Shown here piece by piece: positions 1 to 64,000 of a stretch of DNA of 64,000 bases. Every line of letters starts with the position of its first letter. Position 1 is the stretch's first letter. A program made the position numbers and the translations under genes. Source of the stretch: a virus (Duplodnaviria; Caudoviricetes); IMG/VR virus record IMGVR_UViG_3300031555_001542, positions 46,014 to 110,013 of that record; one strand, written 5' to 3'. The notes under the pieces were generated by a model. The model saw only the letters and a program-made list of their open reading frames with translations, had not been told where the DNA came from and did no database searches.

Positions 1-35
1 TCAATACAAATACCACACAGAAAGGAGGAAACGAA

Positions 36-908
36 ATGAAGTTTGAAGAATTACTCTCAAAATATGGTATAACTGCTGAAGAAGTAACTTTTGAAATCGA
101 AGGTCTTTCTGATGAAGAACTTGAAGCAAAGTTTGTTGAAATGTTCGATAGTGATGACAACACTGATGATACCAGCACAAGCGAAGGCGAAGGAGATAAT
201 GGCGACGGCGAAGGTGATGATGCTGGCAGTGATGATACTGGAGATGATGATGGTGACGACGACGGAGATGGCGACGGCGATGATAACGATGATGGTGATG
301 TAGAAAAATTCACTAAAATCTTTACTGTTGAGCTAAGCCATGATGATATTCGTTATGCATTATATAATTTAATTTCTCAGTATGATGAGGAAGACGATGA
401 ATATTATGGCATCAGATCCGTATATGATAATTACTTTATTATGTATGGTTGGCGCAACAACAAGCTTTATAAGGTTGGCTATTCTGTAGATGGTGAAAAT
501 GTATCTTTGGAAGGCGAAAGACAAGAGGTTTTTGAACTGATTGTTACTGAGTCTGAAAAGATCGCTATTGAGAAGATGCGTGAAAATTATGATTCTCTAG
601 TAAAGTATAAGGAAGATACAGAGGCAGCAGCGCTACAGGCACAGAAGGACGCAATCTTTGCTGATGAAAAGTATAAAGATGTTGTTAATACTAAATCTTT
701 CCAAAAACTAATTTCTAATTCTAAGGATTATTCTGTTGAAGAGTGCACTCAGAAGGCAGATGAAATTCTAGACGACTTCAGCTCTTTTGCTGTTAATTTT
801 GCTTCTAATGACGAAGTAAAAACTAATAAAACTATTGGTCTAAACTTTAATGCTAAGCCAAGTAAAAAGAAGTCTGCTTATGGCGGTCTTTTTGAAAAAG
901 ATGAATAA
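36..908 (+). CDS. Capsid scaffolding protein, probably an internal start within a longer prohead protease/scaffold gene
   Basis: Very acidic, coiled-coil-like protein directly upstream of the capsid genes. RBS AAAGGAGG precedes ATG 36, but the frame stays open back to the window start (NTNTTQKGGNEM). Confidence 0.65.
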   Translation: MKFEELLSKYGITAEEVTFEIEGLSDEELEAKFVEMFDSDDNTDDTSTSEGEGDNGDGEGDDAGSDDTGDDDGDDDGDGDGDDNDDGDVEKFTKIFTVELSHDDIRYALYNLISQYDEEDDEYYGIRSVYDNYFIMYGWRNNKLYKVGYSVDGENVSLEGERQEVFELIVTESEKIAIEKMRENYDSLVKYKEDTEAAALQAQKDAIFADEKYKDVVNTKSFQKLISNSKDYSVEECTQKADEILDDFSSFAVNFASNDEVKTNKTIGLNFNAKPSKKKSAYGGLFEKDE

Positions 909-920
909 TTTAAAACATTT

Positions 921-945
921 GGCGGCTATTGATAGTCGTTTTTTT
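921..945 (+). terminator. Intrinsic terminator-like hairpin
   Basis: GGCGGCTAT/ATAGTCGTT stem followed by a T tract. Confidence 0.6.
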
Positions 946-992
946 GTTATATAAAAAACAATTTTTAATTTAAGAAAGGAATGTATTTAATT

Positions 993-1499
993 ATGGCTCA
1001 GGATATGAATTTAAATGTAAGCCACATCGTGGCAGAATCCACTAACATCCTATCCACCAACTTTGGCGGCGGTCATATTTATAGCATCACTATTGATGAA
1101 GATATGGACAATGGCCTACTAGTTTGTAAGGATGAGTACATTGGTGATGAAACTTGGTCCGCTAAGGACTATGTTGCAGGTGAGGAACCCCTATTCCTAC
1201 TAGCTCCTCCTATCGTTGCTTTTACCCAGCTAAAGGGTTATGCAGACGAGGACAGATTCTACAACAAGCAGGGTGACAGAGTTCGTGCCTACACTCTAAG
1301 AGTTGGTGACAGAGTTTCTCTATCTGAGAACGCTTTTGACACTGCTCCTGTTGAGAAGCAGTATGTTACTTATGACGCTTCCGCTAAGCAGTATGTTGTT
1401 GCTGACGCTAAGACTGAGGGTCAGTTCTGCGCTCAGGTTCTAACCAAGATTGTTCGTAGCAATCTAATCATGTACAAGCTACAGGTTGTTAGCCTGTAA
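993..1499 (+). CDS. Capsid decoration/minor head protein
   Basis: Lies between scaffold and major capsid genes; strongly biased codon usage typical of high expression; AAAGGA RBS favours ATG 993. Confidence 0.6.
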   Translation: MAQDMNLNVSHIVAESTNILSTNFGGGHIYSITIDEDMDNGLLVCKDEYIGDETWSAKDYVAGEEPLFLLAPPIVAFTQLKGYADEDRFYNKQGDRVRAYTLRVGDRVSLSENAFDTAPVEKQYVTYDASAKQYVVADAKTEGQFCAQVLTKIVRSNLIMYKLQVVSL

Positions 1500-1525
1500 T
1501 TCTAGAGAAAAGGAGGATGAAAAAT

Positions 1526-2641
1526 ATGGCTAATCTAATGAATTTTGACGCACATGTTCGTGCTATTTTCGAAAATGACGAGACTAAGTTTGTTAACTTC
1601 AATAAGCTAATGGTTGATGCTTCCATCAATAATTATGAGGAAGGCATTGACGCTAAGACTGCTAATGAGAAGATTAGAAAGGTTTTCAGAGAGGCTATTG
1701 GTGTTTCTGAAAATGCTACTAAGCAGGAAATTCGTAAGGCTATTAAGAAGAGAGCTAATGCTCAGATTCTATTTGACCTAATTGAAGAGCTAGTTCCCAA
1801 CCTACTAAAGAGCGGCTGGGCAGAGAACCCATTCTTCAGAGAGTTCGTTGAAGAGAGATATCTAGATGAGGGCGATGAGAACATCTTCTATTCTGAGGAT
1901 AACTCCGTTCTAACTGTTTCTAAGGTTTCTGGCTCTCACTGGGATCTAGACCGTCAGAGACTAGGCAAGGGCTCCAGCTTCTCCATTGAGACTTCTGAAT
2001 ACGGCATTGCTGTTTACAGCGAGTACGAGAAGCTAATCTGTGGTCTAGAAGACTTTGCTACCTTTATCACCAAGATTTACGAGGCTATTGACAGATTCGT
2101 TAACGAGGCTATTTATCAGGCTCTAATGGATGCTGCAGAGAAGCTACCTGGCGGCGCTTCTGGTGCAGGTCAGTGGGTTAAGACTGGCGCTCTAGATGAG
2201 AACTCCAGAGGCACTCTAATTCAGCTAGTTGAGGATGTTCAGATGGCTACTGGTGCTAATGAGGTTATCATCATGGGTACTAAGTCTGCTCTAACTAAGG
2301 TTACTGGTCTACAGAATGTTGACTGGATCTCCAACGAGATGAAGAACGAGCGTCATACTACTGGCAGAATGGGCATTTGGGAAGGCATTAGACTTGTTGA
2401 AATCAAGCAGGGCTTTGCTCTAGGTGACACCACCAAGAAGCTAGTTGATGACAAGGTTCTATTCATCATGCCTGTTATGGACAACAAGTTCATCAAGCTA
2501 GTTAACCGTGGCGAGGATCAGCTAAGAGAAGTTCAGGACAAGACCCTAAATCAGGACATGACCTATGACTACAGATACATGTTCCAGATGGGTGTTGGTG
2601 TTCTAATCAACCTAATCTTTGGCGAGTGGATCCTAGCTTAA
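1526..2641 (+). CDS. Major capsid protein
   Basis: ~371 aa; position in the head module; extreme codon bias; RBS AAGGAGG; similar in character to SPbeta-like capsid proteins. Confidence 0.85.
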   Translation: MANLMNFDAHVRAIFENDETKFVNFNKLMVDASINNYEEGIDAKTANEKIRKVFREAIGVSENATKQEIRKAIKKRANAQILFDLIEELVPNLLKSGWAENPFFREFVEERYLDEGDENIFYSEDNSVLTVSKVSGSHWDLDRQRLGKGSSFSIETSEYGIAVYSEYEKLICGLEDFATFITKIYEAIDRFVNEAIYQALMDAAEKLPGGASGAGQWVKTGALDENSRGTLIQLVEDVQMATGANEVIIMGTKSALTKVTGLQNVDWISNEMKNERHTTGRMGIWEGIRLVEIKQGFALGDTTKKLVDDKVLFIMPVMDNKFIKLVNRGEDQLREVQDKTLNQDMTYDYRYMFQMGVGVLINLIFGEWILA

Positions 2642-2679
2642 TTGTATTAGAAACAAAGGAATAAAAGGAGAAAAAAGTT

Positions 2680-3213
2680 ATGGCAAAAAATACAGATATT
2701 AATGAAGTTGAAGAAGTTAAGGCTGAAACGAAGAAGGAAAAGGCGACTCAGAAGAGCGCTAGAAAATATGCTCCAACAGACAGAATTCCCTGTCGTAGCC
2801 TTACATATGGTGAGCTACTTTTAACTGGTCCCAAGACCAAGCTATTGCATACTTGGGCCAATTATGGTGATGTTACTGAAATGGAGTATCAGGATCTACA
2901 GGCTCTAAAGTCTACTAGATCTTCTTACCTATACAAGCCTAGATTTATCATTGAGGACGAGGAACTTGTTGAACAGTGGTCTGGTGATTTTAAGAAGATG
3001 TACGACGAAATTGTTGAAATGGACGTCGAGGCTCTTTTTAGACTACCAATTGGTCAGCTAAAGGCTAAGCTAAAGAAGGCTCCTGCGGGAGTTCAGTTAG
3101 CTGTTAAGAACATGGCTGGCGAAAAGATTATGAATGGTTCACTAGATAGTATCGCAAAGATTAAGGCGATTGATGAGGTTCTTGATACTCAGTTAATGCT
3201 ATATATTAAGTAA
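2680..3213 (+). CDS. Conserved head-module protein, unknown function
   Basis: RBS AAGGAG; follows the capsid gene; biased codon usage. Confidence 0.6.
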   Translation: MAKNTDINEVEEVKAETKKEKATQKSARKYAPTDRIPCRSLTYGELLLTGPKTKLLHTWANYGDVTEMEYQDLQALKSTRSSYLYKPRFIIEDEELVEQWSGDFKKMYDEIVEMDVEALFRLPIGQLKAKLKKAPAGVQLAVKNMAGEKIMNGSLDSIAKIKAIDEVLDTQLMLYIK

Positions 3214-3230
3214 TTTGGAGGTGAACCTAT

Positions 3231-3647
3231 ATGGGCACTCCATATGAAAAAGTATATGGTTATTTTCTAAATTCTACTACGGACTTTAATCTTGCGGATT
3301 TAGATGATCATACACTAAATGAAATGCTTAAAGGTTGGTTACATAGTGCAATTGTAAAGACACGCACAGCAAGTGATTTCACTCGTGATGATGATAACGA
3401 AGTTTTTAGCAATGAGTTGAGTGATTTAGATATTGAACTTCTTGCTATGGGTATGCGCCTAGCTTGGCTAGATCAGCGCATCAATTCCACAGAATATACA
3501 AATTTATTTGTTGGTGGAAAAGAAGAAAAGTTCTATTCACCATCTTCCCAGTTGTCTGAACTTCGTGCTCTCCGTGCAGATACACTCCGAGAGATGCAAC
3601 AACTTTACACATATAGCACATACAACAACAATTCTTTCTTTGACTAA
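3231..3647 (+). CDS. Head-tail connector/adaptor-like protein
   Basis: 138 aa, helical; neck-module position; RBS GGAGGTG. Confidence 0.55.
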   Translation: MGTPYEKVYGYFLNSTTDFNLADLDDHTLNEMLKGWLHSAIVKTRTASDFTRDDDNEVFSNELSDLDIELLAMGMRLAWLDQRINSTEYTNLFVGGKEEKFYSPSSQLSELRALRADTLREMQQLYTYSTYNNNSFFD

Positions 3648-3660
3648 GGAGGCGTTTCCG

Positions 3661-3966
3661 ATGAATATTTATAAAGAAACTACTCCTAGTCAAATTGCTG
3701 CAGAGAAGACATATATTCGCTCTGCAATTTTTAAGCTTCTGCCATATAAAGAAGAGTCTTACGAATATTTAAATGAATATTTTGGCTCAGTGCTACAACT
3801 ACTTCAAGGTTTCAATAAGGTTTCTGGCAACCAGCCGGAGATGGTCAGTATTATTAGTAAGATTGCATATGCACGTGATGTTGAAGATTTTAGTGAATAT
3901 CGTAAGGCTATTCTTGATGCCTGTGGGCTGGTAGAGCGAATCAAGGAGAGTGATCCTAATGCTTGA
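3661..3966 (+). CDS. Hypothetical neck-module protein
   Basis: AAGGAGG RBS before ATG 3661; the longer ORF-track start overlaps the upstream gene. Confidence 0.6.
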   Translation: MNIYKETTPSQIAAEKTYIRSAIFKLLPYKEESYEYLNEYFGSVLQLLQGFNKVSGNQPEMVSIISKIAYARDVEDFSEYRKAILDACGLVERIKESDPNA

Positions 3967-5044
3967 TTCATTTAGACTTCGCATGGCTGCGCTTGGTGGC
4001 TATGAAGGTGAAGCTAGGCGTAGGAATGCTCAAAATATTATGGATGCATCTTGGATGCGAGATCCAGCTACAAAACTCGTTTATGTTAAATGGGTTGATA
4101 GTGGTCTTCCTTTAATTGATGATGATGATATTCCAGTTTACGCTAAATATAACGTAAAGTCTTATCACAATATTACAGGAGATGCGGTTTCATATTTATT
4201 GCAATTTAGATTAGAAGATATAAGAGCCAATCCTAATATTAGGGTTGGTTCTTATGTTCAAATTATGAATGAAATGGATGAGCCTGAATGGTGGTTGATT
4301 GTTCATTATGACGATAGACTACAATTCAGACAATTTTCAATTTTGAAATGTACATGGACTTATAAATGGGTTTCTAGAGTTAGTGGCAAGCGTATTGTGT
4401 ATCAGTGTCTTGGTGCACCTCGTAAACAGAACTCTTACAACAGTGGTGTTTGGTTAGACTATGTAACTCAGACTGTTGAAAACCAGGAAGTTTTATGGCT
4501 ACCAACAAATAATGATACTAAAACTATTGTTTATGATACTAAATTTTTGAAGTCTTCAGAAGGTAGATATCCTCCTATTAAGTGGACAATCACTAAAATA
4601 GAAGATACTGCAATTGATGGAATTTCAAAATTTACTTTGGCGCAGGATTTCTTTGATCCAGCCAAGGATAATGTTGAATTGATGATAGCTAATTATTATG
4701 ATTCTTATGTTGAGCCAGAGGTTCCCGAACTTGAAGAAACTCCAACTGTAAATGCTTTAGATATTGTCTATTCTGGTTCTCCTGCTGTTCGTGCAGGCGG
4801 TGGATATAAAAAATTCACTCTTAAGGAACGTGTAAATGGAGAATTGGTTAATGTAACAGATGACGTTGAGTGGAGTATAGAGTTTCCTGATGGAGATCTA
4901 GAAAAGCTTGAATACTCTGTAAAAGATAATATATTTAAAGTAAAATGTTTGCCATTTTATGATTTAGTAGGTAAAACATTTACCATTATTGCGGAAAGTA
5001 AACATAGCTCAAAATCCCTGGTTGTGGAGGTGATTAGTCTATGA
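3959..5044 (+). CDS. Head closure-like protein with C-terminal Ig-like domain
   Basis: Neck position; beta-rich C-terminus (..DDVEWSIE..GKTFTIIAES..). Confidence 0.5.
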   Translation: MLDSFRLRMAALGGYEGEARRRNAQNIMDASWMRDPATKLVYVKWVDSGLPLIDDDDIPVYAKYNVKSYHNITGDAVSYLLQFRLEDIRANPNIRVGSYVQIMNEMDEPEWWLIVHYDDRLQFRQFSILKCTWTYKWVSRVSGKRIVYQCLGAPRKQNSYNSGVWLDYVTQTVENQEVLWLPTNNDTKTIVYDTKFLKSSEGRYPPIKWTITKIEDTAIDGISKFTLAQDFFDPAKDNVELMIANYYDSYVEPEVPELEETPTVNALDIVYSGSPAVRAGGGYKKFTLKERVNGELVNVTDDVEWSIEFPDGDLEKLEYSVKDNIFKVKCLPFYDLVGKTFTIIAESKHSSKSLVVEVISL

Positions 5045-5562
5045 TGCGAGATATTCAAAATATCGATGATGACATTAGCGGAATGAAGAGAAAGATTAAA
5101 CAAACGTTAATAGCCGACACGGACATTCTTGAAGTATTACATAATCCTGCTATTGATATTGATAGTCCAGATGAATTTCTGGATACTAACATCTTTGGAT
5201 TTATTAGAATTCCAAATACTCAAGACACTGTTCGAAATTTCATTTGTGTAACTGTTGATGACATTGAAGATCATAAGTTTAATGAAGTTATGAAAATTCA
5301 ACATATTACATTTACTGTTATATGTCATTTGAGTGATATAAAGACTGAATATGGTATTGATAGACATGACCTACTTGGTTATCTGATTAGAGATACTTTT
5401 AATTGGACAAATATGTTTGGTTTACAATATCATCTAGTCTACAACAAGGAGAGTACCATTGACGGTGATTATTATTGTAGAACACTAAAATTTGAGTCAA
5501 CAAAAACAAATGCGCTAAATAATGCAAGGATGGCGAATCCTCATGACAGGCTTAGACGTTGA
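5041..5562 (+). CDS. Tail terminator/neck protein
   Basis: Position before the tail tube gene; overlaps the upstream stop codon. Confidence 0.5.
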   Translation: MMRDIQNIDDDISGMKRKIKQTLIADTDILEVLHNPAIDIDSPDEFLDTNIFGFIRIPNTQDTVRNFICVTVDDIEDHKFNEVMKIQHITFTVICHLSDIKTEYGIDRHDLLGYLIRDTFNWTNMFGLQYHLVYNKESTIDGDYYCRTLKFESTKTNALNNARMANPHDRLRR

Positions 5563-6274
5563 TGATTTAAAACTTTATATTGGTGATGATTATGTCATCA
5601 ATGATAATATTAAAGTTTTACAACCAACTATAAGAAAAATAGCGGAATTTGGTGAGCGTGACTTTTTTTCTGTTGTTCATACAGTAACAGCCATACCGTC
5701 TGATATGAAGTCTCAGCTTTGGGACATGGGTCTTGACTGGATGGAAGTAGATGATTTTGAGTTATTTGTAATGCTTGCACAGACTTTAACTCCAGATAGA
5801 ACTAAGCTTTTATTTGGAGATTTAGATTTTTCAAAATTGAGACCATTTAATCACCCGCATATTGAGGGTGAAATCATTTTGGCAGATAAAGAATCTGGAA
5901 TTCTTATTGACAAGATGATATATCTAAAAATTGTATCCTATCTTCGCAAGGCATTTAATATTACGCCGAAGGTTGAAAAGGCGATGAATAAAATGACCAA
6001 GAAAATTTTAATTGAAGATGATAGGATGAAACTTAAACTTAATAAAGATAAGCCTTTTAAGTCTTTTTTGTTGCCACTTATTTCATCTGTTAAGGTTAAG
6101 CAAGGTTATACTAAAGAATATGTACTCAACATGGGGTATGTAGAATTTATGAATGATGTTGCTAGACTGCAGGTAATTCATAATGCAGACCATTTATTGA
6201 GTGGTGTGTATGCTGGCACTATTGATATGAAGAAAATTAATAAGGCTGAATTGAATTGGATGAAAGAGCTGTAA
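5543..6274 (+). CDS. Conserved tail-module protein, possible tail assembly chaperone
   Basis: Intact ORF immediately upstream of the major tail gene. Confidence 0.5.
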   Translation: MTGLDVDDLKLYIGDDYVINDNIKVLQPTIRKIAEFGERDFFSVVHTVTAIPSDMKSQLWDMGLDWMEVDDFELFVMLAQTLTPDRTKLLFGDLDFSKLRPFNHPHIEGEIILADKESGILIDKMIYLKIVSYLRKAFNITPKVEKAMNKMTKKILIEDDRMKLKLNKDKPFKSFLLPLISSVKVKQGYTKEYVLNMGYVEFMNDVARLQVIHNADHLLSGVYAGTIDMKKINKAELNWMKEL

Positions 6275-6325
6275 CAATTTGTTGCTCTTTTTATATTTAA
6301 AAATTATTTTATGGAGGAAATTATC

Positions 6326-7129
6326 ATGGCTGATAAAAAATTTGATATGAATAACTTTGTTATTGATAGAATTATCCGTGGCGTTGCTCTAAGCCAGAAG
6401 GATGATTCCGTTCTATTCTCTATTAACCAGATCCAGAATGCTTCTCTAAACTGTGCTTCTGAGTCTACTGATGCTGTTGACGCAATGGGTACTCCTATTG
6501 CTACTTTCTACAGAGCTAAGTCCGCAGAATTCTCTGCAGAAAACGCTCTATTCGACATGAACCTAATGGCTACCCAGCTAGGTACTGCTAAGAAGGTTGC
6601 TGACGATAAGAATAAGATTGTCATTCCTGCTATGGAGAGCTTTACTGTTACTGAGGGCAGAAAGCATGAGCTAAAGCACACTCCTGTTAAGGCTCCTAAG
6701 GAGATGTATGCTCTAAATGATGATAGCACTTTTGGCAAGCCCTATAGCCTAGGCACTGCTGCTTCCGCTGATGAGTTCTCTATTGCTGACAGAACTGTTT
6801 CTCTACCTACCGATGCAGAGCTAGTTGTTGGTACTGAAATGTTTGTTATGTACGAGTATGAGACTGACAAGGCTGTTGAAGTTGTCAACTCTGCAAAGAA
6901 CTTCCCTGTCGGCTGCAAGTTTGTTATGGAAGTCCTAGGCTGCGACGTTTGTGACCAGACCAACCTAGTTTACGCTTATGTTATCTTCAACAACGCTAAG
7001 CTAAGCCCCGACTTCGACTGGTCCATCGCTACTGATGGTACTCACCCCTTCTCTATGAAGGCTCAGCAGGATTACTGCGACAAGGAAAAGAGACTATTCT
7101 CCATCGTCATTCCTGGCGACGCTGAGTAA
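6326..7129 (+). CDS. Major tail (tube) protein
   Basis: ~267 aa, beta-rich; same extreme codon bias as the capsid gene; RBS GGAGG. Confidence 0.8.
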   Translation: MADKKFDMNNFVIDRIIRGVALSQKDDSVLFSINQIQNASLNCASESTDAVDAMGTPIATFYRAKSAEFSAENALFDMNLMATQLGTAKKVADDKNKIVIPAMESFTVTEGRKHELKHTPVKAPKEMYALNDDSTFGKPYSLGTAASADEFSIADRTVSLPTDAELVVGTEMFVMYEYETDKAVEVVNSAKNFPVGCKFVMEVLGCDVCDQTNLVYAYVIFNNAKLSPDFDWSIATDGTHPFSMKAQQDYCDKEKRLFSIVIPGDAE

Positions 7130-7147
7130 TTTGTTAAAGTAATATTT

Positions 7148-7164
7148 AACAATACAAGATTGAT
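7148..7164 (+). promoter_or_regulatory. Conserved intergenic motif, copy 1 (AACAATACAAGATTGAT)
   Basis: Two mismatches to the consensus AACARTACAAAATTAAT; intergenic. Confidence 0.5.
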
Positions 7165-7171
7165 GTATTAG

Positions 7172-7205
7172 GTGTTGGCTAGTGGCGTAAGTCACTAGCC
7201 AATAC
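7172..7205 (+). other. 15-bp stem-loop with GNRA (GTAA) loop
   Basis: GTGTTGGCTAGTGGC-GTAA-GTCACTAGCCAATAC; no T tract. Confidence 0.7.
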
Positions 7206-7239
7206 TATAATTATAATGCATGAAAGGAGCGTGAGCCCT

Positions 7240-7587
7240 ATGGCCCGTAAATCTAGAGAATGCTATCTATGTGGCACAGAATACCGCTATTGTGGCACCT
7301 GCGCAAATGATAGACTAAAACCCGCTTGGATGTCCGAGTTCCATAGCGAATCCTGCAAAAACATCTTTGACATTTGCACCCGATTTAATCTAGGCATGAT
7401 GTCCAAGATCGAGGCCCAGGATGCACTAAAATCCTGCGACCTATCCAATAAGGCAAATTTCAAATCCTATGTCATCCGTGACCTAGATGTAATCTTTGCC
7501 GAAGAACCCAAGAAGAAGACCAAGAAGGTCGAACCCGTGGCAATTGAGCCCGAATCACATGAAGTAGTTATTGAAAAAGAAAATTAA
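7240..7587 (+). CDS. Small zinc-binding protein (CxxC...CxxC)
   Basis: RECYLCGTEYRYCGTC..HSESC; RBS AAAGGAG before ATG 7240. Confidence 0.7.
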   Translation: MARKSRECYLCGTEYRYCGTCANDRLKPAWMSEFHSESCKNIFDICTRFNLGMMSKIEAQDALKSCDLSNKANFKSYVIRDLDVIFAEEPKKKTKKVEPVAIEPESHEVVIEKEN

Positions 7588-7638
7588 TAAGGCACTATAA
7601 CTTCATGCGAAACGGAGGTTTTAGTGCCTTATTTTTTT
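7586..7638 (+). terminator. Long-stem intrinsic terminator
   Basis: AATAAGGCACTA..AACTTC / GGAGGTT..TAGTGCCTTATT followed by a T tract. Confidence 0.7.
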
Positions 7639-7660
7639 ATGCAAAAAGGAGGAGAAGGAA

Positions 7661-7885
7661 TTGATCAAATCTATGATCACAGGACGAGAATATGCCGAGA
7701 ATAACTGTGTCTACGTAACCAATATGTTACAAGCCCAAAAATATCTCGCATACCTTGGTCCAGAGTACCTTCTAGATATTTTATATACAGGTACATATAG
7801 AAAAGACTCCCTAGTCTTTGTCTTTCAAAAGTGTCCAGAAACACGCAAGGCAAAAGAACTATGGGATGCACACGAATTGAATTGA
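7661..7885 (+). CDS. Hypothetical protein
   Basis: TTG start with AAGGAGG RBS. Confidence 0.6.
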   Translation: MIKSMITGREYAENNCVYVTNMLQAQKYLAYLGPEYLLDILYTGTYRKDSLVFVFQKCPETRKAKELWDAHELN

Positions 7886-7895
7886 GGTGTTATAT

Positions 7896-8108
7896 ATGGA
7901 AAACACCATACTAACTCTTATCGGAGATGTTCCAGTATCTGAACAAATTGCCGCAGCCCTTGAGCGCATGTCCCCAAAAAACCACACTCACGACTACGCA
8001 ACTCTTGATGAGGTTGAAGACTTAAAACGAAAAATAGATATGCTTATAGGTCTTGTTGGAGATACATCTGTTGCTGACCAGATTGCTATGGCACTTAAAA
8101 ATAAATAA
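7896..8108 (+). CDS. Small fibre-module protein (two LVGD..V..QI motifs, HxH)
   Basis: RBS GAGGTG; motif shared with downstream fibre proteins. Confidence 0.6.
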   Translation: MENTILTLIGDVPVSEQIAAALERMSPKNHTHDYATLDEVEDLKRKIDMLIGLVGDTSVADQIAMALKNK

Positions 8109-8142
8109 AACATTACATTTTTTATAAAAGGATGTGATTTAA

Positions 8143-8454
8143 TTGAGCACAAAAAAGATTCAAATTATAGGCACACTTTCTAAGCCAACTGCGAGAATTG
8201 CATACGTAGACTTACTAGCCGCAAACTGGATTGGCGATTCAAGCCCCTATTCTCATGTTGTTGAAATTGATGGTGTAACCGAAAATAGCCAAGTTGATCT
8301 CACTCCTAGTATTGAACAATTAGTTATTTTCTATGAGAAAGACCTTGGCTTTGTGACCGAAAACGAAGGTGGCATTGTAACAGTATATGCTATCGGGCAA
8401 AAGCCTGAAAATGACTATACTATCCAAGTAACCATCACGGAGGTGGATGTATGA
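8143..8454 (+). CDS. Fibre-module beta-sandwich protein, paralogous to the C-terminus of 27468..28433
   Basis: AANWIGDSSPYSHVVEI aligns by eye with ASAWVGSSAPYSQVVTI. Confidence 0.65.
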   Translation: MSTKKIQIIGTLSKPTARIAYVDLLAANWIGDSSPYSHVVEIDGVTENSQVDLTPSIEQLVIFYEKDLGFVTENEGGIVTVYAIGQKPENDYTIQVTITEVDV

Positions 8455-8687
8455 GCAGAAAAATTATTGGCGTAACTGTTGGTACTACACTTCCAAAACC
8501 GAACTTTAAACAAACTGACCCTACTAAGGGTGACTATATTAAGAACAAGCCTGACTTTGAAGGTTTGAAATCTAAGGTAGATATTGTTAGTGGTTTGGTA
8601 GGAGACATTCCTGTTGCAACACAAATTAGTGACGCTTTAGATAAAAAAGCTCAAGTACAAATTATCACTTGGGAGGCGAATGATTAA
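8451..8687 (+). CDS. Small fibre-module protein
   Basis: Q.DPTK.DYIKNKP fibre motif and LVGD..V..QI motif; translationally coupled. Confidence 0.65.
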   Translation: MSRKIIGVTVGTTLPKPNFKQTDPTKGDYIKNKPDFEGLKSKVDIVSGLVGDIPVATQISDALDKKAQVQIITWEAND

Positions 8688-8863
8688 TGGCTTTATATTT
8701 AGGCAGCAGTGAAAAACTGCAAATTAATTTAAACGGCACTGCATGTGATTTAAAGTTATATTCTGAAACTCCTGTCGTAAATGGTGATTTGCCAATATCA
8801 TCAGACGGTTATGTATTAAGAGACTTGAGTCTATTATATTTAACGGCAAAGGATGGTGGATAA
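8687..8863 (+). CDS. 58-aa fibre-module protein (absent from the ORF track)
   Basis: MALYLGSSEK...LTAKDGG*; ATG overlaps the upstream TAA; GGAGG RBS; fills the gap exactly. Confidence 0.7.
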   Translation: MALYLGSSEKLQINLNGTACDLKLYSETPVVNGDLPISSDGYVLRDLSLLYLTAKDGG

Positions 8864-8865
8864 TT

Positions 8866-11478
8866 ATGGCAACAGAATATAAATTACCTTATACCGCACT
8901 TGATATAAATAGAAGACTAGGAAAAATTGACGAAATAGATTCATTAAAAGATCTTGTCGGAGCAGAACCCGTACAAAAACAAATTTCTGATGCGGTTAAA
9001 AATATCGGAGAAGCTATCAAAACGGATACAACTCTTAAAGTGCGTGGCAAAGCCGCAGATGCTAAAGCTGTTGGTGATGCAATTGCAAATTCCAAAGTAG
9101 AAATTGATAAAACTCTGAAAGTTAGTGGTAAGGCTGCGGATGCAAAAGTAACTGGTGATGAAATTACCAAATTAAATAACCTTGTTGGTGATACACCCGT
9201 TGCAGATCGAATTGCTACAGCCGTTGAAGAGTTAGCAGGGAACGTTTATACTCACCCTGACACCCACCCCGCTAGTATGATAACTGGATTATCTGGTGTC
9301 GCTACTAGTGGAGATTATAATGATTTAAGTAATTTGCCAGAACAGTATGTTCATCCTGAGAGTCATCCTGTAAGCATGATCACTGGTCTTGCTGACGTTG
9401 CCACAAGTGGCAATTACGAGGATTTAAGTAATAAACCAATTATTCCCGAAGAATATACACATCCAGAAACTCATCCTGTGGATATGATTACAGGTTTATC
9501 TGATATTGCAGTTTCTGGCGATTACGCAGATTTAAAGAATAAACCTACTATTCCAGATGAATATGTGCACCCATCTACTCACTCTGTAGATATGATTACT
9601 GGTCTTTCTGGTGTAGCTGTGAGCGGTGACTATAATGATTTGATTAATAAGCCAGACATTTCAGGTGAATATATTCACCCAGAAAGTCACCCTGCAAGCA
9701 TGATTACAGGACTTGCCAATGTTGCGGTTTCTGGTAATTATGAAGATTTGAGTAATAAACCCACTATCCCAACTCAATATATACATCCTGATAATCATCC
9801 AGCAAGTATGATTACTGGGTTGTCTGGTGTTGCGACTAGTGGTAGCTATAACGATTTGACGGATAAGCCGACAATTCCTAGTATTGATGGTTTGGCAACA
9901 GTAGCTTATGTAGATGAAAAGTTTGCTAATGTTGGGGAAAGCGGAGGAAGTGGAACATCTACTGGTCTACCTGAGTTCACCACCGAAGACGAAGGTAAAG
10001 TCCTGAGCATCAAAGACGGTACTCCCAGCTGGGAGAGTGTTAACGCCGGCTTCGGTAGTGTAAGCGAAGTTGATCTGTTCCCAGAGCGTGTAGCGGACGA
10101 TTTCCGTCCTTTAAGTTCCTATGGCGGATTGTATGGTACTGGTTATAATTTCCCCGAGAGCGGACTAACCAATGACCTTACCGACAGTTTCGAACTAGCA
10201 TTGGGCGAAATTTATTATGTTGAGTGGGATGGAGTCGAATACGAGGTTACCCCAAGCGATGCTAGCGCTGTACAGTCCGGTGCTTTGTTCCTTGGTAACG
10301 GAGCTCCTATGGGTCTGCCCGGTAATGGGGAACCGTTTGCGGTTGGATGGACTCATGCACAAGGAGTAACATTCATCAGCATCGATCAGCTTGAATCTCA
10401 CACCATCCGCATCTACCAGAAAGTCGAAACTACCTCCGCTATCAGCTGGAACGACCTCGCAGATAAGCCGTTTGGCGAAGAGAGAGGTCTTGTGGATCTC
10501 CTGCCCGAGACGACTTATAGCGAATTCTTTTTCGAAAACAATTATGGTGCGTACGTAGCTAACGAATCCGTTACCTATAAGCTGACTGTTGGCGAAACAT
10601 ATACCGTATTCTGGGACGGCCAGGAACATACCTGCATTGCACAAGACAGCAGTTCCTTAATGCCTAATACTGTGTGTATTGGTAATGCCTCAGCTTTTGG
10701 ATTGGCTGGTAACAACGAACCCTTCGTAATTGCATGGGAGACAACCGATGAATACGGAGATTTCGGTATGTATATCCCGCTGGTTAACGCTGGTGAGTCT
10801 ATTCCTCATACTATTCGTATTGCTCAAGAAGCCGATATTGTTAACCGGCTCGATAACAAATATCTGGATTTCATGAACGTCTATGAAGCGAAAGATATTA
10901 TGATAAATCCGAGGTTTCCATTCGATCTTGTCAGTGAAAATTACGAATCGTCGGGTAAGTCCTTATATATGGCCGAACTGATGGACACTTCTGAGTATGG
11001 GCATTTCGATAAGCTGACTCCTGGAGCTAAGTACGAGGTAATCATAAATGATAATGTGCAAATAGTTACCGCAAGTGAGATGGTTATCCCCGGAGTAGAA
11101 GGCGATTTCGTATTTTGCGGTAACAAGACTCTTGATAAACAAATTTTTGGAGACGACGCCGAGAATACATATGAAGATTTCTTGATTTGTGTTGTAAAGC
11201 AGGTAGTCGATGGTGCTCAGAGATGCGCCGCCGCCATATATATTACTACTACGGATACACATAGCGGAATAGGTGCTCCCGTTAGTATTAAACAGCTAGC
11301 ATGCAGTATCATCAAGAAGGAATATCTTCCTGATGATATCGGTGGAGGTAATGATTCCAATGTCGGTCCTGCTCTCCCCGAAGTCAGCACGTCCGACGCC
11401 GGTAAATTCCTGAGAGTCGGCGCCGATGGTAACTGGATTGTCGAAGCTCTACAGGACGTATCGGAGGTGGGCTTATGA
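8866..11478 (+). CDS. Tail fibre protein with His-rich shaft repeats and a higher-GC distal module
   Basis: GKAADAKAVGD motifs; six HPxxHP..SGxYxDL repeats; two related distal domains (..GE.Y.V.WDG..Y..G..N.EPF). Confidence 0.8.
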   Translation: MATEYKLPYTALDINRRLGKIDEIDSLKDLVGAEPVQKQISDAVKNIGEAIKTDTTLKVRGKAADAKAVGDAIANSKVEIDKTLKVSGKAADAKVTGDEITKLNNLVGDTPVADRIATAVEELAGNVYTHPDTHPASMITGLSGVATSGDYNDLSNLPEQYVHPESHPVSMITGLADVATSGNYEDLSNKPIIPEEYTHPETHPVDMITGLSDIAVSGDYADLKNKPTIPDEYVHPSTHSVDMITGLSGVAVSGDYNDLINKPDISGEYIHPESHPASMITGLANVAVSGNYEDLSNKPTIPTQYIHPDNHPASMITGLSGVATSGSYNDLTDKPTIPSIDGLATVAYVDEKFANVGESGGSGTSTGLPEFTTEDEGKVLSIKDGTPSWESVNAGFGSVSEVDLFPERVADDFRPLSSYGGLYGTGYNFPESGLTNDLTDSFELALGEIYYVEWDGVEYEVTPSDASAVQSGALFLGNGAPMGLPGNGEPFAVGWTHAQGVTFISIDQLESHTIRIYQKVETTSAISWNDLADKPFGEERGLVDLLPETTYSEFFFENNYGAYVANESVTYKLTVGETYTVFWDGQEHTCIAQDSSSLMPNTVCIGNASAFGLAGNNEPFVIAWETTDEYGDFGMYIPLVNAGESIPHTIRIAQEADIVNRLDNKYLDFMNVYEAKDIMINPRFPFDLVSENYESSGKSLYMAELMDTSEYGHFDKLTPGAKYEVIINDNVQIVTASEMVIPGVEGDFVFCGNKTLDKQIFGDDAENTYEDFLICVVKQVVDGAQRCAAAIYITTTDTHSGIGAPVSIKQLACSIIKKEYLPDDIGGGNDSNVGPALPEVSTSDAGKFLRVGADGNWIVEALQDVSEVGL
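9247..9882 (+). repeat. Six tandem ~36-codon repeats (YxHPxxHPxxMITGLxxVAxSGxYxDLxNKPxIP)
   Basis: Directly visible in both protein and DNA. Confidence 0.9.
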
Positions 11479-12641
11479 GCGAATATGTAATTATGCCCAC
11501 TGCTGATTATAAAGCCGCTTGTGATGCTATCCGTAATGCATCTGGCAAGAGCGATCTTATTAAATCTGGCGAACTTGAGGGTGAGATTAAGGCTATTGCG
11601 AATAAGATAGGCAATATTTCTGGCGGTGAGGTTGCAAAGAGCAAGGCAATCAATTTCTATGATATCTACGGAAACATTATCTATTCTTACACAAGAGCAG
11701 AAATGGCGGCACTAGAAGAACTGCCAGAAGCACCAGAAGTACCCGGCTATAATTTTGTTTCGTGGTCATGGACGTTAGAAAAATTGAAGTCTACCCCATT
11801 TGCAGATGTTGGAGCGCAGTACAAAAAGGAAGGTTCTGTGGCAACGGCGTTGCTTGTTGCTGATGTGTATGATGGGTTGACATTACCTTTATATTTCAAC
11901 CCAAGTTATAAGGGAACCACATATATTGATTGGGGCGATGGTAGCGAAGTATCGTCTGTCACCACAACAAACACCGCCCACAACACATCAACTTACTCTG
12001 CAACGCATACTTATTCTATGACGGGTATTGTCGTTATTGGAGTATGGTTTATTCCTACTGATAGAACCTGGGGCAGTCTTTATCTTGGCAAATACGGCAC
12101 ATCCGCTTCTTCCACAAGATTTGGAATATTTGGTGGATCATTAAACGGATACAATAGAATTCTTTTAGCTTTCACGGGTGCTTCTGCCTATCCTGGAAAT
12201 GCGGCGCTTTATAAAGAGTACAGTTTGAGATATCTTTGCTGTGGTTCTTCATCTTATAGTTTTTATTCTCCGAATAGTTGTTATGCGTTGGAAACGGTAG
12301 CTTTTATGGATATTCAGCTTAAGGCTAATTGCTATAATAGTTGCTATTCAATAAAACGGTTATCTGTTGGAAATGGTGTCAATTCAGGTGTTTTACCAGG
12401 TCTTTATGGAGTACAAGAACTTTCGGTACATAGCGGTGGAATCTACAATTCTTCGCTTGCTGGAAAAAATTTGATTCTTCCCCTTAGTAGTGTTCAACCA
12501 CTAGGAACAACACTTTATTTTGGAACGAATCTTGGAAGAGTCTATGTCCCTGATGATTTAGTGGATTCTTATAAGGCTGACTCCAAATGGAGTGCCTACG
12601 CAAGCTATATCTACCCATTAAGCGAATACCCAGATTATTAA
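11475..12641 (+). CDS. Receptor-binding/adhesin protein with BspA-like LRR C-terminus
   Basis: IDWGDGS PKD-like motif; C-terminal VYVPDDLVDSYK...W..YAS cap typical of BspA/LRR_5 proteins. Confidence 0.65.
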   Translation: MSEYVIMPTADYKAACDAIRNASGKSDLIKSGELEGEIKAIANKIGNISGGEVAKSKAINFYDIYGNIIYSYTRAEMAALEELPEAPEVPGYNFVSWSWTLEKLKSTPFADVGAQYKKEGSVATALLVADVYDGLTLPLYFNPSYKGTTYIDWGDGSEVSSVTTTNTAHNTSTYSATHTYSMTGIVVIGVWFIPTDRTWGSLYLGKYGTSASSTRFGIFGGSLNGYNRILLAFTGASAYPGNAALYKEYSLRYLCCGSSSYSFYSPNSCYALETVAFMDIQLKANCYNSCYSIKRLSVGNGVNSGVLPGLYGVQELSVHSGGIYNSSLAGKNLILPLSSVQPLGTTLYFGTNLGRVYVPDDLVDSYKADSKWSAYASYIYPLSEYPDY

Positions 12642-12655
12642 AGGAGGAAAATAAT

Positions 12656-12736
12656 ATGCCTTTCAGCACAACTTATGCAGACAATATTTTCAATTGGGCC
12701 ATGGGCAAACCTGTTTCCTTGAGTGGACGTTATTAA
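12656..12736 (+). pseudogene. Truncated 26-codon remnant of a tail gene (MPFSTTYADNIFNWAMGK...)
   Basis: Perfect AAGGAGG RBS and a plausible structural-protein N-terminus, then an early stop followed by AT-rich DNA. Confidence 0.45.
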
Positions 12737-12843
12737 ATAAAATATATTATTAACAAAAAATACCATCTTCCGGGATGAAGGAACAATAAAAATTTAAGCC
12801 ATAATTATGGCATATTAAAAAACAAGAAAGGAGATAAATTGTC

Positions 12844-15840
12844 TTGATTACGGAAAACTTATCGACTTTAAAAATACACCAATTGACACAAAAACAGTAT
12901 AATAGAGAACTAGAATCTGGAACAATGGATAAAAATGCTTTGTATTTAACACCAGAAGAAGCAATTGATTTAAGTGGTTATGTTACTCTTGAACAGTTAA
13001 ATGAAAAAGCAGATGCTATTCATACACACGAGATTGTTCAACCGTATGACACTGTAAGTGGTGTAGAGACTGTTACGGTCGATCATGCATCTACGACCGA
13101 ACATGATTTAACCGTGGTGTTAAGTAGTGAAACGTATGCAAACTTTTCTGATATAACTGTAATTTTAACTAGTGGTGATGAAGAGCAAGTTATAGTTGCA
13201 AACACCAATGGCAATGTTATCGGATTACGTTCTAGACCAGATTTTACTTTGACTCTACGTTGTGATGCAGACGATTTTGATGCTTCCGAGATTACTATTA
13301 CATGTACTTATCAGATTGACTTAGAAAAGGTCTTACAAGATTATGTGTTAAATGTAGATCTTGACGGTGATTTTGGTGAAGATAGCGAATCCTCTAACGG
13401 TAGCTCCGTTATTATAGACCCTACATTATCTATTTCTCTGGCAGCTGCCGATGCTAAAGCGGTAGGCGTTGCAATTAGTGACTTGGACACCGAACTTAAT
13501 AATAAAATTGCAGCTGAGAGAAGTAGAATTAACAGTTTTGTTTCATTGGCTAACGGAAGTACTACTGGAGACGCAGAGCTTACTGATATCAGAGTATCTT
13601 ATGACGGCACTACTTATGATGCAGCAGGTGATGCTGTTCGTGCACTTGGCAATGAAATTACATATTTGCGTGGTAGTTTAAGAGACTATATTGATGCGAA
13701 AGCAATTGATGGTCTATTATATGAAAATAATAAGTTATATCTAACTTACAATGGTGAAATTGTATCTGACCCAGTTGAAATTGTTGGTGGCATCGGCGGT
13801 GGGGTTGGTGGCTCCAATAATAATGCTACCATTACTTTTACCAACACATCTGGTTGGATTTATAAAACTATTGCATCTGGTTCCTCTTGCCCTGTTGATT
13901 TTGAATGGAGCAGTTTAGAGGACTATATTGCTACTGGACCAGGCGTTATAAAGGTTATTGTTAATGGTATTCAAAAACATACTGCCGCTATTCAGCAAGG
14001 TAGTCACACATTAGATGTTTCTCCATGGCTAAGTTCTGGCGACAATACAGTTAAAATTAACATATCTGACATCTATGGCAATAGCCGTACAATTTCAGTA
14101 AGTGTTACATCTGTATTATTAACTATAGCATCTACATTTGATGCAAGTATTGCGTATACTGGAGATATTAGTTTTACATATACTCCTACTGGATCTGCAG
14201 AAAAAACTGTACACTTTGTTGTTGATGGAAAAGAAATTGGTATTGCAAAAATGACAGCCTCTGGCCGTCAACAACCATATACCATTCCTGCACAGACTCA
14301 TGGAAGTCATATTTTAGAAGTGTATTTTGACGCAGTTATTGCCGGTGAAACTGTTGAAAGTAATAAACTACGTTATGATCTAATATGTTTGGAGGATGGT
14401 AAAACCACGCCAATAATTACAAGTAGTTTTAATGCTGATACTGTTGAGCAATTTGATAGTGTTGTTATTGATTACTATGTATATACTCCAAATGCTTTAA
14501 CTTCACCAATTACATTAAAAGCAAATGGCGCAGAAGTGAAGCCTTTGACAGTTGATAGAACTAAACAAACATGGACTTATCGTGCGGATAATTCTGGTGA
14601 ACTTAAGCTTACTATTACATGTGGTGATGCTGTTAAGACTTTTGAACTAACAGTAAGTGAAAGTAGCATTAATGTTGAAGCAGAAACTAGTAGTTTAGCA
14701 CTACACCTATCTAGTTATGGTAGATCTAATAACGAAGATAATCCTGCTGTATGGCAGAGCGGTGATATTGCTGCAACCTTTACAGGATTTAATTTTAATT
14801 CTGATGGTTGGTTGAAAGATGGCGATGGTATTGCAGTACTTAGAGTAACTGGCGACGCAAGACTAACTATTCCTATGCAAATTTTTGCTACTGACTTCCG
14901 TACTACTGGTAAGACGATTGAGTTAGAATTCGCAACTAGAGATGTCCTAAATTACGACTCTGTTATTTTCTCATGTTTCTCTGGAAACCGTGGTCTGCAG
15001 ATTACTGCTCAAAAAGCATTCTTGAAATCTGAGCAGTCTGAAATTAGCACTCAGTATAAAGAAGATGAACACGTTCGTTTGGCATTTGTTGTGCAGAAGC
15101 GTGCGGAGCATCGTCTATTAATGGTTTATATTAATGGTATTTTGTCTGGTGTTATGCAATATCCTGATGATGATGATTTCTCTCAGATGGAACCCGTTGA
15201 TATTTCTATCGGTAGTAGCGATTGTACTATTGACCTATATAACATTCGTGTTTATAACAACAGCCTAACTCGTTTCCAGGTTCTTGAGAACTGGATTGCT
15301 GACACTCAGATTGCCTCCCAAAAGAAGGAAAGATGGCAACATAATAATGTATTTGACGAATATGGTCAAATTGTTATTTCTCAGCTACCAACAGATTTGC
15401 CCTATATGGTTATATCCGCTAAAACACTTCCTCAGTCCAAGGGCGATAAGAAAATTGTTAGCGGTTATTATGTTGATCCAGTAGATTCTAACAGAAGCTT
15501 TACTTTTGCTGGGGCAGAGGCGGATGTTCAAGGTACGTCTTCTGCTGGATATGCAAGAAAGAATTATAAAATTAAATTTAAGGGTGGCTTTGTACAAAAT
15601 GGAACAAACACGGAAACTTACAAGTTACGTGATGATTCCGTCCCGACTTCTGTATTTACATTCAAGGCAGACGTTGCATCTTCTGAAGGTGCAAATAACG
15701 TTGAACTAGTTAGATTGTACAATGATGCTTGCCCATATAAGACTCCACCACAGAAAGAAGATGGATATGTTCGTCAAGGAATCGATGGATATCCTATGAT
15801 TATTTTCCAAGATGATGGTACTGAAACTATATTTATCGGT
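12844..15840 (+). CDS. Exon 1 of giant adhesin/fibre protein A (Ig-like, LamG-like, N-lobe of CotH-like kinase)
   Basis: 999 codons ending ...ETIFIG; collinear with the paralog at 30804..36527. Confidence 0.85.
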
Positions 15841-15918
15841 AAATGAATCTGCCGATGTAAAACTCTCTCTAATATACGGCGAAAACCGTGCGGACGGCAA
15901 CGCCTTGGAAGGATAAAC

Positions 15919-15935
15919 AACAATACAAAATTAAT
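15919..15935 (+). promoter_or_regulatory. Conserved motif, copy 2 (AACAATACAAAATTAAT), inside the intron upstream of the endonuclease
   Basis: Exact consensus match, 20 nt before the endonuclease ATG. Confidence 0.6.
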
Positions 15936-15955
15936 TTTTAATAGGAGGTGACGAT

Positions 15956-16687
15956 ATGAAAGAACATATTAATCATTGGATTATTTATATGTATACTTTT
16001 CCAAATGGCAAAAGATATATTGGAAAAACTAAACGCACATTAAGTAGAAGACAAGGGTGTGATTTTACTGGATATGAAAATTGTACAGTTTTATGGAAAG
16101 CAATACAAAAATATGGTATCGAAAATATTCAGCAAGAAATCTTGTTTGAGAACGATATGACAGATGAGTATGCATCAAGACTTGAACAAATTTGTATTTT
16201 ACTTTTTAAAGCAAATTGCAATAAATTTTCAAATCCTAAGTTTGGATATAACCTAACAGATGGCGGAGATGGTGTATTAGGGTGGCACCCAGACGAAGAG
16301 AGGCTTGAGGTTTTGCGCCTACAGATGTATGAGTTTGCAGAGAAACGAAGAGGAACACATCCTTCGGAAGAAACTAGAAAAAAGCAGAGTAAAGCCAAAC
16401 AAGGTAAAAAACGAGGTCCAATGTCCGAGTCTACCAAACAGAAAATTAGTATTGCAAATAGTCGTGAAAACATGAGCGAGGAAACTCATGTTCGACGTAG
16501 TAATTCAAAGAAAAAGAAAGTTATCGCCACGCATAAAACAACTAAAGAAGAAATAATTTTTAACAGTTGTGAGGAAGTGGCAGAATATTTTCATGTTGGC
16601 TTCTCAACCGTTAGTAGATGGTGTAAGAAGTTGCGTAAACCGTCTGTTGATTATGATTTTGATTATTTATCCACCAACAACGACTGA
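15956..16687 (+). CDS. Intron-encoded GIY-YIG homing endonuclease with NUMOD3/NUMOD1-type DNA-binding tail
   Basis: IIYMY..NGKRYIGKT..R; GYNLTDGG; HPSEETRKKQS repeats; C-terminal HTH (FNSCEEVAEYF); RBS AGGAGGTG. Confidence 0.9.
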   Translation: MKEHINHWIIYMYTFPNGKRYIGKTKRTLSRRQGCDFTGYENCTVLWKAIQKYGIENIQQEILFENDMTDEYASRLEQICILLFKANCNKFSNPKFGYNLTDGGDGVLGWHPDEERLEVLRLQMYEFAEKRRGTHPSEETRKKQSKAKQGKKRGPMSESTKQKISIANSRENMSEETHVRRSNSKKKKVIATHKTTKEEIIFNSCEEVAEYFHVGFSTVSRWCKKLRKPSVDYDFDYLSTNND

Positions 16688-16838
16688 ACGAGAGAGCGTC
16701 ATAATGTGACGATGTAACAGTCTGAACACGAGCAACACCGCTATAAAGAAGCTCGTGAGGAAAGCTCAGAGGTAATCAGACCACTTAAAGAAGAAGCTTT
16801 CCCGCCTATTTAAAATAGGTCATAAAAGTAACAGCTTG

Positions 16839-19592
16839 AAGTACAATTTTAATAATGATAAGTCCAGTCCAGAAGTCTTTGGCTTCGCAGCTGGTGACGA
16901 GTCTTGGGAAATCAGAAATAATACATCTAATCGTGTTCTATGGAAGTCTGCTGATTTCAATGGAACAGATTGGCTAAACGACTTTGAAGCTAGATACCCA
17001 GAAGATAACACTAATACTGAAAATCTATCTGCCCTAGCTACTTGGCTGGTGTCTACAGATCAGAGTGCAGCCACTAATGAGGCGCTAAATCCTGCCGTAA
17101 CATATGGTGATGTCACCTACGACAAAGATACTGCAGAGTATCGTTTGGCTAAGTTTAAGAACGAGATTTCTAATTACTTAGAACTTGACAGCGCTTTATT
17201 CTATTATTTATTCACAGAACTTTTCTTGATGGTTGACTCTAGAGCAAAGAACGCCTTCCCCACTCTATACAGTGGTGGTAAATGGTGCTGGCTACCTTAC
17301 GATATGGACACCGCTATTGGTACTAATAACGAAGGTGCCTTGACATTCTCCTATGAGTTAGAAGATATCGACCAGACTTCTACTGGAGCAGATGTCTATA
17401 ACGGACAAGATAGCGTTATGTGGATTAACCTACGTGCAGCATTTATGGACGAACTTCGCACAATGTATCAAAAGTTACGTTCTGATGAAGCAATTTCTTA
17501 TGCCGACACAGAAAGACGTTTTGAGGAACATCAGAATGTATGGCCAGAGGCTATTTTCAATGAAGATAGCTATTATAAGTATCTTGAGCCCCTATTTAAT
17601 GACAATACAGCATCATATCTAGGAATGTTACAAGGCAGTAAGGCAGAACAGCGTAAGTGGTGGCTATATAATAGATTCCGTTATATTGACAGTAAGTATA
17701 ACGCTGGTGATGCACAAAAGGACTTTATTACTCTTCGTGGCTATGCTAAGGATGATATCACAGTTACTCCTTATGCTGATATTTATGCAACCATTAAATA
17801 CGGTTCTTATCTAGAGCAGGTTCGTGCTCTTCGTGGTGGTAATTATACTCTAGAATGTCCACTAGACAATGTTAATGATACAGAAATTTATATCTACTCA
17901 GCTTCTCAGTTGGCTGATATTGGTGATATATCTGGTCTGAAGGTTGGTTATGCCGACTTCTCTATGGGCACAAAGTTACAGAATCTAAAGGTCGGCGATG
18001 CATCTGCTGACTATAGTAATGAAAACTTAATCGAGCTATATCTTGGCAATAATACGTTGCTAAAAACACTAGATATACGCAATTGTCCAAACTTAACTCA
18101 GTCTGTTGATGTATCAGGTTGCTCTAATATTGAAAACATCTATTTTGATGGAACGGCTATTACTGGTTTGACTCTACCTAATGGTGGTATTCTAAAAGTT
18201 CTGCACTTACCAGAAACTATTACAAACCTAACTCTTAGAAATCAAACTGCATTAACTGAATTTGTAATTCCATCTTATGCCAATGTTACAACCTTAAGAC
18301 TGGAAAACAATAGTGACATTATTAATCCTATGGATATTCTTGAGCAAGTTCCTGCAAATAGTCGTGTTAGAATCATTGGTTTTGATCTTGATGTTGAATC
18401 TGTTGACGAAATTGTAGCATTCTACGATAAGCTAGACACTATGAGAGGACTTGACGAACAAGGTAATAACATGGACAAGCCTCAAATGTCTGGCAAGATT
18501 CATATCGATCACATTTATGGTTCTGAATTAGAGCAAATGAACTCTAGATATCCAACTATCACTATTACTTATAATAAACTTACAAGCTATCTGAACTTCT
18601 ACAACGAGGATGGTAGCGAGCTACTTTATACTGCTATAGTTGAAAACGGTGGAGATGGGATGTATGTTGGCTCTGAGGTAACTAAAGAAAGCACCGCACA
18701 ATATGCATATGATTTTGCTGGATGGAGTAAGACTCCTGGTGGTTCTGCTGAGAATGATGCTATTGCTACTGTTATTTATGACAGAAATGTCTATGCTTGC
18801 TTTAATGCAACTGTAAGAAAGTATAATGTATATTATTATAACGGAGACATTTTGTTACAGACATATACGGATGTTCCTTATGGTAACAGTGTAAGCTACA
18901 CTGGAGAGGATCCAGTATATAGTGGTAATTATGCCGAAGATTGGGAATTTGTTGGATTTAGTCCAGATGGCAGTTCTATCGTAGGTAAAACAAATTGCTA
19001 TGCTCAGTATAATTATATTGGTGTTGTATCTAGAGCATTAATTAAACGTAGTTTAGGCGGCGAATATGAGAATGATAGAGTTACTGAAATTGGAAGCCAT
19101 GCTTTTGATGGATGTTCCGAATTGACCGCTGTATATATTCCAAACGTAATAAGTATTGGGGATTCGGCATTCGCCAACTGCAACAAGTTAACTGATATTA
19201 ATGTTCCTAAATTATTAGAGATTGGTCACTCTTCTTTTGTACAATGTTCGTCGTTGAAGAATATAAGTTTCTCACGTGTAACTAGTGTTGGTTGGTATGC
19301 ATTCCAGTTATGTACAAACTTAGAGAAGGCAGAATTTTATAAAACATGTCATTTTAAACATGCGTTTATGCAGTGCGAGAAGCTAGATACGTTAATATTA
19401 CATAGTACTGACGCTATATGTACAACAGAGTCCTCTACACTTGGTGGAACTAAAATTGCAAACGGTACAGGTTATATTTATGTTCCTAAGGCATTGATTG
19501 AACAATATAAGACCGCACAGTATTGGAAAAATTATGCCGACCAGTTCCGTGCAATTGAAGACTACCCTGATATTTGTGGAGGTGAAGAATAA
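16839..19592 (+). CDS. Exon 2 of giant adhesin/fibre protein A (CotH-like kinase C-lobe, LRRs, InlB-B-like repeats, BspA LRR); spliced product ~1916 aa
   Basis: MVDSRAKNAF and PYDMDTAIG motifs; LRRs; no RBS-supported start of its own; in frame with exon 1 after splicing. Confidence 0.85.
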   Translation, partial: KYNFNNDKSSPEVFGFAAGDESWEIRNNTSNRVLWKSADFNGTDWLNDFEARYPEDNTNTENLSALATWLVSTDQSAATNEALNPAVTYGDVTYDKDTAEYRLAKFKNEISNYLELDSALFYYLFTELFLMVDSRAKNAFPTLYSGGKWCWLPYDMDTAIGTNNEGALTFSYELEDIDQTSTGADVYNGQDSVMWINLRAAFMDELRTMYQKLRSDEAISYADTERRFEEHQNVWPEAIFNEDSYYKYLEPLFNDNTASYLGMLQGSKAEQRKWWLYNRFRYIDSKYNAGDAQKDFITLRGYAKDDITVTPYADIYATIKYGSYLEQVRALRGGNYTLECPLDNVNDTEIYIYSASQLADIGDISGLKVGYADFSMGTKLQNLKVGDASADYSNENLIELYLGNNTLLKTLDIRNCPNLTQSVDVSGCSNIENIYFDGTAITGLTLPNGGILKVLHLPETITNLTLRNQTALTEFVIPSYANVTTLRLENNSDIINPMDILEQVPANSRVRIIGFDLDVESVDEIVAFYDKLDTMRGLDEQGNNMDKPQMSGKIHIDHIYGSELEQMNSRYPTITITYNKLTSYLNFYNEDGSELLYTAIVENGGDGMYVGSEVTKESTAQYAYDFAGWSKTPGGSAENDAIATVIYDRNVYACFNATVRKYNVYYYNGDILLQTYTDVPYGNSVSYTGEDPVYSGNYAEDWEFVGFSPDGSSIVGKTNCYAQYNYIGVVSRALIKRSLGGEYENDRVTEIGSHAFDGCSELTAVYIPNVISIGDSAFANCNKLTDINVPKLLEIGHSSFVQCSSLKNISFSRVTSVGWYAFQLCTNLEKAEFYKTCHFKHAFMQCEKLDTLILHSTDAICTTESSTLGGTKIANGTGYIYVPKALIEQYKTAQYWKNYADQFRAIEDYPDICGGEE

Positions 19593-20875
19593 TGGCAAAT
19601 TTTATAAATACTGTTGATGCACTTGGTGATAATGTAGTTGCTGATAGTATTATTAATCGTAGCATTGTTGAGTGTAAAGATAATATTGTTTCATTTATAG
19701 GCGATGATGCATTCTATGGTTGTTATGAATTGACAACCATAGATTTTCCTGCCGTTACTAATATAGGAAATAGTGCATTTAAGTATTGTGCATCATTAGT
19801 TACAACCATTTTAAGAAACGAGAGTATGGTGTCTTTAGCTCATAAGAGTGTGTTTGACAATTGTTATCATATTCAAGGTATCACAAACTCAACATATAAT
19901 ACAACTGGTGCAAAAAATGGTTATTTTTATGTGCCATCTGTTCTGTATGATTCTTACATAGCAGATAGTGTATGGTCTACTTTCGCAAGTCAGTTTCGTA
20001 AGTTAGAGGAGTGGACTGTGGATGGCACTACTACTGGAGAACTAGATCTCGTGAACAGACATATGGTTAGATTCTTTAACAGTGATGGTACTCTATTGGG
20101 CTATCAGATTGTTGCAACAGGAGAGGATGCAAGTTACGACGGTACACCTGTTTGTCCTGATAATTCTTCTGCTCCATTTGTTGGATTTAAACCTCAGCCA
20201 ATTAGCGTGACTGCCGATGTGGATTGTTATGCACAATACATATCGTTTGCAACTGCAACATGGGCGGAGATTGCGGCATTGTCCGAAAGAGGTGAGGCGG
20301 CAAACATTTTTGCTATTGGTGATACAAAAACCGTAGAAATGCTTGATGGCGGCAGTATCACTTTTGAAATTGTCGGATTTGACCATGATGATTTGGCAGA
20401 TGGAACTGGCAAAGCTGGTATCTCTATTTTGGCAAAAGATGTTCGAAGTTCTGACAGTCACTACGATAGTGCAAAGGCAATCTGGCCAAATGGAACGTTA
20501 CGAACACAGGCACGTGGATATAGTGAGAAACTTCCAGCCGATTTAGTTTCTGTGATTAAGCCAGTTCTAAAGAAAACTTGCATAGGTACGCCAGACACAC
20601 ATACCACATCAACGTATACAGAAACAATTTGGCTGCCATCTGTGGGCGAGTATTGCATATCTAGTAATAATACTGATGGTCCTACTTATGAACGTTTCAA
20701 AGTCCAATTAGATAACGTTAGAACTTGCAGTGGTAGTGCCGTTAAAGCATTCGTTCGCAGCACCGACGGGTTTTGTAATGGTTACAGATATAACGCTATC
20801 GATACAGAAGGAAACGAGATAATTTACTCTGGAGGCTATTATACAGCATACATTACAATTGGTTTCTGCGTCTAA
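19592..20875 (+). CDS. Adhesin: BspA-like LRR, InlB-B-like repeat and C-terminal DUF6273/CLec-like domain
   Basis: TW.EI......G.A...F.IGD.K; IVGFDHDDL; IWLPS..E; terminal GFCV*. Confidence 0.7.
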   Translation: MANFINTVDALGDNVVADSIINRSIVECKDNIVSFIGDDAFYGCYELTTIDFPAVTNIGNSAFKYCASLVTTILRNESMVSLAHKSVFDNCYHIQGITNSTYNTTGAKNGYFYVPSVLYDSYIADSVWSTFASQFRKLEEWTVDGTTTGELDLVNRHMVRFFNSDGTLLGYQIVATGEDASYDGTPVCPDNSSAPFVGFKPQPISVTADVDCYAQYISFATATWAEIAALSERGEAANIFAIGDTKTVEMLDGGSITFEIVGFDHDDLADGTGKAGISILAKDVRSSDSHYDSAKAIWPNGTLRTQARGYSEKLPADLVSVIKPVLKKTCIGTPDTHTTSTYTETIWLPSVGEYCISSNNTDGPTYERFKVQLDNVRTCSGSAVKAFVRSTDGFCNGYRYNAIDTEGNEIIYSGGYYTAYITIGFCV

Positions 20876-20883
20876 GTAACCAA

Positions 20884-20909
20884 AAGCACCATCCTCCGGG
20901 GTGGTGCTT
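20884..20909 (+). other. GC-rich hairpin immediately after the CLec-like gene
   Basis: AAGCACCATCC-TCCG-GGGTGGTGCTT; no T tract on the + strand. Confidence 0.65.
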
Positions 20910-20941
20910 ACCTATAACAAATATATAGTGGGGTGATAAAA

Positions 20942-21322
20942 ATGAATATTGTACAAGCACTGCAAAAAGTTAAAAATGACTTGTTAGTTTTTATTACTAC
21001 CAATTTAAACAATAAGTCAGACGTAGGTCATACTCACGATGAATATGCAAGTTCATCTCACGATCATGTTTTGGCAACTACATCTGCGCCAGGATTTATG
21101 GATGTATCCGATAAAGTTATGTTAGAGAATTTATCTACACTAGTTGGAGATACTTCAGTTTCGGAGCAGATTAATAACGCAGTTGATCAAATAAACATTC
21201 CAACACTTGCCGAGCACTTGACGGAAGAAGAGATGATACTATCGTCACTACAGTATGGAAATGAATTCCCATCTGTAGGAATTCAAGGAAAAATCTTTTT
21301 TAAGAAGGCAGGAACTTCTTAA
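20942..21322 (+). CDS. Small fibre-module protein
   Basis: HTH/HDH motifs, LVGDTSVSEQI, C-terminal LSSLQYG..GKIFFKK. Confidence 0.65.
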   Translation: MNIVQALQKVKNDLLVFITTNLNNKSDVGHTHDEYASSSHDHVLATTSAPGFMDVSDKVMLENLSTLVGDTSVSEQINNAVDQINIPTLAEHLTEEEMILSSLQYGNEFPSVGIQGKIFFKKAGTS

Positions 21323-21350
21323 TATAAATACTTAAAAAGGAGGCAAAGAG

Positions 21351-21770
21351 ATGGCAGAAATTCTTGTAACTGCAATAAGAACAGAAAAAGGAGATCAGCG
21401 AATTGACTATAATGCCTTAGCTAATTTGCCTGAATTTGATGCCACGCTGTCTAGCTCAGGAAAGATTGCTGACGCTAAGGCAGTTGGTGATAAGATAAAC
21501 GAAACGATAAAAAATATTAATACAAAAATTGAAGAGCATAAATATTCTGCGGAAGATGTTACTAGTGGTATTTTTAGCACTGATAGAATTCCAGTTATTC
21601 CTATGAGTAAAGGTGGTACTGAGGCAACATCTGGTAGTGATGGCTTGAAAAATTTACTAGCGGCTGGTCCAATGGTTTTATCTTCTAATCAATATGGTGT
21701 AGCAGATAAGTTACCTGCTTCGGCAATAATAGGACAAATATTTTTTGTGAAAGCTGAGGTGGGTAAATAA
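21351..21770 (+). CDS. Small fibre-module protein
   Basis: D.TL..SGK.ADAKAVGD; C-terminal LSSNQYG..GQIFFVK; RBS AAGGAGG. Confidence 0.65.
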   Translation: MAEILVTAIRTEKGDQRIDYNALANLPEFDATLSSSGKIADAKAVGDKINETIKNINTKIEEHKYSAEDVTSGIFSTDRIPVIPMSKGGTEATSGSDGLKNLLAAGPMVLSSNQYGVADKLPASAIIGQIFFVKAEVGK

Positions 21771-23161
21771 TGGCGAGTACACATAGTTGGAGTAATAGCA
21801 GCAATACAACATCTTATATAAATGGAGAATCATACAGTAGAATAGGTGCTGGCATAGCAACTGGCGGTGAAAGAATAGTTCAAAAGCTTTGGTTTACAAC
21901 TGGCGATACTGGCGGAACAAGTTTTAATTTTACATATTATCCTTATATGTATTGGCTGGAAGGCAGTGGTGTTTATTTTGAAGATGCTGGCACTTTAAGT
22001 TATAAAATAGTTCCTAAAAGCGAAGAAACAAAATATTATAATATTACAAGTGGCGGCACCGTAATGTCTAGAAGTAGTGGTAGTACTGTTCATACTGTAA
22101 CAAATCAGTCTTATGTATTTCTTCCAAATACTGAATATTGTATATTTCTTTACGGCACCTCCAAAGGCTTCTATTTATATTCCTATGGTAGCTCTTTTGG
22201 TTCCGCAACCCTAACTATAAACGGCAATTCAGTATATAATCTTACTACAAATGCAACTAATTCAACTATTAAAGTTACTTGTACGGAATCTCCACTTGGA
22301 AAAACCGCAACAGATGGTACTGTTCTTAATAATAACACAACTATTTATCACGGTGATAAGTTAAAGATAACTTTTGAACCAGATACTGGGTATAATATTG
22401 ACACTCATACAGTTAATGACTCATCTTTTACTTCTGGTAATACACATACTGTATCCAGCGACGTAACAGTTAAGTCTACTGCTTCTGTGAAATATTATAA
22501 GCTTACAGTAACTGAAGGAAAAGGCTCAGATATTACTATTACTTGCACAAGCTCACCTCTTGGTGGAGTAACAACACCAAAAGATTTGAGTAGTGGCGGT
22601 ACTATTTATTACAACGATGTACTGACAATATCTTTTAAGCCAATTGAAGGGTATAATCTTGCTACCCATACAGTTAACGGTTCACCTTGGACTTCTGGAG
22701 TAGCATATACGGTTTCAGATAGTAATGCCAAAAATGTAACCGTTGCATCGACGGCAACTGTTAAATCTTATACACTTACGGTAAGTAAAGGAGAAGGTTC
22801 TTCTATTACTATAACTAGAACAAACTCTCCACTTAAGAGCGCTACGGAAACAAACCTAAGCGGCGGTGGAACTATTTATCATGGTGATGTGTTGCAAATA
22901 ACCACTTCGGCAGACATAATACATGAAATATTGAATCAGACTATAACAACGTCGAGTGGAACCGCTTCTTTCACATCTGGCGATTCTCATGCCGTTAAAA
23001 GTGATGTTACCGTAGCTACAACTACAAGGATTTTAGGTATCGCTCATATTAGTAACGGCACAGAATTTGAAACATACTTAGTTTATATTTACGATGATGA
23101 TGGATGGTCTCAATACATACCTTATATTTATGATGGTACAAATTGGGTTGTCTGTAATTAG
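21770..23161 (+). CDS. Thr/Ser-rich fibre/adhesin with three ~90-aa beta repeats
   Basis: Y.LTV..G.GS.IT.T...SPL...GGTIY.GDVL.I present three times. Confidence 0.7.
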   Translation: MASTHSWSNSSNTTSYINGESYSRIGAGIATGGERIVQKLWFTTGDTGGTSFNFTYYPYMYWLEGSGVYFEDAGTLSYKIVPKSEETKYYNITSGGTVMSRSSGSTVHTVTNQSYVFLPNTEYCIFLYGTSKGFYLYSYGSSFGSATLTINGNSVYNLTTNATNSTIKVTCTESPLGKTATDGTVLNNNTTIYHGDKLKITFEPDTGYNIDTHTVNDSSFTSGNTHTVSSDVTVKSTASVKYYKLTVTEGKGSDITITCTSSPLGGVTTPKDLSSGGTIYYNDVLTISFKPIEGYNLATHTVNGSPWTSGVAYTVSDSNAKNVTVASTATVKSYTLTVSKGEGSSITITRTNSPLKSATETNLSGGGTIYHGDVLQITTSADIIHEILNQTITTSSGTASFTSGDSHAVKSDVTVATTTRILGIAHISNGTEFETYLVYIYDDDGWSQYIPYIYDGTNWVVCN

Positions 23162-23172
23162 GGGGTGAAAAG

Positions 23173-23880
23173 ATGCCTCAAAACATATTCAAAATTTATG
23201 ATGGACGTACAAACTTCTGGCAGTGGGACACCAAGCAAAAGTTAATTGTTTTGGATGATCGTATTACCGAGGTACGTTTTTCTAATAGGAACATGGAACA
23301 TTCTAAGAGAAGACCTGTTTATACTGATAATAATGGTGTTAGAATTTGTAATGTTCCAGATTTATTATTGCAACTTCCAAAGAATTTAGTTGCTTATGCT
23401 TGTATGAAAAATGATGATGGTTCATGTAGTACTGTTAAAGCAGTTAAGTTTGCTGTCAATAGACAACCAATTCCTGCCGACTATATTTGTGAACAAGAGT
23501 CTGTTGTTGAAGATATCCTTATGAGACTCGAACTACTTGAGACTTTACTTAAGGATGTTGAAACTGGTGCCAAAGAAATGAAGAAATTTGAAAACATCGT
23601 TGATGCGGCAAAATGGGCCATGAAAGATGGCAAACCCGGTGATATTGTTGTTGTTAAGCTAGATATTGGTTGGGTTCCACATGTTGTTGAAGATAACAAG
23701 AGTCTAAAAGCCATTTGCAATTGTGACGGTGAAGAAGTTGTTCTTCATTTTGATGGTGAGGATGCTGATGGCATTGATGCCACCGAAGATGAAACTATTA
23801 TTTACTTTAATGGTAATTATGTGGATGACAAAGATAGCGTTGTTCAGTATTTCGATGGCGGTTCAGCTTTTGGTATTTAA
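23173..23880 (+). CDS. BppU-like baseplate/fibre anchor protein
   Basis: FWQWD...V.FSN..VP..LLQ N-terminal domain; C-terminal FDGGSA. Confidence 0.55.
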   Translation: MPQNIFKIYDGRTNFWQWDTKQKLIVLDDRITEVRFSNRNMEHSKRRPVYTDNNGVRICNVPDLLLQLPKNLVAYACMKNDDGSCSTVKAVKFAVNRQPIPADYICEQESVVEDILMRLELLETLLKDVETGAKEMKKFENIVDAAKWAMKDGKPGDIVVVKLDIGWVPHVVEDNKSLKAICNCDGEEVVLHFDGEDADGIDATEDETIIYFNGNYVDDKDSVVQYFDGGSAFGI

Positions 23881-23893
23881 CTGAGGTGGGCGT

Positions 23894-24253
23894 ATGGCAG
23901 AAGTAAGTCAAGTTAAAAAAATTATTTTTCAATTAAGAAGAGCGACTACAGAAGAGTGGAAAGCAAATGAAAATGTGATTCCACATGAGGGTGAGCCTTG
24001 CTATGACTTGGATCTTTGTACTTTAAAGATTGGTGATGGCAAGACACCTTACAAAGACCTTAAGGGAATTGGTGCAACATCAATTTCAGATGATGGTCTT
24101 TTTTTAATTGTAGAAAACTTGCAATCAGATGTTGATGAACTTCAAGAACTAGTTGATGGCACTTCTATTGATGCAAAAATTGACGATGCACTTGATGACG
24201 TTATAGACGAATCTGAATTGCAAGATATTCTAAATTCAATATTAAATAATTAA
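23894..24253 (+). CDS. Fibre protein with Mtd-N/hyaluronidase-N-like domain
   Basis: QLRR.T..EW..GEP...LKIGDGKTPY.DL. Confidence 0.7.
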   Translation: MAEVSQVKKIIFQLRRATTEEWKANENVIPHEGEPCYDLDLCTLKIGDGKTPYKDLKGIGATSISDDGLFLIVENLQSDVDELQELVDGTSIDAKIDDALDDVIDESELQDILNSILNN

Positions 24254-24268
24254 ATAGGAGGTGGCAAA

Positions 24269-25261
24269 ATGGCGGTTGTTAAAACGATTAAGACGGTTTT
24301 TCAATTTCGTAGAGGAACTACTGCAGAATGGGAACTAAATAAAGGTATTATTCCCGCTGCTGGTGAACCTTGTTTCGACTTGGATTTAAACACGTTAAGA
24401 ATCGGCAATGGCACTGATGCCTACGAAAACCTAGAACCTATTGGTGGCGTAAAATTTGAAATTGCTGCGGATGGCAAATCTATTGTCTTAGAGGACAATG
24501 TTCTAAAACTAGCTGGCTTTGATGCTGCAGAAGTTGGTGCGCAACCAAGAAAGAACGCAGATGGCAATATTGAGTGGATTGTTCCTTCTACTGAAACTGT
24601 TGATGAACTAAAGTCTACTGTTACAGAACTACAATCTAATGTTAGTGGTCTACAGACAGAGGTTTCTGGTCTAAAGGCGATTGTTGGTGCGGCTGATGAG
24701 GGCACTGGTACTTTGTTAGAAAGAATTGAGTCACTAGAAATCAAGATTGGTACTGGTGATGACACTATCGATGCAAAGATTGACGCCAAGATTAATGAAT
24801 TTGCTTCAAGAGTGACTGCTGATGGCACTATTAACACCATTCAGGAATTAATTACTTATGTTGCAGACCATGGAAGTGTAGTAACATCAATAGTTGACGA
24901 CATTACTGCACTAAAGGGTCTTGTTGGTGATACTAAAGTTTCTGATCAAATCAACAATGCTGTTGCAAGTAAAGTTAATGTAGAAACTGGCAAGTCTTTA
25001 ATTGCCGACACTCTAATTGCAAAATTAGAAGCAATTGAGGAAGGTGCCCAGGTCAATAAGATTGAAGTTATTAATCTTGGAAACACCACACTAGAGATTG
25101 TCGACAAGACGGTTACTATTCCGATTGGGGCAGGTCTAAAGTTCTCTGATGAAATCTCTGTGTCCGAAGATGGCACCGTTGGTATTGGAACTATTAGCTT
25201 TAGCAAGATTGCACAAGACGAAACTGAAATTATTGTTATGGACGGCGGTTCCGCTGTTTAA
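24269..25261 (+). CDS. Fibre protein with Mtd-N-like domain and coiled coil
   Basis: QFRRGTTAEW..GEP..LRIGNG; C-terminal MDGGSAV. Confidence 0.7.
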   Translation: MAVVKTIKTVFQFRRGTTAEWELNKGIIPAAGEPCFDLDLNTLRIGNGTDAYENLEPIGGVKFEIAADGKSIVLEDNVLKLAGFDAAEVGAQPRKNADGNIEWIVPSTETVDELKSTVTELQSNVSGLQTEVSGLKAIVGAADEGTGTLLERIESLEIKIGTGDDTIDAKIDAKINEFASRVTADGTINTIQELITYVADHGSVVTSIVDDITALKGLVGDTKVSDQINNAVASKVNVETGKSLIADTLIAKLEAIEEGAQVNKIEVINLGNTTLEIVDKTVTIPIGAGLKFSDEISVSEDGTVGIGTISFSKIAQDETEIIVMDGGSAV

Positions 25262-25263
25262 TA

Positions 25264-25280
25264 TGCAGTACAAAATTAAT
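25264..25280 (+). promoter_or_regulatory. Conserved motif, copy 3 (TGCAGTACAAAATTAAT)
   Basis: Intergenic, upstream of the highly biased fibre gene. Confidence 0.55.
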
Positions 25281-25315
25281 ATTAAAAACTTTTATATTTA
25301 AAGGAGAAATTAATT

Positions 25316-27382
25316 ATGGCTATTGAAAATGCAAAGACTCTAAATGTAAGAATTCGTAATAAGTATGACTCTTATGAAAATTGGGCTGCGTCTAGTTTAG
25401 TTCTAGAGGCAGGCGAAATTGCTATCGCATACACCACTGTTGATGTTAAGGTTGACAATGGTACAGCTCAGCATCCTGCCCTACTAATGAAGGTCGGTGA
25501 TGGCGAGAAAACTTTTGCAAACTTACCCTGGCTAAGCGCAAAGGCTGCAGATGTTGTTGCTGCATGTAAGTCTGAGGCTGCTCTAACTGCTTTCGTCAAT
25601 GCAGTTATTGCTGACGCTGGTATTGCTTCTGATGATGCTATGGAAGCACTAGCAGGTAGAGTTACTTCCGTTGAGAACGACCTAAATACTGCAACTACTG
25701 GCCTAAAGGCAAGAGTCACTACTGCTGAGGCTGCTATTGCTACTCTAAACGGTCTAGTTGGCGACACTAAGGTTGCTGATCAGATTACTAATGCCATTAA
25801 TGCTCTAAACCTAGCCGACACCTATGCTGCTAAGGTTCACAAGCACGAGATTGCTGATGTTAACGGTCTAAGCGATAGCATTGCTGCAGCTAAGAAAGCT
25901 GGCGATGATGCTGCTTCTGCTCTAGCTACTTACAAGACAACTAATGACGCCGCTGTTAAGGTTAACTCTGATGCAATCACTGCAATTAAGGACGGCGCTA
26001 CTATCGACAGCTTTGCTGATGTTGAAGCTGCTCTAGCTGGTAAGCAGGGTACTGGCGATTACTCTGTGAATGGTCACAAGCACGAGATTGCTGACGTAAA
26101 TGGCCTATCTGACGCCATCGCTGATGCAAAGAAGGCTGGCACCGATGCTGCTGCTGCTGCTGGACAGGCTCTAATTGACGCCAAGGCTTATGCTGATGGA
26201 CTAGTAGGCGATAAGACTGTTGGTGTTCAGATTACTGAGGCACTAGCTAATTATACCACTACTGATAGCATGAACTCTGCTATCGCTACCGCTAAGGGTG
26301 AGGCTATTTCTCATGCTGATGGTCTAAATACCGCTATGGATGCTCGTGTTAAGGTCGTTGAGGGCAAGGCACACACTCACACCTTCGTTGAGTCTGAGCT
26401 AAACCTAATTAAGACTGGCGACGTTGCTAAGTGGAATGCTGCTGAGCAGAACGCTAAGGATTATGCTGATGATCTAGATGAGGCTATGGATGTACGTATG
26501 CAGGCTGTTGAGGCTAAGCTTGGTGCTGGTGAAGGCGGTGTTGATGCTCAGATCAATGCTGCCGTTGCTGCCGAGGCTAAGCTACGTGACGATGCTGACA
26601 AGGCTCTACAGGCTCTAATTGAGGCTAATGATGCTGAGATTCTAGCTCTACAGGGTCTAGTTGGTGATGAGAATGTTGCTACTGCTATTGAGAATGCTGT
26701 TAAGGCTGAGAAAGAAAGAGCTATGGGTGTCGAAGGCGGTCTAGAGACTAGACTAGCTGCTGTTGAGGCAAACTATGCAACTGATGCAGATGTTGAGGGT
26801 TTACAGACTCAGATCAACACTATTATGAACAATCCTGATGCTGAGGGCGCTATTAACTCTATCAATGAGTTCACTCAGTATGTTAAGGACCATGGTACTA
26901 TTGCCGATGGTATGAGAACCGACATCAACAAGAATAAGGAAGATGTTGCTGGTCTAATCACTCGTATGGGCGCTGCCGAGACTGCTATTGGCACTAAGGC
27001 TGAACAGGCTGATCTAACTGCTCTAGCTGGTCGTGTTACTACTGTTGAAGGCGACCTAAACATTGAGACCACTGGTCTAAAGGCTAGAATGACTGCTGCT
27101 GAGGCTGACATTGATGCTCTAGAAACCAAGGTTGGTGACAAGACTGTTGCTGCTCAGATTGAAGCCGCCATTGAGGCTCTAAAGATTGGCGATTATGCCA
27201 AGGCTGCTGATCTAACTGCTGCTATCAATCAGCACAATACTGACAAGGCTGCTCTAGAAGCTGATATTGCTAAGAAGGCTAATGATGCTGATCTAGCTGC
27301 AATTGCTAAGTCTGGTTCTACTGACGATCTAGTTCAGGGTGCTATGACCCTAGTCTTTGACTGTGGCGGTGCATCCGTCTAA
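25316..27382 (+). CDS. Abundant Ala-rich coiled-coil fibre protein with Mtd-N-like domain
   Basis: KVGDG...FA.LPW; internal repeats (HKHEIADVNGLSD x2, RVT.VE.DLN..TTGLKAR x2); capsid-like codon bias. Confidence 0.75.
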   Translation: MAIENAKTLNVRIRNKYDSYENWAASSLVLEAGEIAIAYTTVDVKVDNGTAQHPALLMKVGDGEKTFANLPWLSAKAADVVAACKSEAALTAFVNAVIADAGIASDDAMEALAGRVTSVENDLNTATTGLKARVTTAEAAIATLNGLVGDTKVADQITNAINALNLADTYAAKVHKHEIADVNGLSDSIAAAKKAGDDAASALATYKTTNDAAVKVNSDAITAIKDGATIDSFADVEAALAGKQGTGDYSVNGHKHEIADVNGLSDAIADAKKAGTDAAAAAGQALIDAKAYADGLVGDKTVGVQITEALANYTTTDSMNSAIATAKGEAISHADGLNTAMDARVKVVEGKAHTHTFVESELNLIKTGDVAKWNAAEQNAKDYADDLDEAMDVRMQAVEAKLGAGEGGVDAQINAAVAAEAKLRDDADKALQALIEANDAEILALQGLVGDENVATAIENAVKAEKERAMGVEGGLETRLAAVEANYATDADVEGLQTQINTIMNNPDAEGAINSINEFTQYVKDHGTIADGMRTDINKNKEDVAGLITRMGAAETAIGTKAEQADLTALAGRVTTVEGDLNIETTGLKARMTAAEADIDALETKVGDKTVAAQIEAAIEALKIGDYAKAADLTAAINQHNTDKAALEADIAKKANDADLAAIAKSGSTDDLVQGAMTLVFDCGGASV

Positions 27383-27398
27383 TTATTAAATAGAAAAC

Positions 27399-27430
27399 GA
27401 GTGGGGCTGAAATGATGCCCCACTCTTTCT
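27399..27430 (+). terminator. Terminator-like hairpin
   Basis: GAGTGGGGC/GCCCCACTC followed by TTTCT. Confidence 0.55.
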
Positions 27431-27467
27431 CTAAAATCTGAAATGATGATTTGAAGGAGAAATAAAT

Positions 27468-28433
27468 ATGTCTGAAAAAAGAATTAATGGACGAATTGTG
27501 TTAAAACATGATGTTGAGTCCAATTGGAAACTTGCCATAGGATTTACTCCTATGACTGGCGAAATTATTATTTATGACGTAGATGAAAATTATTCATACG
27601 AGCGCCTAAAGATTGGCGATGGCGTTCATAATGTGAATGATTTACCGTTTGTTGATGATATTGTGGCACTTACAGGAACAGCAGAGAATCCTGTAATTTT
27701 AGCCGATCTAGAATATGGTATGTATTCTTTGGACGGTAGATTCAAGCATTTTGAATCCGATGAAAATCTTGGAACGTACAAGAAGGCAATGATATTTGTT
27801 CAGGAAGTCATTGTCAATATGAAAAATATTTTTGTTTTTACTGGTAGTGGGTTAGTTAATTTTACATTAAACATTAAGACCAATGCAGTGATTCAAAGAA
27901 ATTTTTTAAATGACGAATCAATTAATACCCTAAATATTGCTTCATTGACAACAGAAAACAAAACTATAACCGGAGCAATTAATGAATTAAAGACTAATAT
28001 GGGCACACAGTTCGAGCATGTGAATGGTCTTATAGGTGACAAATCTGTCTCTGAGCAAATTGCCGCTGCTAACATGATCCATGTTGGTCCAGATATGCCA
28101 ACAGATCCTAATATTAAAGTGTGGATTAATACTGCCGAAGAAGGTACTGGAATTGTCCCTGTGCTTCCTAGAGTGTCTACTATTAGTTTGGATGCAAGCG
28201 CTTGGGTTGGCAGTTCTGCGCCATATTCTCAGGTTGTAACTATCAATACCGTAACTTCTGCTACAAAAGTTGAGTTGAATCCAACTGTTGCTCAGATTGT
28301 GAGTTTACAGAGTGAGGATATTGCATTGACTGCAGAAAACAATAATGGCGTTATTACTGTGTATTCATTTGGAGGAAAACCTTCTACTGATATGACAATA
28401 CAAGTAACACTGATGGAGGTGTCTTACGTATGA
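27468..28433 (+). CDS. Fibre protein with Mtd-N-like domain
   Basis: KHD...W..GEIIIYD..LKIGDG...NDLPF; LTTENKTI.GAINEL motif. Confidence 0.7.
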   Translation: MSEKRINGRIVLKHDVESNWKLAIGFTPMTGEIIIYDVDENYSYERLKIGDGVHNVNDLPFVDDIVALTGTAENPVILADLEYGMYSLDGRFKHFESDENLGTYKKAMIFVQEVIVNMKNIFVFTGSGLVNFTLNIKTNAVIQRNFLNDESINTLNIASLTTENKTITGAINELKTNMGTQFEHVNGLIGDKSVSEQIAAANMIHVGPDMPTDPNIKVWINTAEEGTGIVPVLPRVSTISLDASAWVGSSAPYSQVVTINTVTSATKVELNPTVAQIVSLQSEDIALTAENNNGVITVYSFGGKPSTDMTIQVTLMEVSYV

Positions 28434-28939
28434 GTATCTCTGGAAATTTAGTTGGTTCTTATAGCTCTTTGGGTAAGACTTTTATTCTTGTGGATGAAAA
28501 AGGCAATGAGATTACTGGTGTCTGCGTGGACAATCCTGTAGTGTTTACTGCGGGAGATAATGACGTTAGAGAAGGCATGGTTTATGCTGGTGATGGCGGT
28601 GTAAGAACCGGAACAAAGGATATTCCGATTTATAGAACTCATGCAGGAATATATATGATTATGCCAGGAGAAGATTTTTCTATTAAACTTCCCAATTATG
28701 AACAGTACGATTATACAGTATTTCAGTGTATGATTACTTTAATGGACTCTACCAATGTATATAATAGTGTTAATACAAGTATGGTTGTATTAAATGACGG
28801 TGTTTATGAAGTGAGTTCTACGAATAAATTAGCAGATATCTCAAAAAATATTGCAACGCAATGTATTGATTTTAATATAAGAAATGATAGTAATGATTGT
28901 TATATAGTTCATTACTTTACATATCGTGAGGAGGAATAA
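28430..28939 (+). CDS. Fibre-module protein
   Basis: TA..NDVREG.....G..TGTK motif; coupled start. Confidence 0.6.
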   Translation: MSISGNLVGSYSSLGKTFILVDEKGNEITGVCVDNPVVFTAGDNDVREGMVYAGDGGVRTGTKDIPIYRTHAGIYMIMPGEDFSIKLPNYEQYDYTVFQCMITLMDSTNVYNSVNTSMVVLNDGVYEVSSTNKLADISKNIATQCIDFNIRNDSNDCYIVHYFTYREEE

Positions 28940-28941
28940 TT

Positions 28942-29181
28942 ATGGCAACAAATTATGCGTATTATTACGCTCGACTTGATTTAAACACTGGCATGTGTCG
29001 TGGTTTAGATGACACTTCTAATTATATTTTAGATCCTGGGTATGTTCCAATTGAAACTTATGACTGGAACTATTTAATGAAATATTATTATCCAATTCCT
29101 GAAACGGTAGAATCTTTCGATGATTTCCAAGGACAATGGTACAGCGATGCTGCCCACACAATTCCTTGGAGCCCCGCTTAA
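28942..29181 (+). CDS. Small fibre-associated protein, possible chaperone
   Basis: RBS GAGGAGG; aromatic-rich 79 aa. Confidence 0.55.
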   Translation: MATNYAYYYARLDLNTGMCRGLDDTSNYILDPGYVPIETYDWNYLMKYYYPIPETVESFDDFQGQWYSDAAHTIPWSPA

Positions 29182-29197
29182 ACAATGCAAAATTAAA
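29181..29197 (+). promoter_or_regulatory. Conserved motif, copy 4 (AACAATGCAAAATTAAA)
   Basis: Two mismatches to consensus; intergenic. Confidence 0.5.
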
Positions 29198-29230
29198 ACA
29201 AAAAACAAAAGATAAAAGGAGGTTGCTTAC

Positions 29231-30355
29231 ATGGCAACAACATATGTACGCAACGCTAATGGTGAATTTGAACTAGTTGGTCCAGGTGGAGCAACCACCG
29301 ACCCTACCCTATCACTAGCTGGAAAGCCTGCGGATGCTGCAGCGGTTGGCAGTGCGCTATCTAATTATGCAACAACAGCATCTGTTAACACTCAGTTTGG
29401 CGCTTGTAGAGAAGACCTAGATGAGTTAATGTCTCGTTCACATAATATTTTTAGTAGTCTAACGGAAATTGGAATTACAACGTTTCCAACAACCATGAAA
29501 ATTGTTTCTGAAAAGATGTCTGAAAATAGCATGGTAGTTATTGATACCCGTAAGGTAAATGGGTCTGGCACCGATTATGGTACCGAGACTATTTCTGACT
29601 GGGGAAGTTCAGCAAACGGCATGGCATTAATCATGAAGGGTGTTACAACTGCTCGTGTTACTATGCTAATTTTATATGGTTCTAGTGAGTCAGATCATGG
29701 TGATTTTACTGTTGGCAATTATGCCGTAAACAATAATACTGTTAGCTGGACTTCATCAAGCGATTTTCTTGGTAAAAAAGTTGATAAGATTTCTAAGAAA
29801 GCTGCAGTTGACCTAAATACATTAACCGAATCTGGTTTATATTATGTCTCTGACGAAACTGCAGATTTACACTGCCCAATTGGATCAAATGGCCATATAT
29901 TGGTTATGTCTGACGGTACCCGTGTGCGCCAGGTATTCTTTAGAGTTGGCACAATAGACTCTAATAATTTCCAGTGGTATTCACGCAGTCTTGGTTCAGA
30001 CCTTACAGTTGGTGATAATGGCTGGAGTAAATGGTGGCTGTTGTCTGGAAGCGAAATTGCATGGCAAGGAACCGCAAAGCTAAATGCAGAAATCAACCTT
30101 GGTAGCCGCTATGGGTGCCAAGCATGGATAATTGCGGGTCAGCCAACTAAGACCGATACTTTCTCTACGATATATATCCCTCGTCACTTTTTGACAACTG
30201 ATCAGACCAAGTGGAAACTACAAATTGCAGATGAAACTGGCTATGTAAGTTTTTATTTTTATTACAAGACAAGTGATGATAATGTATATGCAAAAATTGT
30301 TTGGGTGTCCGACACAACTAATAGCGCATTAAGATATGCTTATCGTGTTAGCTAA
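29231..30355 (+). CDS. Tail fibre protein with pyocin-knob-like domain
   Basis: DPTLS.AGK.ADA.AVG; DLNTLTESGLYY...RQVF...WSKW. Confidence 0.7.
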   Translation: MATTYVRNANGEFELVGPGGATTDPTLSLAGKPADAAAVGSALSNYATTASVNTQFGACREDLDELMSRSHNIFSSLTEIGITTFPTTMKIVSEKMSENSMVVIDTRKVNGSGTDYGTETISDWGSSANGMALIMKGVTTARVTMLILYGSSESDHGDFTVGNYAVNNNTVSWTSSSDFLGKKVDKISKKAAVDLNTLTESGLYYVSDETADLHCPIGSNGHILVMSDGTRVRQVFFRVGTIDSNNFQWYSRSLGSDLTVGDNGWSKWWLLSGSEIAWQGTAKLNAEINLGSRYGCQAWIIAGQPTKTDTFSTIYIPRHFLTTDQTKWKLQIADETGYVSFYFYYKTSDDNVYAKIVWVSDTTNSALRYAYRVS

Positions 30356-30366
30356 GGAGGGATAAT

Positions 30367-30741
30367 ATGCAGGTTATTTTAAATGAGCAAGGTTTTGTTG
30401 ACGCTTATGCACTAATTGGAAGCTTCGGTTACGATGCAGCGACTGTTAATGAGCCTGAAAATATTGATGATTTTGAGAATAATTATCGCAGCTATTATCT
30501 TTCTGATGGCAATATTCTTGTGAAGAGTGACGATAAACAGAAAGAAATAGAAAATGAATGTGAAAATGCTATTTTGCGCTCTCAGCGTGAGAAGGATTGT
30601 TTCTCATATATTAATCGTGGTTATTTATGGTATAGCAAATTGACTAAGAAGCAGAAGGAAGAGTTAAGCTCTTGGTATCAAGCATGGCTTGACGTTACTG
30701 AAATCAAGGTTATTCCTGAGAAGCCTGAATGGTTAGTTTAA
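30367..30741 (+). CDS. Tail fibre assembly chaperone-like protein
   Basis: C-terminal W..W.QAWLDVTE...PEKPEWL typical of fibre chaperones. Confidence 0.6.
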   Translation: MQVILNEQGFVDAYALIGSFGYDAATVNEPENIDDFENNYRSYYLSDGNILVKSDDKQKEIENECENAILRSQREKDCFSYINRGYLWYSKLTKKQKEELSSWYQAWLDVTEIKVIPEKPEWLV

Positions 30742-30750
30742 TTTAATGTG

Positions 30751-30776
30751 GGTGCCCAGTTACCAGGGCACCTTTT
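30751..30776 (+). terminator. Terminator-like hairpin
   Basis: GGTGCCC/GGGCACC followed by TTTT. Confidence 0.55.
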
Positions 30777-30803
30777 ATAAATTTATATAAAAGAGGTGCT
30801 TAA

Positions 30804-33800
30804 ATGGATATTTTACAAGCGCTTAAGAAGACAGTTGAGTCCATTAAGGCATGGACAGATGAAAATAAAGTTTCAAAGGTCTCTGGCAAGGGGCTTTCTA
30901 CAAATGATTACACCACTGCTGATAAAAATAAGGTCGCAAATATGGCAAATGACCTTGTTGTTATTGATAAGAAATTATATTTGGCACAAGACGGTGTGCC
31001 TTTAGAGGCAACTGCTGTAACTCTTCCAAGTGGAGGATCAGGTGGAGGTAGTGGTGATGCGAGTGCAATTACACTCAAGAACTTATTAGACTCTAATACA
31101 TTAACTGTGGCTGTTGGTGGTGAGGCAAATCTTGAATTTAGTTTTGCTTCTAGTGAAGACGATGGCAATGGTACTGCCTACATCTATGTTGGTGACGTTT
31201 TAAAGAGCACTGCAACTATAGTTACTGGCGACAATAAACTTGATATTTCAAGATATATTGGCGAGGGTGCTAATGCAGTAAAGTTGGTATGTATGGATAT
31301 ATATAGTAATAGTAAGTCATTATCCTATACTATCAATGCTATTAACTTGAAAATTACATCAACTTTTGATGATTCACAAATATATCGTGGCGACATTAGT
31401 TTACGCTACATTCCTTATGGCGCAGTAGAAAAGACTATTCACTTTGTAATTGATGATGTTGATACTACAGATATTGTTAGCGAAACTGGTAAGCAGCAAA
31501 CACATGTGATTCCTGCATTATATCATGGAACACACTTGTTAAAAATTTATGCCACAGCAGTTATTAATGGAATAGAGATTAAAAGTAATGAATTGTTATT
31601 TGATCTTTTGTGCATCGAAGAAGGTGCAACTACACCAATGATTGCATCTGCATATAGCAAAACATCTGTAACTCAAGGTGAGTTAGTTGAAATTCCATTT
31701 ATTGTTTATGACCCATCAAATATGAATGCAGAAATTACTTTGACAATATCACAAGGTGATGAAGTTTATCATACTGTTCCAAGAACAGTTGATAGAACTC
31801 GTCAAACATGGAGTACAAGAAATTATCCAGTTGGTCAGGCTACTTTTACAATTACATATGGAAATATCAATAAACATCATGAAATTACTGTTATTAAAAG
31901 TGATATTGACGTTTCTGTAAAAAAAACAGATTTGGAATTCCAGCTTAAAGCAGCTGGTAAGTCTAACAGTGATAATGACCGTGATACTTGGACTAGTGGT
32001 GATGTAACTACTACATTTGAGTATATTAACTGGGAGTCTACTGGTTGGGTCAATGATGAAAATGGTGATACGGCATTGAGATTATCTGGTGATGCAAAAG
32101 CCACAATTAATTTTATGCCATTTAAATCTGACGCAAGAACGACTGGCAGAACAATTGAAATGGAATTTGCCATTAGAGATGTTAATAATAGAGATGCCGT
32201 TGCAATTTCTTGTTTGAGTGGTGGCATTGGTTTTACTGTTACTGCTGATACTGCGACATTGACAAGTGAACAGACAAAAATTAGTTGTAACTATACCGAT
32301 GAAGAAAAGATTAGAGTTGCATTTGTTATTGAACCAAAATCTGAATATAGAATGATGAGTGTGTATTTAAATGGTGTTCTTTCTGGTGTAAAACAATATC
32401 CTGATACTGATAATATGCAGCAGAATCCTACTGTTAATATTACTGTAGGATCTCCATATTGTTCTGTTGACTTGTATACTATTAGATCTTATAATGCGGC
32501 GCTTATTACATCTGAAGTTAGAGATAATTATATTGCTGATGTTGCAGATATTAGTGAAAAGTTAGCTCTATACGAGGATAATAACATTTATGACGACTTT
32601 GGCAGCTTAAGCTTCTCTGCATTAAAGGATAAAATCCCCGTGTTAGTTATCACGGGCACTTTGCCAACTTACAAGGGAGACAAGAGAAAAGTTACTGTAT
32701 CTTATACTGATCCATTAAATCCAAGTTTAAATTTTGAAGATTCTGCAAATATTGATGTTCAAGGTACTAGTTCAGCAGGTTATGTACGAAAGAACTGGAA
32801 GATTAAAACATCGGAACCACATATCCTTGACTTAAATCAAGTTGAAACTAAAGTTCTATGTTGGAAAGTTGATTATGCAGAGGCGACTGGTACACATAAT
32901 ACTGGTAATGCAAACTATGCTCATATTTTCTATGGAGATGTAAAGACACCGCCTCAAGAAGATGATGATAGAGTTAGAACCACAATTTATGGTAGGCCAT
33001 GTGTTATTTTCCACAAGGCTGATAGTGGTTCTGAACCTGTATTTTATGGAAAGTCAAACTCTAACGTGGATAAGGGTGGCGAAGAGGTCTTTGGTTTTAC
33101 TGAAGATTATCCAGATGCACAATGTGTTGAATTCTGTAATAACGATGCTGCCGCATGTAAGTTCCAAGGGCCAATTCCTGACGATTGGGGAGACGAATTT
33201 GAGTTCAGATATCCTGACGGACATAAAGATATTTCTTCTTTCAAAATAATGCATGATTGGGTTGTTAGCACTTGGCAAGATGGTGCTACTGGTGATGTAT
33301 TGGCAGATGTTTATATTGGATCAGACGGCAAAAGCTATACTAATGACACAGCAGAGTATAGACTTGCAAAGTTTAAAAAAGAGTTTGCCGAATATTTTGA
33401 TTTTGACTTTATGTTGATTTATTACCTATACACTTTTGTAATTCTCATGGTTGACCAGAGAGCTAAAAATATGTTCCTAACTACTTGGGACAAAAAGCAC
33501 TGGCAAGCATGGCTTTACGACAACGATACATGTTTAGGTATCAATAACGTTGGTGAGCTTGTTTTTGACTATTATCATGAAGATCATGACACCGATGGAG
33601 ATAAATATGTTTATAACGGTGCGGAAAGTGCATTGTGGGTAAACTTTAGAGAATCTTTTGCAGATGAAATTAAAGAATTATATGCAGAATGGCGTAAGCA
33701 CGAAGGCAAGCCAGAAGATCTTGTATCTTATGATACGGTTAAAAGTCTGATGTCTTATGATAATATTATTGAATATTTTATTACTCGTCAGTCCGACAGA

Positions 33801-36527
33801 TGGTCTATATCTGTATACAACGAAGACGCAGACTTTAAGTATATTAGTATGTTGCGCTCAGATAACAACTCAAGATATCTTTTCCAGGTTAGAGGTACTG
33901 GCGAAGAACACTTAAAATATTTTGCAAAGAACCGCTTAATGTATTGTGACTCAAAATGGAATGCTGGTTATTATCCTGACGATAGAATTATACTGCGTCT
34001 TTATACGCCAGACGGCGATTTAGCAGTTACGCCAAATCACAATATAACTGTAACTCCATATTCTAATATTTATGCAGGCGTAAAATATAATGCTAATGGT
34101 ACATTGCAACAGCAGAGAGCAGAAAGAAATGAAGAGGTCACATTTAGACCATCTGCAGACTCTGAATTTGGTGATACTGATACATATATTTATGGCGCAT
34201 CAGAGATGTCATCAATTGGAGATTTGTCTCCCATGTACTGTGGTTATGTAGATGTGTCAAAAGCTACTAAATTAACCGAACTTATTGTCGGATCTAATGT
34301 GGAAGGCTATACAAATACAAACCTTAAAACAGTTTCTGTAGGTACTAATAAATTACTGAAAAAAATTAATGTATGTAATTGTCCTAGTTTGATTGACCCA
34401 CTAGCACTTACAAACTGCCCAAATATTCAGGAAATCTATGCAACTGGTTCTGGCATTACTGGTATTGAATTACCTCCTTCTGGTTATTTAAAGAAGGTGT
34501 ATCTACCTGGAACTTTAACAAACTTAACAGTTACTAATCAGCAATATATTGAAGAGTTTGAATTAGAGGGTTATGATAATCTAACCACCCTTCGTATTGA
34601 AGATACTGTTAATGTGCCTGTCGAAGATATTATGCTTAATGCCCCGAATTTAAATCGTATTCGTCTAATTGATGTGCAATGGGAAGCAGAATCTGAGGAT
34701 GCACTTGTACAAACAATTGAAAAATTTAAGTCATGTCTTGGTTTGGATGCAAATGGCAATAACACTGATAAAGCTATTGTTACTGGTAGAGTTCATGTTG
34801 CAGAGAAAGTTTCTGACGCAGTATTTGGCGACATCTATAATAGTTTCCCCGACCTCGTTGTTGATGATGGCAGTGAAGAAATTTATATTGTAAACTACAA
34901 AGATCGTGATGGTAGAATACTGTATTCTACTAGAGTAGCTGAGGGTGCTTCCGCAATTGATCCAATTGAAGAGGGTTATATTGAAAAGCCAGAACCAATT
35001 GAAACAGACACGTATAAATATGAATTTATAGGCTGGAGTACATTACCTACTAACATCACAAGACACTATATTATTATTGCTCAATATCATACAAAATTTG
35101 CAATTAAGTTCTTTTCAAATGAGAATGATAAAGAGCCATATTATAAGCAATGGTCTGTGCAGGGTGATGCTGCGGAAGATCCTGTTGCTGCCGGTGTAAT
35201 TTCTGCGCCGACCAAAACTGGAACTAATGATATTAGTTATAAGTTCTCAAAGTGGGACAATCTACCAACAAACGTTCAAAAGTCTATTAGTGTCTATGCA
35301 CAATATGATACTTACTGGGCTGCAAGATTCTGGAATGATAAAACACTTTATCTAACAGAGTGGGTTATTGATGGTGGTGCAGTTATTGAGCCAAAGAATT
35401 ATTTTGAAGACTATATTAACCCAACACGTGCAAGCACAGCTCAATATGACTATCACTTCTCTAAATGGGATGGAGACTTTGAAACAACTATGACTGGTAC
35501 TCGTGAATTCTATGCTACGTATTATAATACAATTCGTAAATACAATGTTTATTTTTATAATGAAGCAAGATTGCTATACACAGTAGAGAGTGTGCCTTAT
35601 GGTAGCAGTGCGTCTTATAGTGGTCCAACTCCAACAAAGTATGGTGTTGAAGATCCAAGTGAATATGTATTTAAGGGGTGGTCTCCTCTACCAACGGAGA
35701 TTACTGGAGAAACTAAATGTTATGCTTTATTTAAGTTTACAGGATATCTATTTGGCAAGCTTGGAAAGACAGATGGGGAAGATTATGGATATGGTACAGT
35801 TGATAATCCAAATTGGAGTACTATTAATGCTTATTGGGATGTAATTTCTGCTGATGTTGTTTCTTATAAGAATGGCATATTACATGATGATGATTTTATG
35901 GCAAAATATCCTATTGGTGGTCGTATGATTATCCCTGTTACACTATCAGACGGTACTGTAACAGCAGATGTTGAAGTTGTTGGGTATAATCATGATGACC
36001 TGTCTGATAATTCTGGAAAAGCTCCACTTACATTCTTCTGTGCAGATTTGCCACAAATTTTATACCGAATGAATCAAGAAAGTACTAATGATGGTGGATG
36101 GGAAGCTAGTGCAATGCGTGAGTTTGTTAATGGAGATGTGTATAATGCGCTCCCAGACAATCTTAAAATGATTATTAAGCCAGTTTATAAGTTTTCTGAT
36201 GGTGGAAGGTCTAATTATACATTAGTCACGACAATTGATTGTTTGTGGTTAGCTTCTTGTGAGGAAGTTAATGCGGCACATCTTACTGGAGGGAACTTAG
36301 TAATTGGACAAGGAGAAGCATATGATTCTGTATTCTCAACAGTTAATTCTAGTCGTATAAAATATATTACAGATAAAGGTGTAGAGGGACGTTGGTGGCT
36401 ACGTAGTTCTTATTGTGGTGACTATGGAGATAGCACATTGTTCTGGCGTCTTAGAAGCGATGGAGGCGGTATTCAAGTTGATCTCGCCTTTAATCTTAAT
36501 TACGTCGCCTTTGGTTTTTGTATTTAA
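30804..36527 (+). CDS. Giant adhesin/fibre protein B (Ig-like, LamG-like, CotH-like kinase, LRR, InlB-B-like repeats, DUF6273/CLec-like tip)
   Basis: Uninterrupted paralog of 12844..19592; DVQGTSSAGYVRKNWKIK, MVDQRAKNMF, YDNDTCLG; C-terminal WWLRS...AFGFCI*. Confidence 0.85.
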   Translation: MDILQALKKTVESIKAWTDENKVSKVSGKGLSTNDYTTADKNKVANMANDLVVIDKKLYLAQDGVPLEATAVTLPSGGSGGGSGDASAITLKNLLDSNTLTVAVGGEANLEFSFASSEDDGNGTAYIYVGDVLKSTATIVTGDNKLDISRYIGEGANAVKLVCMDIYSNSKSLSYTINAINLKITSTFDDSQIYRGDISLRYIPYGAVEKTIHFVIDDVDTTDIVSETGKQQTHVIPALYHGTHLLKIYATAVINGIEIKSNELLFDLLCIEEGATTPMIASAYSKTSVTQGELVEIPFIVYDPSNMNAEITLTISQGDEVYHTVPRTVDRTRQTWSTRNYPVGQATFTITYGNINKHHEITVIKSDIDVSVKKTDLEFQLKAAGKSNSDNDRDTWTSGDVTTTFEYINWESTGWVNDENGDTALRLSGDAKATINFMPFKSDARTTGRTIEMEFAIRDVNNRDAVAISCLSGGIGFTVTADTATLTSEQTKISCNYTDEEKIRVAFVIEPKSEYRMMSVYLNGVLSGVKQYPDTDNMQQNPTVNITVGSPYCSVDLYTIRSYNAALITSEVRDNYIADVADISEKLALYEDNNIYDDFGSLSFSALKDKIPVLVITGTLPTYKGDKRKVTVSYTDPLNPSLNFEDSANIDVQGTSSAGYVRKNWKIKTSEPHILDLNQVETKVLCWKVDYAEATGTHNTGNANYAHIFYGDVKTPPQEDDDRVRTTIYGRPCVIFHKADSGSEPVFYGKSNSNVDKGGEEVFGFTEDYPDAQCVEFCNNDAAACKFQGPIPDDWGDEFEFRYPDGHKDISSFKIMHDWVVSTWQDGATGDVLADVYIGSDGKSYTNDTAEYRLAKFKKEFAEYFDFDFMLIYYLYTFVILMVDQRAKNMFLTTWDKKHWQAWLYDNDTCLGINNVGELVFDYYHEDHDTDGDKYVYNGAESALWVNFRESFADEIKELYAEWRKHEGKPEDLVSYDTVKSLMSYDNIIEYFITRQSDRWSISVYNEDADFKYISMLRSDNNSRYLFQVRGTGEEHLKYFAKNRLMYCDSKWNAGYYPDDRIILRLYTPDGDLAVTPNHNITVTPYSNIYAGVKYNANGTLQQQRAERNEEVTFRPSADSEFGDTDTYIYGASEMSSIGDLSPMYCGYVDVSKATKLTELIVGSNVEGYTNTNLKTVSVGTNKLLKKINVCNCPSLIDPLALTNCPNIQEIYATGSGITGIELPPSGYLKKVYLPGTLTNLTVTNQQYIEEFELEGYDNLTTLRIEDTVNVPVEDIMLNAPNLNRIRLIDVQWEAESEDALVQTIEKFKSCLGLDANGNNTDKAIVTGRVHVAEKVSDAVFGDIYNSFPDLVVDDGSEEIYIVNYKDRDGRILYSTRVAEGASAIDPIEEGYIEKPEPIETDTYKYEFIGWSTLPTNITRHYIIIAQYHTKFAIKFFSNENDKEPYYKQWSVQGDAAEDPVAAGVISAPTKTGTNDISYKFSKWDNLPTNVQKSISVYAQYDTYWAARFWNDKTLYLTEWVIDGGAVIEPKNYFEDYINPTRASTAQYDYHFSKWDGDFETTMTGTREFYATYYNTIRKYNVYFYNEARLLYTVESVPYGSSASYSGPTPTKYGVEDPSEYVFKGWSPLPTEITGETKCYALFKFTGYLFGKLGKTDGEDYGYGTVDNPNWSTINAYWDVISADVVSYKNGILHDDDFMAKYPIGGRMIIPVTLSDGTVTADVEVVGYNHDDLSDNSGKAPLTFFCADLPQILYRMNQESTNDGGWEASAMREFVNGDVYNALPDNLKMIIKPVYKFSDGGRSNYTLVTTIDCLWLASCEEVNAAHLTGGNLVIGQGEAYDSVFSTVNSSRIKYITDKGVEGRWWLRSSYCGDYGDSTLFWRLRSDGGGIQVDLAFNLNYVAFGFCI

Positions 36528-36562
36528 TATGGGTTCGCCTCTACCTTAAAAGAGGATAACAA

Positions 36563-36589
36563 AGCTGGGTGAGTTAATCTTGCCCAGCT
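36563..36589 (+). terminator. Hairpin after the fibre cluster
   Basis: AGCTGGGTGAG/CTTGCCCAGCT stem; weak T tract. Confidence 0.45.
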
Positions 36590-36613
36590 ATTATATTTTA
36601 GGGGGTGAGTCCA

Positions 36614-37120
36614 ATGACAATCCAAGAAATAAAAGAACTATTATTTGGTAATGGTACTTTTTGGGCCTGTGTAATTTTTATAACGTTGTCTATGATTGAG
36701 GTTTCAAAAATTAAAATTAATCCATGGACAAGACTCGCAAGTTTTTTTGGTAATATCATTAACAGTGAAGTTATTAAGAAAATCGATAATCTACAGAGCG
36801 AGGTAAATGGCGTCAAAAACGAGATCAATAATGTCACAAAAGAAGTGCAAGGTGTTAAACAAGACATGACTACATTTAGAGAAGAAGAGGATGAACGTAA
36901 TGCAACTTCTTGCAGAACTCGCATCCTAAGATTTGGCGACGAGATTTTGCATGGAACTCCACATAGTAAAGAGCATTATGATCAAATGCTTTTGGATATT
37001 TCTACGTATGAAAATTATTGTACAGATCATCCAAAATATATGAATAATGTTGCAGTTGCCACAATTGCTCATATAGAAAGAAAATATCAAGAACACTTAG
37101 CAAATGATAGTTTCTTGTAA
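36614..37120 (+). CDS. Holin-like membrane protein
   Basis: N-terminal TM helix, KINPW motif, coiled coil, R.RILRF.DE; precedes the endolysin. Confidence 0.6.
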   Translation: MTIQEIKELLFGNGTFWACVIFITLSMIEVSKIKINPWTRLASFFGNIINSEVIKKIDNLQSEVNGVKNEINNVTKEVQGVKQDMTTFREEEDERNATSCRTRILRFGDEILHGTPHSKEHYDQMLLDISTYENYCTDHPKYMNNVAVATIAHIERKYQEHLANDSFL

Positions 37121-37122
37121 TA

Positions 37123-37139
37123 AACAATACAAAATTAAT
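37123..37139 (+). promoter_or_regulatory. Conserved motif, copy 5 (AACAATACAAAATTAAT)
   Basis: Exact consensus match directly upstream of the endolysin. Confidence 0.6.
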
Positions 37140-37166
37140 ATTTGTTAAAATAAAGGAGGGCTTTAA

Positions 37167-38648
37167 ATGGCTTTAATTGGAAATTCAAATGAACAAAAAA
37201 TGTGGAACTATTTAAAATCAAAAGGTTTAAATGATTGTGGTGCGGCAGGTCTACTTGGAAATATACAGGCTGAATCTGCGCTAAAACAGAATAACCTTGA
37301 AAACATTGGAAACACAAGACTTGGTATGACTGATGAGCAATATGTTTCTGCTGTAGATAATGGTGGATATACAAACTTTGTCAACGATGCTTTTGGTTTC
37401 GGAATTTGCCAATGGACATACCATACTAGAAAGAGAGCTCTCTATGAATATGCGAAATCTAAAAACAAATCTATTGGTGACTTAGAGATGCAACTTGACT
37501 TCTTGTATAAAGAATTAAGTGAAAGTTATCCATCTGTATTAAAAACATTAAAAAATGCAACATCTGTCAAAGAAGCATCTAATGCAGTTTTGCTGCAATT
37601 TGAACGTCCAGCAGATCAAAGTGTTGCTGTGCAAAATAAACGTGCATCTTATGGACAAACTTATTACGACAAATATGCAGGTCAAGTTTCAGATGTGAGT
37701 CCAGCTACCTATTCTATTTTTAATATGAGAACGACAAAACCAGAGGCTGGTAATAAGTATTATATAACCAAAGCAAACGGTGGATGGTCTGACGCTATTA
37801 AAGGAAGTCCAACAGATGCAAATTGTGATGTGTTGCCAAACTGTGTTGGTTATGCTTATGGTCGCTTTAATGAAATTGGTGGATATGGATATTGTAAGCA
37901 TCTTCGTCCTGTAAATGCGGAAAATTTTATGCAATATAAAGGCTCTCTAGAAGTGGGACAAACTCCCAAGGTGGGTGCCTGTATGGTCTGGCAAAAGGGT
38001 AATACTCTTTCCAATTCTGACGGCGCTGGTCATGTTGCTATTGTGGAAAAGGTGGTCAGCTCTACGCAAATTATAACTTCTGAAAGTGCTTATGGTGGTC
38101 CAGCATTCTATACACAAACACGTAATAAGGGCACTGGAAATTGGGGTATGGGAAGCGCTTATGCATTTCTTGGCTTTATCTACAACCCCGCAGTAAACGG
38201 CTCTACAACTGTTAGCAGTAATGTTACTACCAATTCTTCTGGAGAAGAAGTCTATATTGTTAAAATCCATGACACTTTGTCCGCTATTGCTGCAAAGTAT
38301 GGGACTACATATCAGGCACTTGCTAAATATAACAACATCTCTAATCCAAATAGAATTAGTGTTGGTCAGCAGATTAAGATTCCTGGCAAAAATGTTAGCA
38401 CCAATACAAACGCTAATGTAAGCAATAAATCTTGGACTCCAAAAGTTGGAGACGTTGTTATGTATAACGGCAATAAACATTATGTCAATGCAAATGCAGC
38501 TGTTGGCTCTGCTTGTAAAAGCGGAAAAGCAAAAATTACAAGCACCTATCAAGTTGGTAAGTCAAAGCATCCATACCATTTAGTTGGTGTTTCTGGAGGA
38601 TCTACTGTTTATGGTTGGGTTGATGAAGGGAGTTTTACTAAGATATGA
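37167..38648 (+). CDS. Endolysin: phage-tail-lysozyme-like, CHAP, LysM and SH3-like domains
   Basis: AGLLGNIQAES/GICQWT/FERPA; LPNCVGYAYGR and GHVAIVE (CHAP Cys/His); YIVK..DTLSAIA..NRISVGQQIKIP (LysM); GWV. Confidence 0.9.
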   Translation: MALIGNSNEQKMWNYLKSKGLNDCGAAGLLGNIQAESALKQNNLENIGNTRLGMTDEQYVSAVDNGGYTNFVNDAFGFGICQWTYHTRKRALYEYAKSKNKSIGDLEMQLDFLYKELSESYPSVLKTLKNATSVKEASNAVLLQFERPADQSVAVQNKRASYGQTYYDKYAGQVSDVSPATYSIFNMRTTKPEAGNKYYITKANGGWSDAIKGSPTDANCDVLPNCVGYAYGRFNEIGGYGYCKHLRPVNAENFMQYKGSLEVGQTPKVGACMVWQKGNTLSNSDGAGHVAIVEKVVSSTQIITSESAYGGPAFYTQTRNKGTGNWGMGSAYAFLGFIYNPAVNGSTTVSSNVTTNSSGEEVYIVKIHDTLSAIAAKYGTTYQALAKYNNISNPNRISVGQQIKIPGKNVSTNTNANVSNKSWTPKVGDVVMYNGNKHYVNANAAVGSACKSGKAKITSTYQVGKSKHPYHLVGVSGGSTVYGWVDEGSFTKI

Positions 38649-38989
38649 TAGAAGCTATTAGACTTTTAATACATGAAAATAAACTCAAAAAAATTAAAAA
38701 GCAAGGCGAGAGATATAAAAAGGAAAAGGCTATTAAAGATGCTTATGCTGAATATTGGCCTGAGGGTAAAAAGCGCAAGGTTTCTAATATTATGCTAGTT
38801 GTTTCTGTGATTGCTATCGTTGGATATGTGATTGCTAATTATGTATTACAGTATAAAACTGGAATAGAGCTTAGTCCAACAATTACACCATATTGGTTTT
38901 TATTTTGGACAAGTGAAGTGTTTTTATTAGCAGGAATTAAAACAAGTAAGGTTATCAAGGGACATGATGATTCAATGAATACATTTTAA
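38645..38989 (+). CDS. Two-TM membrane protein (holin/antiholin candidate)
   Basis: Two hydrophobic segments; overlaps the endolysin stop. Confidence 0.55.
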   Translation: MIEAIRLLIHENKLKKIKKQGERYKKEKAIKDAYAEYWPEGKKRKVSNIMLVVSVIAIVGYVIANYVLQYKTGIELSPTITPYWFLFWTSEVFLLAGIKTSKVIKGHDDSMNTF

Positions 38990-39034
38990 TAAAATGAGCA
39001 AACAAGTGACAATGATTTTATGAGGTATAAATAT

Positions 39035-39793
39035 ATGAGCAAAAAGAATATATGCGATTTAAAAGAAAAAAGTGATTTTATATGCTTTATGGAAGATGCA
39101 ATAGACGGTTTGCTACGTATGGTCTCTTGGATATTATTAATATCTATCGTTATCATCGGTATGTATGAGACTCCAAATATATCTACATGGGATGATATTA
39201 CTGATAATTATACATGTGTAATAAATAATTTTTATATCAATGAAGACTCTAGTGTTGATGATGCGAAGATGCTAAATGAATTTGTTGAAAGTCTACCATC
39301 AGTTTTTATAAGGGAATTCAGAAAAAACTGGAGGGTAATTATCGAAGACTATATTCCTACTCCCATTAATTATCCTAATAATGTCATAATTGGTGGGTAT
39401 ACCGATTGGAACTCTAGAATCATTCTTGTTAGAAAACAAACAAGTTCTACTGATACACTCGATACTTTTATTCATGAACTCGGTCATTGTTTTGATTTCG
39501 AATATGGTTCAGTAAGTTATAGCGAATTATTTGGCAACATATATGATTTATATAAAGATGATTTTAGTGAACAATATACAAACTCACCTGTTGGATATTC
39601 TACATCATCTACGGCAGAATTTTTTGCTACATGTTTTAAAGAATACATATTATGTCCAGAGCATTTAAAAACAGTTGCTCCAAAAGCATATAATTTCGTT
39701 GATTATTTCTATAAAGATATACAAAAAATAAAGTATATATACATATACGATTTAGGAGCCGTTGCTAATATAATGTCAAGATTTGCTGAATAA
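39035..39793 (+). CDS. Membrane-anchored zincin metallopeptidase (anthrax lethal factor-like fold)
   Basis: N-terminal TM; GGYT; FIHELGHCFD (HExxH); AEFFA. Confidence 0.75.
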   Translation: MSKKNICDLKEKSDFICFMEDAIDGLLRMVSWILLISIVIIGMYETPNISTWDDITDNYTCVINNFYINEDSSVDDAKMLNEFVESLPSVFIREFRKNWRVIIEDYIPTPINYPNNVIIGGYTDWNSRIILVRKQTSSTDTLDTFIHELGHCFDFEYGSVSYSELFGNIYDLYKDDFSEQYTNSPVGYSTSSTAEFFATCFKEYILCPEHLKTVAPKAYNFVDYFYKDIQKIKYIYIYDLGAVANIMSRFAE

Positions 39794-39867
39794 ACATAGA
39801 TTGCATTTGGTATACGTATATTAGCCGAACTCTAAAACAAAGGATTGATATTTCAATATGTTAATCC

Positions 39868-50400: not shown

Positions 50401-53400
50401 AATATTGATATGTTTGGCGCAAAATATGCAAATGACATATCTAAAGCTTTCATTGAAGCAGAATCAGAGTTAGCAGCAGCAGAATCAAGAGTTGATAAAG
50501 CGAGAAATGGTCTTATTGACACATTACTAGAAGTTCCAGTGTCAAGTAAAAATTATAGTAAACTTACGAGTTCTGGAAAAAATTTCTTAGTTGATTGGAT
50601 TAAAAGCAGTGAAATATTTAAGGTGGACGGAAATGTTGATGAAGAGCAAACAAAAGCAATGCGTGAAACCATCTTAAACATGATGGATATCATTGTTGAT
50701 GATGCCAAAAATATAGAATATGGTGGCGAAAAGTTAACTGCACAAGAGCTTCTTGGAAAAGTCTATAATTTAGATCCATCTTCTGTTGACTATGAAGATT
50801 ATAAAAATCAAATTGATTCTATGCTAACGGCATTTTGGAACACTCTTAGCGACGAACAAAAAAAAGAATATGGATATGAGAATTTAGAGGATTTTAAAAT
50901 TTCTTTAGGATTTGATTTTGTAGTCGAAGATGACGAAGAGTCAGCAATGATTAAGCGATATGCCGAAATTAAGGGAATAACAGAAGATGAAGCAAGAGAG
51001 TATTTTAATTCATTGCCAGCAGTAGTTGTAAAAAGATTATTAAATGTTGATTGGGATACAGTAGATGAAAATAATGTTGACGACACAATTAGCAACGCAA
51101 AAGTCAACCAGTCAAATACTATATCTCCTAAAACTTATTCTGTTTTGGTTGAATCTGTAGAATCCTACAATGACATTCTTACTCAAACATCCGAAATAGC
51201 CGCAGACAATACTGAGGTTACTCAAGAATATAAAGATTCTTTGGACAATCTCGGTATAAGTCAAGAGGAGATTAACAAGTGTTTCGACGATCAACATCCT
51301 CTTATTGTTAAAAATGCAAAGGCCCTTAATCAGCTTGTGAAAGCCGCTAACAAAAATGTTGCAGCAAATGTTAAGATTGCCAAATCTAATGCTCGTCTAG
51401 ATTATTACCAGCTTGTTAAACAACTAGGCGCAACATTAAATGGAACTACAACATTAGATGATGCCACTAGAGAATATATTGATTCAACTCTTAAGCAAAT
51501 TGATGTAGTTGAAAAGGCCATATATCAATATCAACTTTTAGAAGACACATTGCTTGGTACTAGCAATGCTTTTGATAAGTTTGCGAAGGCACAAGAAATT
51601 GACGAGCTTAATACATATGGTGACAGCTATGTTGAAATGGCTCAAGCTATGTACGACGCATTGTACAAAACTGGTCAGGTTGGAACGGAATCATTTTGGG
51701 CATCAGTTGAGGCGCTTGTACCCACTGAGGTTTATCAAGGCTTAACAGAAGATGCTGATAGAATGAAGGCAATTTATGATTATTATAATAAAAATATATT
51801 ACCTTCATTAAGACTTAAAGATGATGAGCTTACTTTTGATCAAGATAGTGCTGAAAATTTCGTTAAAAAGGGATTGAAAAAAGGTGTTTTTGAAGGAAAC
51901 ACTAAGAATTTTGATTTAGTCGAAGGCATGAATCTTGAAAAAGCGGCTGAGTTAATGGAAATGACAGAGACTCAAGCATATGCATTCTTTGCAGAGCTTG
52001 ATAAGTATAATGTTGCTGGAAATGAAAACTCTTTCTTGTCTCAGCTTGATGACAGCCTTGAGGGAAGAATTGCAAACATTACTAATGATGTTGAAGATTT
52101 GAATAGACAAAAACTTGCTCTTCTTGAAGACGGCGGCTATGAAAAGAATAAAGAAGCCATTGACGAGATTAATGCAAAACTTGTTCAAAGCGAAACTGAA
52201 TTAAATAAACTTGGTAAAGAAGCTTATACAACATGGCAACAGTATACACAAAATGATGCTGTAATTGCAGCATTGAGTGAAGTGGAAGATAAAACCGCAC
52301 TGTTAACAGAAGAAGGGGCAAAAAGTCTTGGTCTTGAGTGGGATGAAGTAAAAGGACAAACTGTACAGCAAGCCCTAGACAATTTACTTGCAAAACAGTT
52401 AAAACTTGGAGAGCCAACTGTTTTAACTGCCCAACTTGCTATTGATAATATTGACAGTCAAATCGAAGATCTTAAATCTATATTGTCAGACTCAGAATCC
52501 TTAGAGATGTATGCAAAATTTAATGACCTATCTGTTAATAAAGCAAAAGAGCAAATTGAAACACAAATTCAAAAGCTTGAAGAAGATATGGTTGTAATTT
52601 CTACAACATTTGGAATTGAGCTTAGCGAAGAACAAAAGGCGACTGTGCAAGAAGAGCTTGATGCAGTAGAAACATTTAAAATTAACGATAAAGAGTTCAA
52701 GGTTATAGTTAATGGAACGTCTGATACGATAAAATCTTTACAAGATGTTATAGATACTCAGAAGAAAATAAAAGACCAGACTATTACTTTAACTACTTAT
52801 GATACAACATACAAGCAAACCAAGAAATGGAATCCAAAAACAAAAACATGGGATGAATCTTATGCAAACGGCACAGTTAATATTAACGGTAATGCTTTTG
52901 CTAATGGTTCTTTGGGTGCTCCAAAAACTGAGACTGCTCTTGTTGGAGAACTTGGCCCAGAAATGCTTGTTCGCAATGGTCGTTGGACAACTGTTGGAGA
53001 TAATGGTGCAGAATTTACTCAAGTCAAAAAGGGCGACATAATTTTCAACCATAAGCAAACGGAGCAATTACTAAAAAATGGCCATGTAACAGGCCGTGGA
53101 AAAGCATATGTTTCTGGTACTGCTTACTCTGGCTTGTGGAACCCGGTTAGTCCAAATACTCAACAAAGTAATAAGCCAGGTCGTGATTTTTCAGCTAAAG
53201 GTGATGCGCTATATGGTGCAGCAGACTCTCTTTCAGCAGCAGCTGATGCTATTTCTAAATCTTCAAAAGATGCTTCAGACGAATTCCGTGAAGTATTCGA
53301 TTGGATTGAAGTTCGCTTAGAAGAAATAAACGACGACTTGAATTTGAAAAATGCTCAACTAGAAAATAAAGTTGGTTATAAAGCACAAAATAAGACTGTT

Positions 53401-55755
53401 GATCAAATTATTGATATTAGTCAGGATCTATATGACAACTTAATTGCAGGTGCGGACAAATACTATGAGTTTGCAAATAAGTTGCTTGCAAAAGTACCAG
53501 TAGAATATCGCAAAGCAGCGCAAGATGGTTCTATTGCTATTGAGGCATTTGTAGGAGAGGTGGACGAGAAAACTCTTGAGGCTATCCAAGAGTATCGTGA
53601 ATGGGTGCAAAAAGGTGACGATCTTACAGTCCAAGCAGAAGAAACTCTTACTGAGATTTCTAATCTAGCCAAGCAAGCAATTGACAATATCTCACAGGAC
53701 TTTGAGAATAAAACTTCTTTAAATGATGCTCAAATTTCCCAGCTAGAGGCTTATAACGCATTACTAGAAACAGACAAAGGTTTTGAATCTGAGAAAATTT
53801 ATCAGGCAATAATTAATGCAAACAATAAGAATATCAGCGATCTAAAAGCGAAACGTGATGCAATGCAATCAGAACTGAATGCGAGTGTTGAATCTGGTGA
53901 AATAAAGAAATATTCTCAAGATTGGTATGATGCAGTTAATGCGATTGCTGAAGTTGATACTCAGATTATTGAGCGGAAAACAGACACTGAAGATTATCAA
54001 GATTCAATTAATGAGCTTCATTGGGATAAGTTTGATACATTAATGAGTCAATACGAAATGACGGCTGATGAAATAGATAACCTCATTGACATTATTGGCT
54101 CTAAAGATTTGGTCAACAAAGATACTGCCGAATGGACAGACGAGGGAATAACCTCTCTTGGCTTGTACGCTCAGAAAATGGAAGTTGCAGAGATTCAAGC
54201 GAAAAAGTACGAAGAAGAAATTGAATATCTAAACAAGAACTGGAAGAAGCTTGGTTATACTGAAACGGAGTATGTTGAAAAGCTTGATGAGCTTAAGGAC
54301 GGCCAATATGATGCAATTAAGCTATATAATGACACCAAGGATGCCATTGTTGATCTTAATAAAGAGCGAGTAGATGCAATTAAAGAAGGCATTGAAAAAG
54401 AAATTGAAGCATATGAAGAGCTAATCAATAAGAAAAAAGAAGAGCTAGATGCTGAAAAAGATCTACATGATTTCCAAAAAGGAGTCGCAGACCAACAAAA
54501 AGAAATTGCAGATATTGAAAGAAAATTAGCAGCCCTTTCTGCTGACAATTCTGCATCAGCAAGAGCTAAGCGTGCACAGCTTGAAGCAGAACTCGCAAAG
54601 GCTCAAGCAGAATTACAAGAAACTTACTATGATCGTTCTATTAGTGATCAACAGGATGCACTAGACAAAGAGTTAGAAAACTTCCAAGAAGCAAAAGATA
54701 AAGAAATGGAAGGCTGGGATGAGTACTTAGAAAACACCAATAAAGTCGTAGCCGACAGTCTAGCAACGGTACAAACAAATACAGAAAAAGTTTATGGCAC
54801 TCTTCTAACAATGGGAGAAGAATATAGTTTATCAATAACTGAATCTCTAACATCTCCATGGCAAGATGGTGAAAATGCAATTCAATCTTTCTCTGAAAAG
54901 TTTGGACTCTCTATGAGTGCCACTGTTGACGAGCTAACAAAACTTGAGCAAGAGTTTAAAGAGACTATGCTTGAGATTGAACAAGCTGGTGTTAATTCCG
55001 CCAATTCAGTAAAAGAAAATATGCAAAAATACACCGAAGCTAAAAACCCAGAAAAAGATAATGGTGGAAACTCTGGAGGTGGCAATGGCGGAGGCAGTAA
55101 TTCTGGTGGAAGCTCTTCTGCGGCAGGTCTAGTTTCTAGTTTGTCTGGTAATATTCAATATGGACAAAATGGTTCCAATGTCAAGAAGTTACAACAGGCA
55201 TTAAATGAATTAGGATACGGCAATTCAGGCACTTCAAGTGTGGATGGAATTTTTGGTGCAAAAACCCTAGAAGCAGTTAAAAGGTTCCAAAAAGACATGG
55301 GAATTAAGTCTGATGGCGTTGTTGGCCCAGACACCAAAAAGAAATTCAAATTAAAAGGATATGCAAAAGGCGCTAAGAGCGTAAATAAAGATCAGTGGTC
55401 AATTATTGAAGAGCTTGGTGAAGAGCTTCGACTTATTCCTGATGGCAATGGTCGTTTGGCATATATGAAGAAGGGTACTGGTGTCGTTCCTGCAGATTTA
55501 ACAGCAAATCTAATGGAGTGGGGTAAGCTTGACCCAACTAATATGTTGGAGCAAAATAAACCACAAATTGGAGTAAGCCCAAGTGTTGTTAATAACACTA
55601 CTGAAATTCATATTGATGCATCTGTTGGCGAATTGTTGCATGTTGAGCACCTAGAAGGCAATAATCCTGCAGAAATTAGCAAGATTGTTGATAAGGCATG
55701 GGATAAGCGCATGAAAGAACTTAATGGATATATCCGTAGATACACCAATAGATAA
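41452..55755 (+). CDS. Giant tape measure protein (4767 aa) with N-terminal enzyme-like cargo domains and a C-terminal peptidoglycan-binding domain
   Basis: TP901-type core (EIDLAMTELKKVTD, FNAVGNNFAITS, VGTALKTL) from ~47986; long coiled coils; ALVGELGPE; PG-binding motif VKKLQQALNELGY..VDGIFG..T..AVKRFQ at ~55153-55350. Confidence 0.9.
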   Translation: MAKEVNIDSLADKIADRLLAAKQQAREAGEDVGEEFAKGVVQGIQKHSKDFKTETTKQFEELQKITKRFKSKQSVSTADWNKAFELSKELMKSERYAKNVEEILGDVRATFSGIGEVSGIKNIVKELDKASDRLESVSWSQAGMYFKSRKKPAVEQPKTETPVVQADPAPVVKVEEKKQKAIQETTADLHDQKNAVEDASKAQEKYNQRMSEIKDKYSADIQEQKQRISNQEAWLKYLNGSLDESKFKTTGKKAATDQLRSLTNYMVNGRRNNYANDPGQYPKEMAEVAWMRGYQEAERQGVADSVLRRFDTDARYDFDANLKKLQDEYDMRKKIMDAAYEELKRLYLERDKEAFAAFTDNLMPDGPQSDEENRILSEITEQVAKKTLSYTEAKASLEKSIITLRNMASSEAKVNLQNLVNDLKKTYDAETFDKVFGADLNMFDCFDKIDDAGAKELYDMLIESNKTYQASLVKTIDVQKEFNKQMQDGNILYHAGDLSNPSKTQKTYPLGHVRPSKSSGIFNGFTGLYTTEDVDGFWGNEWSGAPISTIDASQYKLFNARTDELATKAKEFFDSLNGTIYGYIEDFSTGEIKKATDVKSIDELWTDFQEVFKNTNMTFEKFSEFIKKAQSLVFGKNFDFVEGLPDLDEGVVKTGEKSALQGVSKEVFNLDSFQTQLLKMLGFEGIDLRGTKHNGTYTGGTVIFDVKPESIKTTNEKWSDVMASHGYEIDEDDLAREEKRRQLAFDTANAYSQQADSAKEVAAAQKSDYYEMSHKEATDYIFANYDKDLWDRWFLRGEDDARSEIAKKLENDAKLKNAALNQMWHNYKAQTESDISYDDFLNSKIPVYRGERAIDLFGNIGESITKDAASFSLDKRIAKDFAGALDSRIGAVLETYISPKDTLGMPRPKYETESNAETEVLVPMNRIADSPEYLKFKQKLKEKQDIHSSGETSEDVEKTITSYEELCGVVARYNELVKKDIHRTTDEDFEFNDLLNRISSSTENVPLLKLREALNKDGGYDVDKLAGLIDFDKIAAQQKQKDAGKQLQEFIKLSKDILPEEMSIDQQNAYANMLQKIQTEGLSAADAIQELSSALKALNGHQDILEELNDVGPNNKFREYDDTVAVGYDRIQKLQKIRDGGTTGTYSTSSLLRANRDVWDIVKDNKFFSDIPEEGAQRLDKIDEIVQSVATKMLQKVNLTESDLVSQLLNIRNATGGNFRPNGKDIAWSHFATYDDDGNKHEVQKENGITYKVYAAFENIEDLNADIVSSIMSELTKAGFEGRLKTTTGSSHLGDRTGWIASTDQLVVHGSSKKDQEIAYNVLRNMKTPLSYLGGGIDTPDGSFTQTLASDSIEKYVRMQSDARKQSEKSLQDVLDLIDKMAKESGDSDAFNKRHKALINKANDLTSGADYNQLYNQLIENEDKYQQKLQESERLRAERTKQIEEYDIGAMPILDDESIPFEDRERIFTDFANKIMQDEITASEALERLSQAMDELRAKSKDMPDDIIESFGAENEHVAEIVSQLKKLSSIDLTRIFDSVDLRSFLQAFNIDSSNFAAFRKLFEELMQITNAMYNGVDVGNAFNLKMEEITNTIMRLGGNMVDLDDGGYATMMQEFYKHMSNTKVQFNDQIKADYTKDQWRSLYGTYKNRLTSDLTKGIPADSLYHELSGLFPSLFPEGVLSQQDQFKLIFEKLDEARQLQADNWKVLQGFTSSDRNDIQLGVDNMFNQMSDALLADSSATQLNAEADALKEVEQNATKAANAKGKFAQANKKLGDSAASSSEDLDDEADSLEDVNRAAANMPDVSAYDSTQVRVDANGRPYSVSGTATTEMIDGSHVRTTDTYQFDDDNNRWEYLGSVQSTERTREMVQALEEYYQILNRIQKLRLDTSGAIHTEEINKLETDDLARAYQRVCDLGIRVNDIEGQINLSVNQRQALLDVELRARQEMYDVIAKMEDKQATAAEKPYQKTVRDELKKSADIDTNVRLLGEDGASDRLQAQIADYRRLVDELVEMRLQLARNSDLTNDVDFSNRFADTAERAERARAAIEGIFKESQKLSKLGEPVAVSTDKVSDLTNLKSAMIEFANSTLDGEVKINGFNKEGNQMYVTLNNGTGAVKNITVALDGATDKLMAFSTGTSKATNEWEDFKTQAVQGAKNIIGMYVGFQEGVQAFRTGVNYVKEIDLAMTELKKVTDETDASYKQFLDDAGSTSAIIGSTIRDFTEASATFARLGYSLEESSSMAETAIIYKNVADGLDTVEESSESIISTMMAFGIEANDTMSIIDRFNAVGNNFAITSAGIGDALQRSASALFAAGNTLDESVALVTAANSVIQNPEQVGTALKTLALRLRGAKTELEEAGEDVDGMAESTSQLQAKLKALTHGKVDIMLDPDTFKSTTQILREMSAAWEDMTDIERAAALELMGGKRQANILSSVITNFETVEDVITTSMNSAGSAMAENEKWLDSIEGKTYQFTNALQTMWSNMLDSEVIKGFLDFGTDAVQFLDTGAGKVIAFVAALKLAAKFKGFSIKGVVQGLGDTINKITTAQQTLQTLGKTTPIGQGFDLTNVNAYAQAVANLTAKQQANLLASHGLNQEQIRYALTLNQVDDAAMREAMAHVHAASAKQQENAVTAQSIQQKAKELAMSLRTQAATADETRQKELNVVADILENATSEEAIKNNLQEVVTSGSVSAALKAETTSTLGLDTAKKGLLATTKALMIANPVGFWLTVGTTILSLIPIVSGLVDTFTKSADEIKQEATEISQAYSDTVNEINSNLESLGITFDAKSITTLENEFTTLSAGVDRYGNNISLTSDEYERYREICEKIVGINPLIASGYDSATEAIGNNASVLSQLIGLQREQARLAAEEYVNDENLETLTDDSVNDYKDAAADLASTRSSAIAGIRSAINESYSEFVDNKPDYVDSSLDTATNQAKWILEQIGYSSEQALIQAQKYFNTDGMSGTFDSTSFFNQYYQEIKSNIDMFGAKYANDISKAFIEAESELAAAESRVDKARNGLIDTLLEVPVSSKNYSKLTSSGKNFLVDWIKSSEIFKVDGNVDEEQTKAMRETILNMMDIIVDDAKNIEYGGEKLTAQELLGKVYNLDPSSVDYEDYKNQIDSMLTAFWNTLSDEQKKEYGYENLEDFKISLGFDFVVEDDEESAMIKRYAEIKGITEDEAREYFNSLPAVVVKRLLNVDWDTVDENNVDDTISNAKVNQSNTISPKTYSVLVESVESYNDILTQTSEIAADNTEVTQEYKDSLDNLGISQEEINKCFDDQHPLIVKNAKALNQLVKAANKNVAANVKIAKSNARLDYYQLVKQLGATLNGTTTLDDATREYIDSTLKQIDVVEKAIYQYQLLEDTLLGTSNAFDKFAKAQEIDELNTYGDSYVEMAQAMYDALYKTGQVGTESFWASVEALVPTEVYQGLTEDADRMKAIYDYYNKNILPSLRLKDDELTFDQDSAENFVKKGLKKGVFEGNTKNFDLVEGMNLEKAAELMEMTETQAYAFFAELDKYNVAGNENSFLSQLDDSLEGRIANITNDVEDLNRQKLALLEDGGYEKNKEAIDEINAKLVQSETELNKLGKEAYTTWQQYTQNDAVIAALSEVEDKTALLTEEGAKSLGLEWDEVKGQTVQQALDNLLAKQLKLGEPTVLTAQLAIDNIDSQIEDLKSILSDSESLEMYAKFNDLSVNKAKEQIETQIQKLEEDMVVISTTFGIELSEEQKATVQEELDAVETFKINDKEFKVIVNGTSDTIKSLQDVIDTQKKIKDQTITLTTYDTTYKQTKKWNPKTKTWDESYANGTVNINGNAFANGSLGAPKTETALVGELGPEMLVRNGRWTTVGDNGAEFTQVKKGDIIFNHKQTEQLLKNGHVTGRGKAYVSGTAYSGLWNPVSPNTQQSNKPGRDFSAKGDALYGAADSLSAAADAISKSSKDASDEFREVFDWIEVRLEEINDDLNLKNAQLENKVGYKAQNKTVDQIIDISQDLYDNLIAGADKYYEFANKLLAKVPVEYRKAAQDGSIAIEAFVGEVDEKTLEAIQEYREWVQKGDDLTVQAEETLTEISNLAKQAIDNISQDFENKTSLNDAQISQLEAYNALLETDKGFESEKIYQAIINANNKNISDLKAKRDAMQSELNASVESGEIKKYSQDWYDAVNAIAEVDTQIIERKTDTEDYQDSINELHWDKFDTLMSQYEMTADEIDNLIDIIGSKDLVNKDTAEWTDEGITSLGLYAQKMEVAEIQAKKYEEEIEYLNKNWKKLGYTETEYVEKLDELKDGQYDAIKLYNDTKDAIVDLNKERVDAIKEGIEKEIEAYEELINKKKEELDAEKDLHDFQKGVADQQKEIADIERKLAALSADNSASARAKRAQLEAELAKAQAELQETYYDRSISDQQDALDKELENFQEAKDKEMEGWDEYLENTNKVVADSLATVQTNTEKVYGTLLTMGEEYSLSITESLTSPWQDGENAIQSFSEKFGLSMSATVDELTKLEQEFKETMLEIEQAGVNSANSVKENMQKYTEAKNPEKDNGGNSGGGNGGGSNSGGSSSAAGLVSSLSGNIQYGQNGSNVKKLQQALNELGYGNSGTSSVDGIFGAKTLEAVKRFQKDMGIKSDGVVGPDTKKKFKLKGYAKGAKSVNKDQWSIIEELGEELRLIPDGNGRLAYMKKGTGVVPADLTANLMEWGKLDPTNMLEQNKPQIGVSPSVVNNTTEIHIDASVGELLHVEHLEGNNPAEISKIVDKAWDKRMKELNGYIRRYTNR

Positions 55756-55763
55756 ACTTATAA

Positions 55764-55789
55764 TAGAGAGGGTCGAAAGATCCTCTCTA
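55764..55789 (+). terminator. Hairpin after the TMP gene
   Basis: TAGAGAGGGTC-GAAA-GATCCTCTCTA. Confidence 0.55.
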
Positions 55790-55826
55790 ATTGTATTTAA
55801 AATTAATATAGAAAGGATGTGAGACC

Positions 55827-57056
55827 ATGGCATCATATCATACAAGTTTTAATTATTTAGGAGAAAATTCTGCAAAGTTAGGATACATAATTGCAGCATT
55901 TGAACCCGACAATGGTTTTAAGGATACTTTTTTAGGCATGGATCAAATATCCGAAGACTATTATGATGGAACGAAAAAGTTTTTATATGGTACTAGATAC
56001 AACTCTTCAGCCACAATTAATGTAGCACTGGTTAAAATGGATGGCACTGATTGGTCAATTAATGACAATAGAAAGGCTCTTAAGTGGTTGACTGGCGCAC
56101 GTACAGCATCATGGTTAGATTTATGTCAAGGCGACAAGGTAAAATACAGTTTTCTAGGAACGGTAACTTCACCGCAGCAATATAAACTTGATGGTCGTGT
56201 AGTTGGTATATCTTTTGAATTTGCAAGTATTACCCCATGGGCATATTCAGAAGAACAAGTTTTTGACCGATCAATTAATCAAGCGCTATTGATTGATGAT
56301 GACGGAGTGCTAATCAAAGATCCAGTAAATGAAATGTGTGTTAGCGAAGATGGCGTTTTATGTAATGGTGCATCTCCTGGTCCAGGAGCTTGTTTTTGCG
56401 TTACAGACGATGGTGTTTTATATGTTAAAGATTTAATTGTTGCACGAATAGATAATGAAACAGACGATCTGTATAGTTATATTTATTTAGATATTGAGTA
56501 TTTAAATGATACGTGCGAATACCTTGAAATAAGAAATGAAACATTAAACGAGACAACTAGAGTTTATGGTTTAGAAAATAAAGACATAATTTATATTACC
56601 AATAAGCAATTTATTACAGCATACACAAAGGATCAAATTACAGGCGCACTTGTAAATCAAAATAGAATATTCGGTGATAACTTCAATTTTGTTTGGCCAA
56701 GATTGGCTCCTGGCGTTAATAATTTTGTTATTGAGGGAAATGGAAATGGCACAGTAAAGTTTGCTTATAGATACCCAATGAAAGTGGGCGATTGTGCAAT
56801 GGATATTAGTACATATGGAAATGATGCTATTTGTGATTGTTATGAAAATATTCCATCTTACGATACAGTTAGATGGCAAGACATTACAGATACGCCAACG
56901 TCTATTGCTGGCTATGGAATTACAGACGCTTATACAGAAGAAGAGATTGATAAGAAATTGAAAAATATTAATATAAGTGGAGGTTCTGGTACTGGCGGAT
57001 CTGTTGTTATTGACGAAGAAGAATTAAACGAGATGCTTGAAGACATCTTGTCTTAA
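55827..57056 (+). CDS. Distal tail protein (Dit)-like, with insertions
   Basis: Follows the TMP; FNY.GENS..G, PWAYS, FNF.WPRL.PG.N motifs; fibre-like C-terminus (PTSIAGYGITDAYT). Confidence 0.75.
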   Translation: MASYHTSFNYLGENSAKLGYIIAAFEPDNGFKDTFLGMDQISEDYYDGTKKFLYGTRYNSSATINVALVKMDGTDWSINDNRKALKWLTGARTASWLDLCQGDKVKYSFLGTVTSPQQYKLDGRVVGISFEFASITPWAYSEEQVFDRSINQALLIDDDGVLIKDPVNEMCVSEDGVLCNGASPGPGACFCVTDDGVLYVKDLIVARIDNETDDLYSYIYLDIEYLNDTCEYLEIRNETLNETTRVYGLENKDIIYITNKQFITAYTKDQITGALVNQNRIFGDNFNFVWPRLAPGVNNFVIEGNGNGTVKFAYRYPMKVGDCAMDISTYGNDAICDCYENIPSYDTVRWQDITDTPTSIAGYGITDAYTEEEIDKKLKNINISGGSGTGGSVVIDEEELNEMLEDILS

Positions 57057-57089
57057 TTAAATATATAAAAAATGAATGGAGGTGGCGTG

Positions 57090-60000
57090 GTGAGACTACC
57101 CTTTGATATTCTTTCTCAGAATTATGTTCGTCCAAAACTATTTCTTTGCGAAACCGATAAGAAACGTATCTGTGAACTAGAAACAACTAATTTAAGTGGC
57201 TCTTTTAAATTTAATGCGTATAGCGAACTAAATTTTACTGTTGGTAGAACGCATACAAATATGACAACCGGCAAAACACAGATAAATCCATTTTATAATC
57301 ATATAGAAGCGTTGCGATTAGTTTACCTAGAGGGCTTTGGTTACTTTGAAATTCAAGACCCAGAAATTGTTTCGGACGGAATTAAGGAAGTAAAAAACGT
57401 CACTGCGTACGGGCTAGAATATAGATTGTCTCAAAAATATTTAGAAGACTTTAATATTAATACTGGTGAGGCAGATTCGCTAGAGGTTATTGAGGCTGCG
57501 GGAAGTAGGGTAATTCCAATTACGCTTGTCAACTCAATTAACAAAAATTTAAGTTTGACAGATTTGGCACTAGAAAAAGTGTACGACTGGACATGGGGCA
57601 ATATTGACGACTCTCTTAGAACAATGAGTCGTCAATTTGAAATTTCAAGAGCGTCGGTTTATGATTTTATCGTTAAAGACATTTGTGAAAAATTCAACTG
57701 CTATGCTGTATTTGATACAATTGATAATAAAATTAATTTATACGCAGAGGCATTGGTTACTAAATATATAGGAGATGGAGAAAATAATATTTTTATAGTA
57801 TCTCCTGCATATGAAGATGTTGACACAGTAACTATTGATGGCTACAAAACAACTCAATACTCATATTACACAGAAACTGATAAAGATACTGATAAAAAAA
57901 TTGGATATGTTACTTTTCATATACCACCAAAAAACGGAGCGAGAATTGAGATTACAGATGGATCTCAAAAAAAATGGCAAACTGACGTATATGTAACGTT
58001 TGACAATCTAGCTCAAGAAGTTAATGTTAGTTATAGTGCTGAAGATATTAAGACAGTTTTGACTATAAAAGGACAGGATGATTTAGATATTCGTGAAGTC
58101 AATATGGGCATTCCATATATTGTTGACCTTTCATATTATTATACTGTTGATTGGATGGGACAAGATTTATATGATGCTTATACAAAATACTTGCAAACAA
58201 GTAGCGTATCACAATCAAAATACATAGAAAATGCAAAAAAGATGTTGGAAATAACTGGACGTATTACATATGAAACGCAAAGACTATCTTTGCAATACTC
58301 AATAGCTGATAATGTAACTAGCACTACTGTTGGTACTTATTATGTCAGAGGTGGTACGTCACCTGATTATTATTATAGAGAAGTTAAATTGCCAGATGAA
58401 TATAATGCAAATATCGAGCATTATTATATGTTATCTGGCAGTGATTTAGATGAAGAAAAATTTTCCAAATTATATGCTGCGATACAAACATATTTTGCTT
58501 CTGAGGATGATAAAGATATATCAGAAATTGAAAAACTTAAAGACAGCTTTGTTTTTGTAGAAACATATACGATAGAGAATTTAATAGGTGATCTATCTAA
58601 CGCAACAGATTTAGCTCAAAAAGATGCGGCGATTTTAAGTTTCTTTAATGAAATGTGGGATCAACTTGGACGTACTCCACTAGAATCATTATACCTGCAA
58701 CCATATAAAAAAATAGAAACTACAAATACTGAGGCAGGATGGAGCGACATTGCTAATATGAACTACTGGAGCTATTATCCTGTTACATTAGTTATTAAAT
58801 CTCTTGAGGATGAAATTGAAAATCGCAAAGGTATTATTGAAAGTTTCCAGAAGCAGTATGGCGAATTACAATCAGAAAATAATGAAATTTCAAAAAATAC
58901 ATCAATATATAATAATTTTACTCACGAGCAGCTAGTAAGATTAAGCCCATTCTTGCGTGAAGACGAATATACAGATGACAACTTTGTAGAAACAGATTCT
59001 GATACGATTGATATTCTTATGCAGACTAAACAAGAATTATTAGAATGTGGTAAGATTGAATTGGCGAAATTATGCGAACCAAAGCTTTCATTCTCTATGG
59101 ATATGGCTAATATTTACGCCCTTAAAGAATTTGAACCAATTATACATCAATTCCAATTAGGTAATTTAATTAATGTTGCTATTAGAGATGACTACATCAA
59201 GAAAGCAAGACTACTTGCGGTTGATATTAACTTTGATGATTTTTCTGATTTTTCATGCGAATTTGGTGAATTAACTAGCTTAAAAACCCAGTCTAGTATT
59301 CATGCTGATTTATTGGCGAATGCAATAAGTGCAGGTAACTCAGTTGCATCCAGTCAATCATACTGGGAAAAGGGAGCAGATCTTGCGACATCTACTGATT
59401 TAAAAATTCAAAATGGATTATTGGGCGCAATTGACGGTATTTACAATGATGATAAGAGTGTATTAATAGACAACCATGGCATTTTATTAAGGAAGCTTGA
59501 AGACAATGGTGAATATTCACCATATCAGATTTGGCTAACAAACAACAATATTTTAGTGAGTACTGACTCATTTGATAGCGCACAAACTGGTATTGGTGTA
59601 TTTGAAGTTGATGGCAGGGAATTATATGGCGTGCTTGCAAAGGCAGTTCTTGCTGGATATATTGAGTCAAGTGATATAGTTGGCGGAACAATAAATATCA
59701 ACGATACTTTTATGGTTGATCAGTTTGGTAATGTTACGATGAAGGCGAGTTCTATTGATGGATATGTTACATCGGAAGAGTTGTCTTCTGTGGAGAATGG
59801 CTTATCGTCTAGAATTACTGTAACAGAAAATGGAATATCAACTAAAGTATCAAAAGATTCTATCATATCTACAATTAACCAAAGCGCAGAAAGTGTTGCA
59901 ATTGATGCCAATAAAATTTCTTTGGCTGGAAAAACAATTGATTTAACAAGTGATAATATTACTATTGATTCTACATATTTTAGTGTAACAAAAGATGGTA

Positions 60001-64000: not shown

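Follow-up and report, generated by a model that had tools for sequence, protein, structure and literature searches.

Background

Infection by T-even phages results in cleavage of a host tRNA-Leu. Work by Cowe and Sharp in 1991 and by Kunisawa in 1992 is said to have divided T4 genes into codon-usage classes according to expression time, with the tRNAs encoded by T4 complementing these classes. Translational selection for host-preferred codons has been described in phage structural genes (Lucks et al. 2008, PMC2266997), and phages use tRNAs of their own against anticodon-nuclease defences (van den Berg et al. 2023, PMC10264068). CTA coding of leucine of the kind described here is seen in Sharanji, a jumbo phage of E. 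coli (OR545507; PMC11895373), whose capsid gene spells 24 of its 30 leucines CTA and none CTG. In its capsid gene and the neighbouring head genes, CTA makes up 57-80% of leucine codons and CTG is absent, although CTA is the rarest leucine codon of the host, E. coli. Sharanji carries seven tRNA genes, none of them for leucine, and its remaining codon profile is E. coli-like. Our literature search on CTA/CUA use in phage late genes found no paper.

Here we analyse a window of 64,000 nucleotides from a 110-kb IMG/VR contig (G000) of an uncultured gut phage. The structural genes of a phage would normally be expected to follow host-preferred codons, but the most abundant virion genes of this phage have been rewritten to a leucine codon that plausible hosts avoid. 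As in the pattern of Lucks et al., it is the high-copy structural genes that carry most of the in-frame bias, and the profile at 17 of 18 amino acids resembles that of a plausible host type. Unlike that pattern, the chosen leucine codon is almost unused in the EF-Tu/EF-G genes of the best-matching bacteria, and other leucine codons are favoured in the lineage's biased non-virion genes. As in T4, gene classes of one phage differ in synonymous codons; here, however, the difference is almost absolute and involves little more than one amino acid, and the contig, which is incomplete, yielded no cognate tRNA gene. An altered tRNA supply during infection, as in the tRNA-Leu cleavage systems, would explain a class-specific codon optimum, and relatives of the phage have RNA ligase and Ro60-like genes by their tRNA clusters. 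In contrast to those systems, no nuclease was found here, and the RNA ligase and Ro60-like genes are not peculiar to CTA-type phages, being present in CTT- and CTG-type relatives as well. Sharanji shares with this phage the CTA-rich, CTG-free head genes, the host-like other codons and the lack of a tRNA-Leu gene, but it is an unrelated myovirus of a Gram-negative host, and its polB shows no CTG enrichment.

Leucine codons of the virion genes

Table 1. Genes of the window discussed in the text, with strand, leucine codons and membership in the pooled late set
Coordinates	Strand	Gene	Leucine codons	Match	Late set
981..1499	+	Head-module gene directly 5' of the capsid gene	12/15 CTA	phrog_4147	yes
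1517..2641	+	Major capsid protein	30 in total: 29 CTA, 1 CTT, 0 CTG		yes
2680..3213	+	Head-module gene, intermediate bias	10/19 CTA		no
6311..7129	+	Probable major tail protein, virion structural	15/15 CTA	phrog_2729	yes
7216..7587	+	Small late gene, function not assigned	6/6 CTA		yes
24269..25261	+	Tail-associated gene, intermediate bias	13/24 CTA		no
25316..27382	+	Fibre-like protein	44/48 CTA	Weak N-terminal tail-fibre match	yes
62487..63998	-	Large serine recombinase, cut by contig end		Pfam Recombinase and Zn ribbon	no

The first-pass annotation had reported near-exclusive CTA usage for the capsid, major tail and small late gene (its gene 7240), and our recount gave identical figures; the fibre gene, described there as overwhelmingly CTA, is indeed so (Table 1). 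The capsid gene was identified through tblastn relatives annotated as major capsid protein. The product of the gene directly upstream weakly resembles a family of virion structural proteins, and the tail assignment of 6311..7129 is probable, judging from gene position. When the five genes marked in Table 1 were pooled as the late set, CTA accounted for 106 of 114 leucine codons (93%) and CTG for one. CTA is 16% of leucine codons in low-bias genes of the same strand (Fisher p = 4e-64 for CTA use in the late set versus these genes), and the probability of at least 29 CTA among the 30 capsid leucines is 2e-22. Within the same block, the CTA share of leucine reaches 80-100% in capsid, tail, fibre and head genes and only 3-31% in genes of low copy number such as portal, terminase and tape measure.

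The bias acts at the codon level and is restricted to in-frame codons. CTG occurs once in frame in the late set versus 151 times out of frame, where synonymous shuffles predict 139. CTT and CTC show the same in-frame-only scarcity, and CAG, the complement of CTG, is the sole glutamine codon of the set. Avoidance of a motif such as a restriction or RNase site is thus ruled out by the frequent out-of-frame CTG, CTT and CTC, and a mutational or strand skew by the other four-fold boxes, which favour T-ending and shun A-ending codons. In the late set the latter are rare throughout (GCA 17%, GTA 6%, CCA 4%, ACA 3%, GGA 2% and TCA 1%). Since every other A-ending four-fold codon is avoided, leucine is the sole exception. 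The companion preferences listed in the first-pass annotation hold for AAG (90%), CAG (100%), GAG (61%) and TTC (58%) but not for AAC, which at 45% is not preferred, or GGC, which merely equals GGT. Its idea that late genes were recoded finds support as a translation-related, codon-level change in high-copy late genes.

Direction of the recoding

Capsid genes with 83-85% protein identity to that of the window spell leucine CTT/CTC, and outgroup capsid genes are CTT users. Compared with the L008 capsid gene (83% amino acid identity), 27 of 28 conserved leucine codons have changed (from L008 to the window, 19 CTT to CTA, 5 CTC to CTA and 2 CTG to CTA), and the codons of most other amino acids are unchanged. 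The CTA state is derived and leucine-specific, the ancestral CTT/CTC having been replaced almost wholly. A systematic CTG-to-CTA replacement, for which the first-pass annotation had suggested looking, is not what the alignment gives; the replaced codons are mainly CTT/CTC, which also sets this phage apart from the tRNA-Leu cleavage systems. The rewrite, near-complete for the codons of one amino acid, is recent, having arisen between capsid genes still 83-85% identical in protein.

Gene classes within the CTA-type phages

In the CTA-type relative G001, late genes use CTA for 94 of 111 leucines and CTG for 4, and biased non-virion genes use CTA for 40 of 175 and CTG for 61. The CTA-type phage G006 behaves similarly, with 75 CTA and 3 CTG among 126 leucine codons of late genes, compared with 62 CTA and 53 CTG among 251 in biased non-virion genes. 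In G000 itself, CTG occurs once in the late genes versus 88 times in the biased non-virion genes. CTG is hence avoided in the late class and not in the biased non-virion class, the timing of the classes being presumed. Non-virion genes with 90-100% AAG/CAG in these same phages favour CTG/CTT, and this preference of the strongly biased non-virion genes, in G000 as in its CTA-type relatives, fits a class-specific decoding regime. G002 has CTT-type and G896 has CTG-type RNA ligase and Ro60-like orthologues, in each phage matching its own capsid genes. CTA makes up 23-25% of leucine codons in non-virion genes of the CTA-type phages versus 0-10% in the G002/G896 orthologues, a partial enrichment such as a gradual host-driven shift would produce.

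Proposed shift in leucine tRNA supply during late translation

With a probability of roughly 45%, we propose that the top virion genes are tuned to CUA via a tRNA-Leu(UAG) supplied by the cell, other isoacceptors being less usable late in infection. Strong translational selection for reading through CUA would act on the highest-copy virion genes, and the decoder would be tRNA-Leu(UAG), provided, as far as the data go, by the cell and not by the phage. In the infected cell, the readers of CUU, CUC and CUG would be less usable than tRNA-Leu(UAG) during late high-output translation, and the late genes would thus be tuned to an infection-specific leucine-tRNA supply. Because the strongly biased non-virion genes keep CTG/CTT and Sharanji defies the optimum of its host, we prefer this reading with a late shift among isoacceptors; gene class would then reflect expression time or output, and leucine-tRNA availability would change during infection. 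That the CTG-rich genes of G000 itself form a mobile module (see below) counts against this reading. Should a change in leucine-tRNA supply be the cause, it would point to an undescribed layer of phage-host conflict. The CTA pattern also bears on host prediction from codon usage and on phage protein expression.

A broader version appears rather doubtful. It would hold that the main CUN-reading tRNA-Leu is made unusable during infection in a number of unrelated phage-host pairs, E. coli with Asteriusvirus phages among them, through either a phage factor or an anticodon nuclease of the host, and that the most abundant late proteins are recoded onto the spared minor tRNA-Leu(UAG) as a general leucine-specific escape. 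Among 46 G000 proteins scanned with Pfam and PHROGs there was no tRNA nuclease, and neither a tRNA-modifying enzyme nor another effector came to light, which counts against the preferred reading; the gene content of CTA-type versus CTT-type phages contained no tRNA-related candidate. All phage types share the RNA ligase, Ro60-like and PARP-like genes, the first two of which adjoin tRNA clusters in relatives.

Comparison with potential hosts

We consider ordinary host adaptation somewhat unlikely. The dominant CUN reader of the host would then be tRNA-Leu(UAG), for example after loss of tRNA-Leu(GAG); CTA would be the optimal leucine codon of the host, and the most expressed phage genes would have adapted first. 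Distant capsid relatives from phages with known hosts do track them: the B. cereus phage PBC2 has TTA for 23 of 29 leucines, and the L. lactis phage phiL47 has CTT/TTG. Related phages fall into CTT, CTG and CTA types, sampled bacteria vary likewise, and bacteria with CTA as the top leucine codon of tuf exist (G040, G056 and G178). The partial CTA enrichment of the non-virion genes favours host adaptation as well, as does the occurrence of tRNA-Leu(UAG) genes in CTT and CTG types but not in CTA-type phages. CTA-type capsid genes are scattered over the capsid tree, yet some of their phages come from one metagenome (G001 with G008, and L004 with G006), as a shared host would give.

Among only 14 genomes, the EF-Tu/EF-G profiles closest to the late genes were those of the Clostridia G293 and G395. 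The non-leucine codons of the late genes correlate with G293 at 0.85, G293 being the best of these 14 and a surrogate, not an identified host. The total-variation distance to the best-matching profile is 0.92 for leucine and does not exceed 0.40 for any of the others, so that leucine is the only outlier against this surrogate. G293 and G395 together have one CTA in about 120 leucine codons of EF-Tu/EF-G and use CTT/CTC instead. In the two orders whose profiles come closest, screening EF-Tu for CTA-CTA yielded 0/401 and 0/301; in the phylum sample it yielded 4/401, all four with an A-ending profile (r 0.15-0.50). No genome among the roughly 1,100 sampled paired CTA with the T-ending codon profile, nor with the T/C-ending profile of the phage. 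The CTG/CTT preference of the 90-100% AAG/CAG non-virion genes likewise argues against host adaptation, as does Sharanji, whose CTA use arose against a known host optimum.

A search for the host via prophages, by scanning 185,579 species genomes with the capsid, returned only relatives of 40-50% identity. G013 was rejected as the host of the CTA-type contig L060, because both contig ends are phage and the link comes from binning only; its tuf gene is TTA/AAA/CAA-type and mismatches the L060 phage as well. The Family XIII prophage L059 was dropped as a host clue owing to its weak bias. The sequencing runs listed for the phage derive from animal gut and faeces.

tRNA genes and genome completeness

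The first-pass annotation had suggested a possible phage-encoded tRNA-Leu(UAG). ARAGORN, including relaxed settings, and Rfam detected no tRNA genes in the 110-kb contig, which also lacks a terminal repeat. The recombinase gene is cut at the contig end (its G001 homologue has 646 aa and is 96% identical); hence the genome is incomplete, and the absent segment may contain a tRNA cluster. Complete relatives of 170-175 kb do have tRNA clusters in the matching region, and the CTT-type G002 and the CTG-type G896 encode tRNA-Leu(UAG). We nevertheless find it improbable that such a gene sits in the missing ~60 kb and supplies late translation. The complete CTA-type G006 encodes tRNA-Leu UAA and CAA only, with tRNA-Leu(UAG) absent by both ARAGORN and Rfam, and neither the 20 tRNAs of G001 nor the 7 of G008 include it. 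Phage tRNA-Leu(UAG) in relatives thus accompanies CTT or CTG use in capsid genes, not CTA, which fits hosts differing in that tRNA. G001 and G006 also contain odd tRNA-like genes, which were set aside because they have no counterpart in G000 and no clear UAG anticodon.

Possible mosaic history and meaning of CTA

There is also little chance that the habit lacks a present cause, the virion module having evolved it under a different host before recombining recently with modules of other habits. G000 and G001 are highly identical only in the head block and the recombinase, and the CTG-rich genes of G000 form a mobile module without homologues in the nearest relatives, homologues of its minus-arm genes occurring only in other phage types. 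However, a CTA share of 93-100% requires ongoing selection, as capsid genes with 85% protein identity already differ at about 45% of synonymous sites, and the habit recurs in capsid lineages merely 63-64% identical (G006 and G008). Reassignment of CTA to another amino acid in G000, for which nothing speaks besides the strangeness of the bias, has practically no probability: the contig holds no tRNA of altered identity, and all relative-conserved CTA positions in the capsid alignment face leucine codons (CTT, CTC, CTG and TTA), in agreement with the earlier expectation that CTA still means leucine.

Leucine codon usage of the late genes

We recounted the leucine codons of the five late genes, the highest-copy virion genes of the window, and the hand counts of CTA in the first-pass annotation were reproduced exactly (see table). 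When the five genes were pooled, CTA accounted for 106 of 114 leucine codons and CTG for one. As CTA makes up 16% of leucine codons in low-copy genes of the same block, the probability of the capsid count is 2e-22. The bias declines with expected copy number inside one co-oriented block: three further virion genes have a CTA share of 40-54%, and for portal, terminase, tape measure and similar genes it is 3-31%. Within the late set, CTG occurs 151 times out of frame and once in frame, and the bias thus acts on codons only. Base composition or strand skew was ruled out as the cause, because all other A-ending four-fold codons are shunned in the same genes (1-17%).

Positions of the features discussed (win, window position)
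Feature	Location	Strand	Observation
Gene	win981-1499		CTA 12/15 Leu
Capsid	win1517-2641		CTA 29/30 Leu, remaining one CTT
Probable major tail	win6311-7129		CTA 15/15 Leu
Gene	win7216-7587		CTA 6/6 Leu
Fibre-like	win25316-27382		CTA 44/48 Leu
Tail lysozyme, CHAP and LysM protein	win37167-38648	+	domain match
257-aa protein among tail genes	win39020-39793	+	ATLF (anthrax lethal factor N/C-terminal domain family, E 2e-8), peptidase M90
Large serine recombinase	win62487-63998	-	last gene, cut by contig end
Two-barrel RNA polymerase, YonO/RdRP type	genome C1 34090-36891		just upstream of window
Long antisense shadow ORFs	genome C1 8587-10206, 12302-12901, 16322-17122	+	outside window; CTT/CTC/CTG-rich, opposite minus-strand genes
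Capsid-like gene of G896	L251:268-1374 (G896:C1:40268-41374)	-	CTG 25/26 Leu
tRNA-like genes of G006	L194:16967-17451, L194:19887-19996		inserts of ~16-50 nt
tRNA-like gene of G001	L049:2894-2985	-	92 nt, long arm, discriminator G73, six-base anticodon loop GCAGUA
tRNA region of G004	L052:2264-12007		five tRNA-Glu(CUC) copies, tmRNA
L060 ORFs	G013:C10 9971-11014, 14846-15631		capsid, tail-like

CTA as a derived, leucine-specific state

Capsid genes of viral contigs were compared by type. At 98-99% amino acid identity to the window capsid (contig L004 and phage G001), CTA fills 29-30 of 30 leucine codons, while phage G002 at 85% uses CTT 23 times and CTA twice, and contigs L007, L008 and L009 at 83% use CTT 19-22 times and CTA never. 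The codon differs at 27 of the 28 leucine positions shared with L008 (19 CTT>CTA, 5 CTC>CTA, 2 CTG>CTA and 1 TTA>CTA, read towards the window), while the Lys, Gln, Arg, Ala and Thr codons are mostly unchanged. Since the CTA codons sit at these shared positions, CTA still encodes leucine. CTT is the codon of more remote capsid genes (22-48% identity), which makes CTA the new state. Capsid genes dominated by CTA are found as well in phages G008 (29/30) and G006 (18/27), whose proteins are just 63-64% identical, and again in L060, a 40% relative (15/25); the state therefore had multiple origins or was transferred by recombination. In L060, only the capsid and tail-like ORFs switch to CTA, AAG, CAG and GCT, and every neighbouring gene uses TTA, AAA and CAA.

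The most abundant virion genes have thus been recoded onto CUA, and this recoding is derived, leucine-specific and translation-level, with no phage tRNA found. We favour, at a probability of about 0.45, an altered leucine-tRNA supply: during late high-output translation the supply would differ from the normal optimum of the host. Destruction of tRNA-Leu(CAG), the putative mechanism first proposed, needs amending because the replaced codons were mostly CTT and CTC.

Comparison with host codon profiles

Plain host matching, in which CTA is the host's own preference, is the strongest rival, and we consider it somewhat less likely. No close prophage was found among 185,579 species genomes, and the late-set profile was compared with EF-Tu and EF-G of 14 Clostridia, the best of which served as surrogate. 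Outside leucine, G293 matched best (r 0.85), followed by G395 of the same family (0.79). Both are CTT/CTC users, with jointly one CTA in ~120 leucine codons, and leucine is the sole outlier against the surrogate profile (distance 0.92; other amino acids ≤0.40). Genome samples were also screened, with a motif control, for CTA-CTA at the conserved EF-Tu Leu-Leu pair. It occurred in 0/401 and 0/301 genomes from the orders of G293 and of G345, the two nearest in profile, and in 4/401 across the phylum; in three of these four, CTA is the most used leucine codon of tuf. Such CTA-first genomes also favour GTA, GCA, ACA, CCA and GGA, whereas the phage does not. Clostridia preferring CTA hence exist, and the phage's profile is found in none of those sampled, which weakens ordinary host matching.

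CTA is the rarest leucine codon of E. coli. In the E. coli phage Sharanji (OR545507), however, CTA takes 24/30 leucine codons of capsid gene gp356 (CTG 0), 21/37 of gp357 and 14/18 of gp359, while its Arg, Lys, Ala and Val codons follow highly expressed E. coli genes. Sharanji carries seven tRNAs, none for leucine (PMC11895373). The genes of abundant phage proteins can therefore turn to CTA even where this runs counter to the host optimum and no phage tRNA reads it.

Phage tRNA genes

Neither ARAGORN nor Rfam gave a tRNA gene in the 110,013-bp contig of this incomplete genome, so the phage-encoded tRNA-Leu(UAG) entertained in the first-pass annotation is absent from the contig. That such a gene lies in the missing segment is improbable. 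Complete CTA-type G006 has only Leu tRNAs UAA and CAA, while tRNA-Leu(UAG) is present in complete genomes of CTT-type G002 and CTG-type G896. Partial genomes gave 20 tRNAs with Leu UAA and CAA and no UAG (G001), and seven with none for leucine (G008). CTA use is therefore not coupled to a phage tRNA-Leu(UAG) and tends, if at all, to occur where this tRNA is missing.

Several tRNA-like genes of G006 carry inserts, at least three of which have the motif ACAGCAA in common. Among these genes is a long-arm tRNA that has A73 and possibly the anticodon CUA. The group adjoins a Ro60-like (DUF2828/DUF7788) gene, with an RNA ligase gene ~10 kb downstream, and its members are candidate Y-RNA-like partners or tRNAs with introns. 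The tRNA-like gene of G001 gave no match to the Rfam tRNA model. Phage G004 (capsid 46% identical, ~30% GC) has a tRNA with anticodon UUA, a reader of the TAA stop codon, which hints at stop-codon recoding.

Gene classes within and between phages

A historical mosaic is likewise improbable as the explanation of the CTA recoding. The minus-strand arm of our phage, outside the window, holds strongly biased genes (AAG 84%, CAG 92%) with leucine as CTG 53% and CTA 2%. Their homologues are absent from G001, G006 and G002 and occur in other large phages including G896, which shares with the arm a 697-aa phrog_1735 gene. For this phage taken by itself, mosaic origin therefore explains the CTG/CTA contrast. 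G896 (complete, 163.7 kb; tRNA-Leu UAG, UAA and CAA; same metagenome as G001 and G008) is CTG-type throughout. Orthologous core genes are also split by class. The RNA ligase and Ro60-like genes are CTG-rich in G001 and CTT/CTG-rich in G006, where the capsids are CTA-type; in G002 these genes and the capsid are all CTT-type, and in G896 the RNA ligase (only) and capsid are CTG-type. Pooled late genes had CTA 94/111 and CTG 4 in G001, against 40/175 and 61 in biased non-virion genes; the G006 values were 75/126 and 3 against 62/251 and 53. Thus, it is the high-copy virion genes that specifically carry the CTA habit, and other genes are partly enriched in CTA.

The shadow ORFs result from the pronounced AAG/GAG/CAG preference of the genuine genes opposite them, and a naive ORF caller chooses the wrong strand there.

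Genome type

The single contig has 37.7% GC, and the window is its final 64 kb. Its capsid protein is 27-30% identical to those of large siphoviruses (Bacillus, Lactococcus, Brevibacillus), and the lysozyme-CHAP-LysM protein points to a Gram-positive host. The public sequencing runs in which the sequence occurs derive from animal gut and faeces. The recombinase, whose homologue reaches a full size of 646 aa in a relative, is cut at the contig end, and no terminal repeat is present, which shows that the genome is incomplete. Relatives with complete genomes measure 170-175 kb. The truncated recombinase and the YonO/RdRP-type polymerase suggest an SPbeta-like temperate phage of ~170 kb. From its domain matches, the 257-aa protein among the tail genes looks like a zinc metallopeptidase-like module.
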